A stretch of 64,000 nucleotides of DNA from an uncultured archaeon. Lineage in GTDB: Archaea; Thermoproteota; Nitrososphaeria_A; Caldarchaeales; Calditenuaceae. Numbering within the stretch: position 1 is the stretch's first letter; every line of letters begins with the position of its first letter. A model generated the notes under the pieces. It saw nothing but the letters and a program-made list of their open reading frames with translations, did not search any database and was not told the DNA's origin. Of this stretch, positions 1-64,000 are shown one piece after another. The stretch covers positions 55,384-119,383 of the forward strand of contig CAKZUF010000007.1 in the NCBI GenBank assembly GCA_937921685.1. The letters run 5' to 3'. Made by a program: the position numbers and the translations under genes.

Positions 1-615
1 ATCAATTATGGATAATCTTATCCTGCTCCGCTCCAAGATTGATAAGCCGACATTATCTATAAGTCTGTACTCCCCCGCTAGCTGTGGGCTTCCCTCCATT
101 ATCTTTCTGAGCTCTCTGTAGCTTAGCCGGGGTATTATGCGGGCATCGCTGTGAATCCTAGGGTCTTTGTCGTAGATGCCCTCAACGTTTGAGGCGACGA
201 CTAGTCTCTCAGCACTTATCGTCTCGGCGCAATAGGTCGCTACTGCAAAGGTGGATTGTCCGGGCCAAAACCCGCCAGCAACAGCAATGCCCCTGCCCAC
301 CAGTGCGGCCCTCAGGTCATCTACATTCTTAACAACAAGGGGATATGCCTTCTCGCCCAAAGCTTGGATAAACAGGGCTGCATGTATCCTCGTGACCTCA
401 ATAGCGATCTCGTCACACCTTGTCTCATCGGCTCCCAATCTCTTGGCCGCCTCTATGAAGGCGCGCGCCCCTACCCCACCCCCAACCACAACCACCCACT
501 TATCATTCTCAGAATGAGTCTCCCTCAAAATGTCTGCAGCCTGCTCTATCCAGTCTACAGAGACGCCATTCTTTGTCGAGAAGAGATGCCCGCCAATCTT
601 AAGTACCAGCCGCAA
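1..615 (-). CDS. pyrH: UMP (uridylate) kinase, archaeal type; the ORF is open at the window edge so the C-terminus lies outside
   Basis: Reverse-strand translation gives ...KIGGHLFS...VVVGGGVGARAFIEAAKRLGADE...AGGFWPGQSTFAVATYCAETISAERLVVASNVEGIYDKDP..., matching the amino-acid-kinase-fold motifs of archaeal PyrH. An in-frame TTG at 615 is preceded by TAA. The ORF track omits it because the ORF is open-ended. Confidence 0.75.
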   Translation of the reverse strand, partial: MRLVLKIGGHLFSTKNGVSVDWIEQAADILRETHSENDKWVVVVGGGVGARAFIEAAKRLGADETRCDEIAIEVTRIHAALFIQALGEKAYPLVVKNVDDLRAALVGRGIAVAGGFWPGQSTFAVATYCAETISAERLVVASNVEGIYDKDPRIHSDARIIPRLSYRELRKIMEGSPQLAGEYRLIDNVGLSILERSRIRLSIID

Positions 616-746
616 ATCGTAGAGAAATTACCTCTATCCCCTAATTAAAATATCCTCTAAGGTGTTACTACTGTTCACTAATAGTTAAATTCAGCCCAGA
701 AGCATATAGAATCGGGACTGAGAATGGAATAGCAAAATGGGGTAGC

Positions 747-1976
747 TTGGATCGATACAAGTTCAGGCGTTTCGTGGAGTTTTTAGAGTCTCGGCAGGGA
801 CGCGGAACAGAGCTGGTTACGCTCTATATTCCGCCCGGGAAGAGGATAGATGAGGTTATAGGATACCTGCGGCAGGAGCTTTCTACAGCCTCTAACATCA
901 AGTCTAAGGGGACTAGAAAGGCGGTTATGGACGCCATAGAGAGTGCCATACAGCGGCTCAAGCTCTTCAACGACAGCGGCCCTAACGGGCTCATCATATT
1001 TAGCGGGGCTATACCGCAGAATGGTGAGGGTACAGAGAAGATAGAGGTATATCACCTCCACCCGCCACAGCCTATCAACTTCTTCCTCTACCGCTGCGAC
1101 TCGAAATTCTACCTCGACCCCCTGAAGGACCTGTTAAAAGAGAAAGAGACATACGGTATAATCGCGATGGATAATGAGGATGCGGCAATAGCCGTTCTGC
1201 GCGGAAAGATGATCGTTGAACTAAGAACATATACGAGTGGCATCCCGGGTAAACATAGAGCGGGCGGTCAGTCTTCAAGGAGGTTCGAGCGGCTGAGAGA
1301 GCAGGCCCTCCAAGAATACTATTCTCGGCTTGCGGAGCACGCGAATGAAATCTTTCTAAACTATCCCGATCTCAAGGCGGTAATAATAGCTGGTCCAGGC
1401 CCAACTAAGGAAGTTTTTGCGAAGGAGGGGAAACTCCACTACTCTCTGCGTGACAAAATACACGTGATTGATACATCTTATGCCGGTGAAGAGGGTGTAA
1501 GGGAGGCAATAGACAGGGCAGCCGACATTCTGTCTAACCTCAGACTAGTGAAGGAGAGGAGATTGGTTGAGGATTTGATGAGGCGGGTCACGACACAGAA
1601 CACGGTGATCTATGGTTTAGACTCTGTCAGACTGGCTCTGCAGGGCAGGCAGCTAGAGCTACTTCTCATAAGCGAGGAGCTAGACCTCGTCGAAGTCACT
1701 TACAGCTGCTCAAACTGCGGCTACGCGGTTACCGAAACCCTCGCTGAAAGTGATCTCGTCTCCCTGCTGCCGGAAAAGCTGTCCCAAAAATGTCCAAAAT
1801 GTGGGGTTCAGGCCTTCAAACTAAACCAGCAGGAGAAGCTAGTTGACATACTCATAAGGCAGGCCGAGGATACAAATACGAAGGTTGAGCTTATCTCAGC
1901 AACACATGAGTCTGGAGAAATCTTTCTGAAGACGTTCGGAGGTGTAGCGGGACTGTTAAAGGGCTCTAGCAGGTAA
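747..1976 (+). CDS. prf1: peptide chain release factor aRF1 (eRF1 homolog)
   Basis: TTG start. Contains the NIKS-like (TASNIKS) and GGQ (HRAGGQSS) motifs. N-terminus is RGTELVTLYIPPG. Confidence 0.9.
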   Translation: MDRYKFRRFVEFLESRQGRGTELVTLYIPPGKRIDEVIGYLRQELSTASNIKSKGTRKAVMDAIESAIQRLKLFNDSGPNGLIIFSGAIPQNGEGTEKIEVYHLHPPQPINFFLYRCDSKFYLDPLKDLLKEKETYGIIAMDNEDAAIAVLRGKMIVELRTYTSGIPGKHRAGGQSSRRFERLREQALQEYYSRLAEHANEIFLNYPDLKAVIIAGPGPTKEVFAKEGKLHYSLRDKIHVIDTSYAGEEGVREAIDRAADILSNLRLVKERRLVEDLMRRVTTQNTVIYGLDSVRLALQGRQLELLLISEELDLVEVTYSCSNCGYAVTETLAESDLVSLLPEKLSQKCPKCGVQAFKLNQQEKLVDILIRQAEDTNTKVELISATHESGEIFLKTFGGVAGLLKGSSR

Positions 1977-2023
1977 AACAAGAACTAACTTTTAAAAAGA
2001 GCCAGACAGTTTGAGAAAATGGT

Positions 2024-2941
2024 TTGAAACACTTTCTCCAGGTTTTTGACGCCTCTAGGAGCGAGCTCTTAAGCATCATCGAGCTCGCCCTGAGGTTTAG
2101 ACGGGATGGCTATACCGGCTATCCTTTGCGTGGCAAGGTCATCGCCCTGCTCTTCGAAAAACCCTCCACGCGGACTAGGGTCTCGTTCAGCTCCGCCGTT
2201 TTAAGGCTTGGAGGCGAGGTAATCTACCTCCCCGCATCTGAGCTCCAGCTAGCGCGCGGTGAGCCATTAAAAGATACTGCTCGAGTTCTCAACAGATACG
2301 TAGACGCAATAGTTGCGCGGCTCGCATCCCACTCCTCGTTAGAGGAGATCGCAAAATACTCTGAGAAGCCTGTAATAAACGCGCTCACAAACCTCCACCA
2401 CCCGTGCCAGGCCCTTGCGGATGTGGCTACGATGTATGAGGATGCAGGGGGCTGGGGGTTTAAGGTTTCATATATTGGAGACTGCGGAAATGTCTGCAGA
2501 TCCCTAGTACAGATATGTGCTTTACTGGGTATCCCAATCTCCGTAGCGTCTCCTCGAAAATATTGGCTCCCACCAGACGAGATCCAAATGTACAAGGAGG
2601 TGGCCTCTTCGGTAGGGGGTACAGTGGAATTCACCGAGGATCCCGAGGCAGCGGTGACGGATTCCGACTTCATCTACACAGATGTCTTCGTCTCTATGGG
2701 AATGGAGCGCGAGTATGAGACAAGGCTTCGAGACTTCCTCCCCCGCTTCCGCGTAAGCATGAGGCTATTTGAGAAGGCGAAGCCGGGCACCAAGTTCATG
2801 CACTGTATGCCTATTAGGAGGGGGGAGGAAGTGGAAGAGGAGGTTGTCGAGTCGGCCCGCTCGATAATCTTCCTACAGGCTGAGTACAGGATGCATAGCT
2901 CGGCCGCTCTGCTAGTTTCCCTACTGGGGGGAACTAGCTAG
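2024..2941 (+). CDS. argF: ornithine carbamoyltransferase (less likely another transcarbamylase)
   Basis: FEKPSTRTRVSFS carbamoyl-phosphate-binding motif and the HCMP motif (HCLP in OTC versus HPLP in ATCase). TTG start. Confidence 0.75.
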   Translation: MKHFLQVFDASRSELLSIIELALRFRRDGYTGYPLRGKVIALLFEKPSTRTRVSFSSAVLRLGGEVIYLPASELQLARGEPLKDTARVLNRYVDAIVARLASHSSLEEIAKYSEKPVINALTNLHHPCQALADVATMYEDAGGWGFKVSYIGDCGNVCRSLVQICALLGIPISVASPRKYWLPPDEIQMYKEVASSVGGTVEFTEDPEAAVTDSDFIYTDVFVSMGMEREYETRLRDFLPRFRVSMRLFEKAKPGTKFMHCMPIRRGEEVEEEVVESARSIIFLQAEYRMHSSAALLVSLLGGTS

Positions 2942-3455
2942 CGGTGTGGGACTCCTGAATCTTCGCTTCCAGCTGCTCGACTACGATGCCGTAGGATTTG
3001 GGCAGCTTAGAGGCGGCTACTTTCATTGCCTGTTTTGCTAGCTCGATATCTTTTCCATAGACATATAGTTCGAGAACATCCTCACCTGCATCTACCTGAG
3101 CAGCCCTGCCCACAGGCCGGCCGAAAGCCCTGCTCATCCCTTCTTGTAGCCTATCTGCATGGGCCCCAAAAATCATTTTGTTCTCTCTTAGTACGTGGTG
3201 CGGGTGGGCTTTTACTGTAAGGTAGAAGTTCATGCCTATTTTCTGGGAGAGCATCTTGCCCGCCGCGACCCTGGCCGACTCGAGCGCCACGTCTCTTATC
3301 TGGACAGGCTCCCTAGCAACCAGTCTTAACCTGTATTCGTAGTTGTCTTGCCATGTCCCGTAGTCGTATTTAGCTAGCCTTGCTTGGGGGGCGCCGTGGA
3401 TATAGTCAACCCTAGTAAATGGCCTCTCCATCGACCGGTAATTCTTTGCCTTCAT
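2934..3455 (-). CDS. rpl10e: 50S ribosomal protein L10e (uL16)
   Basis: MKAKNYRSMERPFTRVDYIHGAPQARL... is a typical archaeal L10e N-terminus. Confidence 0.85.
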   Translation of the reverse strand: MKAKNYRSMERPFTRVDYIHGAPQARLAKYDYGTWQDNYEYRLRLVAREPVQIRDVALESARVAAGKMLSQKIGMNFYLTVKAHPHHVLRENKMIFGAHADRLQEGMSRAFGRPVGRAAQVDAGEDVLELYVYGKDIELAKQAMKVAASKLPKSYGIVVEQLEAKIQESHTAS

Positions 3456-3514
3456 TTCTACGTATTTGTACGGAGGGCACGCTAAAAACCTATTTTCGAG
3501 GGAGTTGTCACGAT

Positions 3515-4264
3515 ATGATTGACGTGGGGGAAGTGGGTAACCAGGAGAGGATAGTAAGTGCTGAGGATATTGAGGCTGTGAAGGTTAGGATTGCGGGGGA
3601 GATTGCGATATCTAAGTCGCCTGGAGTGGCCATGAAGAAGTGGAGGCAGCTTTTTGGCGAGAAGCAGCGTGAGGTTGCGGCGCGTATGGGCGTCTCCCCC
3701 TCAGTCCTCAGCGACTATGAGCAGGGTAAGAGGTCTCCCGGTATCAAGTTTGTGGGCCGGTATGTTGAGAGTTTGATAGCTTTAGACCTTGAGAAGGGTG
3801 GGGCCAATATTAGGCACTTTTCAGACCCCTCCCGCTCGCGCCACAAAGCCATCTTAGATTTGCGTGAATTCTCCACTCCGGTCACGCTTGACAGGATAGT
3901 TGACGCTATGGAGGGTGAGTATCTGTGGAGGAGTAGGGGGCGTGAGCCTGAGGTCTATGGGTACACAGTTGTTGACAGCATAGCCGCGATACGTTACATG
4001 GACTCAACAGAGTTCATCCAAATCTTTGGCTTGACCTCTATGAGGGTGCTAGTCTTCACAAATGTCACCACAGGTAGATCACCACTGGTGGCTGTCAGGG
4101 TCTATCCCCTAAAACCCATCGCAGTCGCATTGCACGGCCCACCCTCCCCTGAACAGGTTGATAAACTGGCCGTCGAGCTTGCAGAACTCTCTAGAGTCCC
4201 ACTAATACTGAGCAGGTCCAGGTCGGTGAAAGACATGATCGACGCTTTGAGGAGGCTGGGGTGA
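3515..4264 (+). CDS. XRE-family HTH transcriptional regulator with a conserved archaeal C-terminal domain
   Basis: HTH_3-like segment WRQLFGEKQREVAARMGVSPSVLSDYEQGKRSP. An internal ATG at 3515 avoids the overlap with rpl10e. Confidence 0.5.
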   Translation: MIDVGEVGNQERIVSAEDIEAVKVRIAGEIAISKSPGVAMKKWRQLFGEKQREVAARMGVSPSVLSDYEQGKRSPGIKFVGRYVESLIALDLEKGGANIRHFSDPSRSRHKAILDLREFSTPVTLDRIVDAMEGEYLWRSRGREPEVYGYTVVDSIAAIRYMDSTEFIQIFGLTSMRVLVFTNVTTGRSPLVAVRVYPLKPIAVALHGPPSPEQVDKLAVELAELSRVPLILSRSRSVKDMIDALRRLG

Positions 4265-4267
4265 GGA

Positions 4268-4996
4268 TTGAAGATACTGGTAGGGTGTTGTGGATTTACA
4301 AAATCTATGAAAGATTATATGAGGGAGTATAAGCTTGTCGAGCTCCAGACAACCTTTTACAGGGTTGTGAGACTCGAAACAGTTAGGAAATGGCGAAGCC
4401 AAGCCCCCAGCGACTTCTTCTTCACCGTCAAGGCTTTCCAAGGGATAACCCATCCCCCCACAAGCCCCACTTGGCGGCGTGCAAATATCAAGCCAACAAA
4501 AAACCACGGCGGACTACAGCCCACCAGAGAGGTCTACGAGTCTTGGAATATTACTAAGACTATTTGTGCCGAGTTGAGGTCACCCTTTTGCCTCATTCAG
4601 ACCCCCAGCTCATTCAGGGATACTCCGGAGAATATGCGGAATGCTGAGACCTTTTTCTCTAATGCGGAGCGGGGGGCGTTTGATATCGGGTTTGAGGCGA
4701 GGGGGTGGTCGCTCGAATCTATAGCTAAGCTATGTGAAAAGGCTAGGCTAGTACATGTGACGGACCCATTTCTCCAAGACCCAGTCACCTTAGGTAAACA
4801 TAGGACAGTATATCTGAGGCTGCATGGCAGCCCACCTGGGAAAAGTATGTACAACTACTCCTACACCGATGATGACCTAGCAGCCCTCTACAGAAAGATT
4901 AAGGGTTATGATGGGGACGTGGTCTACGTCTTATTTAACAACCTTAGCATGGAGAGGGATTCTAAACGCTTCATGAGACTTATCCTCAGCTCTTAA
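4268..4996 (+). CDS. DUF72 (YecE-like) family protein
   Basis: N-terminal ILVGCCGF...VELQTTFY pattern typical of DUF72 TIM-barrel proteins. Family assignment is by memory only. Confidence 0.45.
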   Translation: MKILVGCCGFTKSMKDYMREYKLVELQTTFYRVVRLETVRKWRSQAPSDFFFTVKAFQGITHPPTSPTWRRANIKPTKNHGGLQPTREVYESWNITKTICAELRSPFCLIQTPSSFRDTPENMRNAETFFSNAERGAFDIGFEARGWSLESIAKLCEKARLVHVTDPFLQDPVTLGKHRTVYLRLHGSPPGKSMYNYSYTDDDLAALYRKIKGYDGDVVYVLFNNLSMERDSKRFMRLILSS

Positions 4997-5765
4997 GCTC
5001 TTCAGAGTGCTCCCAGAGCATGTTGAAGTAGAGCTGTGCGATACCCGTCAAGGAGAGGTGGGCTGAGTAAATCGCTACTTGAGGACGGTTCTCCCCGCTT
5101 GCAAGTAGCAACAGCACAGCCTCCGACACATCGTTAATCACCCCGCCCGCAAATGAGATCTCCCTCACCCTGACCTCCGCCAAGGAGGATAGCGTCTTCA
5201 CAACCTTCCCTACCGCCTGAGGCCCTACCAGCACCCTCACCACTCCCCGTCTCTCCTTTATCAGGGAAGCGGTTGAGATCAAGAGTTGCTGAATCTCGGC
5301 AGGTATTATGGGTAAGACAACCGAGAGCTGCTTGTTTGCTCTCCCCATAACATCTTTTACGCTCCTCCAGAGAGAGGCCTCCCCCCTGATTATCCAAAGG
5401 TCAGGACGCTCAGGCCCCGCACCCTCATATATTTGGGTCAGGGCGGAGACGAAGACCTCTAGGTCTGATTTGAGGTTATTCTCTATTGACGCCCTAATAG
5501 CCTCTGAGGCAACCTGCGGATGCTCTGGAATATATCTCATGGGGCGCCCCCGCTCAACCTTCACAAGGCCCTTCCTCTCTAGAGACTTGAGAGTCTCGTA
5601 GATCTTTGAGACCGGTATTTGAGCCGCAGCGCTAACCTCGCTCGCTGACCCACTACGCCGCTTAAGGAGTGCGATGTACGCCTTGACCTCATATTCGGAA
5701 AGCCCCAGCCTCTTTATGGCGGCCCACGTCCTCTCGTCGAGCGCTGCGTAGGTCCTATCGCTCAA
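4986..5765 (-). CDS. TrmB-family transcriptional regulator
   Basis: N-terminal winged helix LGLSEYEVKAYIALLKRRSGSASEVSAAAQIPVSKIYETLKSLERKGLV plus a C-terminal TrmB-like domain. Confidence 0.75.
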   Translation of the reverse strand: MSDRTYAALDERTWAAIKRLGLSEYEVKAYIALLKRRSGSASEVSAAAQIPVSKIYETLKSLERKGLVKVERGRPMRYIPEHPQVASEAIRASIENNLKSDLEVFVSALTQIYEGAGPERPDLWIIRGEASLWRSVKDVMGRANKQLSVVLPIIPAEIQQLLISTASLIKERRGVVRVLVGPQAVGKVVKTLSSLAEVRVREISFAGGVINDVSEAVLLLLASGENRPQVAIYSAHLSLTGIAQLYFNMLWEHSEELKS

Positions 5766-5869
5766 CCTTCATAGAGCATGTGCAGTTGGGCTATTAAGGA
5801 TGTTGTAGGCCCTAGTTGCGTGGATTAGGCGGGTTTGGAAGAGCTTTTTAGAACCGTGAGGAATAGGGA

Positions 5870-6709
5870 CTATGTCAAGATAGTCCAGCCATCACCAAGC
5901 ATCGATACGACCTCCTCGAACATGATCTGATCCCTCCCGATGATGATTCCGTAGCGCGACCGACTATCCAGCCTCTCATCAAGTAAAGATTTTGGATATG
6001 AGGCGCTCCTACAGCCCATACCCATGGCAAAGTATAACGCCGGCACAACATCCATCATCCTTAGCTCAGGTGTCAGGCAAAGATAGCCGTCGACGCGCCC
6101 CACCGAGGCATGGCACATCTCAAGAAGCGCAGAGCCCATCACCCTGAAAAATCGCAGCCGTTCAGTTATCCGGATCGAGATCTCCCTCGACTTAGTGTCC
6201 CTTTTAAAGGATGCGTGATGGAAGAAGACAGCAGCTCTGCCTTTACCCCTTTGAGAAGCTATTGAAAGGTCTGAGGATGTCTTGTGAGATACATACTCCT
6301 CTTCCCTTATGAAGATCTCTCCCGTGACATGGTCTATCACGCCTGACGAGACGACATCCTTAGCAGAGGGGCTACGGGCTAGTGCAATCCCAGAGGAGTA
6401 AAAGCTTATTCCCCTAGACATGTTTGCGCTTCCATCGACAGGGTCAATCAGGGCCCAGTACTCCGGCTCACCTTCTCCTTCCCAAGAAAGGCCCATCTCC
6501 TCGGAGACTATGGCTACTCTGTCCAGATGAGACCTTAACACCTCGACAATAGCCCTCTCGCAGACCAAATCACCCCTATAGGAGATGTCGCCATAGTATC
6601 CGCGCCCCATCGGCTCGCCTACAACTCCCCTCCCAACTGTATCTAGTAGCGCGTCCCTCGCAGCCCGCAGCGCCTCGCTTATCACAGCTCTCAGCAAACC
6701 TCCCAGCAA
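5870..6709 (-). CDS. inositol monophosphatase / FBPase-family phosphatase
   Basis: DPVDGSAN (the DPIDGT-type metal-binding motif) and a WALIDPVDG context. Confidence 0.7.
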   Translation of the reverse strand: MLGGLLRAVISEALRAARDALLDTVGRGVVGEPMGRGYYGDISYRGDLVCERAIVEVLRSHLDRVAIVSEEMGLSWEGEGEPEYWALIDPVDGSANMSRGISFYSSGIALARSPSAKDVVSSGVIDHVTGEIFIREEEYVSHKTSSDLSIASQRGKGRAAVFFHHASFKRDTKSREISIRITERLRFFRVMGSALLEMCHASVGRVDGYLCLTPELRMMDVVPALYFAMGMGCRSASYPKSLLDERLDSRSRYGIIIGRDQIMFEEVVSMLGDGWTILT

Positions 6710-6738
6710 CTCAACCTAAGGCAGCAGCTATTATACCC

Positions 6739-7017
6739 TTAACCACCGGTCTCAGAAATTCTAAGGGACCTCCTACCCGCACTCACAAGCTCAGGATAAC
6801 GCCTGGCCAGCTCAGACTCAACAATCCTTGCCACCTCGTCGCTAATGCTAAACCTAGGAGTCACGTTCTTCAAATAGTTAAGAACAAGAGAGCTCAGAGG
6901 CGAATAAAAAGTAATCCTCGGCTGACGCTTCGCAGCTTGCCTCGCCAAAACAAGCGCCTTCTTATCCACCACTATCTTCCGCTTCAGACCAGTTCGACCC
7001 TTCCCCATCCTCACCAC
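6739..7017 (-). CDS. small basic hypothetical protein, possibly RHH-like DNA-binding
   Basis: 92 aa, Lys/Arg-rich N-terminus (RKIVVDKKALVLARQAAKRQ). No recognisable family. Confidence 0.3.
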   Translation of the reverse strand: MVRMGKGRTGLKRKIVVDKKALVLARQAAKRQPRITFYSPLSSLVLNYLKNVTPRFSISDEVARIVESELARRYPELVSAGRRSLRISETGG

Positions 7018-7046
7018 CAGCTATCAAACATAACACGCTTTGTTAA

Positions 7047-7064
7047 AAGGTTTACCTTACAAGG
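7047..7064. repeat. copy 1 of the near-palindromic 12-mer AAGGTTTACCTT (followed by ACAAGG) in the AT-rich intergenic region
   Basis: Exact 12-mer is shared with 7316..7327. The 12-mer is an AAGGT-N2-ACCTT dyad. Confidence 0.6.
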
Positions 7065-7315
7065 TACAACATAATCAAAAAATTCTGATATACTATTCCA
7101 CGTACATATTCCACCACCGATCCGTATAGCGGCTACTTGCTCGTTAGCGAAATAAGCCCAGATAGCTGGTTTTTCCAGACTCCATGTATTGTAAATCAAA
7201 TAGTTTTGAGATGCTGAGGGTTGACTGGTATATATGGGTGTGGAAGGTTGAATGTTTTTCAATATTTTCTGAATTATTTGGGAGCCCGATTTTCTGAATA
7301 AGTTGTGTTTTGTGT

Positions 7316-7333
7316 AAGGTTTACCTTGTAAGA
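7316..7333. repeat. copy 2 of AAGGTTTACCTT (followed by GTAAGA)
   Basis: Exact 12-mer match to 7047..7058. The 3' flank is the approximate reverse complement of the copy-1 flank. Confidence 0.6.
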
Positions 7334-7513
7334 TTTACGTTTTAACATGCCCGCAACTTATGGCCAATTCCCATGGAGCACCTTCGCCCCTTTGGTGGTG
7401 GGAGTGAAAACCGTATTTTTTAGGTGATTAACGTCTTTTTTTGAAAAAAATCGCCTACGTATGCTAGTACCTTGGTGGGAGGATTGCCTTTCGGGATACA
7501 TGGATTCAACAAC

Positions 7514-7524
7514 TTTATCAATAT
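7514..7524 (+). promoter_or_regulatory. TATA-like box for speH
   Basis: TTTATCAATAT lies about 24-34 nt upstream of the speH ATG, the typical archaeal promoter spacing. Confidence 0.4.
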
Positions 7525-7547
7525 GTTTTACAGCGAATCCTTGAGAA

Positions 7548-7946
7548 ATGCAGGTTGAGCAAAAATCGGAAGTGGGAGTGGTCGGGAAGCATGTCTACGG
7601 TAATTTATATGACTGCGACCCAGACATACTCAGTGACCTTAAGCTGTTGAAGAAGCTGGTTTCCGAGGCCTCCAAGATCGCTAAAATGACTCTGGTTGAG
7701 TTAAGGGGATGGAGGTTTGGTGGTGAGAAGGGAGGAGTCTCCGTGATTGCCCTAGTAGTTGAGAGCCACTTAGCCCTCCATACTTGGCCGGGTTACAGAT
7801 ATGCGACGCTAGATATATTCACGTGTGGAGATAAGAGTGATCCCTTCAAGGCTTTTGATTACCTTTGTGAGGCTCTTAGGCCTGGAAGTATCTCCAAGCA
7901 TTATGCTGACCGGTCTTCAGAAAGGCGGCAAGTGGTAGGGCCTTAA
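7548..7946 (+). CDS. speH: pyruvoyl-dependent S-adenosylmethionine decarboxylase proenzyme (or the ArgDC paralog found in Crenarchaeota)
   Basis: VGKHVYGNLYDCD...VVESHLALHTWPG matches the SpeH cleavage and pyruvoyl Ser region. Confidence 0.85.
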   Translation: MQVEQKSEVGVVGKHVYGNLYDCDPDILSDLKLLKKLVSEASKIAKMTLVELRGWRFGGEKGGVSVIALVVESHLALHTWPGYRYATLDIFTCGDKSDPFKAFDYLCEALRPGSISKHYADRSSERRQVVGP

Positions 7947-8010
7947 ATGGCTGCATAGGTCGTCGAATGGAGGCTTAGGGTTAATTTAGGAGCAATGTAT
8001 TTGGTCTTCC

Positions 8011-8547
8011 ATGATCCTCTCCGACTTTGATCTCTGGAATTATATACGTAGTGGGAGACTAAGGGTGGAGCCGCTCAGCGAAGACATCGTGAGAGAGAAT
8101 GGGCTTGACTTACGTATTGGTTATGAGATTGGGAGGCTAAAGAAGACCCAAAAGGTCTTAGACCCCCAAGAAAATAGCCCTGACGACTTCTACATAATCG
8201 AGAGGGGTGATGCTTTCCTGATAAACCCCCACGAACACGTTCTGTTACACACGATTGAATATCTTTCCCTCCCCAAGGACATAATGGGTTTTGTAAACCT
8301 TAGAAGCAGTTATGCCCGTCTAGGACTATCACTCCCCCCCACAATTGTTGATGCTAATTTTGAGGGGCAGTTGACTATCGAGATGATTGGGAGTGAATTC
8401 CCGGTGAAGCTAAGAGCTGGGGAGAGGTTCATCCACCTTGTATTCGCCAAGCTCACCTCAGAGGTGGAGAAGCCATATAGAGGTAAATATCAGGGGCAGC
8501 GGGGTGTAAGGCTGCCTCAATTTGACAGGCTTGCGCCGCCTAGATAA
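8011..8547 (+). CDS. dcd: dCTP deaminase
   Basis: [13 protein letters not shown]-terminus and dUTPase-fold motifs. Confidence 0.85.
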
Positions 8548-9322
8548 GTACCTCGATGCAATCCCTCGCTATTATTACTCTACATCTGTAACTCTGCTCC
8601 AGCGTTTTTACTATCCTATGCTCCTCTCCCTCCCAGATAGGGTATAGGTGTGTCACAACTACGGTCTTGGGCTTCACATGAGCCACTATTTGCGCAAGCT
8701 CCACCTCTGACACGTGCTGCCCTACCAGCCTTTCGTGTGGGAATGAACACTCATGAACAAGCACATCCACCCCCTCAGCAAGTTTAACTAGATTCTCGCT
8801 GAATCTTGTGTCTCCTGAATAGACCAGCGAAGCCCCATGAGATTCAAGCCTATAGGCCACCCCGCCATCATGCGTGACTGGCGCGGAGGTTAAGCGAACC
8901 CCTTCAAACTCAAAAACTCTCCATGGCTCAACTTCTTCCAGACTAATGTACGACTCATACCTCATTAGCGTTTTCAGATACGAGAAGAACTCGTTATTGT
9001 CGATAAGCGTCTCTAAAAACCTTTTAAGCCCCTTCGGCCCTAAAATTTTTAACTTCTCAGGCGATTTGTTTGGGAGCCCTTCGGGGGTGAATGCGCGCAA
9101 CTTCAGCAGTGGGAAGATGTCGGATACGTGGTCGATGTGAAAGTGTGTGAGAAGGATGGCCGTCAGCTTAAATGGGGATAATGACAGGTTCCTCATCTTC
9201 TCGAGGACCCCTGGCCCACAATCAAGTAGGAGCTTGCTTTCTCCAGCCTCGACATAGTGTCCGGAGCCAAATCGGTAGGGGGTTGGCACTATAGAGCCTG
9301 CCCCCAATACGATGAGCCTCAA
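8540..9322 (-). CDS. MBL-fold metallo-hydrolase, possibly RNase Z
   Basis: HFHIDH (HxHxDH) motif and VLVHECSF near the C-terminus. Confidence 0.6.
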
Positions 9323-9768
9323 TCCTTACCTCCACCCTTTATTTTTGAGACGACTCTTATAGCCTCAATAAAAGTGTTTGGATACTGTCCGTTCTCATCC
9401 TTTTCATATTGTTTAACCGCGTCCCAAATGTTTAGTAAGGCTGTTGCCACTGCGGTAAGGGCCTCCATCTCCACCCCCGTTTTCTCATGAGTCTTCACTC
9501 TGGCCCGGACACCGATGCGCTGAGACTCCTTCTCTACCCAAGCATCTAGCTCAACTACCTCTATCCGGATATTGTGGCAGAGAGGGAGGAGCTGTGGTGT
9601 GTTTTTCGCACCAATAACCCCGGCGAGCCTAGCTATGGTTAGCGGGTCGCCCTTCTCAACCTCGCCTGAGAGTATCTTCTCAATCGTCTCTCTCCGCAGC
9701 CTGATATAACCCTCTGCTATCGCCTCACGATAAGCGACCGGCTTATCACCTACATAAATCTGTCTCAA
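9319..9768 (-). CDS. moaC: cyclic pyranopterin monophosphate synthase accessory protein MoaC
   Basis: LPLCHNIRI and GVEMEALTAVATALLNIWD are MoaC signatures. Confidence 0.85.
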   Translation of the reverse strand: MRQIYVGDKPVAYREAIAEGYIRLRRETIEKILSGEVEKGDPLTIARLAGVIGAKNTPQLLPLCHNIRIEVVELDAWVEKESQRIGVRARVKTHEKTGVEMEALTAVATALLNIWDAVKQYEKDENGQYPNTFIEAIRVVSKIKGGGKD

Positions 9769-9814
9769 GACCAGTGACTAAACCCCAACTCCCTACTTAA
9801 AGACTTTCTGAAAC

Positions 9815-10528
9815 TCAGCCCTTCAAAGCAGACCGTCTCAAAAGCTGTATAGCAAGAGCAGGGTCAACTCCTTTGGGACATACTGCGCTGCAAGAGCCAG
9901 CGAAGTGGCATCTCCAAACTCCTTCAAACCTGTCCACAAGTCGTACCCTCTCCTCACCACCCTCGTCCCTGCTGTCGGCATAATACCTGTATGCTTTCAT
10001 GAGTGGTTGCGGCCCGTAGAAATCGGGAAACGTGGAGACGACGGGGCAGGCTGAGTAGCAGAGTCCACATTGGATACAGTATGTGAATTGGAGGTATCTC
10101 TCCAGTTCCTCCTCACTCTGGAGATATTGTTTCGTCGGATTTTCTTGCTCTACGTTATCCTGTCTGATAAGCCAAGTCATTAATGCCTTCTGCTTTCTGA
10201 ATAGAGGTGTCATGTCAGTTACAAGGTCTTTTACAAGGGGATAGTTGCGCATGGGCTCAACCCTTATCACTCTTCGCTTGAGCTCTAGAACCTGTGTATG
10301 ACAAGCTAGCGTCTCCAAACTGTTGACTCTAACGCCGCACGAACCGCATATCGCCATCCTGCAAGAATATCTTACAGAAAGCGTTGGATCTATGTTCTCC
10401 TTTATATAGATAAGACCGTCAAGGATCGTCATACCTTTCTTGACAGGGACCTCATACTCCTTGTAAAAGCCCTTTCCCCCATCCTCGGGCCGATATCTAA
10501 ACACCTTAAACTTGACCTTCTCCACCAA
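9815..10528 (-). CDS. sdhB: succinate dehydrogenase / fumarate reductase iron-sulfur subunit
   Basis: CRMAICGSCG 2Fe-2S motif and C-terminal 4Fe/3Fe cysteine clusters (CIQCGLCYSACP, CHFAGSCSAVCPKGV). Confidence 0.85.
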   Translation of the reverse strand: MVEKVKFKVFRYRPEDGGKGFYKEYEVPVKKGMTILDGLIYIKENIDPTLSVRYSCRMAICGSCGVRVNSLETLACHTQVLELKRRVIRVEPMRNYPLVKDLVTDMTPLFRKQKALMTWLIRQDNVEQENPTKQYLQSEEELERYLQFTYCIQCGLCYSACPVVSTFPDFYGPQPLMKAYRYYADSRDEGGEERVRLVDRFEGVWRCHFAGSCSAVCPKGVDPALAIQLLRRSALKG

Positions 10529-10532
10529 CCCC

Positions 10533-10898
10533 TCACACCAGCGAATGCGCTATCAGGATCGTTCTCGTGCCATACACCAGTAAGAAAACACCCACCGCGA
10601 ACAATAAGGCCTCCACCCACCTCTTCCTAGCGCCGACCAGCTCGGTGATGATTGATCTGAGACCATTCATTGCGTGGACTGTCGTGCAGAGCAGGAGGCC
10701 AAATAGTGAGGCCGCCAGTAAGGCATTCCTATACACTGGCAATACTGCATAGGGGATCGAGTCAAACCTGAGGGTAGTCTCCCAGATAGTGTCTTGGAAA
10801 GGATACGTGAAGAAGATCGTAGCAACATGTATTGAGCCGAAGACAAGTATTCCTATTCCAGTGATGTAGTGGAGAAGCATCAGGTCACGCTCTCTCAT
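10533..10898 (-). CDS. sdhD: succinate dehydrogenase membrane anchor subunit (SdhD-like)
   Basis: A small three-TM hydrophobic protein lying between sdhC and sdhB. Confidence 0.5.
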   Translation of the reverse strand: MRERDLMLLHYITGIGILVFGSIHVATIFFTYPFQDTIWETTLRFDSIPYAVLPVYRNALLAASLFGLLLCTTVHAMNGLRSIITELVGARKRWVEALLFAVGVFLLVYGTRTILIAHSLV

Positions 10899-11386
10899 GG
10901 CCTAAACACCTTCATAAGGGAGTCCAGCGTGTATAATAGGGCGAAGACGGCCAGCGATATGCTCAGCCAGAAAAGCGCTCTCTGCTTGGAGCTAAATGAG
11001 GGAGGAGGCGAGAAGGGCTCCGGCCTCCTCGGGCGACCTAAAGAAAAACCAAAGTGGGCCAGCACTAGTCGGATGCCATTTATTGTGTGGAGGGCCACTA
11101 AAAATCCTACCACGGCAAGTCCTGCGTCAAATATGGGGTTTTTCAGTAGTTTGACAGTCTCTTCATAAGCCCTCTCAGCAAAACTATAATCGGGGACGCT
11201 CCAAACTGTAATTCCGCCGACAAAATTCCCTGTCTCTAACACGTGTGCAATGAAATATAGAGAGACCACCACCCCGCTAACTCTTTGCAAAACATAGCTC
11301 CACCGCTCAAGACCGTATCTTCCAGGGATCAGCATTACCTTCAGTGATTGGATAACTGAAGATCTACTCACACCCCGAGCCAACAT
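10895..11386 (-). CDS. sdhC: succinate dehydrogenase cytochrome b subunit (SdhC-like)
   Basis: Hydrophobic 163 aa overlapping the sdhD start; sits in the SDH operon context. Confidence 0.55.
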   Translation of the reverse strand: MLARGVSRSSVIQSLKVMLIPGRYGLERWSYVLQRVSGVVVSLYFIAHVLETGNFVGGITVWSVPDYSFAERAYEETVKLLKNPIFDAGLAVVGFLVALHTINGIRLVLAHFGFSLGRPRRPEPFSPPPSFSSKQRALFWLSISLAVFALLYTLDSLMKVFRP

Positions 11387-11476
11387 TTCTAGTGCTTAGC
11401 TAAGGCTTCAAAAATATTTTTCCGATACGCAGCGCTGAATAGCTAATATAATACTACCTCACTCTTTTAGTCGGGG

Positions 11477-12316
11477 TTGGAGCCTTCTTTAAAGACTACC
11501 AGGCTAGTTATGACTGTTGTGGAGATTAGGGACGAGACAGACGTGTGCAAAACCTATAGGTTTGTGAGCGCTCTGAACCAAGACATCTTCCCATACCTGC
11601 CAGGCCAAGATGTAAAACTCTACTTTGACACCCCTCTCAAGAAAAATGACTTTAGACTTTACTCGATAGCCACTCCACCCACCAGGAAAGGGTACATGGA
11701 GCTGACAATTAAGAGCGAACAAGGACAGTTTGCACCCTACTTTCTCTCCCAAGCAAAGGTCGGCGACCAATATGTTATTGAGGGGCCCTATGGGCGTTTT
11801 TTAAGCAAACCCCTAAAAATGATCGAGAACAAAGAGCTTGACACGCTAGTATTTCTAGCATCCTCGAGCGGCATAGTGCCCTTCCGCTGCTTCATAGAAT
11901 ACGCAATTGATACTGGACTAGACGTAGATATCTGGCTATTCTACGTAAACCGTACACGTAAAGACTTGATCTACCGCCAGCTATTACCAGCTCTATTGGA
12001 GGAGTATCCCAAGCTAAGGCTGCTCCTAAACTTCACTAGAGAGCACGAGATAGCTAAGACAGAGCTCTACGAATCGGTCTGTAACGTAAAGGACGAGCTA
12101 AAGGATAGGGTTGATTTCCTGCTAGGCAGGCGGCTAGAGTTTAGCGATATCGCATCGCGAGTTGAGAAGTGGAAGGATGCCTGGTATGGCATATGTGGAG
12201 GGGCAAAGTTTATTGCGGGTGACAGGCAGCTGGGACAGGACGGAATGATGCAGAAGATCGAGAAAGGCGGTGTAGGGAGGAGTAGGATAGAGATCGACTC
12301 CTACGGAACCAACTAG
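11477..12316 (+). CDS. FAD/NAD(P)-binding oxidoreductase of the ferredoxin-NADP reductase family
   Basis: RLYSIAT (RxYS FAD-binding motif) and a GPYG motif. No C-terminal Fe-S cysteine cluster. Confidence 0.55.
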   Translation: MEPSLKTTRLVMTVVEIRDETDVCKTYRFVSALNQDIFPYLPGQDVKLYFDTPLKKNDFRLYSIATPPTRKGYMELTIKSEQGQFAPYFLSQAKVGDQYVIEGPYGRFLSKPLKMIENKELDTLVFLASSSGIVPFRCFIEYAIDTGLDVDIWLFYVNRTRKDLIYRQLLPALLEEYPKLRLLLNFTREHEIAKTELYESVCNVKDELKDRVDFLLGRRLEFSDIASRVEKWKDAWYGICGGAKFIAGDRQLGQDGMMQKIEKGGVGRSRIEIDSYGTN

Positions 12317-12336
12317 AACGATATAGAGAATATTAC

Positions 12337-13227
12337 TTAGGTGGCGGGTCTTCCGTAAAGTGATTTTATTCCAAGCCAAGTTGAAAGTATTTCCCCAAAT
12401 AGATATGTTGCTGCGGCAGTCCCCAGTGTTAGTGCTATGTTCGTTATGATTTCCTTACCTGACTCTACATCCCTTACAACAGCTCCATAGTATGTAAAGC
12501 CAGCTATTAGCGTGATTGAAACTGCTATAGAGGCTGTAAATGCTGTGAAAATATCGGATGTCAGGAAGAATGGCAGTGCTTGGAGGATTACTGTTGAGAT
12601 GTAGGTTATCCCAGTTAGTAGTGCCGCCCTAAAAGGAACTATCGCTGGCGCTTGTTTTGCTTGAAGGTATACCGCTACCGCCATTGATATTGAAGCTGCA
12701 AAGCCGACGACTAGACCGGCCATGCCTGCCAGAATGGTCACATTGGTGGCGCCCAAGAAGCCTGCATGAACTCCGCTGATCTCGATTATAGCGTCTGCAA
12801 GCCCCAAAACCACGTAGCCCAAGTATTTGATAATGTTCTCCTCAATCTGCCCGATGAGCATTTTTTCATGTTCTTCCTCCTCCCTCATTATGTGAAAGAG
12901 TGTCTCCCTCTCCTTAGGAGGGAGGGCATCGCTGAGCTCTCGATACCACCTAACCACTGATCTCTCATGCCTCTCCAAGAGCCTAGCTATGAAGACCAGG
13001 CCCAGCAGTCTTCTAAGCAATACTATTAGCCCGATCCTAAGCCTTGAAGGGGGCTTAGGCTGATGATTCGTGAGTTGAAGCCAGAAGATATAGTGTTCGT
13101 ACTCTTTTTGGGATAGGTTTGAAAGTATCTCTCTACGTGAAGCATCCCTCTCCACATCTGCGAGTGACTTATAGATGACGTAGTCGTTAAATTCATCTAC
13201 AACGTACTTCCTTAGCTCTGACTTCAA
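12337..13227 (-). CDS. ferritin-like/rubrerythrin-like domain fused to a VIT1/CCC1 iron-manganese transporter (MbfA-like)
   Basis: N-terminal E-x-x-H ferritin-like helices (EYEHYIFW, EEEHEKM) followed by five TM helices of the VIT1 type. Confidence 0.7.
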   Translation of the reverse strand: MKSELRKYVVDEFNDYVIYKSLADVERDASRREILSNLSQKEYEHYIFWLQLTNHQPKPPSRLRIGLIVLLRRLLGLVFIARLLERHERSVVRWYRELSDALPPKERETLFHIMREEEEHEKMLIGQIEENIIKYLGYVVLGLADAIIEISGVHAGFLGATNVTILAGMAGLVVGFAASISMAVAVYLQAKQAPAIVPFRAALLTGITYISTVILQALPFFLTSDIFTAFTASIAVSITLIAGFTYYGAVVRDVESGKEIITNIALTLGTAAATYLFGEILSTWLGIKSLYGRPAT

Positions 13228-13290
13228 CTATTTTTGAAAGAATGCGAGGTATAATTTTTATATTGCTTCAACAAATGAAGTGCCCAGAAG

Positions 13291-13749
13291 ATGCCAGAAT
13301 GGGAATATTCTGTGAAAGGGCTGGACCCTGCCACCTCAGTTAAAGCCTCCCTCAGGGAGGTTGATCTATCTCCGAAGTGGAGCAGGGAGGTATGTGCAGC
13401 AATAAGAGGGATGAGGCTTCAAGATGCTAGGAGGCTTCTTGAGGATGTGGTGAAGAGAAAAAGGATGATACCATACCGGCGATACAGGAAGTTGAGGGCA
13501 CACCACTCGCAGACAAAGGGGCCTGGAGGATACCCTGTTAAGGTTGCGAAACATCTACTCAAACTTTTAGACTCTCTAGAGGCTAACGCAGAGTTTAAGG
13601 GCCTAGACACGGACCGGTTAGTGTTGGTGCATGCTCAGGCACATAAGGGGAGGGTAGTGAAGAAGTTTTTCCCCAGAGCTTTTGGTAGAGCAACACCACA
13701 TAATAGAACACTTGTACACATAGAGATAGCTGCGGTCCAAGCTCCTTGA
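13291..13749 (+). CDS. rpl22: 50S ribosomal protein L22 (uL22)
   Basis: Sequence and position at the head of the L22-S3-L29 block. Confidence 0.85.
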   Translation: MPEWEYSVKGLDPATSVKASLREVDLSPKWSREVCAAIRGMRLQDARRLLEDVVKRKRMIPYRRYRKLRAHHSQTKGPGGYPVKVAKHLLKLLDSLEANAEFKGLDTDRLVLVHAQAHKGRVVKKFFPRAFGRATPHNRTLVHIEIAAVQAP

Positions 13750-13804
13750 ACCTCTTCTGACGGATCAATCCTTAAATAGAGTGAGAAGTGCTCAATGAGG
13801 TAGA

Positions 13805-14428
13805 TTGGTCACTACGACGGCTAAAATGCTTCAGAAGAACATCAAGCGTGGTGAGGTAATAGAATTCATCAAGAACCGTCTGAAGGACGCCCTTATTGGT
13901 GACGTGTCAATAACCACCTCGCCAATCGGGACAAATATCATAATCTACTGCATGAAGCCGGGGCTTGTTATAGGGACGCGTGGTAAAACGATAAAATCTC
14001 TCCAAGAGGAGGTGGAGAGGAGGTTTGGACTTGAGAATGTACAAATATCTGTCTCCGAGATTGAGGTCCCTGAGCTCAACCCTGAGGTTATGGCTCAGCG
14101 GATAGCCCAAGCCATCGCGAGCGGAGTTAGATGGCGAAGGGTTGCCTTCTGGGCTTTAAGAAGGATAATGGACGCCGGAGCGATTGGCGCAGAGACGATA
14201 ATATCTGGAAAACTAACCTCGGCTCGTTCAAGGTCAGAGAAATTCACTGCAGGGTTAATGCCCAAGTCTGGCGAGTTCACAAAGTACGTCCGGGTAGGGA
14301 TAGCCCACGTCCAGCTTGCTACGGGGATATACGGTGTGAAGGTTAAGATATATCCGCCTGATGCCCCATTGCCTGAGCAAGTCTCTGTATCCGTGAAAAA
14401 GGAAGTAGAGGAAGCTGGTGGTGGGTGA
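13805..14428 (+). CDS. rps3: 30S ribosomal protein S3 (uS3)
   Basis: KH-like N-terminus and GVKVKI motif. Confidence 0.9.
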   Translation: MVTTTAKMLQKNIKRGEVIEFIKNRLKDALIGDVSITTSPIGTNIIIYCMKPGLVIGTRGKTIKSLQEEVERRFGLENVQISVSEIEVPELNPEVMAQRIAQAIASGVRWRRVAFWALRRIMDAGAIGAETIISGKLTSARSRSEKFTAGLMPKSGEFTKYVRVGIAHVQLATGIYGVKVKIYPPDAPLPEQVSVSVKKEVEEAGGG

Positions 14429-14637
14429 GTATGGTGAGAGAGGTCAGAGAGCTGAGGGAGAAGAGTGTCGAAGAGCTGAGGGAGGAGCTTGAGGCTGCGC
14501 GTACAGAGCTCCGCAACCTTAGAGTCAAACTATCGATGGCGGGTCAAGGCGAAAACACTTCAAACATCCGAAATCTCAGGAGGAGAATAGCGAGGATACT
14601 GACAATACTTAATGAAAAACAGCTTGAGAAGAAATAA
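14425..14637 (+). CDS. rpl29: 50S ribosomal protein L29 (uL29)
   Basis: REVRELREKSVEELREELEAARTELRNLR. Confidence 0.9.
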   Translation: MSMVREVRELREKSVEELREELEAARTELRNLRVKLSMAGQGENTSNIRNLRRRIARILTILNEKQLEKK

Positions 14638-14917
14638 AAGAATCGTTTCACTCATCGGATACCGCTGTACTGCGACCAAAAAGTCCAACGGCACTCGTTT
14701 CGAGGGCTTGATAATAGGGGAGACCGCCAACACGGTTCTAATACAGACTCGGAAGGGAACGAGGCGCATCTCAAAGAAGGAGCATCTCTTCGAGATTGAG
14801 GTTGAGGGGGTGAGGTTAATCGCTAATGGGGAAGAGCTAGTGGGGATGCCTGCACAGAACCTTAAACGGATTCGACATAATTGGCTTAAACGTCCCTCGA
14901 GGGGGTTGGAGACCTAG
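14612..14917 (+). CDS. rnp1: RNase P protein component 1 (Rpp29/Pop4 homolog)
   Basis: LIGYRCTATKKSNGTRFEGLIIGETANTVLIQTRKG; conserved position between L29 and S17. Confidence 0.8.
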   Translation: MKNSLRRNKRIVSLIGYRCTATKKSNGTRFEGLIIGETANTVLIQTRKGTRRISKKEHLFEIEVEGVRLIANGEELVGMPAQNLKRIRHNWLKRPSRGLET

Positions 14918-14975
14918 TGTTTATCCTTATTAAAACGGATATTGCTCTGATTTGTAAAAGGCTGGCTGAGCAGGG

Positions 14976-15329
14976 ATGTCTGGGAGACAGGCTGCGAACA
15001 TAGGCATCGAGGTTAAGCCACCACAGGCCGAGTGTGATGACGAGAACTGCCCGTTTCACGGCTCACTAAGGGTGAGGGGTATTATTCTCACGGGGAGGGT
15101 TCATAAAAAGCTTATGCAGAGGGCTATAGTTGTGGAGAGGGTTACGACCATTTACGTCAAGAAGTATAAGAGGTATATGAGGAGGCGGTCGAGGATCTCG
15201 GCACATCTACCACCATGCATTAATGTGGAATTGGGCGATGTTGTAAAGATTGCGGAGACTAGGCCTATTTCGAAGACCATTAGTTTTGTAGTTATTGAAA
15301 ACCTAGGGAGGGGTGGGGTAAGTGTCTAA
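14976..15329 (+). CDS. rps17: 30S ribosomal protein S17 (uS17)
   Basis: CDDENCPFHGSLRVRG N-terminus. Confidence 0.9.
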   Translation: MSGRQAANIGIEVKPPQAECDDENCPFHGSLRVRGIILTGRVHKKLMQRAIVVERVTTIYVKKYKRYMRRRSRISAHLPPCINVELGDVVKIAETRPISKTISFVVIENLGRGGVSV

Positions 15330-15756
15330 GAGATCAAGGGCGGTTGCTGAGGTAGGCGTTCTGCTTCGGAGACCAAACATCCCTAGGACCATTAATAAAG
15401 GAGCATACGTGCTTTGTGCAGATAACACGGGTGCGCAGGTTCTCAAAGTCATTCAGGTGATTGGTCTTAAGCAGAGGCTTCGAAGGCAGCCGGCTGCTGG
15501 GGTAGGCGACCTAGTGGCAGTAACTGTGAAGAAAGGTCCCATCGACTTGAGGAAGAAGGTAATGCACGCCGTCATCATTAGGCAGAAGAAGCCCTATAGG
15601 CGCCCAGATGGGACTTGGATTGTCTTCGAGGACACCGCAGCCGTCCTTGTGACGCCCGAGGGTGATGTAAAGGGCTCTGAGATTAAGGGACCGGTTGCAC
15701 GAGAGGCGGCTGAGAGATGGTCGAAGATAGCAAATATCGCGTCAATAATAGTGTGA
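15322..15756 (+). CDS. rpl14: 50S ribosomal protein L14 (uL14)
   Basis: LCADNTGAQVLKVIQV. Confidence 0.9.
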   Translation: MSKRSRAVAEVGVLLRRPNIPRTINKGAYVLCADNTGAQVLKVIQVIGLKQRLRRQPAAGVGDLVAVTVKKGPIDLRKKVMHAVIIRQKKPYRRPDGTWIVFEDTAAVLVTPEGDVKGSEIKGPVAREAAERWSKIANIASIIV

Positions 15757-15763
15757 TGGTGAG

Positions 15764-16132
15764 GTGATGAATCAGGTGTCGCGGACAAAGGATCCTTCTA
15801 AGCAGAGGCTCATGATACGTAATGCTCCGAAGCATATCCTCCCCAAGCTAATGTCGGCTCACCTCGCTCCAGAACTGAGGGCAAAGTATGGGAGGAGGTC
15901 TCTCCCAGTCAGGGTTGGGGATACTGTGAAAGTGATGCGGGGCGAATATGATGGTGTCCAAGGAAAGGTTAAAAGAGTCAATAGAGAGAGGCAATTAGTG
16001 TATATTGAGGGTCTTACGAGGAAGCGTGCCGATGGAAGGGTTGTAGACATACCTGTCCACGCATCAAATCTAATGATTATAGCTCTGAATCTCGACGACA
16101 GGTTTAGGAAAGAGAAGTTGGGTGAGGGATAG
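15764..16132 (+). CDS. rpl24: 50S ribosomal protein L24 (uL24)
   Basis: KOW motif VRVGDTVKVMRGEYDGVQGKV. Confidence 0.9.
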   Translation: MMNQVSRTKDPSKQRLMIRNAPKHILPKLMSAHLAPELRAKYGRRSLPVRVGDTVKVMRGEYDGVQGKVKRVNRERQLVYIEGLTRKRADGRVVDIPVHASNLMIIALNLDDRFRKEKLGEG

Positions 16133-16137
16133 GGGTT

Positions 16138-16854
16138 ATGCATCTGAAGAGGCTTGCCGCACCAAGTGTTTACAAAATCCCTAGAAAGGGATACAAGTTC
16201 GCCCCGAGGCCAAAACCTGGCAGACACCCACTAGAGGCGTCCATACCGCTCGCAGTTATAGTCAGGGATTATCTGGGCTTTGCCGCAACTTATGCGGAGG
16301 CGAAGAAAATCATCCACTTAGGCAAGGTCCTAGTTGATGGAGAGGTTATAACTGAGCCGAGGTTTGGTGTTGGGCTTATGGATGTAATCACAGTTCCCTC
16401 AGTGGGGAAAACATATCGCGTGCTGCCCCGCTTCAAACGGGGCTACGAACTCCTAGAGATCGCTGAGGATGAGGCAAATATTAAGCCTTGCCAAGTGAAG
16501 CGTAAACAGCACGTAAATGGTGGCAACATCCAGTTCACTCTACACGATGGTAGGAATCTACAGTTTCCTCCTAACAGCCCCGAGACCAGCTCAATCAGGA
16601 CTGGAGATACATTTGTGATAGAGTTGCCAAGTCAGACAGTAAAAGCAGTTATCAAGAGAGTTGAGGGGGTATACTGTCTGATCACCTCGGGCTCTAGAAT
16701 GGGGCTTCACGGGAGGCTTGTCTCGATGGATGCCGAGAGGAGATACCCCGCTAAGAGGCACGCTGTAATAGAGTCCAGCATGGGTCGGATAACTACTATA
16801 CTCGACTACTTCATGCCTGTTGGTGAGGATAAGCCATGGATAGCGCTATTCTAG
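16138..16854 (+). CDS. rps4e: 30S ribosomal protein S4e (eS4)
   Basis: MHLKRLAAPSVYKIPRKGYKFAPRPKPGRH. Confidence 0.9.
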   Translation: MHLKRLAAPSVYKIPRKGYKFAPRPKPGRHPLEASIPLAVIVRDYLGFAATYAEAKKIIHLGKVLVDGEVITEPRFGVGLMDVITVPSVGKTYRVLPRFKRGYELLEIAEDEANIKPCQVKRKQHVNGGNIQFTLHDGRNLQFPPNSPETSSIRTGDTFVIELPSQTVKAVIKRVEGVYCLITSGSRMGLHGRLVSMDAERRYPAKRHAVIESSMGRITTILDYFMPVGEDKPWIALF

Positions 16855-17360
16855 AGAATCCTATGCGTAGAATCAGGGTAAGCAAGGTGGTTGTCAACTC
16901 TTCCATCGGAGAGGGGGGAGTAAAGCTAGAGCGGGCGGTAAAGATACTCGAGATGCTGACCGGTCAGAAGCCGTCAGTCAGAAAGGCGAAGAAGACTATC
17001 CGCGGATTTGGGATAAGGAAGGGGGAGCCGATTGCCGCGGTAGTTACATTGCGGGGTATGAGGGCGGTGGAGTTTCTCCGAAAGGCCTTAGCGGCTGTAG
17101 GTAATAGACTGTCCCGCGACAATTTTGATGAGTACGGAAATTTTGCTTTTGGCATAAAAGAGCATCTCGAGTTTCCGGGTACGAGGTACGATCCCGAACT
17201 AGGGATAATCGGAATGGACATTATAGTGCACCTAGCTAGGCCTGGACTAAGGGTCTCAACGCGACGGATTAAACGGTCGCGGATTGGCAAATCCCACCGG
17301 CTTACCCGCGAGGAAGGGATAGAGTTCGTCAGAAACGAGTTTGGGGCCCAGATAGATTAA
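16836..17360 (+). CDS. rpl5: 50S ribosomal protein L5 (uL5)
   Basis: NPMRRIRVSKVVVNSSIGEGG... typical uL5. Confidence 0.9.
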   Translation: MDSAILENPMRRIRVSKVVVNSSIGEGGVKLERAVKILEMLTGQKPSVRKAKKTIRGFGIRKGEPIAAVVTLRGMRAVEFLRKALAAVGNRLSRDNFDEYGNFAFGIKEHLEFPGTRYDPELGIIGMDIIVHLARPGLRVSTRRIKRSRIGKSHRLTREEGIEFVRNEFGAQID

Positions 17361-17426
17361 GATTCTAACACTCAAGGGTCTAAGGAGAGTCAATTCTAGT
17401 AGTCTCGTACCCGGACTCTTTGCCAA

Positions 17427-20060
17427 ATGATATATACGGCGATGCACCGTGGCCTAGGCAGTCAGATGGGATACTGGGGCGCCGGCACTCTGATAGTCCT
17501 TCTTCTATACACCATAATATGGGCAGGGCTGTCCTTCCCCAACATTGAGACCTACCGAATCCAGTACGACGGGGTTGGCGACAGCGCACTGCAAGGATTC
17601 GAGTTATCTATTGAGGAGAGCATCGAGATTATTGGGGGTTGGAGCAAGTCTACCCTAACAGTCCTCATTGTACCAAGCGTAGACGAACGTCTAACGAGTT
17701 GGGCCGGCAGGGCTGTCGACTGGTGGAGGAGAGCTAAAGAGACCTTCACGGCACTTTACGGCTACGAATATTTAAACAGGCTCGAGTTTGTGAAGCTTGT
17801 CCGAGGCATAAACGGCACGTCGGGTGACATCGTCGTAGAATATGTGGAAAGCCTAGGAGAGCGGATATGCGGGCAAACCTATATCATCGCACAAAATGGA
17901 GAGATTAGATACGCATCAGTTCAACTATCGCTAGAATGTATCAGAGGCCGGGAAGAGTATGCACTGGTAGTTGCAATGCATGAGCTTGGCCATGCGCTGG
18001 GGATAGGGCATACTACCAACTCTAGAGACTTGATGTATGCATACCTGGTCCCTGGCTCCAGGCCCTCCACGCTAAATCTCTACGCCTTAGCAGTGATCTA
18101 CGCATGGCTTGATCGGGGAATTTTCAAAAGCCCCCCAAACACGGTGACCCTGCCGTCGGGCATGGATTATATCCAGATTCTGGACGTGAACGGAGAGCCC
18201 GTCAAATTCAGGATAAGAATTTACCTGCTACTTAGAGATAAAGAACTCCTCTACAGGACAATATTCGTACCTGCCGGCCAGAGCTTCACCATAAACGTCA
18301 ACACGATGATCCAAGACGCGGACGACGCCTGGGCGAGGTACGTCTTCACCGGTTGGAGGATTAGAGGGTCAGATCAAACACTATATACAAGCACTTCTAT
18401 AACTCTCAAGCCAACCGGTCACGCAGACTATATCGCCGTCTATGATGTAGAATACAGGCTTGTCGTTGAATATCCCAACGGAACCATTCTCGACGACTGG
18501 ATAAGAAGGGGTAGTAGGGTATCAGTTAACGCAACAGAATTGATCTATCTATCTGTTGATGAGAGGCTGGTCTTTGTCGGGTGGAGTGGCGCGATAAACA
18601 GCACCAGCATTAGGCTTGAGCTTATCGTGGAGTCGCCTATTTACCTGTACGCGGTTTATAGAAGGGAATTCCTGGTCGAGGTTGCATCCGACTTTGGAGA
18701 GCCCTCAGTCTCAGGCTGGTGGCCGGAGGGAACGCTCCTCAACATAACCATCAACCCCAGCATCGTATACCTCTCCGAAGATGCTAGAATTGTGCTCAAT
18801 GGATTCAACGGCTCCCATTCAGCTTCAACACCTTACCTGTTGATCAACCTGACAGAGCCCGTACACCTCTCTGCGGTCTGGAAAGCGCAGTATCTTGTGA
18901 CGATCAGGAGCCTGGGAGGGGAGCTACACGAACACATATGGGCTGACAACGCGTCCAGAATAACAGTCACCGTGCCCAGAGAGATCCTCTGGGATAATAG
19001 GTCAAAGGCTGTCTTCACGCGATGGCTAAACCCAGATCTGTCCTCAGAGCCCACGCAGAGTCTGACAGTTACCGGTCCTAGATTCTTAGCCCCGTTGTAT
19101 GAGAGGTATTATTTCGTAGAAGTTGTTTCCACTGTGAAGGTCGACGCGCCGACTAACTGGTATAGGCGTGGGGAGGTCTTTGAGCTAGTGGTCCCCAGCT
19201 CGGTTGAGCTGGATGAAGGGTTGAGGGCCGTATTACTCGGAACCTCCGAAGGGGCTGAGGATACACTAAGGTTTGTAGTCCAGTTGCCAAAGACCATAAT
19301 ACTGTATTGGAGAGAGGAGGCGCGGATAACGATTAAGAATCCGACGATAGGGGTGGATAAAATAATCTGGGCCCCAATAAACCAAGTCATCTATCTGGAC
19401 ACACCTTCCATAATACATGTTAGCTCGGGGGAGGCGTATGAGTTCGTCAAATGGGCCGGCGGGGTCGAGTCCAGAGAAAGGACAATTTCGATCACGGTTA
19501 ATGGAAGCATCGAGCTCAGACCCGAGTATAGGAGAGTATATCGCGTCGCGTTTAACACCATACCTTCACTCAATGTCGAGTTATTGCTTCAAGAGACGTC
19601 GGGCAGGCTCTACAGGGTGCGGAGTGGTGAGTCGGCCTGGCTGCCGGAGGGGCGCTTAGTAATTCTGGGGGTGTACTGGGAGGGGCTCGAGGTTAAGAAT
19701 GCTTCCAAAGTATATGTAAACGGATCGGGCGCCTACCAAGTTAAACTAGCCGTGAGAAGCTTAGACGTTGAGGTCCTAGACATGCTCGGATTACCCGCAC
19801 CCTTCTACGAAGTCCAAGCCCTCCGCTCGGATGCCGTTATAGAATCCCGCGCCATTTCAGATTCTGCTGGACTGGCTAGGCTAAGTGCCGTCAGCTCATC
19901 GATAAGCGAGGTAGGGGCTAGATGGATGGTTTTTGAGACCTTCGCGAAGCCGGAGCCGCAGAGAGTACAGGTCAGGGTTCCAGTAAGCTTCTATACCCTT
20001 CTCCTAGCATCCACAATATTGATCGCCACATCTGCGATACAGGCTTATAGGCGGTTCTAG
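17427..20060 (+). CDS. membrane-anchored matrixin-like (metzincin) zinc metalloprotease with repeated beta-rich domains
   Basis: N-terminal TM/signal-like segment. [11 protein letters not shown](x7)LMY is an HExxHxxGxxH zinc site plus Met-turn. At least five repeats with an F-x-GW...Y-x-x-x-Y-R pattern. C-terminal TM helix ([17 protein letters not shown]) followed by a short basic tail. Confidence 0.6.
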
Positions 20061-20485
20061 CGCCTCGGTTTCTTAGCCTTACCCAGCACAAGCAGCTTTA
20101 GAGGAACGCCGTTGACGGTGACGACCTCGTACCTAACCCCTGGCAGGTCGCCGTAGCTCTTGCCCAAAGTCCCTCCTATCCCCTGAATAATCACCTCATC
20201 ATGCTCGTCAACCACGTTCAGGGCTCCGTCGCCGGGCAGGAAGGCGGTTACAACCTTCCCATTCTTCGTCAGCTGCACCCTGACACACTTCCTAACAGCG
20301 CTGTTCGGCTGCCGCGACTCTATTCCTTTCTTCTCGATCACGATTCCCTTCGCCATGGGTGCGCCCTCTAAGGGGTCGAACTTCTCCTTGAGGTTGAGCA
20401 TCCTAATCTTGTATCGTCGCTGACTCCACCTAAACCTCTTCCTAACCTTAATCAGCTGCCTCGCCGCGAACTCCCCATTCCCCAT
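20057..20485 (-). CDS. rps12: 30S ribosomal protein S12 (uS12)
   Basis: [28 protein letters not shown] is canonical S12. Confidence 0.9.
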
Positions 20486-20588
20486 TTCTGCTATAGAGTA
20501 TTGAGAGTCGAATTATTTAACCCCCAACTCTCCGCGTCGCATAGCCCAGCCTACAACTAGGATAGATCCCTGGTTATAGGGGGGCATG

Positions 20589-20709
20589 TCCCGGCGGCAG
20601 GATTTGAACCTGCGGCCCTCCGGTTTCTGTTAGCCCGGTAGGCTGGCAAAGGCGCGGCTGGATGCCGGCCTCTACAGCCGGATGCTCTACCAGGCTGAGC
20701 TACGCCGGG
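20589..20709 (-). tRNA. tRNA-Tyr (anticodon GTA) with an intron of about 47 nt after position 37
   Basis: Hand-folded on the minus strand. Acceptor CCCGGCG/CGCCGGG gives the C1:G72 archaeal tRNA-Tyr identity pair. D arm GCTC/GAGC. Anticodon stem TCCGG/CCGGA with loop CTGTAG^A. T arm GCAGG-TTCAAAT-CCTGC. Discriminator A. CCA is not encoded. Confidence 0.75.
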
Positions 20710-20766
20710 TTCTCATTAAATCTCTCGGAGCCCCCATATTAAAGCCTAATCCTCTCTGGATAACAT

Positions 20767-21345
20767 CTACCCGAGGGCCTCTCTAGCGCCGGATAAGATA
20801 TACTCGATTGCGATGGCGGCCAATATAATGGCCATTACGCGTGCAACGACATCGGCGCCTACCTTTCCCAAAATCCGGTGGAGAGTCTCTATGCTTCTGA
20901 GAGTGATCCAGCTTAAGAGCATCACTATTAACACAGAAGTGATTGCCACGAGCTGTCCTGACGTGTTTATGGTTATCATGGTCGTGGTTATTGCTCCTGG
21001 TCCTACGAGCAGTGGGAAGCCTATGGGAAAAACACCCACATCTCCGGTCTTTGCTAGAAGCTTCTCACCTCCATAGACTAGGATTTGAAGGGATAGAAAG
21101 AGGAAAAGGATCCCACCAGCAATCTTAAAGCTGTGAAGGGAGACGTTAAAGAGTGAGAGGATCTGGTGTCCCGCAAAGGCGAAGAGGAGTAGAAGCGCAG
21201 ACCCAACCATTGTAGCGAGATTGAAAACTCTTTTACGATTATCCGAGCTGAGACCACGGGTAAGCTCGATGAGTATCGGAATATTCCCAACAGGGTCCAC
21301 AACCACAAAAAGGACGATGGTGCTCTTCAGAACCTCCTCTATCAC
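20767..21345 (-). CDS. MarC/UPF0056 family integral membrane protein
   Basis: Six-TM profile with the conserved DPVGNIPI motif near the N-terminus. Confidence 0.7.
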   Translation of the reverse strand: MIEEVLKSTIVLFVVVDPVGNIPILIELTRGLSSDNRKRVFNLATMVGSALLLLFAFAGHQILSLFNVSLHSFKIAGGILFLFLSLQILVYGGEKLLAKTGDVGVFPIGFPLLVGPGAITTTMITINTSGQLVAITSVLIVMLLSWITLRSIETLHRILGKVGADVVARVMAIILAAIAIEYILSGAREALG

Positions 21346-21422
21346 GACATAGCAGGTACTGAGATTACTATGTAACCCTTAATTTGATGGCTAAATAGAG
21401 GAGTATCAGGGTATCAAGTGCT

Positions 21423-21496
21423 GCCCCGGTAGCTCAGCCAGGTAGAGCGGCCGCCTTGTAAGCGGCAGGTCGCGGGTTCAAACCCCGCCCGGGGCT
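21423..21496 (+). tRNA. tRNA-Thr (anticodon TGT), no intron
   Basis: GCCCCGG-TA-GCTC-AGCCAGGTA-GAGC-G-GCCGC-CTTGTAA-GCGGC-AGGTC-GCGGG-TTCAAAC-CCCGC-CCGGGGC-T folds as a canonical cloverleaf. Confidence 0.8.
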
Positions 21497-21597
21497 TATT
21501 TCCACGAGTTTTCCCCCGAAGCCATACTGCTGGACCGCTCTGTCTTCCACGGTACTGTTTAAATCCTCTCGAATGTGCTTGATAGTATGAGGGCTCG

Positions 21598-22563
21598 ATG
21601 CCAATACTTGTTACTGGTGCGTGTGGCTTCATCGGTGCGTGGACTGTGAGGCGGCTGTTAGAGCTGGGCGAGAAGGTGGTTCTGACCGATGTTTCAGGCG
21701 ACTTAACCAGGCTTAGATATGTTGTTGACGGGGCTGACAGGCTTCCATTCGTTAGGGGCGATATTGTTGAGGAGGGCTTCATAGAGAACATAGTTAAGAG
21801 CTACGGTATTGACGCTATAATCCATCTAGCCGCCTTTCAGATCCCCCAATGTAGGGCAGATCCTGTGAGGGGGGCGCTCGTGAACGTGATAGGCACTTTA
21901 AGGGTCTTCGAGGCGGCTAAAAAGAATCGCGACACTGTTAGACGTGTCGTCTATGCGAGCTCGGCCGCCGTTTTCGGGCCCCCGGAGCTTTACGGTAAAG
22001 GCCCAGTACCGGTTAACGCACCTCTAAAACCTACAACCCATTATGGCGCCTACAAGGTATGCAACGAGCTGACAGCAAACGCCTATTGGCATGAATCTGG
22101 CATTCCAAGTGTCGGTCTTAGACCACAGGTAGTCTACGGTTATGGGCGTGATGTCGGTGTGACTTCTGACGCCTCCCGAGCTATAAAGGCAGCTATAGCC
22201 CGTAGGCCCTACAGGATAAGGTTTGGCGGTTTGATAGATATGCAGTATGTGGAGGATGTGGCGCACCTGTTTGCCGTCTCTGCAATTAAGGACCTAGATG
22301 GGGCCCGAGTTTATAACGTCCGGGGAGACGTGATAAGCGTCGCACAGCTTGTGAAGCTTATAGAGGAGGCCACGGGCGTAAGCGGGCTCATAACGTTTGA
22401 GGATAAACCCCTACCCATTCCCGCCTACTTGGACGACTCTGAGACAGAGAGGGATCTAGGCCCCCTCAAGAAGACTCCTGCACGGGAAGGAGTAGCGAAG
22501 ACTGCGGAGTTTTTCCTCGGGCTCCTGAAGCGCGGCGAGCTGGATCTCAGCGACCTTACCTGA
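21598..22563 (+). CDS. NAD-dependent epimerase/dehydratase (extended SDR family)
   Basis: VTGACGFIGAW Rossmann motif and the YGAYK catalytic YxxxK. Confidence 0.75.
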   Translation: MPILVTGACGFIGAWTVRRLLELGEKVVLTDVSGDLTRLRYVVDGADRLPFVRGDIVEEGFIENIVKSYGIDAIIHLAAFQIPQCRADPVRGALVNVIGTLRVFEAAKKNRDTVRRVVYASSAAVFGPPELYGKGPVPVNAPLKPTTHYGAYKVCNELTANAYWHESGIPSVGLRPQVVYGYGRDVGVTSDASRAIKAAIARRPYRIRFGGLIDMQYVEDVAHLFAVSAIKDLDGARVYNVRGDVISVAQLVKLIEEATGVSGLITFEDKPLPIPAYLDDSETERDLGPLKKTPAREGVAKTAEFFLGLLKRGELDLSDLT

Positions 22564-22600
22564 TTGAAGCGAGATTTTTATCATAATATTTGGACAATAT

Positions 22601-23809
22601 GTGGTGATGAGCCAGTACTGGTCTGAAGATCCTGTATTAATGATTCCAGGGCCATCTGAGCTGCATCCACGGGTTAGGCAGGTCTTGACAGGTAGGTTCT
22701 ACCCGCATTACGGCTCCGAGTGGGGTGAGATATACTGGGAAGTCGAGGAGGCTGTTAGGAAGATCTTCAGGACAAGAAACGAGGTTATAGTGATGCCTGG
22801 GCCCGGATGTCTCGGCCTGGAGCTGGGGGTTGTCAACGTGGCTAACCGTGGAGATAAGGTAGTCGCCCTGACCAATGGATTCTTCGGTGATAGGTTTGCA
22901 GAGATAGCCAGCTACTGTGCAGCGGAGGTTGTGACGCTCAGCTCTCCCCCCGGATACATCGTCTCCACAGAGGCGCTCAAAGAGTGTCTGGACAAAAACC
23001 CCGACGCGGTCGCGCTGATAGTCGTGCAGAACGAGTCGGCCACCGGTGTACTGAACCCAATCCCCCAGTATGTTGAGATAGCGAAGAAGCGCGGGCTATT
23101 TACCGTTGTCGACTCTATCTCGGCTTTTGGGGGAGCCGAGCTTGATGTTGATGGCTGGGGTATAGATGTCTGTGTCGGGTATCCTAACAAGTGTTTGAGC
23201 GGGATTCCTGGAGCTCTGCCAGTCTCGATAAGCGGTGAGGTGTGGGAGAGGGTGGAGCGGGGACTTGTGCATCCTGCCAGCTGGATGACGAACCTGCGGG
23301 TCTGGAGGTGGTATAGGAGGAACTGGGCCAGCCATGGCCACCCATACCCTACGACGATCAACACGTATGCCTATTTGGCCTTGAAGGTGGCGGCGGAGGT
23401 GGCGATAGAGGAGGGTTTGGAGAAAAGGTACGAGCGGCACCGTAGGATGGCCGCGGCCTTCAGGGCTGCGGCCAAGGCCATGGGGCTGGGACTGGTAAGC
23501 AGAAACGAGGAATACGCCTCTCCTACAATAACCGCGATAGAGCTACCTCCCGAACTCCGGGGAAAGATTGAGCACATAGTTGGAAAGATGCTCCGCGACT
23601 ATAGAATCATGATTAGCAGGGGGATAGCTGCGACCGAAGAGACAGCGATAAGGATTGGACATATGGGCTACACGGCCAGCCCCCGATTCCTCATCCCAAC
23701 ACTTGCCGCACTATCAGAAACTCTAAGCTCACAAGGATATCAGAGATGCTCAACGGGAGATGCTATAGACGCCTTTTACAAGGCCTTGGGGAAAACGCGG
23801 AGTGGGTAA
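22601..23809 (+). CDS. class V (AGXT-type) PLP-dependent aminotransferase
   Basis: Class-V fold pattern with a PLP-lysine region YPNKCLSG. Typical serine-pyruvate / alanine-glyoxylate aminotransferase layout. Confidence 0.7.
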   Translation: MVMSQYWSEDPVLMIPGPSELHPRVRQVLTGRFYPHYGSEWGEIYWEVEEAVRKIFRTRNEVIVMPGPGCLGLELGVVNVANRGDKVVALTNGFFGDRFAEIASYCAAEVVTLSSPPGYIVSTEALKECLDKNPDAVALIVVQNESATGVLNPIPQYVEIAKKRGLFTVVDSISAFGGAELDVDGWGIDVCVGYPNKCLSGIPGALPVSISGEVWERVERGLVHPASWMTNLRVWRWYRRNWASHGHPYPTTINTYAYLALKVAAEVAIEEGLEKRYERHRRMAAAFRAAAKAMGLGLVSRNEEYASPTITAIELPPELRGKIEHIVGKMLRDYRIMISRGIAATEETAIRIGHMGYTASPRFLIPTLAALSETLSSQGYQRCSTGDAIDAFYKALGKTRSG

Positions 23810-24983
23810 AAAATATAGCCACCACGCCCCTCAATGTTTTGTGGCCACCCTTTTCGGTGAGCGGCTCAACAGGGACAGACTTGAGAGGTATGTTGGCGAT
23901 GTATCACAGGTAGGTGGGCTAACTCTTTTCAAGTTAATAGATGGGCCGGAGGGCGGTGTCAGATGCATCAATCTCAGGACTGGACTGTTAAACGCGACCA
24001 TAGTGGTCGACCGAGCACTCGACATCGCTAACCTAGAGTACAAGGGAATACCACTGGCATGGATAAGCCCGACCGGCATACAGTCACCCGCATTCTACGA
24101 ACCTGAGGGCCTAAACTGGCTGAGAGGGTTTTTCGGAGGGGCTCTCACAACTTGTGGTCTAACATACTTCGGCAGACCTACTGTTGATGAGGGAGAACAA
24201 CTGGGGCTACATGGACGGGTATCATATATTCCAGCGAGGCTGAAGGTCTGTAGGGGCAGGTGGGAAGGAGACGACTACATTCTTGAGATTGAAGGGGAGG
24301 TAAGAGAGGTAAAGGTCTTTGAACCCAACATCTCCCTCCACCGAAGAATAGAGGCACGACTCGGAGAGAGCCGGATCCTGATAAGGGATACAGTCGTCAA
24401 CAATGGATGGTATTCACAGCCCTTCATGATACTATACCACTTCAACTTCGGATACCCCCTCCTAAGCAGGGACTCGAGACTAGTATCAACCTCGCGCCTC
24501 GTCGTCCCTAGAGATGCCGACGCCGCTGAAGGAGCGGAATACTTTGACAGCTTCGAAGACCCCCAACAAGGATATAGGGAGAGAGTCTACTTCCACGACT
24601 TGGCCACCGACCCTGACGGATACGCATACGCAGCCCTCGTAAATAAGAGGCTCTACAACGGCTTGGCCGCAGTCCTCCGATTCAGAAAGTCGAGCCTAAA
24701 CCGACTAATAGAGTGGAAGATGATGGGTGAGGGGACATATGTGCTAGGAATCGAGCCGGCGAACGCTCTCGTATTAGGGAGAGACGTAGAGAGGCGTTTC
24801 GGAACACTCCAGTTCCTCGCGCCGCGCGAGAGTAGAGTAATCGAGATTGAGCTGAGCGTGTTGGAGGGGGTTGAAGCGATAAGTGCTCTTGAGGAGAAGA
24901 TATTATCTATACGTGGCCGTGAAAGGCCTAGGATTCTGCGGACTGTTGAGGAATTCATTACTCTGACGAGTGGAACTATCTGA
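23802..24983 (+). CDS. aldose 1-epimerase-like (DUF4432-type) protein
   Basis: Mutarotase-like beta-sandwich signatures (LGLHGR, LYHFNFGYP). Its start overlaps the aminotransferase stop. Assignment is by memory only. Confidence 0.4.
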   Translation: MGKKYSHHAPQCFVATLFGERLNRDRLERYVGDVSQVGGLTLFKLIDGPEGGVRCINLRTGLLNATIVVDRALDIANLEYKGIPLAWISPTGIQSPAFYEPEGLNWLRGFFGGALTTCGLTYFGRPTVDEGEQLGLHGRVSYIPARLKVCRGRWEGDDYILEIEGEVREVKVFEPNISLHRRIEARLGESRILIRDTVVNNGWYSQPFMILYHFNFGYPLLSRDSRLVSTSRLVVPRDADAAEGAEYFDSFEDPQQGYRERVYFHDLATDPDGYAYAALVNKRLYNGLAAVLRFRKSSLNRLIEWKMMGEGTYVLGIEPANALVLGRDVERRFGTLQFLAPRESRVIEIELSVLEGVEAISALEEKILSIRGRERPRILRTVEEFITLTSGTI

Positions 24984-25308
24984 AGAGCTGGACATGTTTA
25001 ATTCCGCCGACCTCGATGCAGGCTGACTCGCAAACCAGCCCGTCAGATATAGCCTTTGCAACCACGTCATTCCCCAACAAATTTATGATTGTCGCCCCCT
25101 CTATGGCTCTTTTAACCCCCTCCCAATCAACCATCCTACCCATGTAAAAATCGGGGCTGACAGATACCTCGTATCCATCACGAACCTTTAACCTCAATCC
25201 TAACAGCTCGGAGTCACAAACAGCGACAACTACCTCGCCCGTCAACGACCTATGCATCTTCATCCAGTAAGACATCAGAGTCTCCGAATGATACATCCAT
25301 GCACCCAA
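24976..25308 (-). CDS. small hypothetical protein (110 aa)
   Basis: Overlaps the DUF4432 stop. No confident family; a swivel-type small domain is possible. Confidence 0.3.
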   Translation of the reverse strand: MGAWMYHSETLMSYWMKMHRSLTGEVVVAVCDSELLGLRLKVRDGYEVSVSPDFYMGRMVDWEGVKRAIEGATIINLLGNDVVAKAISDGLVCESACIEVGGIKHVQLFR

Positions 25309-25348
25309 ATAAATTTTTTACACAGGGCGATAGAGGATAATAGTTGGT

Positions 25349-26029
25349 TTAAAGGAGGACCGGAACCCCGCTTATAGGTAGTGCTAAGAGTGTTATGAAC
25401 GAGACGAGGGGAACAGTGATGTTATCGTCAACCCATCTGAATTCGAGTTTCTCTATGATCGAGGCGGCAGCTCCTGCCACAGCGCCCGAAACCCCTAGCG
25501 AAAGGAAGCCTGCGGGGATGCAGAAGAGGGCCATTGCTAAGTTCCCCCACCACGACTTTGTTCGCCGTTGATAGATCATATTTCTCACGATCCCAGTGAT
25601 ACCGTCGCCGATGCTCATGAAGAGGATGGGCAACACGCCGATAGTTAAGTTGCCTAAGAAAAATCCTAAGCCCATCATCAAACCCCACATCAATATGAAG
25701 TGGACCTCATACATGTTTTCCTTAACCTGGTACCAATACCATATCTTTCCACTCCGGTGAGGAAGGTAGTTTCCGACCGCAAGGACTGCGACTAGTATAG
25801 CGATTAATATGAAACTCTTAAACAGGAACGGAACAAGGACGGAGACCAGCCCCCCAGCCAAGATGTGGATTATCTTCCTATTGTAGTAAACGACTACATT
25901 GTGCTCATACCCTCTCCTTAAGAGTGTATTGTAAATCTTCTTGCAGACATAGTGGCTTACAAACAGCACCCAAGCAAATAAGGCGGTCACGTAGATAAAC
26001 TCCGCCGGAGCGGGTGGTGCAAGCAGCAT
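25349..26029 (-). CDS. polytopic membrane protein, possibly a polyprenol/dolichol kinase-like CTP-dependent enzyme
   Basis: Six or seven TM helices, with SIGDGITGIVRN resembling the GDxxAxxxG motif of dolichol/phytol kinases. Speculative. Confidence 0.3.
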   Translation of the reverse strand: MLLAPPAPAEFIYVTALFAWVLFVSHYVCKKIYNTLLRRGYEHNVVVYYNRKIIHILAGGLVSVLVPFLFKSFILIAILVAVLAVGNYLPHRSGKIWYWYQVKENMYEVHFILMWGLMMGLGFFLGNLTIGVLPILFMSIGDGITGIVRNMIYQRRTKSWWGNLAMALFCIPAGFLSLGVSGAVAGAAASIIEKLEFRWVDDNITVPLVSFITLLALPISGVPVLL

Positions 26030-26255
26030 TATCCGAGTACTGGAAATTGTGTAAAATAAGGTTTATGGTCTAAGAAGTGGCGCGGGGGGAGGGTGAAGTA
26101 ATCGAGGGAGAGGTCTAGATTCTCCTCAGCTCACCAACCGATATCCCAGACCAATAATGGCCACTAGCAAGCAGAATAAACTCGCAAAAAGGACTGGAAG
26201 TAGTGGGAGACGCCAAACGAGCCGCTTCGTAGACCTGAGCCTATAATCCCGACTC

Positions 26256-26456
26256 CTATGATAAGTGGTTTGAGGCCAACGACAAGGGAGAAGAGCTGCG
26301 ATAGCCATCCTTCTTCCGCGGCATGATCGAGGCGGCTACACAATACAGTGCGATCGTCGGGATGGGGGCCAAAAAGACGAAAACAATGCCCACCAGCCTC
26401 ATAATTTGGGGGTCGACTATAAAGTATTCGCCCAGTCCGCCGAAAACCCCAGCCAA
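26256..26456 (-). CDS. PspC-domain small membrane protein
   Basis: MAGVFGGLGEYFIVDPQIMRLVGIVFVFL matches the PspC domain consensus (GVCAGLAEYFGIDPTLVRL...). Confidence 0.45.
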   Translation of the reverse strand: MAGVFGGLGEYFIVDPQIMRLVGIVFVFLAPIPTIALYCVAASIMPRKKDGYRSSSPLSLASNHLS

Positions 26457-26589
26457 GACTCTGTCCCTAGTCGACCGTTATAAGTCTTTAGACGTACCTA
26501 GACTCGCGACGGTCGAATGTCTTCTGCGTTGTTAAAGTTTCGGAGAGGGGGGCGGTTTATCCATCTTTAAATCGCAGGCTGCGCATATA

Positions 26590-26928
26590 ATGACCGTGGG
26601 GAAAAGGAAGATAATCGCTGAGCCCAAGGAGTTGGAGAATATGCCTGAGCCTGGGCCAGACGACGTATACGGAGTGATATCGAAGATGGTTGGGTATGAC
26701 AAGGTAATCGTAGACTGCTCGGATGGTAAGCAGAGGCTCTGTAGGATTCGAGGTCAGCTAAAGAGGAAGATATGGGTGAAGGAGGGCGACCTCGTCCTTG
26801 TCAGCCCCTGGGACTTCCAGAGGGACACGCGAGGCGACATATGGTGGAGGTTTACGAAGAATCAGGCCCTCAGCCTAGCGCAGAAAGGTGTTCTACCGGA
26901 GTTTCTTAGGGCTCGGATAGAAAAATAG
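26590..26928 (+). CDS. eif1a: translation initiation factor 1A (aIF-1A)
   Basis: VIVDCSDGKQRLCRIRGQLKRKIWVKEGDLVLVSPWDF is the canonical aIF1A OB-fold. Confidence 0.85.
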   Translation: MTVGKRKIIAEPKELENMPEPGPDDVYGVISKMVGYDKVIVDCSDGKQRLCRIRGQLKRKIWVKEGDLVLVSPWDFQRDTRGDIWWRFTKNQALSLAQKGVLPEFLRARIEK

Positions 26929-26987
26929 CCTAGAGTGATTAATTGTTCTTAACTTAAATAGGGCTGGGCGAAAAATTATCCTGGAAC

Positions 26988-28373
26988 ATGTCTAAGGATG
27001 GTGAATCAAAGGAGTCTCAGATGCTACTTGAAAGCCTGAGGGTCAGGGGGCTTAAAAGCTATAAGAGCCTCGAATATGTCACCAACCCTCTTTACGTCAA
27101 ACACCATGAGAAGCTGTCAATAGATGATGAGTGGATAAGATCCATAGGGGGTTCGAGGGATGATAGACTTCCCGAGCGTTTTACACCACTGTTAGAGAAG
27201 CATGACGAACCGGTTGCAATCCACCTAACAGGAAAAACTGTTACAGTAAATATTCCAGATAAGCTGGCTGAGAAAGGTGTTGTGGTGGAAACTCTCTGGG
27301 ATGCCCTAAGACGTAGGCCCGAGCTTGTTAAGAAGATGCTGACAGAGTATTGCATCAGGCCGGAGGAGGATAAGCTGGTGGGCTTAATCTACAGCGCGAT
27401 AAACTCAGGCATGGTAGTCTATATTCCCGATAAGCTGGGTGAAGACGTGAAGGTAAGGCTCATCTGGCTAACTGGAGAAGATAAGGGATTAACCTCCGCC
27501 GTCACGCTAGTTTATGCTGGGGCCGACTCACGAGTATCGGTGTTGGAGGAGCACTACTCATCTGGGGTGGGTGAGAAGTCCTTTGTGGGACACATCATTG
27601 CAGTTTTCGGGGGGGAGAACTCATCAGTAAAGCATGCCCTCTTCAACAACCTTTCAAGCAATACAGAGGTGGCGATATATAGACGCTCATATATAATGAA
27701 CTATGCCTCCCAGACATGGATTGGTGCAAACCTAGGAGGAGGGGTCACCAAATCCCATGTCGACAACGTATTGTTAGGTAACGGAGCTCGTGCCGATACT
27801 TTAGAGGTAACAATGGCCTCTGGGTCTCAGAGGTTCGACGTGACAGCAAACTTGATTCATAAAGGTGAGGGAACGACGGGCAGGGTGATGGTGAAGGGCT
27901 TGGGGCTTGACACTTCGCGAATAATTTTTAAGGGTATCATTAAGATTGAGAGGAGTGCAAAGAACACCAGTGCTTATTTGGCGGAGCATGCTATGCTTCT
28001 CAGCCCGAGCGCTAGGGCAGATGCAATACCAGGCCTTGAGATAGAGAGTGACAATGTTAAGGCAACGCACTCGGCAAGCGTGAGTCAGGTAGACCCAGAC
28101 CACGTTTGGTATCTGATGACTAGGGGTTTAAGCCAAGAGGAGGCGGTTAGGCTGATTGCTATGGGTTTCTTTGAGCCGGTCATAAGCCAGATTGACGTCT
28201 CCGAGGTCCGGTGGAGCATGAGGCATATGCTCGAGAACAAGTGGCAGAGGCGGGGAGAGAAAGAGATAGACTTGGAAACACTGATGGACATCTACGTGGA
28301 GCCTGAGGATGTCGGAAAGAGGATTGAGGACATCTTCGGGACGCACTACAAGTACGTGTATGGTAGAGGCTAG
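26988..28373 (+). CDS. SufB/SufD-family Fe-S cluster assembly protein
   Basis: C-terminal beta-helix region conserved in SufBD. No adjacent sufC. Confidence 0.7.
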   Translation: MSKDGESKESQMLLESLRVRGLKSYKSLEYVTNPLYVKHHEKLSIDDEWIRSIGGSRDDRLPERFTPLLEKHDEPVAIHLTGKTVTVNIPDKLAEKGVVVETLWDALRRRPELVKKMLTEYCIRPEEDKLVGLIYSAINSGMVVYIPDKLGEDVKVRLIWLTGEDKGLTSAVTLVYAGADSRVSVLEEHYSSGVGEKSFVGHIIAVFGGENSSVKHALFNNLSSNTEVAIYRRSYIMNYASQTWIGANLGGGVTKSHVDNVLLGNGARADTLEVTMASGSQRFDVTANLIHKGEGTTGRVMVKGLGLDTSRIIFKGIIKIERSAKNTSAYLAEHAMLLSPSARADAIPGLEIESDNVKATHSASVSQVDPDHVWYLMTRGLSQEEAVRLIAMGFFEPVISQIDVSEVRWSMRHMLENKWQRRGEKEIDLETLMDIYVEPEDVGKRIEDIFGTHYKYVYGRG

Positions 28374-28420
28374 ACCAGCTTCAAGCGACCGATAATATTC
28401 TTTCCGCGGATTTGAGTAAT

Positions 28421-28431
28421 GTCTATATAAA
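28421..28431 (+). promoter_or_regulatory. TATA-like box for the smc-scpAB operon
   Basis: GTCTATATAAA lies about 30-40 nt upstream of the smc start. Confidence 0.4.
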
Positions 28432-28461
28432 CCCGCATCATTCAATAACGAAAAACGGATA

Positions 28462-31400
28462 ATGGTTTACATCAAGCGAATCACGATTCAGGGTTTTAAG
28501 TCCTTTGGTCCTAAGAGAGTCGTTATAAAGCCTGAGAGGGGTTTCGTAGTCATTACAGGACCTAATGGCGGCGGTAAAAGCAATGTCTTGGACGCCATAA
28601 AGTTTAGCCTCGGGGAGCTGAGCAATAACGCGCTGAGGGTTGGTAAGCTTTCTGACCTTATACACGAGAATAATGGCCGGCGTCTAGGCCAAGCAACAGT
28701 GACCCTGGCGCTGGACAACACGGACAGGGCCCTCCCCCTAGATACTGATGAGGTGACAATATCCAGAACGATTCTGACCAGTGGTGAAAGCGTCTACAGA
28801 GTTAATGGAAAGACGGTCTCTAGGAATGAGCTCCTAGCCATCTTAGCTTCGGCAAACATTAGGCCGAGCGGGTTCAACATCATAACCCAGGGTGCAGTCC
28901 TGAGCATCGCTGAAAAAAGCCCGGAAGAGCTGCGGAAAATTATAGACGAGGTTGCAGGGGTTTCCGAGTTTGATCGCCGCAAGGCAGAGGCTATGAAGGA
29001 GCTTGAGGTTGCTGAGAAGAATGTAGCCATTGCACGTGCGGGCCTCAGTGAGCTACGAGGCAGGGTAAAGCAGCTAGAGCTGGAGATGAGCAGGCTATCT
29101 AGAAACCAGCTCGTCTCACGGTATCTCTCACAGCTGAAGAGGCAAAAGCTTTTGGAAGAACTCAAAGAACTGGATGCTAAAGTCTTATCCCTCGAGAATG
29201 AGGAGCACTCACTCGAGGCGGAGAGGGCAAAGGTCTCTCGTGACGTGGAAAACCTCCTAAAGGAGAGGCTAGAAAAGCTCTCGAGGGCTAGGAGCGTAGA
29301 GGCGGAGCTAGCCGAGATTCAAAAGAGGATAAGTGGCATGAGGTTAATGAGCCAGGGCCAAGGAGCATCTCTCGAGCCACTTAAATCATCCATCAGGAAT
29401 GAGGGTATCAGATATTCGAAGCTGAAACAAGAGATACTCGAGTCCTCGAAAAGTATCCAAGCAATGAGGATGGAAATCACTATGCTTGAAGAGGAATATG
29501 CAGAAGTTGAAAAAAGCTACCGGCAACACCTAAGTGAGCTTGAAGAACTGGAACATCACCTGAGTGATCTTAAAGACCGGAGATCAGGGCTACTAAACTC
29601 ATTGAAGAAGTGGAGGGATGAGATTGCCTCAGTTGAAGCCCAGCGATCTAACTTGATGAAAGAGTTAAGCCAGATAGAGGCTAAAATAGCTTTGACTGAA
29701 CAGAGAGTAGGCGAAATCTCGCAGAGGATCACAGAAGATGAAGAGGCTCTTGAGAGGATTAGGTCTGATAGAAGCATTGTTGAGGCCGAGCTTGACCGTA
29801 GTCATGTAGCGCTTGAGGACCTAGGCACTCATTTAACCAAGTTAAACAGCGATCTACAAGCGCTCTCCACAAGGATAGGTGTCTACAAGGCCTTGGACGG
29901 GGAGGTCAAGGGGCTTGTCGAGGATTTGTTGAAGTTGAGGGCGGAGGTTGAGGGTGCTTCAGCGGCTGTAGGCGGAGGTGAAGTTTCAGGCTACAAGTCT
30001 AACAATAGTCCATCTCCAAGCCACTTCAAACTCTTTAGGCTGAGGGACTATATCCAGAGTCTCAACCCTCAACATCCAGAGCTCTCAACATACATTCTAG
30101 ACTATCTTGACGCGTTAATCGTCGAGGAGGATAGACTCGCCTTGGCCCTCGCTAAGGTTGCAGCCGCTAGGGGGGCTAAGCTGTCGGTGATAAGCCTCGG
30201 GGGGAAGGATGAAAGGGGCTGCAGCAGCCCCAAATGCTTAGCCTGCACCCTTGCGGGGAAAAACACAAAACTAAGAGGCATACTCCACTCCATCTTTCCA
30301 AGGCATGTGCTAAGTGGTGATGGCTTTCCTGAGCGGGAACAGCCCACCATAACTCAGGACGGCATACACTATAATGGATATGGAGTATTCATGACCCTCG
30401 CACAGGTGGGTTTGAAGAAGAGGTTGGATAGGCTCCGGGCCGAGGTAGAGGCGACCTTCAAGGCTGTTGAGGAGGTTGGAGCGGGATGTGCAGCCACCCT
30501 CAGCAGGTTGAGGGAAGAGTATAGACTGGTCGAGGAGGAGATCATGAACATCACTGCTCAGAGACGTGAGGTTGAGGCGCGTATAAGAAGCCTGTCCCAG
30601 AGGCTGGAAGAGCTACGAGAGGAGGAGAAGAAGGTGACAGAGAGAATCAAACGCCTAAGAAGAGAGCTGACAAACCTCGAAGGCCTTCGTAACCACCTAA
30701 TTGAGAATCTTGAGAAGGTTAGGAAGAGGGTTGACGAGATTAAAGAGCCTGAAGCTATGGAGGCCGGGACGCTCCAGAACCAGCTAGAAGACCTAAACTC
30801 CAAGATTAACGCCTTCGAGCGTAGAGTTGGGGAAGTGAGCACTACTGTAAGGTCTCTCAGAGACCGGCTAAGCCAGATTGAGAATAGACGTAACCAACTG
30901 GTCATTAGAATAGGGCAAGCTGAAAGGGATGTTGAGAGGCTATGGCGGGAGGCTGAGGAGTCTAAGAAAAGGTTAATCCATTATGCGAGGCTCTACCTAG
31001 AGTCTTGGAAAAAATCTTCAGAAAAGAGTGACGAGTTAAGTGAATTGTCGAGGAGGGTTTCTGAGCTGCTTAAAGTTAGGGGAGCCCTGAGCGAGGAGTT
31101 GGTGGTCCTCGAGAACAGGATTGAGGAGGGGCGGGCAGAGCTGCTATCGATCGAGTCGCGGGCTCGAAACTTAGCAGTGGCACGTGTAGAGCTGAGCATG
31201 AGGAGGAGCTCTATTTTTGAGCGGCTATCCTCGATGACTGAACCTCCCCTAGAAGATTTGTCGCTACTCCCCCGCGAGCTTAAGGAAAACATCGAGAAGG
31301 AGCTAGAGGTCGAGTTGAGCGAAATTGGAATGGTGAACCAACTCGCGTCTATGCAGTATTCGGAGCAAATAGTAGAGTATAGGGGTCGTTCCGGGAATGT

Positions 31401-31923
31401 TGCTCTGCTTGAGGAGGAGAGGAGGAAGATACTTGAGATATTGGAGATGCTTGATGCGAAAAAGTTAGAGGTCTTTATGAAGACTTTCAACAGGGTCTCT
31501 GAGGGGTTTGGGAGATATTTCACGGCTCTAACTGGTGGCTCGGCGTGGCTCGAGTTCTCAGACCCGGAAAATCCCTTGCAATCAGGGGTTGAGATGGTTG
31601 TCGCTTTTCCCGGTAAGTCCCCGAGGCCTTCGAGGAGTATTAGCGGGGGCGAAAAGTCGGTCGCTGCGGTGGCCCTTTTAATGGCCTTCCAGGGTCTAAC
31701 CCCAGCCGACTTCTTAATAATGGATGAGGTGGACGCCCACATGGATGCGAACTACAGCAAGAATTTGGCGGCCCTCTTGAAGGAGTTCTCCAAGAGGGCA
31801 CAGGTCATCGCTGTCAGTCTGAAGGATGTTATCGCTGAGAAGGGTGACCAGCTTATAGGAGTCTATAATCAGGATGGTGAGTCTAGGGTTGTTGTCACGA
31901 GGCTCGAGGAAAGTCAAGCCTGA
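28462..31923 (+). CDS. smc: chromosome segregation protein SMC
   Basis: Walker A GPNGGGKSN; long coiled coils flanking a hinge; C-terminal signature motif LSGGEKSVAAVALLMAF and Walker B FLIMDEVDAHMD. Confidence 0.9.
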   Translation: MVYIKRITIQGFKSFGPKRVVIKPERGFVVITGPNGGGKSNVLDAIKFSLGELSNNALRVGKLSDLIHENNGRRLGQATVTLALDNTDRALPLDTDEVTISRTILTSGESVYRVNGKTVSRNELLAILASANIRPSGFNIITQGAVLSIAEKSPEELRKIIDEVAGVSEFDRRKAEAMKELEVAEKNVAIARAGLSELRGRVKQLELEMSRLSRNQLVSRYLSQLKRQKLLEELKELDAKVLSLENEEHSLEAERAKVSRDVENLLKERLEKLSRARSVEAELAEIQKRISGMRLMSQGQGASLEPLKSSIRNEGIRYSKLKQEILESSKSIQAMRMEITMLEEEYAEVEKSYRQHLSELEELEHHLSDLKDRRSGLLNSLKKWRDEIASVEAQRSNLMKELSQIEAKIALTEQRVGEISQRITEDEEALERIRSDRSIVEAELDRSHVALEDLGTHLTKLNSDLQALSTRIGVYKALDGEVKGLVEDLLKLRAEVEGASAAVGGGEVSGYKSNNSPSPSHFKLFRLRDYIQSLNPQHPELSTYILDYLDALIVEEDRLALALAKVAAARGAKLSVISLGGKDERGCSSPKCLACTLAGKNTKLRGILHSIFPRHVLSGDGFPEREQPTITQDGIHYNGYGVFMTLAQVGLKKRLDRLRAEVEATFKAVEEVGAGCAATLSRLREEYRLVEEEIMNITAQRREVEARIRSLSQRLEELREEEKKVTERIKRLRRELTNLEGLRNHLIENLEKVRKRVDEIKEPEAMEAGTLQNQLEDLNSKINAFERRVGEVSTTVRSLRDRLSQIENRRNQLVIRIGQAERDVERLWREAEESKKRLIHYARLYLESWKKSSEKSDELSELSRRVSELLKVRGALSEELVVLENRIEEGRAELLSIESRARNLAVARVELSMRRSSIFERLSSMTEPPLEDLSLLPRELKENIEKELEVELSEIGMVNQLASMQYSEQIVEYRGRSGNVALLEEERRKILEILEMLDAKKLEVFMKTFNRVSEGFGRYFTALTGGSAWLEFSDPENPLQSGVEMVVAFPGKSPRPSRSISGGEKSVAAVALLMAFQGLTPADFLIMDEVDAHMDANYSKNLAALLKEFSKRAQVIAVSLKDVIAEKGDQLIGVYNQDGESRVVVTRLEESQA

Positions 31924-32554
31924 GGATATTGACTGGCACATACTTTTAGCAGTTCATCTGCTCAGTAAGCCCATCATACTTCGGCTAAACCTCCTATCAC
32001 TCCTCTCGCAGTTCAGAGAGGTGGTTTCCTCCGAGCAGCTTACACTCCCGCAGGAGGGTGTAGCCCTTTGGGGGGCCTCATATATCCACCGCCTGAGGTC
32101 GGAGCACCTTTTCCAGCCCGCGAGGGAGTCTGAGGAGAGGCCGAAGCCCAACCTGATTGTACCTCCATTAATAGACATACCAGTTAAACCCGGGATGCTC
32201 TCCACAACCATCCTAGAGATAGTTAGCGCGTTGAGAGCCGTCATGGAGTCTGCAACACCCACACCTACGACAACTAACATGCTGCAAACCAACATAAACT
32301 TGGACAGATATCTAGTCAAGATTGAGGAGGAGGTTGAAGACTTCATAAAATTCCTCGAAAGCCTCCTCTCCGAAGCAGACACCCTCCCACTAGCTGAGCT
32401 CTTCCGAGGGGTGAATAGGCTTGAAGCCGCTAGGAGATTTATCTTCCTACTCATCGTCGCTGGTAGGGGTATGGTAGAGCTATACGAGGACGAGAAGACA
32501 GGCCGTATACTCTTGAGGTGGAGGGGGACTAATGTCCAAGAAGGCCAAGCGTGA
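31874..32554 (+). CDS. scpA: segregation and condensation protein A (ScpA kleisin)
   Basis: C-terminal winged helix LAELFRGVNRLEAARRFIFLLIVAGRGMVEL. The start overlaps the smc 3' end; the exact start is uncertain. Confidence 0.6.
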   Translation: MVSLGLLSRGSRKVKPEDIDWHILLAVHLLSKPIILRLNLLSLLSQFREVVSSEQLTLPQEGVALWGASYIHRLRSEHLFQPARESEERPKPNLIVPPLIDIPVKPGMLSTTILEIVSALRAVMESATPTPTTTNMLQTNINLDRYLVKIEEEVEDFIKFLESLLSEADTLPLAELFRGVNRLEAARRFIFLLIVAGRGMVELYEDEKTGRILLRWRGTNVQEGQA

Positions 32555-33131
32555 GGTCGAGGGGCGTAGCGAGGCGCTCGCCAAGCCCATAATAGAGGCA
32601 GCGCTCTTCTTGAGCGACAGGCCACTAACACTGGAGAGGCTCCGATTGATCTCTGGTTTGAAGAGTAGGAAAAGCGTGGAGATAGTCCTTGAAGAGTTGA
32701 GAAGGGAGTATGAGGAGTCTGGAAGGGCTTTCACAATCTCCAAGTTTAGGGGGGAGAGATTCATGATGCATGTTAGGCCTGAATGGCTTGCACTGGTAAA
32801 AAGACATGTGGGTAAGACGGTCCTAGGTGTGGGGGTTCTCAGAACGCTCTCATTTATTGCCTACCACCAGCCCGTTGACAAATCTACGGTGGCGGCAGTT
32901 AGAGGGGGCCGGGCCTATTCCCAGATAAGAGAGCTGGTTGAGCGCGGGTTAGTCGAGATGGAGAAGAAAGGTCGCACTTCCTTGCTGAAGACTACAAAGC
33001 TCTTTGCAGAGCTTTTGGGCGTTGAGGATAACCCCGTCGCCATAAGGCGGAAAATACAAGAGGCCATGCCGCACCCAGTAGAACGGTCGACAGCCGAGGA
33101 AGGGAAGGAATCTCTAGAGGCTGGAGAATAA
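32532..33131 (+). CDS. scpB: segregation and condensation protein B (ScpB)
   Basis: IIEAALFLSDRPLTLERL, the ScpB N-terminal wHTH. Confidence 0.75.
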   Translation: MSKKAKREVEGRSEALAKPIIEAALFLSDRPLTLERLRLISGLKSRKSVEIVLEELRREYEESGRAFTISKFRGERFMMHVRPEWLALVKRHVGKTVLGVGVLRTLSFIAYHQPVDKSTVAAVRGGRAYSQIRELVERGLVEMEKKGRTSLLKTTKLFAELLGVEDNPVAIRRKIQEAMPHPVERSTAEEGKESLEAGE

Positions 33132-33177
33132 ATCTATCAGGCACCGAATACACGGATTCAACGTGGCGGGATAGAGG

Positions 33178-33744
33178 TTGTCGAGCCCCCAGACTCGGTT
33201 CATATCGCGTATACCCTTGGAGAGGGTTGCAGTGCTGGTAGGAACTGGAGGGAGCGTCAAGAAAGAGATTGAGGAAAGGCTAGGCGTGTCGCTGAAAATA
33301 GACTCGAAGGAGGGGATCGTGGAGATAACTCCGAAGCCAGAAGACGCTAAAAACTGGGACCCGGTAAACCTCTTCAAGGCGAGGGACATAGTAGAGGCAA
33401 TAGGATTCGGTTTCAGCCCAGACAGGGCTATGACTCTAGCACAAGACGATATGACCTTAGCAGTTATTGACCTGACAAACTATACCGGTAAAGACAAGGA
33501 GGACATTACGAGGATTAAGGCGCGGATAATTGGCTCGGGAGGGAAGACTCGGAGAATAATTGAGGAGACGGCCCACGTCTATGTCTCGATTGGTCAAGAC
33601 ACTGTAGCCATAATCGGGCATATAAGGGACGTAGAGGCCGCCAGAGAAGCGGTCGAGATGCTAATTAACGGAGCCCCGCACAGTTCTGTATACAAGTTCC
33701 TAGACGGCTACGCCCAGAAGAGGAAGTTCACGCGCTTTTACTGA
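33178..33744 (+). CDS. KH-domain RNA-binding protein (aDim2/Pno1-like)
   Basis: Two KH-like modules (VLVGTGGSVKKEIEERLGV, IIGSGGKTRRIIEETAHV). Confidence 0.65.
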   Translation: MSSPQTRFISRIPLERVAVLVGTGGSVKKEIEERLGVSLKIDSKEGIVEITPKPEDAKNWDPVNLFKARDIVEAIGFGFSPDRAMTLAQDDMTLAVIDLTNYTGKDKEDITRIKARIIGSGGKTRRIIEETAHVYVSIGQDTVAIIGHIRDVEAAREAVEMLINGAPHSSVYKFLDGYAQKRKFTRFY

Positions 33745-33851
33745 GCGGCCCATGCCCCGCCAAAAGGCTGAGACCACCTATAATACTAGGGATGATCTCC
33801 GCTCCTCTAATGGGCATGAGTCTATTAGGAGGTCGGAGAAAATAATGATAG

Positions 33852-35438
33852 ATGGTTGAAGTAAAGTTCGAGCAGATCTCGCCTGCCGACTTCTTCTACC
33901 GTAACCGAGATATCGCGGGATTCAGCAGTCCTGCAAGATCTCTATACATGAGTATCAGGGAGCTTGTTGAAAACTCTCTCGACGCATGCGAGGTGGGGAA
34001 AATACTTCCCGAGATCTCGATCGAGCTAACGGCTGAGGGGGGCGAGGGTGAGAGTGGAAACGAGATATACCGTCTGATTGTCAGGGATAATGGCATAGGT
34101 GTGGACGGTGAAAACATTCCCAAGGCCTTTGGAACAATCCTCTACGGAAGTAAATATGGCTTCAAGCAGTCTAGGGGGACCTTCGGGGTTGGAGGGACAA
34201 TGGCTCTACTATACGGGCAGATAACTACTAACAGGCCCTTCAGGATAGTATCTAGCCGCGGGAAGGGGAAAATATACGAGTACCAGTTAATGATTGACAT
34301 CGTTTCTAACGAGCCTCGGATAATCAATAAAAAAGTGATCGAAAACAAGGATGGCTGGCGTGGAACAATCGTAGACTTCGCACTGGAGGCAGACTATAGT
34401 ACGAGTAAGCCCAAGATAGTAGAATATCTCAAGATGACGTCTCTCATCAATCCTCACTCGAACATCTCTTTCATAGACCCTAAAGGCCGCTTCTACTTCT
34501 TTAAGCGTGTAACTGAACAGGTCCCCGAGCCACCCAGAGAGGCCAAGCCACACCCACAGGGAGTGGATGCTGAGACGGTAGGCAGGATTGCGGCAGACAC
34601 CAAGGCTAGGAGCGTGTTAAGAATGCTTATCGAGGAGTTCCAGAGGGTTGGTGAGAAAACCGCGATGGATGTGCTGAAGCTCGCGGGTATAGACCCCCAT
34701 ACGAGGCCTCGGGATCTGACGCATGAGCAGGTTGCCCAACTCGTTAATGTGATGAAGAACTACCAAGGCTTCAGGGCCCCAGACACCTCCTCCCTCTCGC
34801 CAGTGGGAGTCTCTTTCCTCGAGGCTGGTGTAAAAGCCCTTTTCAAGCCCGAGTTCTATCATATTGTCCAGAGACCCCCTTCAAGCTATTCAGGGATACC
34901 TTTTATCGTGGAGGTTGCTGTGGCGTGGGGCGGCACAATACCGCTCACGGAAGATATACACCTGTACCGCTTCGCAAATAAGATACCATTGCTCTACGAT
35001 GAGAGGGCGGATGTTTCGTGGAAGGTGATATCTGAGAAGATCGACTGGGCTGCATACAAGGTGCCGAGACAGGCCCCCCTAGCGGTTATAACGAGTATTT
35101 GCTCACCCAAAATCCCTTACAAGACGGTGGGGAAGGAGGCAATAGCTGACAGGCCTGAGATTGAGAGAGAGCTGACACTTGCGGTAAGAGAGTGCGCCAG
35201 ATTCCTTAGAGGCTATCTAAGCAGACTTGAGAAGAGGGAGGCTGTGAAGAAGAGGCTGAACATATACGCCCGATACCTCCCAAAGATAGCGAAATTCTCA
35301 GCCGAGCTCGCCGATAGAGAGCCTCCCCAGATAAAGAACCTCTTGAAGAAGATTGGGGTGACTGACGAAATGTTGAAGGAGGCCGAAAGGATCGAGGCTG
35401 AGGAGGCGGAGCAGCTTTACGAGTCAACACCGAGCTAA
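33852..35438 (+). CDS. top6B: DNA topoisomerase VI subunit B
   Basis: Bergerat/GHKL motifs ELVENSLDA and DNGIGV; size and layout of Top6B. Confidence 0.9.
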   Translation: MVEVKFEQISPADFFYRNRDIAGFSSPARSLYMSIRELVENSLDACEVGKILPEISIELTAEGGEGESGNEIYRLIVRDNGIGVDGENIPKAFGTILYGSKYGFKQSRGTFGVGGTMALLYGQITTNRPFRIVSSRGKGKIYEYQLMIDIVSNEPRIINKKVIENKDGWRGTIVDFALEADYSTSKPKIVEYLKMTSLINPHSNISFIDPKGRFYFFKRVTEQVPEPPREAKPHPQGVDAETVGRIAADTKARSVLRMLIEEFQRVGEKTAMDVLKLAGIDPHTRPRDLTHEQVAQLVNVMKNYQGFRAPDTSSLSPVGVSFLEAGVKALFKPEFYHIVQRPPSSYSGIPFIVEVAVAWGGTIPLTEDIHLYRFANKIPLLYDERADVSWKVISEKIDWAAYKVPRQAPLAVITSICSPKIPYKTVGKEAIADRPEIERELTLAVRECARFLRGYLSRLEKREAVKKRLNIYARYLPKIAKFSAELADREPPQIKNLLKKIGVTDEMLKEAERIEAEEAEQLYESTPS

Positions 35439-35461
35439 GCAGGACGCTGGAAGGTGGTGGC

Positions 35462-35989
35462 TTGGGGCAGGATATGGTCCCCAGTGTTGGACTAATCTTA
35501 GTGGGGCATGGCGAGCCGCCGAGAGATCTCCCTCGACACATTATTAGGGAGTATTTTGAGCTCTTAGAGAAGAGACGGACGGAGGCTGAAGATGAGCGTT
35601 TCCGACTACTGGAGGAGGAGATCGTATCTAGGCCTAGGACGCCTGAGAACGACCCGTACTTCTACGGCCTCTTGGCGATAGCAGAGGAGTTGAAAAGGAC
35701 GCGAAGATTCAAACAAGTGTGGTTTGCCTTCAACGAATTCTGCAGACCTACACTGCTGGAGGCCCTCAGAGATGCCTGTGCATCAGATGTTGACGTGATA
35801 GTCGTGGCTACTGTCATGTTGACGCGAGGAGGACACCACTCTGAGGAAGAAATACCCTCCGCCATTGAGCATGCGAAGACATCCTGTAGGAAGCCCATCA
35901 TATATGTCTGGCCTATCGACCCGGTAGACTTAGCGCAATTTCTGCTGAGCCAGGTTGAGAAGGCTTTGGCGAGAAAAATGTCGATTTAG
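35462..35989 (+). CDS. cbiX: sirohydrochlorin chelatase, short CbiX(S) type
   Basis: ILVGHGEP motif and a single-domain class II chelatase size. Confidence 0.65.
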   Translation: MGQDMVPSVGLILVGHGEPPRDLPRHIIREYFELLEKRRTEAEDERFRLLEEEIVSRPRTPENDPYFYGLLAIAEELKRTRRFKQVWFAFNEFCRPTLLEALRDACASDVDVIVVATVMLTRGGHHSEEEIPSAIEHAKTSCRKPIIYVWPIDPVDLAQFLLSQVEKALARKMSI

Positions 35990-36654
35990 AGGGTGTCCAA
36001 GTGAACGTGCGCGTGTCTTTCGTGCAGCTCTATGAGGGCGCAGTATCCCTCTTTCGCAGGGCCCGCGTTCACGACAGGTGTTTCACCCAACTGTGATATA
36101 CCTCTCGCCTCGTGGACGTGGCCGCAGCATACAACAATAGGCTTATAACGCTCAATAAACCTTCTAATGGAGACGCTCCCCAAGTCCACACCTGAGCCGG
36201 CCCTAGAGACCTCAACTCCTGTGGGAGGGTTGTGCGAGACGAGAACCCAGTCCACCAAGCCCCCGCCCACTATGCCTGTCAATATCTCCTCAAGCTCCTC
36301 CTCGCTAAACTCAATCCAGGTGCCTCTGTGAGGTGTAGTTTTACTTCCACCAACCCCGACGAATGTATATTCTGAAATCTGGGTCTTCTTGGCATGTATG
36401 TTGACGAGGTTTTGGGATCTGGGGCTATAGCTGAGCAGCTGTGGGGGGTCGCAGTTGCCGGGCACGAAGAGGACAGGTACACGTGCCCCCTCCACGATCG
36501 CTGATAAGATCTTTTCAGCCTCTTCTAGGGAGCCGAAGTTGGTGATGTCGCCGACCGTAAGTACGACGTCAGCACCTACCTCTTTTGCCCTCCTTCCAAC
36601 CATTACCGCGCTTCTACTTGACCCGTGAATATCGCTGACCTGCAGTATCTTCAT
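35986..36654 (-). CDS. metallophosphoesterase (calcineurin-like phosphoesterase, YfcE/MJ0936-like)
   Basis: SDIHGS, GDITNFG, GNCD and CGHVHE motifs. Confidence 0.75.
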   Translation of the reverse strand: MKILQVSDIHGSSRSAVMVGRRAKEVGADVVLTVGDITNFGSLEEAEKILSAIVEGARVPVLFVPGNCDPPQLLSYSPRSQNLVNIHAKKTQISEYTFVGVGGSKTTPHRGTWIEFSEEELEEILTGIVGGGLVDWVLVSHNPPTGVEVSRAGSGVDLGSVSIRRFIERYKPIVVCCGHVHEARGISQLGETPVVNAGPAKEGYCALIELHERHAHVHLDTL

Positions 36655-36676
36655 GACAATGTGAAATTATCGGGCT

Positions 36677-37330
36677 TCAGTATATTAATGATGCTTTGCC
36701 GCGCTCACGGATAGCCTCGTACTGGAGCAGCGCCTCCAGTGCCAGTTTCTTGAGGGCGGCCTTCAAGTATCTGTACACGGTAGATTTTGAGAGGCCGAGC
36801 TCGGCTGCGACTTCTGAGAGGGTACACTCCCTCGGGGTGTTGAAGTACCCCATCTTCATGGCTGTGACAAGTACTAGATACTGCTTCTGCGTAATTACCC
36901 TTGGAAGTGTGAGGTTCGACTCCTCCACCACCTCAACATCTTTCCCTGCCGCAGACAGCCTCTCCACAATCCTCTTAGAAACCCTTGGGCTTGGAGTTAT
37001 CAGATTAAAGATTATTCCGGTCCTAGGTATGTAGATGGCCTGCCTCGGTATGCATGGCGACCTAGAGATTACTTTACAGGCTGAGCAGCTGGGCGACTCG
37101 ATAAGCAAGAGTCCACCTGAGAGGCGATATACCGAGGAGCCCGGGGCCTTTAAATTCCGTCTCTTCACACCTCTATCACTCCGGGTTAGCTGGATAAGAT
37201 GGGTGGAGGAGGTCTCTCCGCATTTCAGTTGCTTAAAAACACCCTCAATCAAACCCATCTCGAGAAGGCGGCAAACCTTACAGTCGGTATTACGAACGAG
37301 GATTAGGGTGCGAAAGGGGTAGCTGGTCAT
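36677..37330 (-). CDS. Cys-rich sensor domain plus HTH_10 (bacterio-opsin activator type) transcriptional regulator, NarO-like
   Basis: N-terminal cysteines CKVCRLL, KCGE and SPSCSACKVISRSPC. C-terminal LTLPRVITQKQYLVLVTAMKMGYFNTPRECTLSEVAAELGLSKSTVYRYLKAALKKL is a classic HTH_10. Confidence 0.55.
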   Translation of the reverse strand: MTSYPFRTLILVRNTDCKVCRLLEMGLIEGVFKQLKCGETSSTHLIQLTRSDRGVKRRNLKAPGSSVYRLSGGLLLIESPSCSACKVISRSPCIPRQAIYIPRTGIIFNLITPSPRVSKRIVERLSAAGKDVEVVEESNLTLPRVITQKQYLVLVTAMKMGYFNTPRECTLSEVAAELGLSKSTVYRYLKAALKKLALEALLQYEAIRERGKASLIY

Positions 37331-37505
37331 CTGGACCCCTTATAAGGAGTGAGGTATTTAATCCTCCCCCCATCGACAAGTTTTTGAGGTAGACCGCTCT
37401 ATAAAGTTCTACGCAAATGCATGTAAAAATATGCAAAAAACTCGGCGAAAGAGGAATCAGTGTTGCATATTGCGGTTAATGCTTTCTCAGCTATATTATT
37501 ATGCG

Positions 37506-38990
37506 ATGGAAGGTTCTTGGACTAGATTCTGCAGCGTCTGCACCGTCCTATTACTCAGCTTAGCTATTCTAGCAGCGGCAGCCTATGCTCAGCAGCAAAT
37601 TGTTTACGCTGACGTTCCAGGGAATCCGCCGCCTGGTGCCACTCCTAATAAGCGATTCCTCCTAATCACGTCGGAGAATGACGTCCTTATAGATGATGGC
37701 GTTGTCTTCAGGGCTTGGACCTTTAACGGCACTGTTCCGGGCCCTCTCATCTTGGTGGAGGAGGGTGATGTGGTTGAGATAGAGATCAAGAATGAGGGCA
37801 AGTACACGCATGGCGCCTCCATACATGCTGCAAACACGCAGACATCCCTCTTCGTCGGCAGCATCCCGCCAGGAGAGTCGCGAAAGCTTGTCTTCAAGGC
37901 CGACTTCCCAGGCGTCTACATGTATCACTGCGCGCCGGGAGGCCATGGAATCCTAACCCACACACTTGCCGGGATGTATGGGATGATAGTTGTTGAGCCA
38001 AAGACGGTAAAGTATAGGCTGGAGGAAAGGCTTGGAAAAGAGCCGGACATAAAGGTCTTCCTAGTTCAACACGAGGTCTACGCTAATGGAAAAGACTTCA
38101 CAGATGGTAAGCCTATCTATGTACTGTTCAATGGAAGGGTGTTCCGATATTTGACTGAGCCGATCAAGGCACGTCCAGGAGACTACGTCAGGTTCTATTT
38201 CCTAAACGTGGGTCCGAATCTGGTGGCCAGCTTCCACGCAGTGGGCGGGATATGGGAATACGTGTACCACGGCGGCAACCCAAACAACGTTGAGGAGGGG
38301 CTGCAGACAGTTACTGTGGGGCCGACAGACTCTTATGTCGTAGAGTGGCGGGTGCCCTCCGAGGGGAACTTCCTACTGGTGACCCACGCCTTCGGGACCC
38401 AAACACTCAAGGGCGCCGCAGGCTATCTCTCAGCCAAGGTCGACAACGTGCGGGATAGCCTTATCCTGCCGCAAGGGCCGCAACCGCCCTCGCAAATCCA
38501 AGGAGCCAAGAGGGTTGTAGCCCCCTTCGAGCCGACCGGCGAGGACTTAGGGACACCAGTGATATTCTATCCCGGACAGACGATCGTGGTGAGGATTGTG
38601 GGCAACAGCTTCTACCCCAAGGTTGCACGGGTACCAGTCGGCTCGGAGGTTGTCTGGGTGAATGAAGACGTCCTGAGCATTGGGTCGGGTGAGGTCACGG
38701 GCCAGCACAACGTGGCCACAGTCTCCGGGCCTGAGACCTTCGCATCAGACTTGCTGAAAAACGCTGACAGATTCACATATACGTTCAGTAAGGAGGGAGA
38801 GTATAACTACATATGCGGCATACACCCATACATGAAGGGCTCAATAGTTGTGTACAAGGCCGCGGCAATCGCTGGCGCCGGACCTACTGTAGATCTGACA
38901 GCATTACTGGCTTTCCTCATAGGTCTGGGGGTCGTCGTATCAGTTCTCAGCCTTGGACGAGGGGGACGAGCACAATTAAGAGTTAAATGA
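37506..38990 (+). CDS. NirK-type two-domain copper oxidoreductase fused to a C-terminal cupredoxin domain and TM anchor
   Basis: Signal-like N-terminus. TFNGTVPGP. H-x4-H-A-A (THGASIHAA) and YHCAPGGHGILTHTLAGMYGMIVV, which resemble the NirK HNIDFHAA and YHCAP...H...M type-1/type-2 Cu ligand blocks. A C-terminal YICGIHPYMKGS small blue copper site. Terminal hydrophobic helix. The ORF track's upstream extension to 37431 is probably not translated. Confidence 0.55.
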   Translation: MEGSWTRFCSVCTVLLLSLAILAAAAYAQQQIVYADVPGNPPPGATPNKRFLLITSENDVLIDDGVVFRAWTFNGTVPGPLILVEEGDVVEIEIKNEGKYTHGASIHAANTQTSLFVGSIPPGESRKLVFKADFPGVYMYHCAPGGHGILTHTLAGMYGMIVVEPKTVKYRLEERLGKEPDIKVFLVQHEVYANGKDFTDGKPIYVLFNGRVFRYLTEPIKARPGDYVRFYFLNVGPNLVASFHAVGGIWEYVYHGGNPNNVEEGLQTVTVGPTDSYVVEWRVPSEGNFLLVTHAFGTQTLKGAAGYLSAKVDNVRDSLILPQGPQPPSQIQGAKRVVAPFEPTGEDLGTPVIFYPGQTIVVRIVGNSFYPKVARVPVGSEVVWVNEDVLSIGSGEVTGQHNVATVSGPETFASDLLKNADRFTYTFSKEGEYNYICGIHPYMKGSIVVYKAAAIAGAGPTVDLTALLAFLIGLGVVVSVLSLGRGGRAQLRVK

Positions 38991-39598
38991 ATATGACGCG
39001 CCTTTTTGCAGCAGTGATACTCTCGATGTTCGCAATCACTATTTTGTTTATCGCACTGTCAACAAAGCCTATTGAAGAGCCGCACAGTGGGGTTATGGTC
39101 AGTGGCAGACCCCTCCCCGACTTCACACTCATAAACCAAGATAATGAGATCTTTAGTCTAGGCAAGGTCGCTGGCAGACCTGTCATACTATTCTTCGGAT
39201 ATACAGGCTGCCCTGACGTCTGCCCCTTGGCCATGAGGAAAATCTCCGAGTCTCTGAGAAGCATGGGCCCCCTGTCGGAAGAATTCGCGGTAATCTTCAT
39301 ATCGGTTGACCCTTTGAGGGATACGCCTGACAGGCTCTCAAGGTGGGTCTCACAGTATTATCCAAGGGCTATAGCACTCACCGGTGATCTTGATGAATTG
39401 GGGAGGGTGTGGAGGGCCTATGGTGCCGCGAGGCTTGAGGACTACGAGTCGGCCGTAAGGAGCGGTGACACATACTACGTCAGTCACAGCGCGGTTATCT
39501 ATGTGGCGGACCGTAACCACGTACTCCGACACATCTTGACTCCCGAAATGGATACGGAGGCTTTCAGACAGGTCCTAGAAGAGGTCTATAGGTCCTAG
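38987..39598 (+). CDS. SCO1/SenC copper chaperone (thioredoxin fold)
   Basis: N-terminal TM, then FGYTGCPDVCP (CxxxCP) copper-binding motif. Confidence 0.8.
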   Translation: MNMTRLFAAVILSMFAITILFIALSTKPIEEPHSGVMVSGRPLPDFTLINQDNEIFSLGKVAGRPVILFFGYTGCPDVCPLAMRKISESLRSMGPLSEEFAVIFISVDPLRDTPDRLSRWVSQYYPRAIALTGDLDELGRVWRAYGAARLEDYESAVRSGDTYYVSHSAVIYVADRNHVLRHILTPEMDTEAFRQVLEEVYRS

Positions 39599-39655
39599 CA
39601 ACGACTAGATGGAATCGGATAAGCGGGTTAAAATACTGACACTTAGTGGTCTCTA

Positions 39656-41557
39656 ATGATGCTTGAGGCGTGGCTAATCTGGTTGCTACCGATTACCGCC
39701 GCCTTCCTCATTCCCGGCCTTGTTAAGATATCGAGGAGGGCGGGGGAGGCTTTCTCAGTGCTGGTAGTGGCCACCTCAGCGGCTCTAACTATCTCATTAT
39801 TGCCGAAAGTCTGGGGAGGAAAGAGTGTGCAGACAGATATTGCATGGATAGGCCTACCAGGGGGCGGCTCCGTCCGCCTTGGGATGCTCCTAGACCCGCT
39901 CTCAGTCATCATGACCCTCATTGCCACGGGAATAGGAACCCTCATAATGCTATACTCGATAGGCTACATGCACCATGAGGAAGGGGTCGGCCGATACTAT
40001 TTCTTCATGACACTCTTCATAGGCGGCATGGTGCTTCTAGTCACCTCGTCAAACCTGCTCTGCCTATACATTGGATGGGAGATTGTCGGAATTTGTAGCT
40101 ACGCCCTTATCGGATACTATGTTCACAGGAAGGAGGCTAGGGAGGCGGCTATCAAAGCCTTCGTAACAACTAGGATCGGCGATGTACTGCTTTTCGCCTC
40201 CATTCTCATCACATTTGCCGTTTTTAACACATTAGAATTCACTGAACTCAGACTAGCTATTGAGGAGAGGGCTGCGGCCGGACATCTTGACATGGGGTTC
40301 TTAATGCTAATCCTCCTACTAGCCTTCGGGGGAGCCATAGGAAAGTCTGCACAGTTCCCACTCCACGTCTGGCTCCCAGACGCTATGGAAGGGCCCACAC
40401 CCGTCTCCGCGCTAATACATGCAGCCACTATGGTGAAGGCGGGTGTCTACCTAGTTGCGAGATACAGCTTTACAATAGTTCCTTTCGAGCATTTCACCCC
40501 GGCACAGCTCTCAGACTGGTATACCATGATAGCGACGATAGGCGGTTTCACGGCCCTCTTCGCGGCGAGCATGGGGCTCGTCTCCAACGATATTAAGCGC
40601 GTTATAGCCTACTCGACGATCAGCCAGCTGGCCCTTATGTTTGCTGCACTTGGGGTTGGGACGGCTGCGGGGTGGTTCGGGGGTGTTTTCCACATAGTCA
40701 GCCACTCCATCTTCAAGGCTCTCCTCTTCCTCGCATCCGGAGTCGTAATACACTATCTGGGGACAAACAATATCGATGAAATGGGTGGGCTGAGAAGGGT
40801 TATGCCCATTACATTCTACACCTCTACAATTGGCGTGTTAGCTCTCTCAGGCATCCCGCCTTTCAACGGCTTCTTCAGCAAGGATATCATACTCGGGGCA
40901 CTTCTGGAGAGGGGGGCTTGGATTCCACTCCTGCTTGTGGCCTCGGCTTCAATCCTAACTGTGATCTATAGCTTTAGGTGGCTGAGCAAGGTCTTCCTAG
41001 GGGAGATGAAGCACCATGGAGGGCAACACGGCCACGCCGAGTCATTTAGGACTATGACAACCCCACTGATAATTCTAGCGGCACTCACCCTAACGGGTCT
41101 ACCACCATTTGAGGAAGCCCTACACCACTTTATTGGAATCCACGAGGAAATCAAAATACCCCCAGCAACCTACGCAATCTCAGCAGGAGTGATTGCAACA
41201 GGTCTCACCATTGCTTACCTATTCTACATAAGACGCGCTTGGAGTCCAGAGGCTGTACGCCAAGCCCCCCTATTGTCTGCAATACACTCAGTCCTAGTAA
41301 ATAGATACTACATAGACGTGGCGTACAAGATAATCTTCGTGGACGGGTTTACAAGGCTTGCAGCACTGATAAGAAGGGGGTTAGAGGAAAAGGTGATAGA
41401 CGGTATAAACTATGCAGCAGCAAGGGGCTTCCAGAAGATAGTGGATGTGATCAGATACATCCAGACGGGAAGCAGCAACCTCAACATTAGTGGTGTAGCT
41501 ATAGGTTTAGTAATTCTGCTGTTTGTTCTCTTAGTGAGGCTTGCCGGCATCCTCTAA
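39656..41557 (+). CDS. proton-conducting membrane transporter, NuoL/MrpA (complex I subunit 5) family, stand-alone
   Basis: Sixteen or more TM helices with the conserved WLPDAMEGPTPVSALIHAATMVKAGVY and ISQLALMF blocks. Confidence 0.8.
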   Translation: MMLEAWLIWLLPITAAFLIPGLVKISRRAGEAFSVLVVATSAALTISLLPKVWGGKSVQTDIAWIGLPGGGSVRLGMLLDPLSVIMTLIATGIGTLIMLYSIGYMHHEEGVGRYYFFMTLFIGGMVLLVTSSNLLCLYIGWEIVGICSYALIGYYVHRKEAREAAIKAFVTTRIGDVLLFASILITFAVFNTLEFTELRLAIEERAAAGHLDMGFLMLILLLAFGGAIGKSAQFPLHVWLPDAMEGPTPVSALIHAATMVKAGVYLVARYSFTIVPFEHFTPAQLSDWYTMIATIGGFTALFAASMGLVSNDIKRVIAYSTISQLALMFAALGVGTAAGWFGGVFHIVSHSIFKALLFLASGVVIHYLGTNNIDEMGGLRRVMPITFYTSTIGVLALSGIPPFNGFFSKDIILGALLERGAWIPLLLVASASILTVIYSFRWLSKVFLGEMKHHGGQHGHAESFRTMTTPLIILAALTLTGLPPFEEALHHFIGIHEEIKIPPATYAISAGVIATGLTIAYLFYIRRAWSPEAVRQAPLLSAIHSVLVNRYYIDVAYKIIFVDGFTRLAALIRRGLEEKVIDGINYAAARGFQKIVDVIRYIQTGSSNLNISGVAIGLVILLFVLLVRLAGIL

Positions 41558-41601
41558 GCGCGTCTAAACATATATAGGCGGACTGGGCTGATAAGGGTTA
41601 G

Positions 41602-41775
41602 ATGGGGGTTAAGGAGTTCGCCAGATCAGTCATTACGGTGTTTAGGGTCGCTCAAAAGCCCACCAAAGAGACGTACCTTACTTTTGCGAGAATAACCCTG
41701 ATCGGGGTGCTATTACTTGGCGTCATATCTTTTCTCGTCAGGTTCCTAATGATAGCCCTCCAAGGTGGAGTGTGA
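41602..41775 (+). CDS. secE: preprotein translocase subunit SecE/Sec61-gamma
   Basis: 57-aa ORF MGVKEFARSVITVFRVAQKPTKETYLTFARITLIGVLLLGVISFLVRFLMIAL with a single TM. Conserved position upstream of spt5. Absent from the ORF track because it is under 60 aa. Confidence 0.65.
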   Translation: MGVKEFARSVITVFRVAQKPTKETYLTFARITLIGVLLLGVISFLVRFLMIALQGGV

Positions 41776-42248
41776 TGAGCCAGGCTGAGAAGAAGTTTCA
41801 GATCTTTGCAATAAGAACCACCGTGGGGCAGGAAAAGAACGTGGCAAGGCTACTCTCAAACAGGATTGACATCGAGGCAGGGGATATAGCTTCGATATTC
41901 ATTCTGCCAATGCTAAAGGGTTACGTGTTTATAGAGGGGGTGGATAAGGACCGAATAGCACTCCTCACCCAAGGGATGATGCATGTCAAATCGAGGCCGA
42001 TCACAGCCGTCTCTATAGAAGAGTTAAAGCAACATATTGTCGAGAGGCCCGTGATTGAGACTATTAACGAGGGAGAGATGGTCGAAGTTATTGCTGGACC
42101 ACTTAGAGGTGTGACTGGCAAGGTGCTTCGCATCGACAGGCAGAAAAACTCAGTCACGATAGAGTTAACCGAGAGTATCTATCCGCTCCCAATCTCTGTC
42201 CCGGCTCGACAACTCAGGCCGATTCGGCAGCAGCAGGAGACCCGCTAA
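41772..42248 (+). CDS. spt5: transcription elongation factor Spt5 (NusG)
   Basis: NGN domain (IFAIRTTVGQE) and KOW motif (GEMVEVIAGPLRGVTGKV). Confidence 0.85.
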   Translation: MMSQAEKKFQIFAIRTTVGQEKNVARLLSNRIDIEAGDIASIFILPMLKGYVFIEGVDKDRIALLTQGMMHVKSRPITAVSIEELKQHIVERPVIETINEGEMVEVIAGPLRGVTGKVLRIDRQKNSVTIELTESIYPLPISVPARQLRPIRQQQETR

Positions 42249-42278
42249 CCCTCCCTCGAGATTTTTCAAGTATTTATT

Positions 42279-42806
42279 GTGGATTCTGAATGGGGATTAA
42301 GCGTGGCTGAAAGGACGTATAAGTTCGTAGTAGAGGGCGGTAAAGCGACTGCAGGCCCTCCTATAGGGCCTACACTCACGCCACTCGGAATTAATGTACT
42401 ACAGCTTATTGAGGAGATAAATCGAAAGACCGCGGAGTTCAAAGGCATGCACGTCACCGTGATCGTGAAAGTAGACTCCGATACTAAGTCTTTCAGCGTT
42501 GAGGTAGGCGTACCAACCACCATAGCCCTCATCGCCAAGGAGGCGGGCATTGAGAAAGGGTCGAGCACAGCCCATAAACAGCCTGTAGGAGACCTCTCAG
42601 TGGAGGGTCTAATTAAGATCGCGAGGCTGAAGATGGAGCAGCTAAGGGCTACTTCCCTAAAGGCGGCAGTGCTCTCCGTGGCCGGAACATGTGTAAGCAT
42701 GGGAGTAACAATTGATGGAAAGGATCCAAAGGAGTTTATAGAGGAGGTCAGGATGGGTAAATATGATGAATTGCTCTCCGCTGCTACCTCTTCTTCTCAG
42801 GCTTAA
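42279..42806 (+). CDS. rpl11: 50S ribosomal protein L11 (uL11)
   Basis: GGKATAGPPIGPTLTPLGINV. The true start is probably slightly downstream of 42279. Confidence 0.85.
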   Translation: MDSEWGLSVAERTYKFVVEGGKATAGPPIGPTLTPLGINVLQLIEEINRKTAEFKGMHVTVIVKVDSDTKSFSVEVGVPTTIALIAKEAGIEKGSSTAHKQPVGDLSVEGLIKIARLKMEQLRATSLKAAVLSVAGTCVSMGVTIDGKDPKEFIEEVRMGKYDELLSAATSSSQA

Positions 42807-43449
42807 TCTTAATCGGCGGGCTCATGCTTAACTTCAAGACGATAGACTTGACGTTAGCCCACCCGTTTTCAAGTCTTGAAACAACCCTCTCGATCACAGC
42901 CCTAGCATTATCCAATAACTGATCTACACTCATATCCTCTGTACCCACAATGCACATTACCTGCGGAACCTTACGCACCCTAGCTACAACGGTCCTCCTA
43001 TACCTCGCAGCAAACTCGTCAATATCCACGTTGGCCGGTATTGGTATAGGTGTCTTCCCCACGCCTCCGAGTGCTGCACCGAGTGCGCGCGCAGCCACGG
43101 GGACAAGCTGAGGCTCTATTAGGAAGTAGTCGAACTCTCTTACAAGCCTCTTTGCTGCCTTCTTATTCCCCACCAACCCTTCTATTTCCTGTCTTTCAAA
43201 GACCCTGTCAACGTTTTGAGACCTAGACGCCCTGAGAGCAAGTTCACCAGTGGCTATAACAGCTATACGCTTGGAGGCAGAGCCAAGCCCGTGGGGCAGC
43301 TCTATCATTTCGCTGAAACGCTTCTCGGGCTTACTCACATCAACATCCTTCAAGTTTATCACAAGCTCTACCGCTTGAGTGAAGTTCCGCTTCACCCTCT
43401 TCTCCAGCACCTCACGAACTCCTCTTTCCAAGTCTATGACAGTAGACAT
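42784..43449 (-). CDS. rpl1: 50S ribosomal protein L1 (uL1)
   Basis: RNFTQAVELVINLKDVDVSKPEKRF...LPHG. On the opposite strand to L11 and L10. Confidence 0.85.
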   Translation of the reverse strand: MSTVIDLERGVREVLEKRVKRNFTQAVELVINLKDVDVSKPEKRFSEMIELPHGLGSASKRIAVIATGELALRASRSQNVDRVFERQEIEGLVGNKKAAKRLVREFDYFLIEPQLVPVAARALGAALGGVGKTPIPIPANVDIDEFAARYRRTVVARVRKVPQVMCIVGTEDMSVDQLLDNARAVIERVVSRLENGWANVKSIVLKLSMSPPIKIKPEKKR

Positions 43450-43505
43450 CCTTAGTAAACGACCTAATTGCTGTCTAATAGGTTTATAATCGAGTGGCGG
43501 AACCC

Positions 43506-44264
43506 CTATATCTCCAGCAGCAACTCAGGATCCTTTAGTGTCTTGATCTTGTCCTCCTCGCCCTCAATTAGCCAGCTCATCCAGCAGAGCTCCGTGGGCC
43601 GGAAACCGATCTTCTCACAAATCTCGGTGACGCCCTTGATGAACTCCATATCCTTCTCAAATGGTTTAAGGCCTGAACCCGCTAGTAGCCTGTTTACCAC
43701 CCTCTTCACCACCCTATCAGGCATCAAAGTGTCGACCCCGCCCATCATCCTGAGATACTGGTACGTAACGAGCCCAACCCCGTTTATGGAGCCTATAGGG
43801 TCGCGCCTCCAATTATGAAGGCTTGATTGGGATGCCCAGATTCTCAGGGCCTCTCTATCACCCCGTCCATATCTGGTCAGAGCCGCGGCGATGTCCTTGG
43901 CGGCTTGCCAGGACCGCGTATTCCTCCAAAGATATCTAACCCTCCTAATGTCTAGGCGAGCGAGATCTCGTAGATGTTTAACTTCTCCCTTTTCCACGAA
44001 TCTCTTCGAAAAGAACTTCACTCGCGGAACCACTACATCGAAGTAGCTTAGACCACTTGAGGTCAAGGCGGCGTCAACGACCATGAGGACAACGCTCCCA
44101 CCCCATCGCTCTGTCCTAAGACACCTATCACACACTTGTTTAAGATTTGGGAGGCTGGATGTGATCCTCAAAATCTTCTCTCTCAGCAGGTCTAGGCTGC
44201 CCAATCCATACCTTGACGGGGGCTGGATGGAATTTAAATAGTTGGCTAAATTAGCATTATTCAA
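43506..44264 (-). CDS. hypothetical protein with an HhH-GPD-like segment, possibly an archaeal DNA N-glycosylase (AGOG-like)
   Basis: INGVGLVTYQYLRMMGGVDTLMPDRVVKRV resembles the helix-hairpin-helix/GPD pattern L..GVG..TA......G.......D.HV.RV. Its size (252 aa) is similar to Pa-AGOG. Weak. Confidence 0.35.
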   Translation of the reverse strand: MNNANLANYLNSIQPPSRYGLGSLDLLREKILRITSSLPNLKQVCDRCLRTERWGGSVVLMVVDAALTSSGLSYFDVVVPRVKFFSKRFVEKGEVKHLRDLARLDIRRVRYLWRNTRSWQAAKDIAAALTRYGRGDREALRIWASQSSLHNWRRDPIGSINGVGLVTYQYLRMMGGVDTLMPDRVVKRVVNRLLAGSGLKPFEKDMEFIKGVTEICEKIGFRPTELCWMSWLIEGEEDKIKTLKDPELLLEI

Positions 44265-44269
44265 AAGTC

Positions 44270-45142
44270 ATGGTCAGGGCTGCTCTGTTGCTGAGGCCGA
44301 GGGAGTACAAGGCCAAGCGTGTAGAAGAGTTGAAGAACATGTTCAAGACCTACCGCGTGATAGGTTTTATAGACCTTTTCAGGTCTTCAGCAGATCTTAT
44401 CCACCTCTTCCGGAGCAAGTTTAGGGGACAGGCCGTCATCAAGGCGGCTAGAAAGACGCTGGTGATAAGGGCGGCTAAGGAGGCTGGGAGAGAAAAAATA
44501 GCGGAATATATAGAGAAGGAGAAAAGACCCTTCGCGCTCATCTTCACCAACATCAACCCCTTCATCCTGAAACTCGAGCTCGATAAAGGTAAAGTTCTCA
44601 CACCACCCAGGCCTGGTGAGACAGCGGATATAGACGTAGTTGTCCCGCCAATCAACACAGGTCTGCAGCCTGGCCCCATACTTTCAGAGTTCGGGAAACT
44701 CAAGATACCCACAAGAATAGAGGGTGGGACTATATGGATTGCCAGGGAAACTACCGTTGCCAGAAAGGGTGACGTGATCCAGCCAACCCTGGCATCACTC
44801 CTCGCAAAGCTAGAGATAGGCGCTGTTTATCGAAGCATAAACCTCCTTGTAGCTTTTGACGGTGACTTGATCATTCCTTCCGAGCTTTTAACCATTGATG
44901 TTGAAGGAACTAGAAGGATGCTCTCTGAGGCCCACTCCACGTCCCTAGCTCTTGCAATAGAGGTTGGATACGCGGCGCCAGAGACAATTGTTCCGATGAT
45001 AGTGAGGGCATACCGCTCAGCCATTAGCGTCTCTCTTGCAGCGGGCTACACAACCAAGGAAACTATAGAGATCCTGCTCGCAAAGGCCGTCTCAGAGGCA
45101 GCTACGCTTCAGAGGGTTGTAGATTCTCGATCAGTCTCTTGA
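44270..45142 (+). CDS. rpl10: 50S ribosomal protein L10 (uL10, acidic P0)
   Basis: KAKRVEELKNMFKTYRVIGFIDL N-terminus. The C-terminus lacks a long acidic tail. Confidence 0.8.
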   Translation: MVRAALLLRPREYKAKRVEELKNMFKTYRVIGFIDLFRSSADLIHLFRSKFRGQAVIKAARKTLVIRAAKEAGREKIAEYIEKEKRPFALIFTNINPFILKLELDKGKVLTPPRPGETADIDVVVPPINTGLQPGPILSEFGKLKIPTRIEGGTIWIARETTVARKGDVIQPTLASLLAKLEIGAVYRSINLLVAFDGDLIIPSELLTIDVEGTRRMLSEAHSTSLALAIEVGYAAPETIVPMIVRAYRSAISVSLAAGYTTKETIEILLAKAVSEAATLQRVVDSRSVS

Positions 45143-47897
45143 AATCGTTGTAGATTGTTCTGACATCTTTTTCCGCCACCTCGAAGACCACCACCTCGTC
45201 GTCGATATATCGTATCTTCCCGGCGCCGAGCCTTTCGGCTACGCTCCTCGGCGATAGGCCGTGTCTGGAGAGCTGGCGGTTAACTCCAGCAGCTATCAGC
45301 ATGCCTGTCTTTAGCCTACCGCTTATAAGCCCTGCGGCCGGCGAGTTATGCTTAACAGCCTCCCGAGCCATAGACGCGAAGTATGTAACATTTGTAACTG
45401 GTCTGAAGTCGAATATTAGCCTCGTACTCCCGAGTAACTCCTCTTTTTGGTAGCTTTTAGAGTAGAACCAGATCCTTGCTGCTAGGTCGGCTACTACGCG
45501 CTCAATTCTCTCGAGCTGTTGGGGTGAGGTAGAGGCTTGCTCAAATTCCTTCAATACAGTTTCCTGGTAGTATTCGATGAGCCTGCCGTATCCGAGTTTT
45601 AGCTGTCTAATCTCTTCCTCAACAGTCTCTAACCTGCTCTCCAGCTCTATAGTCGATTCACTCACGTAACGGTGGGCTGCTGGACCGGCAGCGTAGACCA
45701 GCCGAACCACGCCGTCTTGTATTCTCTCAACCTTCAGAATCTTTACGAATCCCACTTCTGCAGTGTTAGCGCAGTGCGTACCACCACAAGCCTCGGCATC
45801 CCACCCCTCTATCTCTACGACGCGTACCTGCCCGAGGGGAGCCTCACCGCCTTGGTAGAGAGTGAAGCCGTATCTGTCTTCAGCCACGCTTCTGGGCAGC
45901 CAAGATATCTTGACCGGCCTCCTCTCAGAGACAACTTCATTTGCAAGTCTCTCAATCTTTAAGATCTCATCTCTCGACAGTGGTGCGTGGTGGCTAATAT
46001 CGAGTCTGGCTGACTCAGCCTCCTTCTTCGCACCCATCTGCCAGGCATGCCTGCCCAACACCCTTCTCGCAGCGCCGATAAGGATGTGAGTAGCAGTGTG
46101 GTGTCTCATGACGCTTAGGCGGCGCCCATAGTCTATCTCCCCCCAAACCACCTCTCCCACAGGGGGCTGATCCCCCTCGATGAAATGGACAATCACACCA
46201 TCCACGATCTGGGTATCTGTGACCCGTGCTTCAAGACCACGCCACCTCAATACTCCGGTATCTCCTACTTGGCCACCACCCTCGGGATAGAATAGTGTCC
46301 GGTCAAGGACGACGATCTTGGGAGTGGATGCTAGGACTGTTGCGGTGAACTTAGCGGCGTATGGGTCGGAGTAGTATAGCTTTTCGGTTTTAGGGAGGTC
46401 TTTCGTAAGCTGTGCGGCCTCGACTAGTCGCTCATCCTCCTTCTCCTTTGCGGGAGATTCTATGTGTCTACTAATCATCCGCTCCTCAACCTCCTCCATG
46501 GCTGGAGCCTTGATTCCCAACTTCTTGGCGGTAGATACTACTAGGTCAGGTGTCAAACCCCTTTCCTCATATATTCTAGCGACGTATTCGGCATCTATTT
46601 CCCGCCCACTTTTGCTGACGGCTGCCAGCTCTCTCTCCAGTTGTGCAAGTCCGCGTACAATAGACTCGTTGAACTTTTTGACCTCATAGGTGATGAGCTC
46701 GAGTATTTCATCCCTCATCTCCAAGAGTCTTGGAAAGTCTCTTCCCCAATAGTCGATCTGAAGGGCCGCAAGCTCCGGAAGCATATCCTTCCTCCCAAGC
46801 AGTTCTAAGATTCTCTGAGTCTTCCTCACCAAGAGTCTGGCTAGGTATCCAACCTTCGAGTTGGAGGGCACAACTCCGTCTGCAAGTATAAATACTATCG
46901 ACTTGGTGTGGTCCAGTATCTTGTAAAACTGTTCTAGCCTCTCTAAGACTGGTTGAAGCCGCTCCAGATCCACCCCTGCTAAGGCGGCCGCCTTACGCCT
47001 CGCATCTGCTAGGCTTAGACTTGATGTGGGCTGAATCCAGGCCGAATATCTGGCATACCTTATGAAGAGCTCCTCATCAGGGTTCGGTATGTCGATCAGT
47101 TCAGAAACTCTGTCGAGTATCCCCGAGTAAATTACCTGGAAGGCGGATGGTGTTCCCTGCGCGAGCCAGGTAAACCGCTCTATTCCATATCCGGTATCGA
47201 CCGTCCTCACTGGGAGCTCCTCCAGCACACCATTTAGAGTCCTATAGTTCATGAAGACCAGCGTGGCAATCTCTAAGCCGCTGTGTATTACCTCGTAGCA
47301 GGGGCCTGCGTTCCCACCCCCCGCCCACACACCCTCCTTAAACACAGTATCCTCCTCCCTCAGTCCGAGACCCCCCATAAACTCTACACAAAGCTCCACC
47401 GTCCTGTCCTTCCAATACACCTCTCTATCGGGGAAGTTGAAGGCGTGGGCTCCACCCATCTCGAAGATCGTCAGGTGCCTCCCCAGCGTCGCCCCTACCT
47501 TATCTATATCAACCATCCTAATGCAGGGCTGGCTGACTACTAGAGGGTTTGCGGGCGGCTCGACTGAGCCGGAAGTCACGTGGGGTTGGAAGTCAACTAT
47601 GCTTGCCGAGACTAGGTAGAGGTCCTTCCTCCACCTCGGTACAACCGGGTAGGGGGCGATGACCTTATGACCCTTACTCTCAAAAAATCCTAGGAAAGCC
47701 CTCCTCATCTCTTGGAGGCTGTAGGGCCTGCTTACCGGAGGCGACCCTATGAAAGTGTAGGGCTCACAGGGGGCCTCTCCGCAGGTCTCCCTCTCAACGA
47801 TTGTCCAGAAGTATTTGCCGCATGATTTGCAGCGGCGCCTCCTATACCCCCTATTCGCGAAATAATCTATCGCGTAGTGCTCTACGCCGAACTCCAA
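45102..47897 (-). CDS. alaS: alanine--tRNA ligase
   Basis: 931 aa with an archaeal AlaRS N-terminus, HTATHIL editing-domain motif and C-terminal DHHA1-like domain. Confidence 0.9.
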   Translation of the reverse strand: MEFGVEHYAIDYFANRGYRRRRCKSCGKYFWTIVERETCGEAPCEPYTFIGSPPVSRPYSLQEMRRAFLGFFESKGHKVIAPYPVVPRWRKDLYLVSASIVDFQPHVTSGSVEPPANPLVVSQPCIRMVDIDKVGATLGRHLTIFEMGGAHAFNFPDREVYWKDRTVELCVEFMGGLGLREEDTVFKEGVWAGGGNAGPCYEVIHSGLEIATLVFMNYRTLNGVLEELPVRTVDTGYGIERFTWLAQGTPSAFQVIYSGILDRVSELIDIPNPDEELFIRYARYSAWIQPTSSLSLADARRKAAALAGVDLERLQPVLERLEQFYKILDHTKSIVFILADGVVPSNSKVGYLARLLVRKTQRILELLGRKDMLPELAALQIDYWGRDFPRLLEMRDEILELITYEVKKFNESIVRGLAQLERELAAVSKSGREIDAEYVARIYEERGLTPDLVVSTAKKLGIKAPAMEEVEERMISRHIESPAKEKEDERLVEAAQLTKDLPKTEKLYYSDPYAAKFTATVLASTPKIVVLDRTLFYPEGGGQVGDTGVLRWRGLEARVTDTQIVDGVIVHFIEGDQPPVGEVVWGEIDYGRRLSVMRHHTATHILIGAARRVLGRHAWQMGAKKEAESARLDISHHAPLSRDEILKIERLANEVVSERRPVKISWLPRSVAEDRYGFTLYQGGEAPLGQVRVVEIEGWDAEACGGTHCANTAEVGFVKILKVERIQDGVVRLVYAAGPAAHRYVSESTIELESRLETVEEEIRQLKLGYGRLIEYYQETVLKEFEQASTSPQQLERIERVVADLAARIWFYSKSYQKEELLGSTRLIFDFRPVTNVTYFASMAREAVKHNSPAAGLISGRLKTGMLIAAGVNRQLSRHGLSPRSVAERLGAGKIRYIDDEVVVFEVAEKDVRTIYNDFKRLIENLQPSEA

Positions 47898-47951
47898 CCC
47901 CTACCCGAGAAATTACTCTCTCAGCCTGCCCTATATAGTCATCAGTAGCTT

Positions 47952-48266
47952 TCAGCCGAACAGCGCGCTGAGCCCTGCAAGCGCCTCTTCTTCCTTCTTC
48001 TCCTCAGCCTCCTCCTTCTTAGCCTCTGCGGTAGGCTTTTGCTGCGGCGTCTCAGCCGCGGGCTGAGAGGTGGTTGCGACGGGGGATGCGTAGCTGGCAG
48101 ACCTAATAGCCTCGTCTATATTGACGCCCTGGAGCGCGGCGACAAGCGACTTAACCCTAACCTCGTCTACAGTGCCTCCCGCAGCCTTTATGACGCTTGC
48201 TATGTTCTCCTCGTTAATCTCCTTCCCAAGCCTGTGAAGCAGGAGTGCCGCATAGATGTACTCCAT
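47952..48266 (-). CDS. rpl12: 50S ribosomal protein L12 (P1 stalk protein)
   Basis: [22 protein letters not shown]...GVNIDEAI..., an Ala/Glu/Lys-rich linker and a C-terminal GLSALFG. Confidence 0.85.
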
Positions 48267-48373
48267 GAATCACTCAGAGAGAGAAATCGGGTCCAAATAT
48301 TAAACTTGTCTTCTCAGCCCGACTGCCAATACCCTCCAACCCTCTTAAGGGTTATATCAGGGGTGGACGTAAG

Positions 48374-48706
48374 GTGTTGGAGATGGAGAGGGTGGAGGAC
48401 GTGCTGAAGATTGTTGAAGAGTTTGAGGAGGGGTTAAGATCGATCGAGGAGAAGGTGGCGAAAGCGAGGACAGAGCTAGTTAGAGAGGTCGAAGTATACC
48501 TAGAGGAGGCGAGGACACTTTTCTCAAAAATCGTCGAAGAGGGTAGGAAGAGCATGCTAGAGGATGCGGCCAAAGCTGCACAGGAGGAGGGGGCTAGAAT
48601 CCGAGAAGAATACAGGAAGAAAGCGGAACAAGTTATGACCCAGCTGAACGCCAAGAAGGAGGAGCTGGTCAGATTCGTACTCCAAAGCCTCCTACCGACT
48701 GGGTGA
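48374..48706 (+). CDS. coiled-coil protein, probably an A-type ATP synthase peripheral-stalk subunit (H/G-like)
   Basis: 110 aa, entirely Glu/Lys/Arg-rich helix. Lies immediately upstream of the subunit C-like gene. Confidence 0.4.
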   Translation: MLEMERVEDVLKIVEEFEEGLRSIEEKVAKARTELVREVEVYLEEARTLFSKIVEEGRKSMLEDAAKAAQEEGARIREEYRKKAEQVMTQLNAKKEELVRFVLQSLLPTG

Positions 48707-48715
48707 AACTCTCCC

Positions 48716-49753
48716 TTGCAGCCATACCTACTCGCAAAGGCCTATGCATGGAAAGGAATGCTGCTGCCGAGATCCTTTATTCAGGAATTGGCCGCTTCGC
48801 GAACCCTCTCGGAGTTCATCGACGCCATCAAAGCTACACCATACTCTCAGGAGGCGCAGCATATCACACCCCCCTACTCGGCGTTGAAGGTCGAGCACGC
48901 TCTCAGAAGACGGCTAATAAAGATCCACCACACTCTGATGACTCTTAGTAGGAAGAATTACGTGCTTAGCGCACTCTATACCCGCCATACCGCCCGAAAC
49001 TTCAAAACCATAATCCGCGCGCTCCATGTAGGTATCAAGGGTGAGGAGCTTAACAAGTTAATTGACCCCTACGCTGAGGAGTTGATAGGGGCTAGGGACG
49101 TAATAGCGAGGGTGCTGGGCGCCGAGAGTATTGAGGAGGCTTTGACCGTGATCAGGCACTACATGGCTGACGAGATCTTAGTGCCCATATTTGAGAAGGT
49201 TTTGGACCCCGTGGCAATTGAGGTTGAGATAGATAGGTGGCATGTGAATAGGCTGATGCAGGCTTTGAAAAAGACTCCTAGGAGGTGGAGGAGTAGCCTA
49301 TCCTATCTAGTAACTCCGATCTATCTTAGATTCATACTCACTGCAATTCTACGGGGTAAGGTTTGGGGGCTGGAGCCTAAGGAAATAGGAGGCATGGTTG
49401 AGAGTGTCTTAGACAAGCCCCTCTGGCCTATAGTGTCGGTCGTGATCGAGTCTTCCACGGTTGAAGAGGTGAAAAAAGCATTTTCAGTCATGCCAAGGGG
49501 ATCCGTACCACCTATCGGTGAGGCTGACACTTTTACAGGTATAATCCAAACACTTGAGAGGGGCTACAGGGGCATGCTCTTCGCACGGGCGCAGAGATGC
49601 TTTCTCAGACCATTTGACGAGCCATCACTCGCCCTAGCCACCGTCCTCCTCATCGAGGAGGAGGTGGCCCAGCTGGTTGCTCTGGCCGCTGGGATAGAGC
49701 AGGGTGTTGGTCCTGAGATGCTCTTAGACACCTTGGCATCCATAACAACTTAG
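48716..49753 (+). CDS. atpC: A/V-type ATP synthase subunit C (d-subunit family)
   Basis: 345 aa all-helical protein whose size and pattern fit the vATP-synt_AC39 family. Assignment is by memory only. Confidence 0.5.
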   Translation: MQPYLLAKAYAWKGMLLPRSFIQELAASRTLSEFIDAIKATPYSQEAQHITPPYSALKVEHALRRRLIKIHHTLMTLSRKNYVLSALYTRHTARNFKTIIRALHVGIKGEELNKLIDPYAEELIGARDVIARVLGAESIEEALTVIRHYMADEILVPIFEKVLDPVAIEVEIDRWHVNRLMQALKKTPRRWRSSLSYLVTPIYLRFILTAILRGKVWGLEPKEIGGMVESVLDKPLWPIVSVVIESSTVEEVKKAFSVMPRGSVPPIGEADTFTGIIQTLERGYRGMLFARAQRCFLRPFDEPSLALATVLLIEEEVAQLVALAAGIEQGVGPEMLLDTLASITT

Positions 49754-49761
49754 CATCACGG

Positions 49762-50040
49762 TTAGTAGGTAATCTTGAAGTCCCGATACTCCCCCTTATA
49801 CTCCTCACGAATCACCTCGATCTTCTCGACACGCGCCAGCGGAGGCCCCCTCTTCATCCACTTAATCATTTCAGCAACCTTCTCCTCCGGGCCCTCAATC
49901 ACCGCCTCAACTCTGCCGTCGCTGAGATTCCTAACCCAGCCACGTAGACACAGTGAGTCAGCCACCCTTTTAGCATTCTGCCTAAAAAAGACGCCCTGAA
50001 CAAGTCCTGAGACAAAAACATGGACCCTGACATTAGTCAT
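49762..50040 (-). CDS. acyP: acylphosphatase
   Basis: VSGLVQGVFFRQ and GWVRNLSDGRVE signatures. Confidence 0.85.
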   Translation of the reverse strand: MTNVRVHVFVSGLVQGVFFRQNAKRVADSLCLRGWVRNLSDGRVEAVIEGPEEKVAEMIKWMKRGPPLARVEKIEVIREEYKGEYRDFKITY

Positions 50041-50076
50041 GCCGATCTTGTCTCAGGGGGTATGACTATATAATAG

Positions 50077-50805
50077 TTGAATCCATATTATAATAGCGTG
50101 GGCGTTTCAGGGGGCGGCGGTGAAGGGCTATACACAGAGGTTATCTATGACGAGGAGCGGTGGAGTATTCTTTGGGAGAAGAGGGCTGCAGCTCTAAGGA
50201 TCATGGAGGCCCTCTTGAGGGCTGGGATCGACTCGATAGTTTACGGCAGCGTGGCTCGGGGAGACGTACACAGGTTAAGTGATGTTGAGGTCTACATACC
50301 GAGACCTGTCAGCCCTGTCCTCGCCGAGACTATTATTGAACGTGAGTTTGGAGGGTGGATTAAGCGCGAAGTTGTCCAAGCAACCCCTAGCTACGTGCCT
50401 AAAGGCTACATCTACATAGACGAGCTATCGATAGTCTCTTTTCCGCTGGCTGAGACGTTGAAGAGTGAGGCGGTTTTCTATGATATAGCGGGGAAGCTCA
50501 ACCTCGATGGTGTAAGGAGGAGGGATAGGGTTGCGGGCATGAATAAGGCGCTAAAAGTAGTAATCCCCACCAGCTATGGCCACTCAGAATTCCCCGCGGA
50601 GAAGGACCCGGAGCTCGCCGCAAATCTGATTGGTGTCGACCCCCTCGACCTCAGAAAGAGGATTAACGTATTGGTGCGGAGGAGGGAGCATGGCAAGACA
50701 GGGGTCTATAGTAAAATCGTTTTAGAAGAGGGGGAAAGCTTCTCCAGCGTCCTCAACCAGCTCTTGGACAGGAACCCTCGCATTAGGAGGCGGATACATA
50801 GTTGA
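50077..50805 (+). CDS. Pol-beta-superfamily nucleotidyltransferase domain protein (KNTase-like size)
   Basis: YGSVARGDVHRLSDVEV matches the GS-x(9-13)-D-x-[DE] NTase motif. 242 aa with a helical C-terminal domain. Its stop overlaps the pelota start. Confidence 0.55.
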   Translation: MNPYYNSVGVSGGGGEGLYTEVIYDEERWSILWEKRAAALRIMEALLRAGIDSIVYGSVARGDVHRLSDVEVYIPRPVSPVLAETIIEREFGGWIKREVVQATPSYVPKGYIYIDELSIVSFPLAETLKSEAVFYDIAGKLNLDGVRRRDRVAGMNKALKVVIPTSYGHSEFPAEKDPELAANLIGVDPLDLRKRINVLVRRREHGKTGVYSKIVLEEGESFSSVLNQLLDRNPRIRRRIHS

Positions 50806-51863
50806 AGCTTCTAGCGGTGGATAAGCTGAGAGGCTGGGCTAGGCTCGCCATCACAAACAATATGGACCTCGTGAACCTTTATCGCCTCGTAAGGCCCGGC
50901 GACGTCGTCTACCAAGAGACAAGCAGGGAGGTCAAGAAGGAGAGGGCGTCAGGAGAGGTTGACAGCCAACGCGTCAGCCTCAAGGTCGGTATAGCTGTTG
51001 AGAAGAAGTCGGCAGACCCCTTGATGAAAAGGATAAGGTTTCAGGGAAAGATAGTCTTTACAGACAGGGACCTAGATATTCTGAAGAAATATCATACAAT
51101 TCAGGTCGGTAGAGGGGATGTTATTGAGATTGAAAGTCGTGAGAGGCTCCCCTATCTTCTAAGGCTTGGGGAGGAGGGGGAGGGGAGGGTGGAGGAGCTG
51201 GTCGCTATCTCTGGCGATGACGAGGAGTTGGCAGTAGTGAAGATAGATGTTGATGGTATTAAAGTGTTGAAGACTTGGAAAGTCGATGGGGGGTCGAAGC
51301 GTCTCGGCTATGATGTGGAGGCGCATCGCGAGAGTGTGTACGATGAGCTGGTGCAGCAGCTCAAGGAACTGACCTCGAAATCCAAGCCGAAGCTAGTGCT
51401 CATGGGGACTGCTATCCATGCCGACATAATAGCGTCTGAAATAAAGAACCGAGATGTCAGGATTTCCAACTTAATTGCTAGAAAGATACCGGTAAACATT
51501 GGAGGGGTTGACGGAATCCGGGAAGCTCTTAGGCGTGGCGTCTTAGGGGAGGAGCTGAAGCCTTTAGCCGACGCTATTCAGGTCGAGAAGGCGATGAGAG
51601 CGATACTAAAGCATCCTGAACACATTCATTTAGGTTTAGAAGAGGTTGCAAGGGCTTGTAGGACTTCGCGCGGAGCCCTTGTCCTCGCGACCGAGGACTT
51701 CGTCTGGGAGAACTTGGATAATGCTCTTTTGGATGAGATTCTATCTAGGGCTGAAAGAGGGGTAATCAAGTTTAGGGCCGTACTCTCGGATACTGAGGCG
51801 TCGGACAAGATAAATTCTCTGGGTGGCATAATATGTATTGAAAAGAAAATACTGGAAGTGTGA
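50802..51863 (+). CDS. pelA: Pelota/Dom34 mRNA surveillance factor (aPelota)
   Basis: MKLLAVDKLRGWARLAITNNMDLVNLYRLVRPGDVV matches the archaeal Pelota N-terminus, with an eRF1-like central and C-terminal domain. Confidence 0.85.
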   Translation: MKLLAVDKLRGWARLAITNNMDLVNLYRLVRPGDVVYQETSREVKKERASGEVDSQRVSLKVGIAVEKKSADPLMKRIRFQGKIVFTDRDLDILKKYHTIQVGRGDVIEIESRERLPYLLRLGEEGEGRVEELVAISGDDEELAVVKIDVDGIKVLKTWKVDGGSKRLGYDVEAHRESVYDELVQQLKELTSKSKPKLVLMGTAIHADIIASEIKNRDVRISNLIARKIPVNIGGVDGIREALRRGVLGEELKPLADAIQVEKAMRAILKHPEHIHLGLEEVARACRTSRGALVLATEDFVWENLDNALLDEILSRAERGVIKFRAVLSDTEASDKINSLGGIICIEKKILEV

Positions 51864-51876
51864 CTGGAGTGTTAAA

Positions 51877-53043
51877 TTAATGGTGTTTCAGCTTCTCCAT
51901 TGTTAGCACCTTGACTCCTGGTTTGAACGACAAATTTTCTCCTAGCCTCGCCCCGATCAAGTAGACCTCTCCACCAGTCGAGGATGCAATATCGATGAGT
52001 CTCTGAGTGACGACCCCGTCGAATAGGACGTATTTATAGTCCCTCGATTCTGAAAGCTGCTGGGCCAACTCGCTAACAGGCTTACGCCATAGCTCGTTGA
52101 ATCCGTTGTCGAAGGCAACTGACATTAATGTCCCCTCAATCTCCCCGATATACCGAGCCAGCTTGTCTGAGAACTCTGCAGGGATGGGCTCAGCCGCCTG
52201 CACAGGCTCCGCCCTAATTCTCCTTAACGCCTCTCCTAGGGGTTGTGCATCCCTCAGTGCGTCTTCAACCTCCTTTGCGTTGAGTTCTTCAACTTCTTTC
52301 CCATAAGGGGCTCGAGCCACCAAGTCTATCTTTATTGACTGTGCCAGCTCTCTCAGCACCATATCTCCTCCCCTGTCTCCGTCGAGGAAAGCTATGACCC
52401 GCTTCTTCTTTGCTAGGAGGTCTTGTAGGGTCGGGGGTATCTTGACACCCCCAACCGCGATAACATTTCTGTAGCCGTAGCGCATGAGGTTGATTATATC
52501 AGCCCGCCCCTCCACCACTATAACCTCTTCAGAGCTCAACGCCTCGGGGCCCGCCTCAATCTTTTCCGGCCCAATTTCAACAACCTTGGCCTTCAGCACC
52601 GACTCTTCCAACTCCCTCAATATCTCGTCGTCCTCTGGAATCTTTTTCCGCTCCCACTCGTAGAGAATCGCCCTCGCACGTTCCACTATTTTCTTTCTCT
52701 TCTCTGAGCGGAGGTCTTCTATCTTCTCAATAGTGACCTTGGCAGGGTATGGTCCAACCCTGTCCAGAGACTCTATCATTGCTGCTATGAGTGCTGTGTA
52801 GAACCTGTCTAGGCCGCTGGGTATGGTGATCTTACCGATGGTCTTACCTCCCTGAACCTGTAGTGAGACATCGATACGTCCTATCCGCCCGGCCCTCTGT
52901 AACTCTCTCAAGTCTAATTCTGAGCTGAATATCCCCTCAGTCTGCCCAAATGTTGCGCCAATTACGTCGTTACGGTCGACGATCCCGTCAACCTCAATCT
53001 TAACCTCAATCACATATTTAGTAGCAACGGCTGGAGTAGCCAT
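51877..53043 (-). CDS. dnaG: archaeal DnaG-type primase (TOPRIM)
   Basis: MATPAVATKYVIEVKIEVDGIVDRNDVIGATFGQTEGIF N-terminus and the TOPRIM VVEGRADIINL...FLDGDRGGD. An internal ATG at 53043 was chosen over the track's longer ORF. Confidence 0.8.
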   Translation of the reverse strand: MATPAVATKYVIEVKIEVDGIVDRNDVIGATFGQTEGIFSSELDLRELQRAGRIGRIDVSLQVQGGKTIGKITIPSGLDRFYTALIAAMIESLDRVGPYPAKVTIEKIEDLRSEKRKKIVERARAILYEWERKKIPEDDEILRELEESVLKAKVVEIGPEKIEAGPEALSSEEVIVVEGRADIINLMRYGYRNVIAVGGVKIPPTLQDLLAKKKRVIAFLDGDRGGDMVLRELAQSIKIDLVARAPYGKEVEELNAKEVEDALRDAQPLGEALRRIRAEPVQAAEPIPAEFSDKLARYIGEIEGTLMSVAFDNGFNELWRKPVSELAQQLSESRDYKYVLFDGVVTQRLIDIASSTGGEVYLIGARLGENLSFKPGVKVLTMEKLKHH

Positions 53044-53155
53044 GTTAATACACCCGTCTTTCTCTCTCCATCTATGTTTGGGGGGTTGGTATTTAAATGA
53101 TACCGAGTCTACAGGGTCATCATTATCTACTCGAGGGCATGGAAGGAGGTGGTGT

Positions 53156-54025
53156 ATGACGCCTCCGATTGATGAGACGAGTGCAGAGTGGGTTGCGACA
53201 GTCATTCCGCCAAGACGGTCAGGCTCGCGGAAAGGAGAGAACGGCGTAGTCATTGTTGTGGGTGGAAGTCGGCTGTATCATGGTGCGCCATTCTTGACGG
53301 CCATGGCCGCGATGAGGTCGGGTGTCGACCTAGTCTATCTCTTTGTGCCGGAGAAGATTTCGGTTTCTATAAGAGCACTGTCGCCAAGCCTAATCGTAAA
53401 CCCGCTCACAGACGTTAAACTGACTGCGCGGATCAGCGAGCAAATAGTAAAGAACTCTCCGCAAGCCCACGCAGCGGCGATAGGACCGGGCCTGTCTGTG
53501 GCTAGGGAGTCTGCACTGACTAAACTGCTGAACGGGCTCTTGGAGAAAGGAATAAAGCTCGTTCTGGACGCCTCGGCGCTCCAACCTTACGTCCTCAACA
53601 CAATAGGTGGCCGAGATGTCGTTCTCACCCCTCATGCCGGAGAGTTTGTGAGGCTCTTTGGGACGCCGCCAGGAAACTCTTTAGAGGATAGGTGCAGGAC
53701 CGCAAAGGAGATGGCCAAGAGGCATGGGGTAGTAATCCTGCTGAAGGGGGAGGTTGACGTCATAACAGACGGCGATAGGGTGATGGCGAATAGGACGGGA
53801 ACCTGTGCAATGACTGTGGGGGGAACAGGGGACGTATTGACTGGGCTTGTCGCGGGCCTTGTTGCCAAGGGTGTTGCTGGTTTTGAGGCTGCATCGGCTG
53901 CAGCATACATCAATGGGTTGTGCGGGGAGATGGCTGCGGCGGAGCTCGGGCTTCACATTCTACCCACAGACCTCATAGAAAAGATTCCACAAGTGATGAA
54001 GAAATTCGACAAAATCGTCAGCTAA
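53156..54025 (+). CDS. nnrD: ADP-dependent NAD(P)H-hydrate dehydratase (YjeF C-terminal domain)
   Basis: [31 protein letters not shown]...[11 protein letters not shown] at 53156 is preceded by a GGAGG-like sequence. Confidence 0.8.
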
Positions 54026-56057
54026 GCGTCTGCCTCATATTCTTCTTCAGCTCCTCGAGACTTTCTGTGGGTAGGAGGCATTTAAAGCCCCTGCAGAAAT
54101 AATAGGTGGCGCCTCCTCCCGCTGCCTCTTTCCCGACCCAGAGACTTTTTAACGCCTCCGACCTAGACGGAGAGACGACTACGTAGGGCTCAAAGATCTT
54201 TGAGGCGAGTTGGCAGAGATGTTGCCAAGGATCGCCGGTTGTGGCGACTACGAGCTGTCCTCCCAAGTCTAAAACGAATGGGATGGCTGAGATGATCGAG
54301 ATATGGCTCAGGGGGTCGTCCTGAAGCCTCTGCCAAGCCGCCTTCACCGCTCTTCGCGCAGGCTCAAAAAACCTCTCCTCGCCTGTTAGAAGGTAGAGCT
54401 GGGCGAGAAGCTGGACCGCTGCCGCGTATCCGCTTGGATATGCGTGGTCCTCTATAGACATTGGTCTGATGGGCGTGTCTGGGTCTGGGGGTGTGTCATG
54501 GAGCCCTCCAGACTGGGAGTCAAACTTTTCCAGAATATCATCTGCTAGGCTCAAGGCGGCGTCGAGATACTTGCCCCCTCCGGTCCACTGGTAAAGGTCT
54601 AGAAGGCCGCACCCCAGCAGAGCATAGTCTTCGAGAAGCCCGCGCGCCTCGGCGGGACCTTCTCTCCAATACCTTCTCAGCTCTCCATCAAGGTAGAGCT
54701 CCTTCAGGATAAACTCTACAGCGTCTCTCGCCGCGTTAGATAGGACTGTGTCAGCCGTGACTGCCGCGGCGTATGATAGCCCGCTCAAGAGTATGCCGTT
54801 CCATGACGCTATGATCTTGTCGTCCACCGCCGGTTTTTGCTTCTTCCTCCTATGCTCTCCAAGCTTCTTGCTGATGTAGTCTAAAGCACTGAAGAGGTCC
54901 ATGCCTAGGGCTTCTGAGATTTTTTCGGGTTTGGGGGGGAGCCTTATGACATTCAGGCCGTTCCCAAAGTTTCCAACAGGGGTGCAGCCAAGCATCCTGG
55001 CTACCTCATCTCCAAGAGCCCCGGCCACCTCGTCCCAACTATACAGGTAATATCCACCCTCAACGCCTCGACTCTCAGCGCTGAGAGCGGAGTAGAAGCC
55101 GCCACCAGCCGACTTGAGCTCTGAGAGGAGCCAGCGTGAAGTATCCCTGACAACGTAGAGATATAGGGGGTTTTTGGTAGCGGCCCAAGCCTCAGCATAG
55201 AGTTTGAGGAGCATTCCGTTGTCGTAGAGCATCTTTTCGAAGTGGGGTACTGTCCAAGCCCTGTCTACAGCGTATCTGTGGAACCCTCCCCCCACGTGGT
55301 CGTATATTCCGCCGAGGAAAATCGCGTTAAGTGTCTTCTCCACCATCCTAAGAGCCATGGGCTCGCCTTTCAGCCTCCAGTAGCGGAGTAGGAATAGCTG
55401 GCTGGTGGGCATCGGGAATTTTGGAGCACCCCTTATTCCGCCAAACTCGTCGTCGAAGAGGAGGACTAGTTGGTCATAAGCCATGTCTATGGCATCAATC
55501 TTGACCTCCGCCTCGCCTTCAACACGGAGGGTGAGAGACTTGGAGACCAGTTCGAACAGGTTGCTACCGCTGTTCAGAATCTCCGACCTCCTCTTTTCCC
55601 AGGCCTCCTTGACAGCTAAAAGCACATCCTTGAGGCTTGGAAGGTTATATCGCGGCTCGGGTGGGAAGTAGGTGCCGCCGAAGAAGGGCTTCAGGTCCGG
55701 AGTAAGAAAGACGGTGAGCGGCCAGCCTCCCTGACCCGTCAACAATAATACAGCCCTCATGTAGATGGCGTCGATATCCGGCCTCTCCTCCCTATCCACC
55801 TTGACAGGCACGAAATACTTGTTCAGTATATTGCTTATGGTGTGGTTCTTAAACGACTCCCTCTGCATTACATGGCACCAGTGGCAGGAGAGGTATCCTA
55901 TGCTTAGGAAGATGGGTTTATCCTCCTCCCTCGCCTTCCTAAAGGCCTCCTCTCCCCATGTATACCAGTCAACAGGGTCGTCGGCGTGAAGCTGTAGGTA
56001 GGGGCTCCTACTATCGGCCAGCCTGTTGAGCCTACGGCGAACGGCATCTCCAGACAA
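54018..56057 (-). CDS. thioredoxin-domain protein of the DUF255/YyaL family, with a six-hairpin glycosidase-like domain
   Basis: [22 protein letters not shown]...[18 protein letters not shown] is the canonical DUF255 N-terminus. Confidence 0.8.
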
Positions 56058-56124
56058 TCTACCGCAGTATCCCCGCCATAACTTATTAAACTCTCCAGAA
56101 CTAAATACTCTCAGGTAGTCTCGA

Positions 56125-56673
56125 TTGCTGGAGATAAACGGCTACGTTTCAGGGATAAGGCCGAAGAGGGCGGGGAAAACAATCGTAGTCGAGGTCTCCG
56201 TATCCACTCTCTCTGGTGAGAGTTATGAGGCGGTGCTCCACAACCCTCCCGACTGGCTGGAGATAGGATCTAAAATTGCTTGTAAGATTGAGCAGATACC
56301 CGGAAGACAAGGCGTAACCCAGGTGGTCCTAGAGCTGAGACCCTCCCCAACACTACCAGACATAGCCCAGGTCGAGCTCTCTATAGAATCTGTCAAAGGG
56401 ACGCCTGACGGCAGCCTGATGGTGGAGGGGAGAAAAGAGGGTGGTGGCCTCTTCAGTTACTTGTTGAAGCCTGAAAACGCCGCCATCGACGAGGCAAGCC
56501 TCCCGTGCAGAGCCGTTGCTCTCAAGACTCAACAGATGGGGGCTGACAAGGTGATAGCTATTATACCGGTCAAAAACCTCCAGATCATGAGGAGGGCCAA
56601 GGAGCTTATGATGCAGCTTAAAAAGGAGGAAGAGTATAGGCCAGAGCTGGAGTTCCTTCCAGGACCCCTTTAA
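56125..56673 (+). CDS. hypothetical protein (182 aa)
   Basis: No recognisable motif. The N-terminal region is beta-rich and the C-terminal 40 aa are helical ([23 protein letters not shown]). Confidence 0.3.
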
Positions 56674-56708
56674 CAGAACCTTGAAGAAGTGATAAATTTT
56701 AGTAATAC

Positions 56709-57053
56709 TTGAGGGGGCTAATCTCTCGAGTGTTGTTGCGGGTCTGCAGCTTGAAAGAGGTCCCTGAGGACGGGATGATCAGGGTTGACCTGAAGGGTAA
56801 AGAGCTCTTAGTAGCTAGGGTGAGGGAGAGGGTCTACGTGAGTGATGTCTGGTGCACGCATGAGGAGGGCGACCTTAGCCTAGGCCTGCTAGAGGGCGAT
56901 ATTGTTAAGTGTCCACTCCATGGGGCCAGGTTCAGGCTTGCCGACGGCTCAGTGGTTGAAGGGCCAGAGGGTGAGTCGCCAGAAGCGATACCCAGGCTCA
57001 AAACCTACAAAGTTCAGGTTCAAGAAGGTGAAATCTATATTGAAGAGCCGTAA
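56709..57053 (+). CDS. small Rieske [2Fe-2S] ferredoxin-like protein (NirD-like)
   Basis: CTHEEGDLSLG...CPLHGARF gives the CxH-x(15-17)-CxxH Rieske ligand pattern. Confidence 0.65.
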   Translation: MRGLISRVLLRVCSLKEVPEDGMIRVDLKGKELLVARVRERVYVSDVWCTHEEGDLSLGLLEGDIVKCPLHGARFRLADGSVVEGPEGESPEAIPRLKTYKVQVQEGEIYIEEP

Positions 57054-57129
57054 GGCGCGTAACTCTCTCCAAATATAAAACAGACATGGCCAAGGAAAAG
57101 CTATAATAACAGCAAACTCTATTTTCAAT

Positions 57130-58752
57130 GTGCCGAAATACATCTTCGTCACGGGGGGCGTCATATCCTCCGTCGGGAAGGGAACGGTCGCAGCTTCTAT
57201 CGGGAAAATACTCCAGTCCCGTGGGTACAGTGTTGATTTTCTGAAGATAGACCCTTACGTTAATGTAGACGCTGGGACGCTGAACCCCTACAGCCACGGC
57301 GAAGTATTCGTTACAGATGATGGCGGCGAGACGGACCTAGACCTTGGATGGTATGAGAGGTTTCTTGACGTTCCCATGAGTAGATTAAACAACCTCACCA
57401 CTGGGCAGGTCTTTCAAGAGGTGATTCGTAGGGAACGTGCCGGTGAGTACCTCGGCCAGTGTGTACAAATCGTTACTCATGTAACTGATGAGATTAAGCG
57501 GAGAATAAGACTGGTCGCTGAGAGGAGGGGGGCAGATATAATAATTGTGGAGATTGGAGGGACAGTTGGGGACATTGAGGCTCAGCCGTTCTACGAAGCC
57601 GCTAGGCAGATGAAATTGGAGGAAGAGACACTCTTCGTTCATGTCTCACTTGTCATATACCTCAAGACCACCGGTGAGTTTAAGACCAAGGCACTCCAAC
57701 ACAGTGTAAACGAGCTTAGGAGGACTGGAATACAGCCCGACATAATAGTGGCTAGAAGCGAGAGAATCATCGACGAGCCCACTAGGAGGAAAATCGCACT
57801 CTTCGGCACGCTCCCCAAGGAGGCGGTATTCTGCTCATACGACACCGATGTAATTTATGAGGTCCCCCTCATATTAGACCAGCAAGGGCTGGGAGATTAT
57901 ATTGCGAAGCACCTATCTCTGAGGAATGTCCAGTCCGATTTGGCTGAGTGGCGCAGAATAGTTGAGACCTTCAAGTCGAACGGCCCGTTAGTGAAGATAG
58001 CCGTATGCGGCAAATACACGGCCCTGACCGACTCGTACATCAGCATCAAGGAGGCCCTCAAACACGCATCTGCTTACCAGAATGCGAGGCTGGAGATCCT
58101 TTGGGTTGATGCTGAGAAGGTTGAGCGCGACAGTATCGAGGAGTTCTCCAAGCTCGAAGAGGCGCATGGAATACTTGTGCCCGGAGGCTTCGGCAGGCGC
58201 GGGTCTGAGGGCAAGATAATTGCTATAAACCTAGCCAGGACTCAGGATAAGCCGTTCCTAGGTATTTGTTTTGGCCTACAGATGGCCGTTGTCGAGTTCT
58301 CTAGAAATGTTTTAGGCCTGAAGGGCGCCAACTCGACGGAACATGATCAAGATACACCGCACCCAGTGATTGATCTTATGCCCGAGCAGCGCCAAACGGA
58401 GCAGAAGGGCGGGACTATGCGCCTCGGCTCACTTCCAGTGGTTATAAGGAAGGGGACGCTGGCATACAAGCTATACGAGTCGGAGCTAATACATCAGAGG
58501 CACCGGCACAGATACGAGGTAAATCCCGCATATCACCAGAAATTAACAGGTGCTGGGCTCGTATTCTCAGGCCTCTCCCCAGATGGTAGGAGGGTTGAGA
58601 TAATAGAGCTCCCCAGTAAGAAATACTTCATAGCGACGCAATACCATCCAGAGTTTAAGTCGCGGCCAGGGAAACCGGAGCCTGTTTTTCGTGGGCTGAT
58701 TGCCGCGGCGCTCGCTGAGGTTAAAATTAAGGACGTGCAAGTTAAGGTTTAA
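57130..58752 (+). CDS. pyrG: CTP synthase
   Basis: [24 protein letters not shown]-terminus and the GATase domain GICFGLQ. Confidence 0.9.
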
Positions 58753-59483
58753 TGAGTGAGGTAGTGCTCGTCGATGCACACTGCCATGTCCACGAGTATA
58801 GTGATGAGGAGATCAAAAGCTTCGGGAATATTAGGATAGCAGGGGTGGCAATGGATTACGAGTCGTCTGGAGCTACCCTCGAGTTAGCGAAAAGGTTTAG
58901 AAATATAGACCCTTTCGTGGGGCTGCATCCTTGGAACCTTCACAAGAACTTGGATGAGCTCGAAAACATAAAGAGGCTTGCGGTTTCATGCGGGGCTTCA
59001 GGCCTAGGTGAAGTGGGCGTCGACTTAAGGTTCGCCAGAGCACCTTTCAAGGAGCAGTTAAAGGTTTTCAGCGAAATATGCGAGTTAGCCGTTGAGAATG
59101 GCCTCCCATTAAACGTCCACGCCCTCGGAGGCTGGGATTCAGTTGTTAAGACTTGCATAAAGCTTGGCGTGAAGTCTCTTCTCCTACACTGGTACACCGG
59201 GCCGCTCGAGCTCCTTAAAGAGATTAGGGATGCGAGCTACTTTATCTCGATCAACCCAGCCGTGACGATTCAGCAGAAGCACATGCATATTCTCAGAGAA
59301 GCCGATATGGACATCATCCTGACTGAGAGCGACGGCCCCTACAACTATAGAGGGGTGGAGCTGACTCCTAAGAGCTTGCCTGGGCTCCTCAACACGATTG
59401 CATCCGTCAAGAGACTAACTGTGGCGGAAGCGTCCCGCCTAATTTATGAGAACTATCTCCGATTCCTAGGCGCCTCCAGATGA
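58752..59483 (+). CDS. tatD: TatD-family metal-dependent hydrolase/DNase
   Basis: VDAHCHV N-terminal motif and TIM-barrel hydrolase pattern. Confidence 0.8.
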   Translation: MSEVVLVDAHCHVHEYSDEEIKSFGNIRIAGVAMDYESSGATLELAKRFRNIDPFVGLHPWNLHKNLDELENIKRLAVSCGASGLGEVGVDLRFARAPFKEQLKVFSEICELAVENGLPLNVHALGGWDSVVKTCIKLGVKSLLLHWYTGPLELLKEIRDASYFISINPAVTIQQKHMHILREADMDIILTESDGPYNYRGVELTPKSLPGLLNTIASVKRLTVAEASRLIYENYLRFLGASR

Positions 59484-60374
59484 CCTCGAGACAGTATGCC
59501 TTGCCAGGTCCTCCAACACTTTGACAACTGCTTGTGTCCCCAGCGCTCCCTCACCCCTAGCTGCCAGTGATTTGAAGAGCTGGTGGATAAGGGCTGTGCC
59601 CGGGAGGGGGAGGTTGAGCTCCTGCCCTATCTCGAGGGCTATGCGGAGGTCTTTCATCAGATGCTCTGCCTTAAAACCTGGTCTAAAATCTCTATTAACA
59701 ATTGCAGGTCCAAGGTTGGCGAGCTGCCAAGAGGACCCCGCCCCAGACGATATGACCTCTATCACCTTATCAAGGTCTAGGCCCGCTTTTGAGGCAAGCA
59801 ATAGGGCTTCACAGGCTCCGAATAGGGAGAGTGCTACTGATATCTGGTTGCATATCTTAGTCATCTGCCCTGAGCCGCTTGGACCCATGTAGACAATCCT
59901 CTGGCCGAGGACTCTTAATATCGGCTCGGCCTCTTTGAAGACCTCGTAGTCACCTCCGACCATAATAGCGAGTGTTCCCTGCTCCGCGCCTATTGTCCCT
60001 CCTGTTACAGGTGCGTCAAGATAACCTACCCCTCTCTGCTTTAAGGACTTGTATATTTCCCTCTCAACCGCTGGGGAGATAGTTGACATGTCTATTACGA
60101 TCGAGCCGGGCTTTGCGCCGTAAATAACTCCTTTCTCACCCAGCACCACTCCTTGCACGTCCTTAGAGTCTGGGAGCATCAAGATTGTGTAGTCGGACTT
60201 ATCTGCAGCCTCGCCGGGGGAGCCCGCCGCTTCAGCTCCGTGCCTGACAAGCTCCTCGACCGGTGCCTTACTCCTGTTAAACACCTTCAGCTCATGCCCC
60301 GCCGCTAGCAGCCTCTTGGCCATCGGCCTCCCCATCAAGCCGAGGCCGATGAAACCTATTCTGGCCACATGCAT
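59466..60374 (-). CDS. NAD(P)-dependent 3-hydroxyisobutyrate dehydrogenase-family oxidoreductase
   Basis: IGFIGLGLMGRPMA Rossmann motif and HIBADH-family layout. Confidence 0.8.
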   Translation of the reverse strand: MHVARIGFIGLGLMGRPMAKRLLAAGHELKVFNRSKAPVEELVRHGAEAAGSPGEAADKSDYTILMLPDSKDVQGVVLGEKGVIYGAKPGSIVIDMSTISPAVEREIYKSLKQRGVGYLDAPVTGGTIGAEQGTLAIMVGGDYEVFKEAEPILRVLGQRIVYMGPSGSGQMTKICNQISVALSLFGACEALLLASKAGLDLDKVIEVISSGAGSSWQLANLGPAIVNRDFRPGFKAEHLMKDLRIALEIGQELNLPLPGTALIHQLFKSLAARGEGALGTQAVVKVLEDLARHTVSRSSGGA

Positions 60375-60432
60375 CGAGGTGTGGCCAAGACTATTAATAT
60401 ATCGTCGGCTAGAATGTTTCCGTGTCTAGGTT

Positions 60433-60939
60433 GTGAAGACGTTTGTGCGCTCAATTAGGTCATGGCTTGGCCGTGTAGAGGTCGCGGCTAGTGAGGATCA
60501 TCTGCTCTTTGTCGGTGTAGGTGGTGGGGAGGCGGTGGGGTTTTTGAGGGCTTGGGGGCTACCGTCCCCAGCGGGTGTGGGTGGCGGATTGATCGACGAG
60601 GTTGAGGCGCAGATTATTGAATATTTTGAGGGTAGGCGAAGGTCTTTCAGTCTGCCCGTCAGTTTCTTCGGAACCGATTTCCAACTGAGGGTTTGGGAGA
60701 AGACTATGGAGATCCCTTTCGGATCTACGCGGAGCTACTCCTGGGTTGCGAGGGAGATTGGCTGTCCCTCTCCTAGGCCGGTTGGGAGAGCCCTGTCGGC
60801 GAACCACCTCTTGCTTGTTGTACCCTGTCACAGGGTTGTGGAGGCTCACGGTGGCCTCGGGGGGTTCTCAGCGGGTCTAGCCTTGAAGAAGAAGCTCTTA
60901 CAGCATGAGGCGAGGCATGTTGGGAAAGAGCTGCGATAA
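60433..60939 (+). CDS. ogt: methylated-DNA--protein-cysteine methyltransferase
   Basis: PCHRVV active-site motif and IPFGSTRSYSWVA. Confidence 0.8.
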   Translation: MKTFVRSIRSWLGRVEVAASEDHLLFVGVGGGEAVGFLRAWGLPSPAGVGGGLIDEVEAQIIEYFEGRRRSFSLPVSFFGTDFQLRVWEKTMEIPFGSTRSYSWVAREIGCPSPRPVGRALSANHLLLVVPCHRVVEAHGGLGGFSAGLALKKKLLQHEARHVGKELR

Positions 60940-60972
60940 AACTAAATCGGCCTCGATACACTGAAAGTTAGA

Positions 60973-62547
60973 GTGTCGAGACGCATTAAGCTCCCGCCCA
61001 ACGAAGGAGAGCACATCGAGTTTAAGGAGAGGCTCATCCCGCTCGTTCATTTGAAGCCTGAGAGGAGGCAGCAGCTAAGCACTCAGCTAAAATCTCATCT
61101 ACTGGAAGGGGGTGGGGTAGCGGTCTATCTATTGGGAGTAAACGACGACGGTGTGGTCGTAGGGCTTAGTGAATATGATTTGGAGATGAGCCTCTCGGTT
61201 CTTTCAGCAGTGGTGGCGGAGAGCGGCGCTAGGGTTAGGAGGGTTGAGAGGTTTGAGACGGAGAAGGGCTTGATAGCTAGGGTCGTGATAGAGTCCCTCC
61301 CCACCGCTGCTAAGCCGCACATCACGGTGGCCGTGGCGGGGCATGTCAACCACGGTAAGTCGACACTTATCGCCTGCCTCCTCACAAATCAGCCAGACGA
61401 TGGTAAGAAGTGGCTATACCTCGACACACTCCCCCATGAGGTTGAGAGAAACCTCTCCGCCGATATTCACCTCGCAGTCCTAGGCTTCAAGGAAGGAAGG
61501 CCGCTAACCATGAGTAACCCCTTAGACAAGATGGAGCGAGTAAGGATAGTGGAAGAGGGTGAGAAGCTCATCAGCTTCGTGGATACTGTGGGGCATGAGC
61601 CTTGGCTGAGGACGACAATTAGGGGCCTAGTTGGGCAGGAGGTGGACTACGGAGTACTCGTCGTGGCAGCAGATGACGGAGTCACACACCTCACACGCGA
61701 GCACTTAGGGATCATGCTAGGCCTAGGCATTCCAGTGATAGTGTGTATCACGAAGAAGGATAAGGTGTCACAGGGCAGGGTGGCGGAGGTTAGGGAAGGG
61801 GTTGCCCAGCTTCTGAAGAGGGTGGGCCGAATACCATTCCTCATACGGGAGCCATCAGACATAGACATAGTATACGACAAGACAGGGCTTGTAGTGCCAA
61901 TACTAGAGGTCTCTGCGAAGACTCTGGAGGGGTTCGAGAACCTGTATAGACTTTTGGCCCTATTGCCGCAGCGAGAGAAGCCGCTTGACAAGCCATTCCT
62001 CCTCTACATCGATAGAATCTACGATATTGAGGGGGTGGGGAGCGTGGTCTCCGGCACCGTCAGGCAGGGGAGGCTGAGAGCAGGCGCTGAACTCCTACTC
62101 GGCCCCTACCCAGACGGCGGGTTCAAGAGAGTCAAGGCGCGGAGCATAGAGATCCACAACACTCGAGTAGAGGAGGCAGTCGCAGGCTATGTCGTCGGAG
62201 TCGCGATCAGGGGAGTCTCTCACGATGAAATTCGCAGGGGGATGGTACTTTGCGATGAGGAGCTCTCACCCCACGCGGTCTGGAGCTTTTCCGCCGAGGT
62301 CCTAGTCCTTAACAATCCTAGCAGGTTCGCCCCGGGCTATGAGCCAGTCATGCAGTGCCACACCATCTCACAGAGCGTGAGAATCGTGGAGCTGGATAGG
62401 GAGTATGTGAGGCCAGGGGAGCAGGGGAACGCCGTTCTCGAGTTCAAATACAGTCCCATGCTTGTCTATCCGCAGGACAGGTTTGTCCTGAGGGAGGGAC
62501 GGACTAAGGGAATAGGAGTAATCAAGAGAATACTCAGATATGCTTAA
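60973..62547 (+). CDS. EF-Tu-superfamily GTPase (GTPBP1-like) with an extra N-terminal domain of about 100 aa
   Basis: G1 motif AGHVNHGKST, DTVGHE, ITKKD, and beta-barrel domains II/III. Confidence 0.75.
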   Translation: MSRRIKLPPNEGEHIEFKERLIPLVHLKPERRQQLSTQLKSHLLEGGGVAVYLLGVNDDGVVVGLSEYDLEMSLSVLSAVVAESGARVRRVERFETEKGLIARVVIESLPTAAKPHITVAVAGHVNHGKSTLIACLLTNQPDDGKKWLYLDTLPHEVERNLSADIHLAVLGFKEGRPLTMSNPLDKMERVRIVEEGEKLISFVDTVGHEPWLRTTIRGLVGQEVDYGVLVVAADDGVTHLTREHLGIMLGLGIPVIVCITKKDKVSQGRVAEVREGVAQLLKRVGRIPFLIREPSDIDIVYDKTGLVVPILEVSAKTLEGFENLYRLLALLPQREKPLDKPFLLYIDRIYDIEGVGSVVSGTVRQGRLRAGAELLLGPYPDGGFKRVKARSIEIHNTRVEEAVAGYVVGVAIRGVSHDEIRRGMVLCDEELSPHAVWSFSAEVLVLNNPSRFAPGYEPVMQCHTISQSVRIVELDREYVRPGEQGNAVLEFKYSPMLVYPQDRFVLREGRTKGIGVIKRILRYA

Positions 62548-63598
62548 CAACAGGAAGGTAAAGGGGCTGGGGGTCTCGGTTCCAACGATTTATGCCGAGA
62601 AGGTGAGAGAGATTTTGAAGAATAGATCCGCGATAGAGCCCTCACTCAAACCTCTGAGGATGGGTGACAAAGTAGTCTTCCCTCTCAAGCAAAATACACC
62701 TCTTTTGGAGGGGGTTGTTCCACCCGAGCTGGGGTGTGAGTTGGTGTGGGAAGAGTTTCAGGAGAGGCGTACTACGCCACGAAGCATTAGGGAGGCGCTT
62801 TCAGGCATCATAAGTGGCGAACTTCTCGAAAAGCTCCCCTCATCCTACGATGTTGTAGGCGACATAGCGGTAGTGCATATACCCGAGGGCCTTGAGTCAT
62901 TTGGTAGGCAGATAGGCGAGGCGATAATTCGTGTCAACCCATCAGTAAAAGTTGTCCTCGGAGAGGCAGGCCCCGTAGCAGGAGTCTATAGGACGCGGAG
63001 ACTCGTGCATCTGGCCGGAGAGGCGCGAACATTTACGATTCACAAGGAGCATGGATGTGTCTTCCAAGTGGATCTGGAGAAGGTCTATTTCAACCCGCGG
63101 CTGGCCGGTGAGAGGATGAGAATCGCAGGATTGACGAGGAGTGATGAGGTTGTCGCGGACATGTTCGCCGGTGTTGGGCCCTTTGCGGTCGCGATAGCTA
63201 GACATGCAGGAGCTAGGGTTTTTGCCTCGGAGATAAATCCCGACGCCTATGACTTGCTGGTGAAAAACATACAGATCAACAAGCTAGCAGGCCGCGTGGT
63301 GCCACTATTCGGCGACTGCAGAGCTACATTCTCTAACAATCAGATAAGCGCTGACAGGGTGGTCATGAACTATCCCTCAGACCCTCTCAGCTTCCTCGAC
63401 ACAGCCTTCAAAATACTTCGCGGAAGAGGAGTGATCCACCTATACGGCTTCGCAGAAGACACTGAAGAGTGGCGCTCAAAAATAGTGGAGAGGGTCAGAG
63501 AGCTTGGGGCCTCCTGCGACTTAGTGGTAAAAAGGCTCAAACCTGTCTCGCCGAGTAGAAACCTCGTAGTAGCTGATATCGGGGTCCGTTTCTCCTAG
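62540..63598 (+). CDS. tRNA (guanine37-N1)-methyltransferase Trm5 / Taw2-type (Met-10+ like)
   Basis: Class I SAM MTase segment VVADMFAGVGPFAVAIA and Trm5/TYW2 architecture. Confidence 0.7.
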   Translation: MLNNRKVKGLGVSVPTIYAEKVREILKNRSAIEPSLKPLRMGDKVVFPLKQNTPLLEGVVPPELGCELVWEEFQERRTTPRSIREALSGIISGELLEKLPSSYDVVGDIAVVHIPEGLESFGRQIGEAIIRVNPSVKVVLGEAGPVAGVYRTRRLVHLAGEARTFTIHKEHGCVFQVDLEKVYFNPRLAGERMRIAGLTRSDEVVADMFAGVGPFAVAIARHAGARVFASEINPDAYDLLVKNIQINKLAGRVVPLFGDCRATFSNNQISADRVVMNYPSDPLSFLDTAFKILRGRGVIHLYGFAEDTEEWRSKIVERVRELGASCDLVVKRLKPVSPSRNLVVADIGVRFS

Positions 63599-63674
63599 CC
63601 TGTGCAGGCCGGTTATTCCAGCAGATGGGGAAAGGTTTATCCATCTAGAAGGACCGCTAATACCTAGAAGCGGC

Positions 63675-64000
63675 TTGGGCGTAAAGCTTGGAGACCTGAT
63701 ACCGCAGGAGGCCGTCCAGACAATCCAGCTTAGCGATTTATCTGGGAAAGTAATAGCCATTGACGGTTACAATATCCTATACCAGTTTCTCTCGATAATA
63801 AGGGGGCCTGACGGAAGGCCACTCCAGGACAGGAAGGGGCGCGTAACCAGCCACCTCAGCGGCCTCTTCTTCAGGACAGCGAACTTCATTAAAAACGGCA
63901 TAAAAGTCGTCTATGTCTTTGACGGCCAGCCACCACAGCTCAAGAGGGAGACCATAAGGAAGAGGATTGAGCTGAGAGAGAAGGCTAAAAAGATGTATGA
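63675..64000 (+). CDS. fen: flap endonuclease 1 (5' part; continues beyond the window)
   Basis: TTG start. LGVKLGDLIPQEAVQTIQLSDLSGKVIAIDGYNILYQFLSIIR...VYVFDGQPPQLK is the canonical FEN-1 N-domain. Confidence 0.8.
   Translation, partial: MGVKLGDLIPQEAVQTIQLSDLSGKVIAIDGYNILYQFLSIIRGPDGRPLQDRKGRVTSHLSGLFFRTANFIKNGIKVVYVFDGQPPQLKRETIRKRIELREKAKKMY

Follow-up and report, generated by a model that had tools for sequence, protein, structure and literature searches.

Genes and features of the locus

A gene cluster containing three genes (a regulator gene, nirK and sco1) was identified at positions 36677-39598 of the window, the whole 64-kb stretch of DNA analysed, where it is followed by nuoL. The three genes probably form a self-contained, dispensable nitrite-reduction cassette in the genome of an Aigarchaeota/Caldarchaeales archaeon of hot-spring origin, rather than of the classical "thermophilic crenarchaeon" assumed in the first-pass annotation. 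All four open reading frames proposed there were confirmed at their coordinates, and Pfam searches found in each product the domains that had been named. The features are as follows.

36677..37330, minus strand: NarO-like transcription regulator of 217 aa with an N-terminal Cys-motif sensor domain and a C-terminal HTH_10 (Pfam, hhalign)
37331..37505, no strand: divergent promoter and putative operator region (read directly from the sequence)
37355: TATA-like TATTTAAT for the regulator
37431 and 37463: inverted half-sites ATGCAA and TTGCAT, respectively, in the regulator-nirK spacer
37474: TATA-like GGTTAATG for nirK
37506..38990, plus strand: nirK, predicted TsNirK-type class III three-domain copper nitrite reductase (PDB 6hbe match, AF2 model, ligands), with a Sec-type signal peptide ahead of the NirK core (domains I and II), which is followed by a cupredoxin and, at the very C-terminus, a TM anchor
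38868..38987, plus strand: C-terminal extension of NirK with an Ala/Gly linker, a conserved D-[LIVM]-T, the TM helix and a basic tail (alignment A1, hydropathy, AF2)
38987..39598, plus strand: sco1, membrane-anchored Sco1/SenC copper chaperone or thiol-disulfide oxidoreductase (SCO1-SenC, 2.1e-32)
about 39622-39635: BRE/TATA-like AGCGGGTTAAAATA of nuoL, 28 nt upstream of the gene
39656..41557, plus strand: nuoL, complex I subunit L, 633 aa, outside the cassette (TIGR01974, PDB matches)

The regulator carries HTH_10 at residues 146-197 (1.9e-18) and contains the cysteines C17, C20, C37, C82, C85 and C93 of the Cys-motif domain and a further one at residue 169. In an hhalign comparison with six NarO-family proteins from haloarchaea, among them the annotated H. 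volcanii narO, residues 14-207 matched residues 14-211 (98.75%, E=1.4e-16), with C17, C82, C85 and C93 facing C17, C81, C83 and C91 of NarO, respectively. BLASTP against H. volcanii NarO itself matched only the HTH. By profile comparison and aligned cysteines, the regulator is assigned as a NarO homologue over its full length, in line with its first description as NarO-like. Its best tblastn match in plasmids is a Haloferax larsenii protein that is encoded divergently from the nar operon and shares 68% identity with the annotated H. volcanii NarO, the gene of which lies on pHV3 (NC_013964.1). The residues C17, C82 and C85 are conserved in 83, 106 and 104 of 113 family members, respectively. 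The sensing chemistry may differ between homologues, because C93 is missing in some close homologues and the Caldarchaeum-type regulator (L005) retains only C17, C82 and C85. The AF2 model of the regulator is poor (pLDDT 62.6).

Of the 12 occurrences of the half-sites ATGCAA/TTGCAT in 64 kb, two lie inside the spacer, against 0.03 expected. A related palindrome, TGCAAC-N3-4-GTTGCA, is confined among 29 loci to the corresponding spacer of L005-7 and L008; this tight form, seen in L005 and L008, is absent from the spacer of the window, which has only the spaced half-sites. The half-sites are candidate binding sites of the regulator. In the window, L002, L005-7 and L008, nirK has a divergently oriented HTH_10 gene beside it, and nirK-sco1 is present without the regulator in L003.

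The predicted copper nitrite reductase and Sco1

The nirK start codon is uncertain, the candidates being 37431 (longest open reading frame), 37479 (public annotation P0001) and 37506 (first-pass and HR02 annotations); residues are numbered on the 494-aa form. NirK has a hydrophobic signal at its N-terminus (residues 4-30) and contains the Pfam domains Cu-oxidase_3, Cu-oxidase_2, Cupredoxin_1 and Copper-bind. Its score against NCBIfam TIGR02376 (Cu_nitrite_red) is 171 bits (3e-50), below the equivalog cut-off of 296 bits, and the NirK assignment therefore rests on the TsNirK subclass. In a phmmer search of the PDB, 6hbe was matched at E=7.1e-137 over query residues 68-477, whereas laccases were far weaker. 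The AF2 model (pLDDT 75) has 6hbe as its best Foldseek match (TM 0.81, 425/425 residues), followed by 9cck (Nmar_1354 of N. maritimus, the third-best structural match) and then by two-domain NirKs.

The motifs HGASIH, YHCAP and CGIHPYM begin at residues 102, 140 and 437, respectively. The predicted ligands are H102, C142, H152 and M157 for T1CuN, H107, H141 and H294 for T2Cu, and H401, C437, H440 and M443 for T1CuC, whereas S105 and H244 correspond to SerCAT and HisCAT. All of these are invariant across 17 homologues, except that the axial T1CuN ligand is Met in the archaeal proteins and Gln in TsNirK; the further TsNirK catalytic residues V246, Q267 and T268 are also invariant. Sequence and model thus identify the 494-aa protein as a three-domain NirK of the type represented by TsNirK of Thermus scotoductus. 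Its separation from laccase-like multicopper oxidases, already drawn in the first-pass annotation, holds: 6hbe is the top match, the T2 His triad is conserved and the NirK sequence has no laccase-type H-x-H motif. The fused C-terminal cupredoxin is confirmed, and the terminal TM helix is supported by hydropathy (about residues 458-487) and the AF2 model (464-486). The C-terminal extension is present in 11/11 archaeal and 0/6 bacterial sequences of alignment A1. Structure prediction recovered the expected NirK fold with the appended cupredoxin, whereas the trimer expected along with it is suggested by analogy. The fusion itself, described earlier as unusual, belongs to a subclass already crystallised and measured for activity (PMC6400189), and the protein search returned 3341 significant relatives, with the same Pfam domains among the top matches listed.

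Sco1 carries C75-PDV-C79 and H167, and its best PDB match is B. japonicum ScoI (4wbj, 2.7e-25), in which CPDVCP and the distal His are conserved. The start of sco1 overlaps the nirK stop in an ATGA, by which the two genes would be translationally coupled. The gene sco1 follows nirK in 5/5 independent archaeal contexts (the window, L002, L003, L005-7 and L008), and its standing as a conserved partner of nirK is thereby strengthened. Conserved synteny suggests that NirK is a client of Sco1. Canonically, Sco1 acts on the CuA site of haem-copper oxidases, and it is not known from the literature consulted to take part in the maturation of NirK. It is conceivable, although rather unlikely, that Sco1 serves the assembly of cytochrome oxidase CuA or general thiol redox on the periplasmic side, its position after nirK being historical rather than functional. 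The assembly of CuA is the best-known role of Sco proteins, including the closest solved homologue, ScoI, and no Sco gene is present in either of the two bacterial three-domain nirK contexts examined. However, the nirK-sco1 pair is kept in the five archaeal contexts although all other neighbours differ and Sco identity is 42-81%, the nirK stop and sco1 start overlap or nearly overlap throughout, and sco1 was lost together with nirK in L009.

There is little likelihood that the enzyme is instead another N- or O-directed multicopper oxidase with a pendant cupredoxin, or a two-domain laccase. The model for such an enzyme is Nmar_1354 (MCO4, PDB 9CCK) of Nitrosopumilus maritimus, which oxidises hydroxylamine to HNO with O2 (PMC11761707). 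It comes from the same archaeal class as the window host, has the same layout (a core of two cupredoxins with a T1 cupredoxin appended at the C-terminus) and ranks high structurally; the missed NirK equivalog cut-off also fits this reading. In contrast, identity is only 23% to Nmar_1354 but 51-58% to TsNirK over about 410 residues. Nmar_1354 carries a T2/T3 trinuclear cluster, which would need H-x-H and H-C-H, whereas NirK has H-x4-H and H-C-A, the mononuclear NirK-type T2 ligands. The TsNirK catalytic residues are retained, and TsNirK itself reduces nitrite at 65 per second (PMC6400189).

Extent of the cassette and the neighbouring nuoL

In a close relative (L009), the 2.96-kb regulator-nirK-sco1 segment is exactly missing, whereas the flanking genes and nuoL are retained; positions 36697-39656 of the window are replaced there by about 94 bp between collinear flanks (blastn). 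Marker-protein identity to the window (eight or nine proteins) falls in the order L002 > L009 > L008, and L008 carries the cassette at the same site as the window, which implies that its absence in L009 would reflect loss.

NuoL contains Proton_antipo_N and Proton_antipo_M and matches TIGR01974 (NDH_I_L) over its full length at 526 bits, above the cut-off of 407.5, whereas the MrpA and NdhF3 models score far under theirs. Of the earlier label "NuoL/MrpA-like", only the NuoL part stands. PDB matches to NuoL/NdhF/Nqo12 are also full length and include the C-terminal extension, which in solved complex I is a lateral helix that is only meaningful beside NuoM/N. The TATA-like element of nuoL is conserved whether or not the cassette is present, including in L009. 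The 633-aa protein is therefore regarded, on sequence grounds, as a genuine full-length NuoL with its own promoter and as a neighbour only. No other nuo or mrp membrane subunit was found in the 64-kb window by tblastn and Pfam searches of the remaining open reading frames, as had been said before, but the "orphan" state is not notable. Solitary nuoL is normal in Caldarchaeales, the nuo genes of which are scattered: nuoL stands by itself or is paired with nuoM, nuoJ-K lying at other sites, and in 13 other Caldarchaeales loci its orthologues have unrelated neighbours and at most nuoM as a nuo partner.

That all four genes form one copper-dependent membrane energy or N-oxide module, with for example NirK turnover coupled to an antiporter-like proton channel, is highly improbable: sco1 and nuoL lie on the same strand with a gap of 57 bp in the window, an order repeated in L002 and L008, and nuoL has no nuo or mrp company, but L009 refutes this membership, L003 and L005-7 have nirK-sco1 without nuoL, and the dispersed orthologues, the conserved promoter element and the end-to-end NuoL matches also stand against it. 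The copper module comprises three genes, not four.

Its function, previously left undefined, is well supported as nitrite reduction to NO. The presence of nirK in Aigarchaeota/Caldarchaeales MAGs has already been reported (PMC5877337, PMC10547907), and nor is missing from the published Caldarchaeales MAGs with nirK (PMC10547907). An NO reductase was likewise not seen within the 64-kb window, and NirK may therefore act in respiration or in detoxification.

The following mechanism is proposed for the three-gene cassette. Export of NirK would rely on its Sec-type signal, and the TM helix directly after the cupredoxin domain would tether the enzyme to the outer face of the cytoplasmic membrane. 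As suggested by the crystal structure of TsNirK, electrons would enter at T1CuC of the cupredoxin, pass to T1CuN and reach the catalytic T2Cu through the Cys142-His141 bridge. T2Cu would be bound by H107 and H141 together with H294 from the adjacent subunit of a NirK trimer, and at this copper nitrite would be converted to NO with the participation of S105 and H244. Sco1, presumably co-translated and anchored N-terminally on the same side of the membrane, may use C75xxxC79 and H167 to deliver Cu(I) and/or keep the Cu-ligand cysteines reduced during NirK maturation. A metal centre that responds to redox changes or NO is probably carried by the Cys motif of the regulator, and the HTH_10 domain probably binds the shared 175-bp spacer, switching nirK-sco1 on at low oxygen or when N-oxides are present.

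Comparison with known systems

Hattori et al. (2016) are said to have described NarO as activating the transcription of denitrification genes in Haloferax volcanii. NarO (211 aa) is of the same size class as the regulator (217 aa), has a Cys-motif N-domain and a C-terminal HTH_10, and is likewise divergent from an N-oxide reductase operon. Identity is only about 25-29%, and the regulator has C-x2-C and two extra clade-specific cysteines (C20 and C37), whereas NarO has C-x-C. The adjoining gene is nirK for the regulator and nar for NarO, and their hosts are a thermophilic member of Nitrososphaeria and a haloarchaeon, respectively.

Sco1 resembles Bradyrhizobium japonicum ScoI (4WBJ) in its thioredoxin-like fold family, identical CPDVCP, distal His and N-terminal membrane anchor. 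Unlike the Sco1/SenC chaperones encoded with cytochrome oxidase genes, it is encoded after nirK and overlaps it. NuoL resembles NuoL, Nqo12 and NdhF of complex I along its whole length; the closest orthologue outside Caldarchaeales (49%) lies inside a nuoA-H-J-K-L-M-N operon, whereas nuoL of the window stands alone.

TsNirK of Thermus scotoductus SA-01 has been crystallised (PDB 6HBE), and its nitrite reductase activity has been measured (Opperman et al. 2019; PMC6400189). TsNirK and the window NirK share the same domain order, a NirK core followed by a C-terminal amicyanin-like cupredoxin. The T2Cu His triad, the Cys-His bridge, HisCAT and the T1CuC His2-Cys-Met set are common to both, and Ser replaces the catalytic Asp in both. 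The axial T1CuN ligand is Met (M157) in archaeal NirK, as in classical NirKs, whereas it is Gln in TsNirK. Archaeal NirK is also longer at the C-terminus by about 45 residues, which form a linker and TM anchor missing in all bacterial members examined. The gene neighbours also differ: archaeal nirK is preceded by the HTH_10 regulator gene and followed by sco1, whereas the two bacterial three-domain nirK loci examined have cupredoxin, CsoR-like, Rrf2 and Crp genes nearby.

The regulator-nirK-sco1 cassette and its copper enzyme

Three adjacent genes, encoding a NarO-like regulator, a copper nitrite reductase (NirK) and a Sco1 protein, very probably constitute a cassette for the reduction of nitrite to nitric oxide (NO). 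The reference enzyme is TsNirK, the three-domain NirK of Thermus scotoductus (PDB 6HBE) with the copper sites T1CuN, T2Cu and T1CuC. The NarO-like sensor-regulator would control the divergent nirK-sco1 operon. NirK would be exported and anchored through the C-terminal helix, would mature with the aid of the membrane-anchored Sco1, and would convert nitrite to NO with electrons passing from T1CuC via T1CuN to T2Cu, as in TsNirK. The reaction may serve respiration or the removal of toxic nitrite. The first-pass annotation had joined these genes and nuoL into one copper module, and all four open reading frames were found with the named domains:

36677..37330, minus strand: regulator, 217 aa, with a C-terminal HTH_10 domain (Pfam PF04967, 1.9e-18, residues 146-197)
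37431, 37479 or 37506 to 38990, plus strand: nirK, with the Pfam domains Cu-oxidase_3, Cu-oxidase_2, Cupredoxin_1 and Copper-bind
38987..39598, plus strand: sco1, with a SCO1-SenC domain (PF02630, 2.1e-32)
39656..41557, plus strand: nuoL, 633 aa, TIGR01974 NDH_I_L, with Proton_antipo_N and Proton_antipo_M

The nirK start at 37506 is favoured over 37431 and 37479 because it yields a normal signal peptide and is preceded by a TATA-like GGTTAATG about 30 nt upstream, and because the ATG at 37431 falls within a repeated ATGCAA half-site.

The window protein is a TsNirK-type three-domain copper nitrite reductase, for which nitrite-to-NO activity and a homotrimer are predicted by analogy with TsNirK. 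Among solved structures TsNirK is by far the closest (E=7.1e-137, query residues 68-477), and the published TsNirK ligands have one-to-one counterparts in the window NirK (numbered here on the 494-aa form). The score against the NCBIfam model TIGR02376 (Cu_nitrite_red; 3e-50, 171.4 bits) is below the equivalog cut-off of 296.3, the model having been derived from classical two-domain NirKs. The T2Cu ligands H107, H141 and H294 correspond to TsNirK H80, H114 and H267 and are invariant in 17/17 aligned three-domain homologues. Two of these histidines are located in domain I (H-x4-H and the H of H-C) and one in domain II; the latter (H294) would come from the neighbouring subunit, as the definition of NirK implies. 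The T1CuN ligands are H102, C142, H152 and M157, with C142 adjacent to H141 (Cys-His bridge), and are invariant in the 17 homologues except at the M157 position, where Gln is found only in the Truepera and Spirochaeta sequences. The catalytic residues S105 (SerCAT, H-G-A-S-I-H) and H244 (HisCAT, F-H-A-V) are also invariant, as are the T1CuC ligands H401, C437, H440 and M443 of the C-terminal cupredoxin, in archaeal and bacterial members alike. This cupredoxin is matched by Copper-bind and Cupredoxin_1 at residues 383-474 of the 519-aa ORF, and the 6HBE alignment extends to its end.

The possibility of a laccase-like multicopper oxidase (MCO) was also checked. Four H-x-H motifs, including H-C-H, are expected in a laccase; none is present in the window NirK, and Cys142 is followed by Ala (YHCAP), which excludes a laccase-like trinuclear cluster. 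The top structural match of the AlphaFold monomer model (pLDDT 75) is 6HBE (TM 0.81, 425/425 residues), with two-domain NirKs among the next, whereas laccases are weak matches with 16-18% identity. The T2Cu His triad, the lack of H-x-H and the best match to 6HBE thus uphold NirK against this alternative. Nmar_1354, the MCO4 of N. maritimus and a hydroxylamine oxidase with a pendant cupredoxin (PMC11761707), shows only 23% identity to the window NirK.

The fusion of NirK with a cupredoxin had been considered unusual, a view that cannot be kept: the class is known, crystallised and enzymatically characterised through TsNirK, whose nitrite reductase activity has been measured (PMC6400189), and a protein search returned 3341 significant relatives. 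The nearest of these belong to Aigarchaeota/Caldarchaeales MAGs, and the NirK of Candidatus Calditenuaceae archaeon HR02 (89% identity) is annotated as copper-containing nitrite reductase. The nirK gene has previously been reported from Aigarchaeota and Caldarchaeales MAGs (PMC5877337; PMC10547907). The nor genes are missing from published nirK-bearing Caldarchaeales MAGs (PMC10547907), and nosZ is present in HR02 (PMC5877337). No NO reductase was found in the 64-kb window.

The NarO-like regulator, its spacer and Sco1

The regulator contains cysteines at positions 17, 20, 37, 82, 85, 93 and 169, and its proposed relation to NarO has been borne out as homology. A word-based search identified eight close homologues only, and pairwise BLASTP against H. 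volcanii NarO aligned the HTH alone. The best plasmid match by tblastn (82% query coverage) is a Haloferax larsenii protein encoded divergently from a nar operon and 68% identical to the annotated narO product of H. volcanii pHV3. Five Aigarchaeota regulators were then compared with six haloarchaeal NarO-family proteins as profiles (hhalign), giving 98.75% probability and E=1.4e-16 over 186 columns (residues 14-207 versus 14-211). C17, C82, C85 and C93 of the regulator align with C17, C81, C83 and C91 of NarO, the four conserved cysteines read from the haloarchaeal NarO-family alignment. This profile match, together with the four aligned cysteines, supports the NarO likeness as homology. In a profile search of 1.84 billion representatives, 988 relatives reached E ≤ 1e-3, of which 59 reached E ≤ 1e-10. 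C17 is conserved in 83 of 113 full-length members, C82 in 106, C85 in 104 and C93 in 44, and C20 and C37 are restricted to the clade of the window regulator. The AF2 model of the regulator is of low confidence (pLDDT 62.6).

An HTH_10 gene is divergent from nirK in the window, in HR02 and at the archaeal nirK-sco1 loci L005-L007 and L008, but not at L003. From this placement, control of the nirK genes under oxygen limitation, the role of NarO-type proteins, is a candidate function of the regulator. To our knowledge, almost nothing is known about the regulation of denitrification genes in non-halophilic archaea, and a NarO homologue beside nirK far outside the haloarchaea provides a testable candidate for such control.

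The regulator-nirK spacer of the window is 175 bp long (37331-37505) and contains two of the 12 copies of the inverted ATGCAA/TTGCAT half-sites present in the 64 kb, which is suggestive of a putative operator. The palindrome TGCAAC-N3-4-GTTGCA, a candidate operator of the NarO-like regulator, occurs twice in L005-L007 (9906-9962) and once in L008 (9935-9950). Across 29 loci it is confined to the regulator-nirK spacers of these. The exact palindrome TGCAAC-N2-6-GTTGCA is absent from the window. The spacer of HR02 is 921 bp long (L002:9079-10001, with a called 66-aa ORF), and HR02 and the window have a conserved stretch of ~100 bp immediately before nirK.

The sco1 ATG overlaps the nirK stop codon (ATGA). 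Sco1 contains an N-terminal anchor, a CPDVCP motif and a distal His; B. japonicum ScoI is the closest of the solved structures, and C75, C79 and H167 occupy the ScoI ligand positions (C-x3-C plus distal His). The nirK-sco1 pair occurs in five independent archaeal contexts, each with a different set of other neighbours (the window and L001; HR02, L002; L003 and L004; L005-L007; L008). No Sco gene is present at the two bacterial three-domain nirK loci examined, where cupredoxin, CsoR-like, Rrf2 and Crp genes occur instead. From the conserved coupling we infer, as the best reading, that Sco1 may aid NirK in copper loading or cysteine reduction. The strict pairing points to a specific way of supplying NirK with copper where there is no periplasm.

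The adjoining nuoL gene and probable loss of the cassette

The gene following sco1 had been described as a stand-alone subunit of the NuoL/MrpA family. The NuoL part of this description stands: the protein scores 526.1 bits against the TIGR01974 cut-off of 407.5 (model positions 4-628 of 630), and in the PDB it is matched over its whole length by NdhF1, M. smegmatis NuoL and E. coli NuoL, including the C-terminal extension, which forms a lateral helix along NuoM/N in solved complexes. The MrpA part does not, as MrpA models gave 300-347 bits against cut-offs of 920-1117, over residues about 9-480 only, and the NdhF3 model 218 against 588.7. No Mrp or DabA partner gene was found in the window or in the relatives' loci. 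The isolation of the gene was confirmed by tblastn with nuoA, nuoH, nuoJ, nuoK, nuoM and nuoN from Bathyarchaeia and Pelearchaeum loci and by Pfam searches of ~50 ORFs, which detected no other complex I or Mrp subunit in the window.

A solitary nuoL is normal for Caldarchaeales. The complex I genes of this order are split into small units amid unrelated genes (L014, L016-L026), namely nuoL alone, nuoL-nuoM and nuoJ1-J2-K. The nuoL gene stands alone beside unrelated genes at L010 and L011, only a nuoL-nuoM pair is present at L014 and 11 species-representative loci, and nuoJ1-J2-K forms a separate unit 3 kb away at L020 (4334-5149). The nearest nuoL orthologue outside the order (49%) lies within a nuoA-H-J-K-L-M-N operon of Bathyarchaeia. 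The remaining complex I subunits are presumably encoded elsewhere in the same genome, and in relatives nuoM and nuoJ/K are found at separate sites. A genome scan that used a nuoM alignment yielded 11 Caldarchaeales loci, none of the window's own family.

The loci do not indicate an energy module of four genes, of an exotic kind and including an orphan proton channel. The close relative L009 has nuoL without the cassette, nirK-sco1 occurs in other neighbourhoods without nuoL (L003, L005-L007), and nuoL has an upstream element of its own. This element, AGCGGGTTAAAATA, is located 28 nt upstream of the nuoL ATG and is kept both in the window and in the cassette-less L009, so nuoL is probably transcribed separately, as a leaderless mRNA. 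The locus is instead read as a standard nitrite reductase cassette beside nuoL.

L009 shares the gene order of the window on both flanks (SufBD to the metallophosphoesterase; nuoL to SecE-Spt5-L11-L1-L10-AlaRS), with ~94 bp in place of the 2.96-kb segment carrying regulator, nirK and sco1 (36697-39656). Marker proteins consistently place L009 nearer to the window than L008, yet it is the more distant L008 that carries the cassette at this site. Most simply, the three genes were lost together as a unit in L009, nuoL being unaffected. Only short, chance-level repeats and no mobile-element signs were found around the cassette, and GC content is unremarkable. The clean presence or absence of the cassette between close relatives is also of help in reading the patchy distribution of nirK calls among Caldarchaeales MAGs.

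In the stretch 36655-36700 of the window, the regulator stop (36677) is 22 bp from the start (36654) of the same-strand metallophosphoesterase gene. Within the last regulator codons, GTATATTAAT is probably the TATA region of this downstream gene, since it is conserved in L009, which has no regulator. A deletion scar was considered for the 20 bp common to the window and L009 at the regulator 3' end and was rejected, the TATA region being the simpler explanation.

The remainder of the window contains housekeeping genes (eRF1, SdhB/C, ribosomal proteins, SufBD, SMC/ScpB, TopoVI-B, SecE-Spt5-L11-L1-L10, AlaRS, V-ATPase and CTP synthase). A 121-nt tRNA detected by Rfam (57.5 bits) at 20589-20709 (minus strand), without an ARAGORN call, is probably an intron-containing archaeal tRNA. 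An 877-aa ORF amid ribosomal protein genes (17427-20060, plus strand) has a short matrixin (Peptidase_M10) zinc site at residues 178-208 as its sole Pfam match. Between the L1 and L10 ribosomal protein genes lies a conserved gene of 232-252 aa without a Pfam match (43506-44264, minus strand), which is also present in L002, L008 and L009.

Comparison with known systems

A wider reading, which we hold only tentatively and consider rather unlikely, is that NarO-type HTH_10 proteins with the Cys motif are an old pan-archaeal family of redox/NO sensors over N-oxide and copper-enzyme genes, one of which travels with nirK and a dedicated Sco1 in thermophilic Nitrososphaeria as a gain-or-loss cassette of three genes. 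If this is true, Sco1 would be the first Sco-type chaperone devoted to nitrite reductase maturation. At L011 (18586-21310), in the Caldarchaeum-type MAG GCA_041641305.1, a 204-aa HTH_10 regulator is divergent from a 350-aa generic two-domain multicopper oxidase. The oxidase gene is followed by one encoding a 316-aa fusion of NosL and a thioredoxin-like (DsbE/ResA-like) domain, and nuoL of the same genome is ~8 kb off. The layout is parallel to that of the window cassette, but the enzyme is a different one.

The window NirK differs from TsNirK in two respects. The axial T1CuN ligand is Met in the window NirK and Gln in TsNirK. The archaeal proteins also have a C-terminal tail composed of an Ala/Gly linker, D-[LIVM]-T, a TM helix and a basic tail, which is found in 11/11 archaeal and 0/6 bacterial aligned sequences. 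Directly before the TM helix (window 38868-38987; C-termini of P0002-P0022), D-[LIVM]-T is kept in all the archaeal three-domain NirKs, and the adjoining linker is variable. A general sorting signal was considered for this tail; it is not evidently one, since it was seen in none of the other ORFs of 20 archaeal loci, and PGF-CTERM-type models gave no match. Archaea of this kind have no outer membrane and no periplasm, and an exported NirK would most obviously be retained through a C-terminal TM anchor. The anchor would also put the electron-entry cupredoxin beside the membrane.

All parts of the cassette fall into known families, and nirK has previously been annotated and published for this lineage. 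The locus is new in a small way, in the strict nirK-sco1 coupling, the NarO homologue adjoining nirK outside the haloarchaea, the clean three-gene presence/absence polymorphism and the membrane tethering of TsNirK-class enzymes in archaea. The crystallised TsNirK class reaches thermophilic archaea as a membrane-tethered form with the classical Met axial ligand.

Follow-up and report, generated by a model that had tools for sequence, protein, structure and literature searches.

What is a nucleotidyltransferase gene doing in front of the gene of the ribosome-rescue factor Pelota? To our knowledge, all that is known of archaeal Pelota/Dom34 ribosome rescue concerns Pelota, aEF1-alpha and ABCE1. 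The literature search returned no paper on a nucleotidyltransferase (NTase) linked to archaeal Pelota. In the window, i.e. the whole 64-kb stretch of Calditenuaceae DNA analysed here, the NTase gene runs directly into the Pelota gene. We suggest, with a probability of about 40%, that the predicted NTase transfers a nucleotidyl group to an RNA of the translation apparatus, and that its co-expression with Pelota ties it to the clean-up after ribosome rescue. We regard the family assignment of the NTase and its gene neighbourhood as solid; which substrate it uses, and how it would be tied mechanistically to Pelota, is inferred.

The NTase-Pelota gene pair

The longest open reading frame of the NTase gene (50077..50805, forward strand) starts with TTG at 50077 and encodes 242 amino acids. 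As the preliminary description of this DNA had stated, it carries a Pol-beta NTase motif (GSVARGDVHRLSDVEV, residues 57-72). The true start is probably GTG at 50098, which gives 235 residues. This start is favoured by the usual length of the family and by the annotated start of a protein with 88% identity to the window NTase (P0002 of HR02), which corresponds to GTG 50098. A TATA-box-like sequence, TATATAAT (50067..50074, not assigned to a strand), is found about 27 nt from this GTG and likewise about 27 nt from the ATG of the divergent acylphosphatase gene at 50040. Since this is the standard archaeal TATA-to-start spacing, TATATAAT may be a promoter region shared by the two genes, with leaderless mRNAs, and would place the start of the NTase transcript at GTG 50098. 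One database entry is 100% identical to the window NTase, its full-length homologues number more than 100, and 22 residues are invariant in the family alignment of 39 sequences; hence, the gene is more than a chance reading frame.

The downstream gene (50802..51863, forward strand, 353 amino acids) had been named Pelota, and its full-length matches to archaeal Pelota structures together with the Pfam eRF1_1 match (5e-14) bear this out. It aligns end to end with the three-domain proteins of the aeRF1 superfamily: with Pelota of P. furiosus (3j15; residues 13-346 to 13-351, E 2.7e-19), with the Pelotas 3wxm, 3obw and 3oby and with Dom34 (3mca). The TIGR00111 model aligns to residues 19-347 and scores 67.5 bits, below its cut-off of 177.65 bits.

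The TTG start codon of Pelota overlaps the TGA stop codon of the NTase by 4 nt (TTGA, 50802..50805, forward strand). The overlap had been described as ATGA; its length is as described, but the sequence here is agT-TGA with a TTG start. In five close relatives the 4-nt overlap is kept, as TTGA in two (L001, L002) and as ATGA in three (L003, L004, L005). A Shine-Dalgarno-like AGGAGG (50785..50790, forward strand) is placed 11 nt upstream of the Pelota TTG, inside the codons of the conserved C-terminal arginines of the NTase. A purine-rich AGGAG-type motif occupies the same position in L001-L005, and AGGAGG is a putative Shine-Dalgarno site for Pelota. The conserved overlap supports the earlier suggestion of translational coupling, and, as read from the sequence, the NTase and Pelota genes form a real two-gene operon in the window.

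A stand-alone family of Pol-beta-type nucleotidyltransferases

The catalytic motif of the NTase, G57-S58-x10-D69-V-E71-V (50245..50292, forward strand), corresponds to the hG[GS] ... [DE]h[DE]h signature of the Pol-beta superfamily. In the alignment of 94 sequences G57, S58, A60, R61, G62, D63, S68 and D69 are invariant, and Y-G57-S58 is invariant in the 39-sequence alignment as well. The D69-V-E71-V element begins 10 residues after S58, within the 9-13 residues typical of the superfamily. Inside the window clade position 71 is either D or E, and in every other sequence it is D; the window clade keeps every family-conserved residue. The protein also has the alpha-beta-alpha-beta-alpha-beta palm fold. 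The strand after helix 3, which is the canonical place of the third carboxylate (residues 96-101), contains no conserved acidic residue, and the invariant or near-invariant E131, E171 and D63 are the candidates for this role. The two motifs and the palm fold support the Pol-beta identity proposed earlier, and the product of 50077/50098..50805 is a Pol-beta-fold nucleotidyltransferase, apparently active.

Pfam covers only residues 41-75 of the window NTase, and its NTP_transf_2 model (PF01909) scores 17.4 bits (E 0.006), missing the gathering threshold of 21 bits. However, 37 of the 39 family members match this model at E <= 0.01 (the best of them at 6e-11), so that the family is a divergent relative of NTP_transf_2. 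A search of NCBIfam with the window NTase returned no family. With the window NTase as the sole query 109 homologues were found, and the profile search yielded 1953 clusters at 90% identity; clustering at 50% identity gives 126 with E <= 1e-30. Full-length clusters encode about 220-245 residues (usually about 235), and none has a domain fusion. The family is distributed over Thermoproteota (TACK) and Asgard archaea, with Hyperthermus, Pyrolobus and Pyrodictium among the cultured carriers. It is a distinct, stand-alone, uncharacterised family of about 235 amino acids.

In the AlphaFold model (pLDDT 90.9) the C-terminal module (residues 139-242; 50491..50802, forward strand) consists of a beta-hairpin, which bears G168-H169-x-E171, an HTH-like helix pair (LIGVDPLDLRKRINVLVRRRE), a GKTG loop, a strand and two terminal helices. 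The "helical C-terminal domain" of the preliminary description is therefore too simple; of what had been observed at this locus, both reading frames, the motif and the 4-nt overlap hold, while ATGA and the all-helical C-terminus do not. The module matched none of the solved folds with which it was compared. It is net basic, the positive charge of the NTase being concentrated in its C-terminal half, and the isoelectric point and charge of the protein weakly hint at nucleic-acid binding. The sequence RRREH near the C-terminus resembles the Rx4-6H motif of HEPN proteins; we rejected it because its histidine varies across the family alignment.

Gene neighbourhood of the family

By HMM count, 61 of 80 species-level genomes have Pelota no more than 4 kb away from the NTase. 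All-against-all clustering of neighbouring reading frames also gives Pelota as the commonest neighbour (69 of 80 loci), but some members of that cluster are antisense reading frames and the HMM count is used for this reason. Pelota flanks the NTase in Lokiarchaeia, Odinarchaeia, Jordarchaeia, Sulfolobales and Desulfurococcales too, so the adjacency, whose conservation had been set beforehand as a check, extends well beyond close relatives. An adjacency conserved nowhere, together with a match to a well-characterised family unrelated to translation, had been named as the outcome that would speak against a link; the adjacency is conserved and no characterised family matched.

The pair belongs to a larger block with the order TtuA/NcsA(-), M50 protease(-), CutA1(+), NTase(+), DUF1122 (where present), radical SAM(+), Pelota(-), RimI-like GNAT(+), PolB(+), DnaG(-). 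The full block is present in Sulfolobus sp. S-194, Hyperthermus, Odinarchaeia and one Bathyarchaeia genome, and in the Lokiarchaeia variant NTase, radical SAM, GNAT and Pelota are all on one strand. Some Bathyarchaeia retain M50-NTase-DnaG without Pelota. The Calditenuaceae locus is devoid of the radical-SAM, GNAT and PolB genes, and a search of the 64-kb window for radical SAM, M50, CutA1, TtuA, GNAT and PolB found none. A further block member here is the gene for a DnaG-type protein with Toprim domains, convergent with Pelota (51877..53043, reverse strand). The 458-aa reading frame called for it extends to 53253 and is probably too long; translation more likely begins with M71, at 53043. The protein shares 50% identity with the DnaG of a block locus (L093) across 53031..51898, and the homologue in L001 begins MAAPAVATKY. 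This block of housekeeping genes is anciently conserved.

Among the 61 linked loci Pelota is co-directional with the NTase in 11, divergent in 15 and convergent in 35, i.e. it is on the opposite strand in 50. In Calditenuaceae Pelota has been inverted, and the two-gene operon is a derived arrangement. In many genomes the NTase and Pelota are separated by unrelated genes (TBP, a PIN toxin-antitoxin pair, MntP, transporters). In most lineages the same-strand, often overlapping partner of the NTase is an uncharacterised PFL-activase-like radical-SAM enzyme (COG2108-like), on a family of which we likewise found no paper, and Pelota converges on this unit from the other strand. For these reasons, and because the block is shared, the operon overstates the functional link between the NTase and Pelota. 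The block also contains PolB and a membrane protease, so the proximity could be slowly decaying ancestral synteny instead of a sign of shared function.

This leads to a different explanation, which we consider possible but doubtful: the NTase and the radical-SAM enzyme (with CutA1 or DUF1122 where present) would serve a pathway outside rescue, such as the modification of a cofactor, metabolite or lipid, Pelota would be a mere syntenic neighbour, and the Calditenuaceae operon an accident of compaction after a single-gene inversion. It is consistent with the NTase and radical-SAM genes overlapping or abutting on one strand in Lokiarchaeia, Odinarchaeia, Hyperthermus, Pyrolobus, a Bathyarchaeia genome and others, with the same-strand DUF1122 gene between them in Sulfolobales, and with their occurrence together without Pelota in Pyrolobus (L087) and in L032, L040, L050, L051, L069 and L070. 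The prevailing orientation of Pelota, the variable inserts and the functionally mixed content of the block fit it as well, and the radical-SAM family is nearest to the PFL and NrdG activases, MoaA and HxsC, none of them an RNA enzyme. However, in Bathyarchaeia and Caldarchaeales without a radical-SAM gene at the locus the NTase lies directly against Pelota through at least two changes of orientation, one of these orientations being the translationally coupled operon. In L085 the radical-SAM gene stays tail to tail with Pelota, their 3' ends overlapping, though the NTase has moved away. Several block members are tied to translation, namely TtuA/NcsA, the RimI-like GNAT, Pelota itself and DnaG, which published work on Sulfolobus describes as an exosome subunit. 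In all three look-ups seeded with the radical-SAM enzyme the NTase is directly upstream and Pelota directly downstream, and each pair of the three genes also occurs adjacent without the third.

Relation to known nucleotidyltransferases and proposed function

The NTase resembles minimal NTases (MNT/MntA; NTP_transf_2, Polbeta; 1wot, 2rff), with which it shares the N-terminal helix and the GSxARGD...SDxD motif. Minimal NTases lack its conserved extension of about 165 residues, and the window family, unlike them, has no HEPN partner and is neither mobile nor patchily distributed. With phmmer no PDB sequence was matched, and the profile search matched the catalytic motif of MNTs only. Some minimal NTases AMPylate proteins. 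We consider it unlikely, though, that the NTase is a protein nucleotidylyltransferase (AMPylase or uridylylase) of the MntA or GlnD kind, with Pelota, aEF1-alpha, a ribosomal protein or CutA1 as its target. Minimal NTases are its closest sequence matches (1wot, E 8.5e-6; 2rff; Cmr1-MntA; MNT antitoxins), and UniRef automatically names the cultured members 'protein adenylyltransferase'. In Asgard and Bathyarchaeia loci the CutA1 gene immediately precedes the NTase on one strand, in some cases with an overlap; the fold of CutA1 is PII-like, and PII proteins are regulated by the Pol-beta NTase GlnD. However, the similarity to MNTs is limited to the catalytic motif of about 50 residues, the NTase reaches 16.5 bits with the NCBIfam MntA model (cut-off 60 bits), a HEPN or other toxin partner is lacking, CutA1 is missing from the window and from most loci, and the structural neighbours of the model are RNA NTases.

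A toxin-antitoxin or anti-phage NTase (MNT-HEPN type VII, CBASS CD-NTase or AbiE-like) that stands beside pelota by chance is effectively refuted. What speaks for it are weak, motif-level PADLOC matches to the candidate families PDC-S09 and PDC-M05A (E 1e-3 to 1e-6). PADLOC assigns the NTase to no defence system. Whole archaeal classes carry the family as a conserved stand-alone gene, whose place among housekeeping genes is fixed. In none of 93 loci is there a HEPN, effector or AbiEi partner; the absence of a HEPN Rx4-6H partner, reported before, extends to all called or Pfam-annotated neighbours there. With 235 residues the NTase is roughly double the length of an MNT (about 100-140); that it is too long for one had been pointed out. 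Type VII MntA-HepT was accordingly rejected on length, the lack of an adjacent HEPN toxin and the MntA score, and a CBASS cyclase on the lack of any CD-NTase model match and of an adjacent effector gene. Kanamycin nucleotidyltransferase (ANT(4')) and other antibiotic NTases share the Pol-beta palm and a similar overall size, but the helical substrate-binding domain KNTase_C is not found in the window protein. Thus, the preliminary interpretation stands as to the type of NTase and the adjacency, and falls as to the toxin-like and CD-NTase roles.

The RNA-directed role that we favour is in agreement with the structural neighbours of the model, which are Cid1, TUT1/4/7, GLD-2, Trf4 of TRAMP, CutA and Tailor, at low scores (TM <= 0.3). 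The NTase differs from these non-canonical poly(A)/poly(U) polymerases and terminal uridylyltransferases in that the PAP-associated/nucleotide-recognition domain is absent, the C-terminal module is unrelated and the PDB sequence searches detected no similarity; with Pfam, only 2 of 39 family members match MTPAP-like_central, and marginally (E 0.0039). Neither a PAP-associated nor a tRNA-binding domain was found in the NTase, which counts against the role that we favour, as do the minimal NTases as its nearest relatives by sequence and the lack of a third carboxylate in the canonical strand. Membership of the Cid1 family, defined by the palm plus a PAP-associated domain (PF03828) with a nucleotide-recognition motif, was rejected, as was a class I (archaeal) CCA-adding enzyme, whose head-neck-body-tail architecture of about 400-450 aa is absent.

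We propose that Mg-NTP would be bound by the G57-S58 loop and the carboxylates of D69 and E71, with the invariant E131 or E171 as a possible third catalytic carboxylate. NMP would then be passed to a hydroxyl of some component of the translation apparatus. This component is most probably an RNA, modified at its 3' end or at a different hydroxyl, and tRNA is the first candidate; the basic HTH-like C-terminal module would hold the substrate. The radical-SAM enzyme, where present, probably shares this substrate. Co-expression with Pelota would assign the NTase to the clean-up of RNAs freed from stalled ribosomes, a role that would belong neither to toxins nor to defence.

More speculatively, and in our view rather improbably, the NTase, the COG2108-like radical-SAM enzyme and Pelota would make up an undescribed pathway of translation quality control or RNA repair/modification, ancestral to TACK and Asgard archaea, in which the NTase tails, tags or repairs tRNA or truncated mRNA from ribosomes split by Pelota. 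Such a pathway would correspond in archaea to the TRAMP- or CCA-repair-type steps of eukaryotes and to the PrfH-RtcB-NTase system of bacteria. The analysis identifies an enzyme family that is widespread, strongly conserved and without an assigned function; its gene has stood beside pelota and the radical-SAM gene since before the TACK/Asgard divergence. The cluster is intact in Sulfolobales, kin of the genetically tractable Sulfolobus, which makes the question directly testable. Even with Pelota as a mere neighbour, the NTase and the radical-SAM enzyme are a new, conserved module of two enzymes in those archaea that are most closely related to eukaryotes.

The closest conceptual precedent for the proposed role is the bacterial RFH(PrfH)-RtcB ribosome-rescue/RNA-repair system, whose linked Pol-beta NTase is proposed to repair damaged tRNA or RNA ends (Burroughs and Aravind 2019, PMC6514570). 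There an uncharacterised Pol-beta NTase is likewise linked to a rescue factor of the release-factor superfamily, and we group the RlaP NTases with this precedent; we draw this analogy with homology considered at the superfamily level only. The system differs in that it is bacterial, with an RF homologue instead of Pelota and RtcB ligase as the partner, and an RNA ligase is not part of the conserved archaeal block.

As a separate observation, one Lokiarchaeia locus (L081) has an RtcB gene about 5 kb upstream.

The NTase, its family and its junction with pelota

The longest open reading frame of the nucleotidyltransferase (NTase) gene (50077..50805, plus strand) encodes 242 aa from a TTG start and contains the Pol-beta motif VYGSVARGDVHRLSDVEVYIP claimed for it in the preliminary description, which comprises G57-S58, 10 residues and D69-V-E71-V. 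The true start is most likely GTG 50098, as the resulting 235 aa are the modal length of the family and this start is annotated in the HR02 protein, a relative with 88% identity. TATATAAT (50067-50074) is located ~27 nt upstream of this GTG; thus, the NTase mRNA would be leaderless. The same TATATAAT, the only one in the region 50040-50098, is also ~27 nt from the ATG of the acylphosphatase gene (50040, minus strand), and may serve both genes as a bidirectional promoter that yields two leaderless mRNAs.

The downstream frame (50802..51863, plus strand, 353 aa) is indeed Pelota, as had been proposed: full-length alignments link it to the solved Pelota structures from P. furiosus, A. pernix, S. 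solfataricus and A. fulgidus, and it also matches Pfam eRF1_1 and TIGR00111. Coupling of the two genes through ATGA had been claimed as well. The 4-nt stop/start overlap is present, but its sequence in the window is TTGA, with a TTG start (...cat agT TGA agc). The overlap occurs in 5/5 closest genomes fetched, as TTGA in L001 and L002 and as ATGA in L003, L004 and L005. AGGAGG (50785-50790, plus strand) is found 11 nt upstream of the Pelota TTG, inside the codons of the conserved C-terminal arginines of the NTase.

The window NTase scores 17.4 bits against Pfam NTP_transf_2 (residues 41-75; cut-off 21 bits), NCBIfam has no family for it, and a PDB sequence search gave no match. Homology search with the window protein returned 109 full-length relatives of ~235 aa from Caldarchaeales/Aigarchaeota, other Nitrososphaeria, Bathyarchaeia, Acidilobus and Promethearchaeota; a profile search extended these to 1953 clusters (90% identity), with members from the cultured Hyperthermus butylicus, Pyrolobus fumarii and Pyrodictium species. 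Their database names are generic, e.g. ‘nucleotidyltransferase domain-containing protein’. In a 39-sequence alignment 22 residues are invariant over the full length, among them the GSxARGD...SD catalytic motif, T103, P104, K109, F134, G139, R151, G154, K157, P164, G168, R195, R202, G206 and G209, while H169 and E171, just after G168, are near-invariant. An HMM search of 1.84 billion cluster representatives at 50% identity gave 126 clusters with E <= 1e-30, whose full-length members have ~220-245 aa and none of which carries a domain fusion. The family is compact, discrete and stand-alone. Pfam matches are confined to the N-terminal motif in every member, and the profile finds in the PDB only minimal NTases, covering ~50 residues (1wot, E 8.5e-6). 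The superfamily of the protein is known; its family is undescribed, and the C-terminal module is unmatched. The KNTase-like label given to it earlier failed its defining tests, as did the CD-NTase and MNT antitoxin labels.

Conserved neighbourhood

One genome per GTDB species was scanned, and Pelota was sought near the NTase with an iterated HMM and a 4-kb limit. Among the best 80 loci of more than 587 NTase relatives, Pelota is within 4 kb in 61. The pair is co-directional with Pelota downstream in 11 loci (Calditenuaceae and relatives, including the window), divergent in 15 (Wolframiiraptor and other Caldarchaeales) and convergent in 35 (Bathyarchaeia, Jordarchaeia, Desulfurococcales). The genes overlap or are at most ~30 nt apart in 7 of the 11 co-directional loci, with a ~1.3 kb transporter gene intervening in L006, L007 and L009; in many convergent loci the gap is just 3-14 bp. 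Unbiased clustering of all neighbouring ORFs also identifies Pelota as the commonest neighbour. Nine more NTase-seeded loci have Pelota within 6 kb in six cases, Lokiarchaeia and Hyperthermus among them, and lack it within that distance in Pyrolobus and two metagenomic contigs. The adjacency is clearly conserved in relatives, and the NTase matches no well-characterised unrelated family.

Annotation of all 93 loci reveals a block of ~9 genes in TACK and Asgard archaea: TtuA/NcsA-like PP-loop ATPase(-), M50 protease(-), CutA1(+), NTase(+), [DUF1122, in Sulfolobales], radical SAM(+), Pelota(-), RimI-like GNAT(+), PolB(+) and DnaG(-). It is whole or almost whole in Sulfolobus sp. S-194 (L091), Hyperthermus (L086), a Bathyarchaeia genome (L093) and Odinarchaeia (L092), and Lokiarchaeia have a co-directional version. 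Such deep synteny of genes of mixed function is unusual. The window keeps only NTase, Pelota and DnaG (50077-53253); the remaining members were not found in its 64 kb.

The usual same-strand partner of the NTase is the radical-SAM gene directly downstream (L086:6748-7797, L081:5705-6856, L091:6001-7056, L093:6001-7086), frequently overlapping or abutting it (L081, L092) or separated by a few nt. In all three radical-SAM-seeded loci the NTase precedes the radical-SAM gene and a convergent Pelota follows it. The ~350-aa protein, with a CX3CX2C motif, the conserved motifs ITGGDPL, HIHLYT, GLDEIRFHP and NxNELE and, in many members, a DUF8061 tail, occurs widely among Asgard and TACK archaea. Its nearest characterised relatives are distant (PFL activase, NrdG activase, MoaA, HxsC), it falls far below the cut-offs of the curated HxsC, MoaA, PFL-AE and NrdG models, and the family is uncharacterised. 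In several Thermoprotei the convergent radical-SAM and pelota genes overlap at their 3' ends by 8-45 nt (L086:7753-7797, L090:8154-8177, L091:7033-7056, L085:1087-1094).

Every pairing of the three genes occurs. NTase and radical SAM stand without Pelota in Pyrolobus, L032, L040, L050, L051, L069 and L070; radical SAM and Pelota lie tail to tail, 3 kb from the NTase, in L085, where the pair is shifted jointly; NTase and Pelota are without radical SAM in Bathyarchaeia, Caldarchaeales and the window. L070 is a contig labelled Geoglobus sp. (Archaeoglobi, Euryarchaeota); either the family reaches beyond TACK and Asgard or the contig is mis-binned.

Origin of the operon and possible function

Two changes would turn the ancestral order into that of the window (NTase->, Pelota->, <-DnaG): pelota would be inverted, and the genes for radical SAM, GNAT and PolB would be lost or relocated. 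The divergent order of the sister lineages (DnaG->, <-Pelota, NTase->) is one single-gene inversion away from the window order. The linkage is therefore much older than the translationally coupled operon, which is a derived state specific to its lineage.

Several observations favour a functional NTase–Pelota link. The adjacency has survived repeated changes of orientation and spans different classes and two phyla. The block is enriched in translation and RNA genes: TtuA/NcsA, which serves tRNA thiolation, a RimI/Ard1-like acetyltransferase, Pelota, and DnaG, known from published work to be an exosome subunit in Sulfolobus. In Calditenuaceae, selection tolerated, or favoured, strict co-translation with Pelota, and the NTases of this clade retain every family-invariant residue, so that their chemistry would be unchanged although no radical-SAM gene is adjacent. 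However, 50 of the 61 linked loci carry Pelota on the opposite strand, unrelated inserts recur between the genes, some Bathyarchaeia have lost Pelota but kept M50-NTase-DnaG, and the block also holds PolB and a membrane protease. For these reasons the proximity may be slowly decaying ancestral synteny, and the specific idea that the NTase works with Pelota is weaker than the operon alone implies. As to the inserts, a TATA-binding protein gene occupies the gap in several Bathyarchaeia (L026:3964-4527, L031:4690-5259, L064:4688-5257, L079, L080; minus strand), and other genomes have a PIN toxin-antitoxin pair, MntP or transporters there.

The protein is most likely an active NTase, with an invariant GS loop and two invariant metal carboxylates. 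For the third carboxylate, which is absent from the canonical strand, invariant E131 or E171 are the candidates. We suggest, with a probability of about 0.4, that it transfers NMP to an RNA of the translation apparatus, namely to the 3' end of a tRNA or mRNA or to a modification intermediate that the radical-SAM enzyme also uses, and that the basic HTH-like module would clamp the substrate. This is consistent with the translation-related neighbourhood, with the consistent, though weak, ranking of RNA-tailing enzymes in structural comparison, and with a bacterial precedent, the PrfH-RtcB rescue and repair system, to which a Pol-beta NTase belongs (PMC6514570).

A radical-SAM-coupled pathway without a tie to rescue is the main alternative, somewhat less likely than the RNA reading, and the NTase is paired with radical SAM in several loci that lack Pelota. 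In Asgard and Bathyarchaeia loci a same-strand gene for CutA1 (PII-like fold) immediately precedes the NTase (L088:1273-1581, overlapping it; L092:4973-5287; L093:4909-5226; L081:3817-4131), and CutA1 could be a substrate or regulator of the NTase; nucleotidylylation of a protein, e.g. CutA1, Pelota or aEF1-alpha, is improbable. A toxin-antitoxin or defence role, including the toxin-like NTase proposed earlier, is effectively refuted.

The searchable literature mentions neither the block, a link between the NTase and archaeal Pelota, the radical-SAM family nor the DUF1122/DUF8061 context. In the archaeal lineages nearest to eukaryotes, the NTase has a deep and conserved association with Pelota and a radical-SAM enzyme; this is a solid lead testable in Sulfolobales, where the cluster is intact, rather than a demonstrated new mechanism.

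Other genes of the window

Genes of ribosomal stalk P0/L10 (44270..45142, plus strand) and P1 (47952..48266, minus strand) flank alanyl-tRNA synthetase (45102..47897, minus strand), ~2-6 kb upstream of the NTase–pelota pair, with genes for V-ATPase G-like and C/d subunits in between. This region (44270-48266) gives no sign of being more than context for the pair.

The DnaG ORF (51877-53253, minus strand, 458 aa) is probably over-called; homologues start at MA(A/T)PAVATKY, matching M71 (53043). The start at M71 would remove the apparent 210-bp overlap with the NAD(P)HX-dehydratase ORF (53042-54025, plus strand), whose Carb_kinase domain starts only at residue 70.
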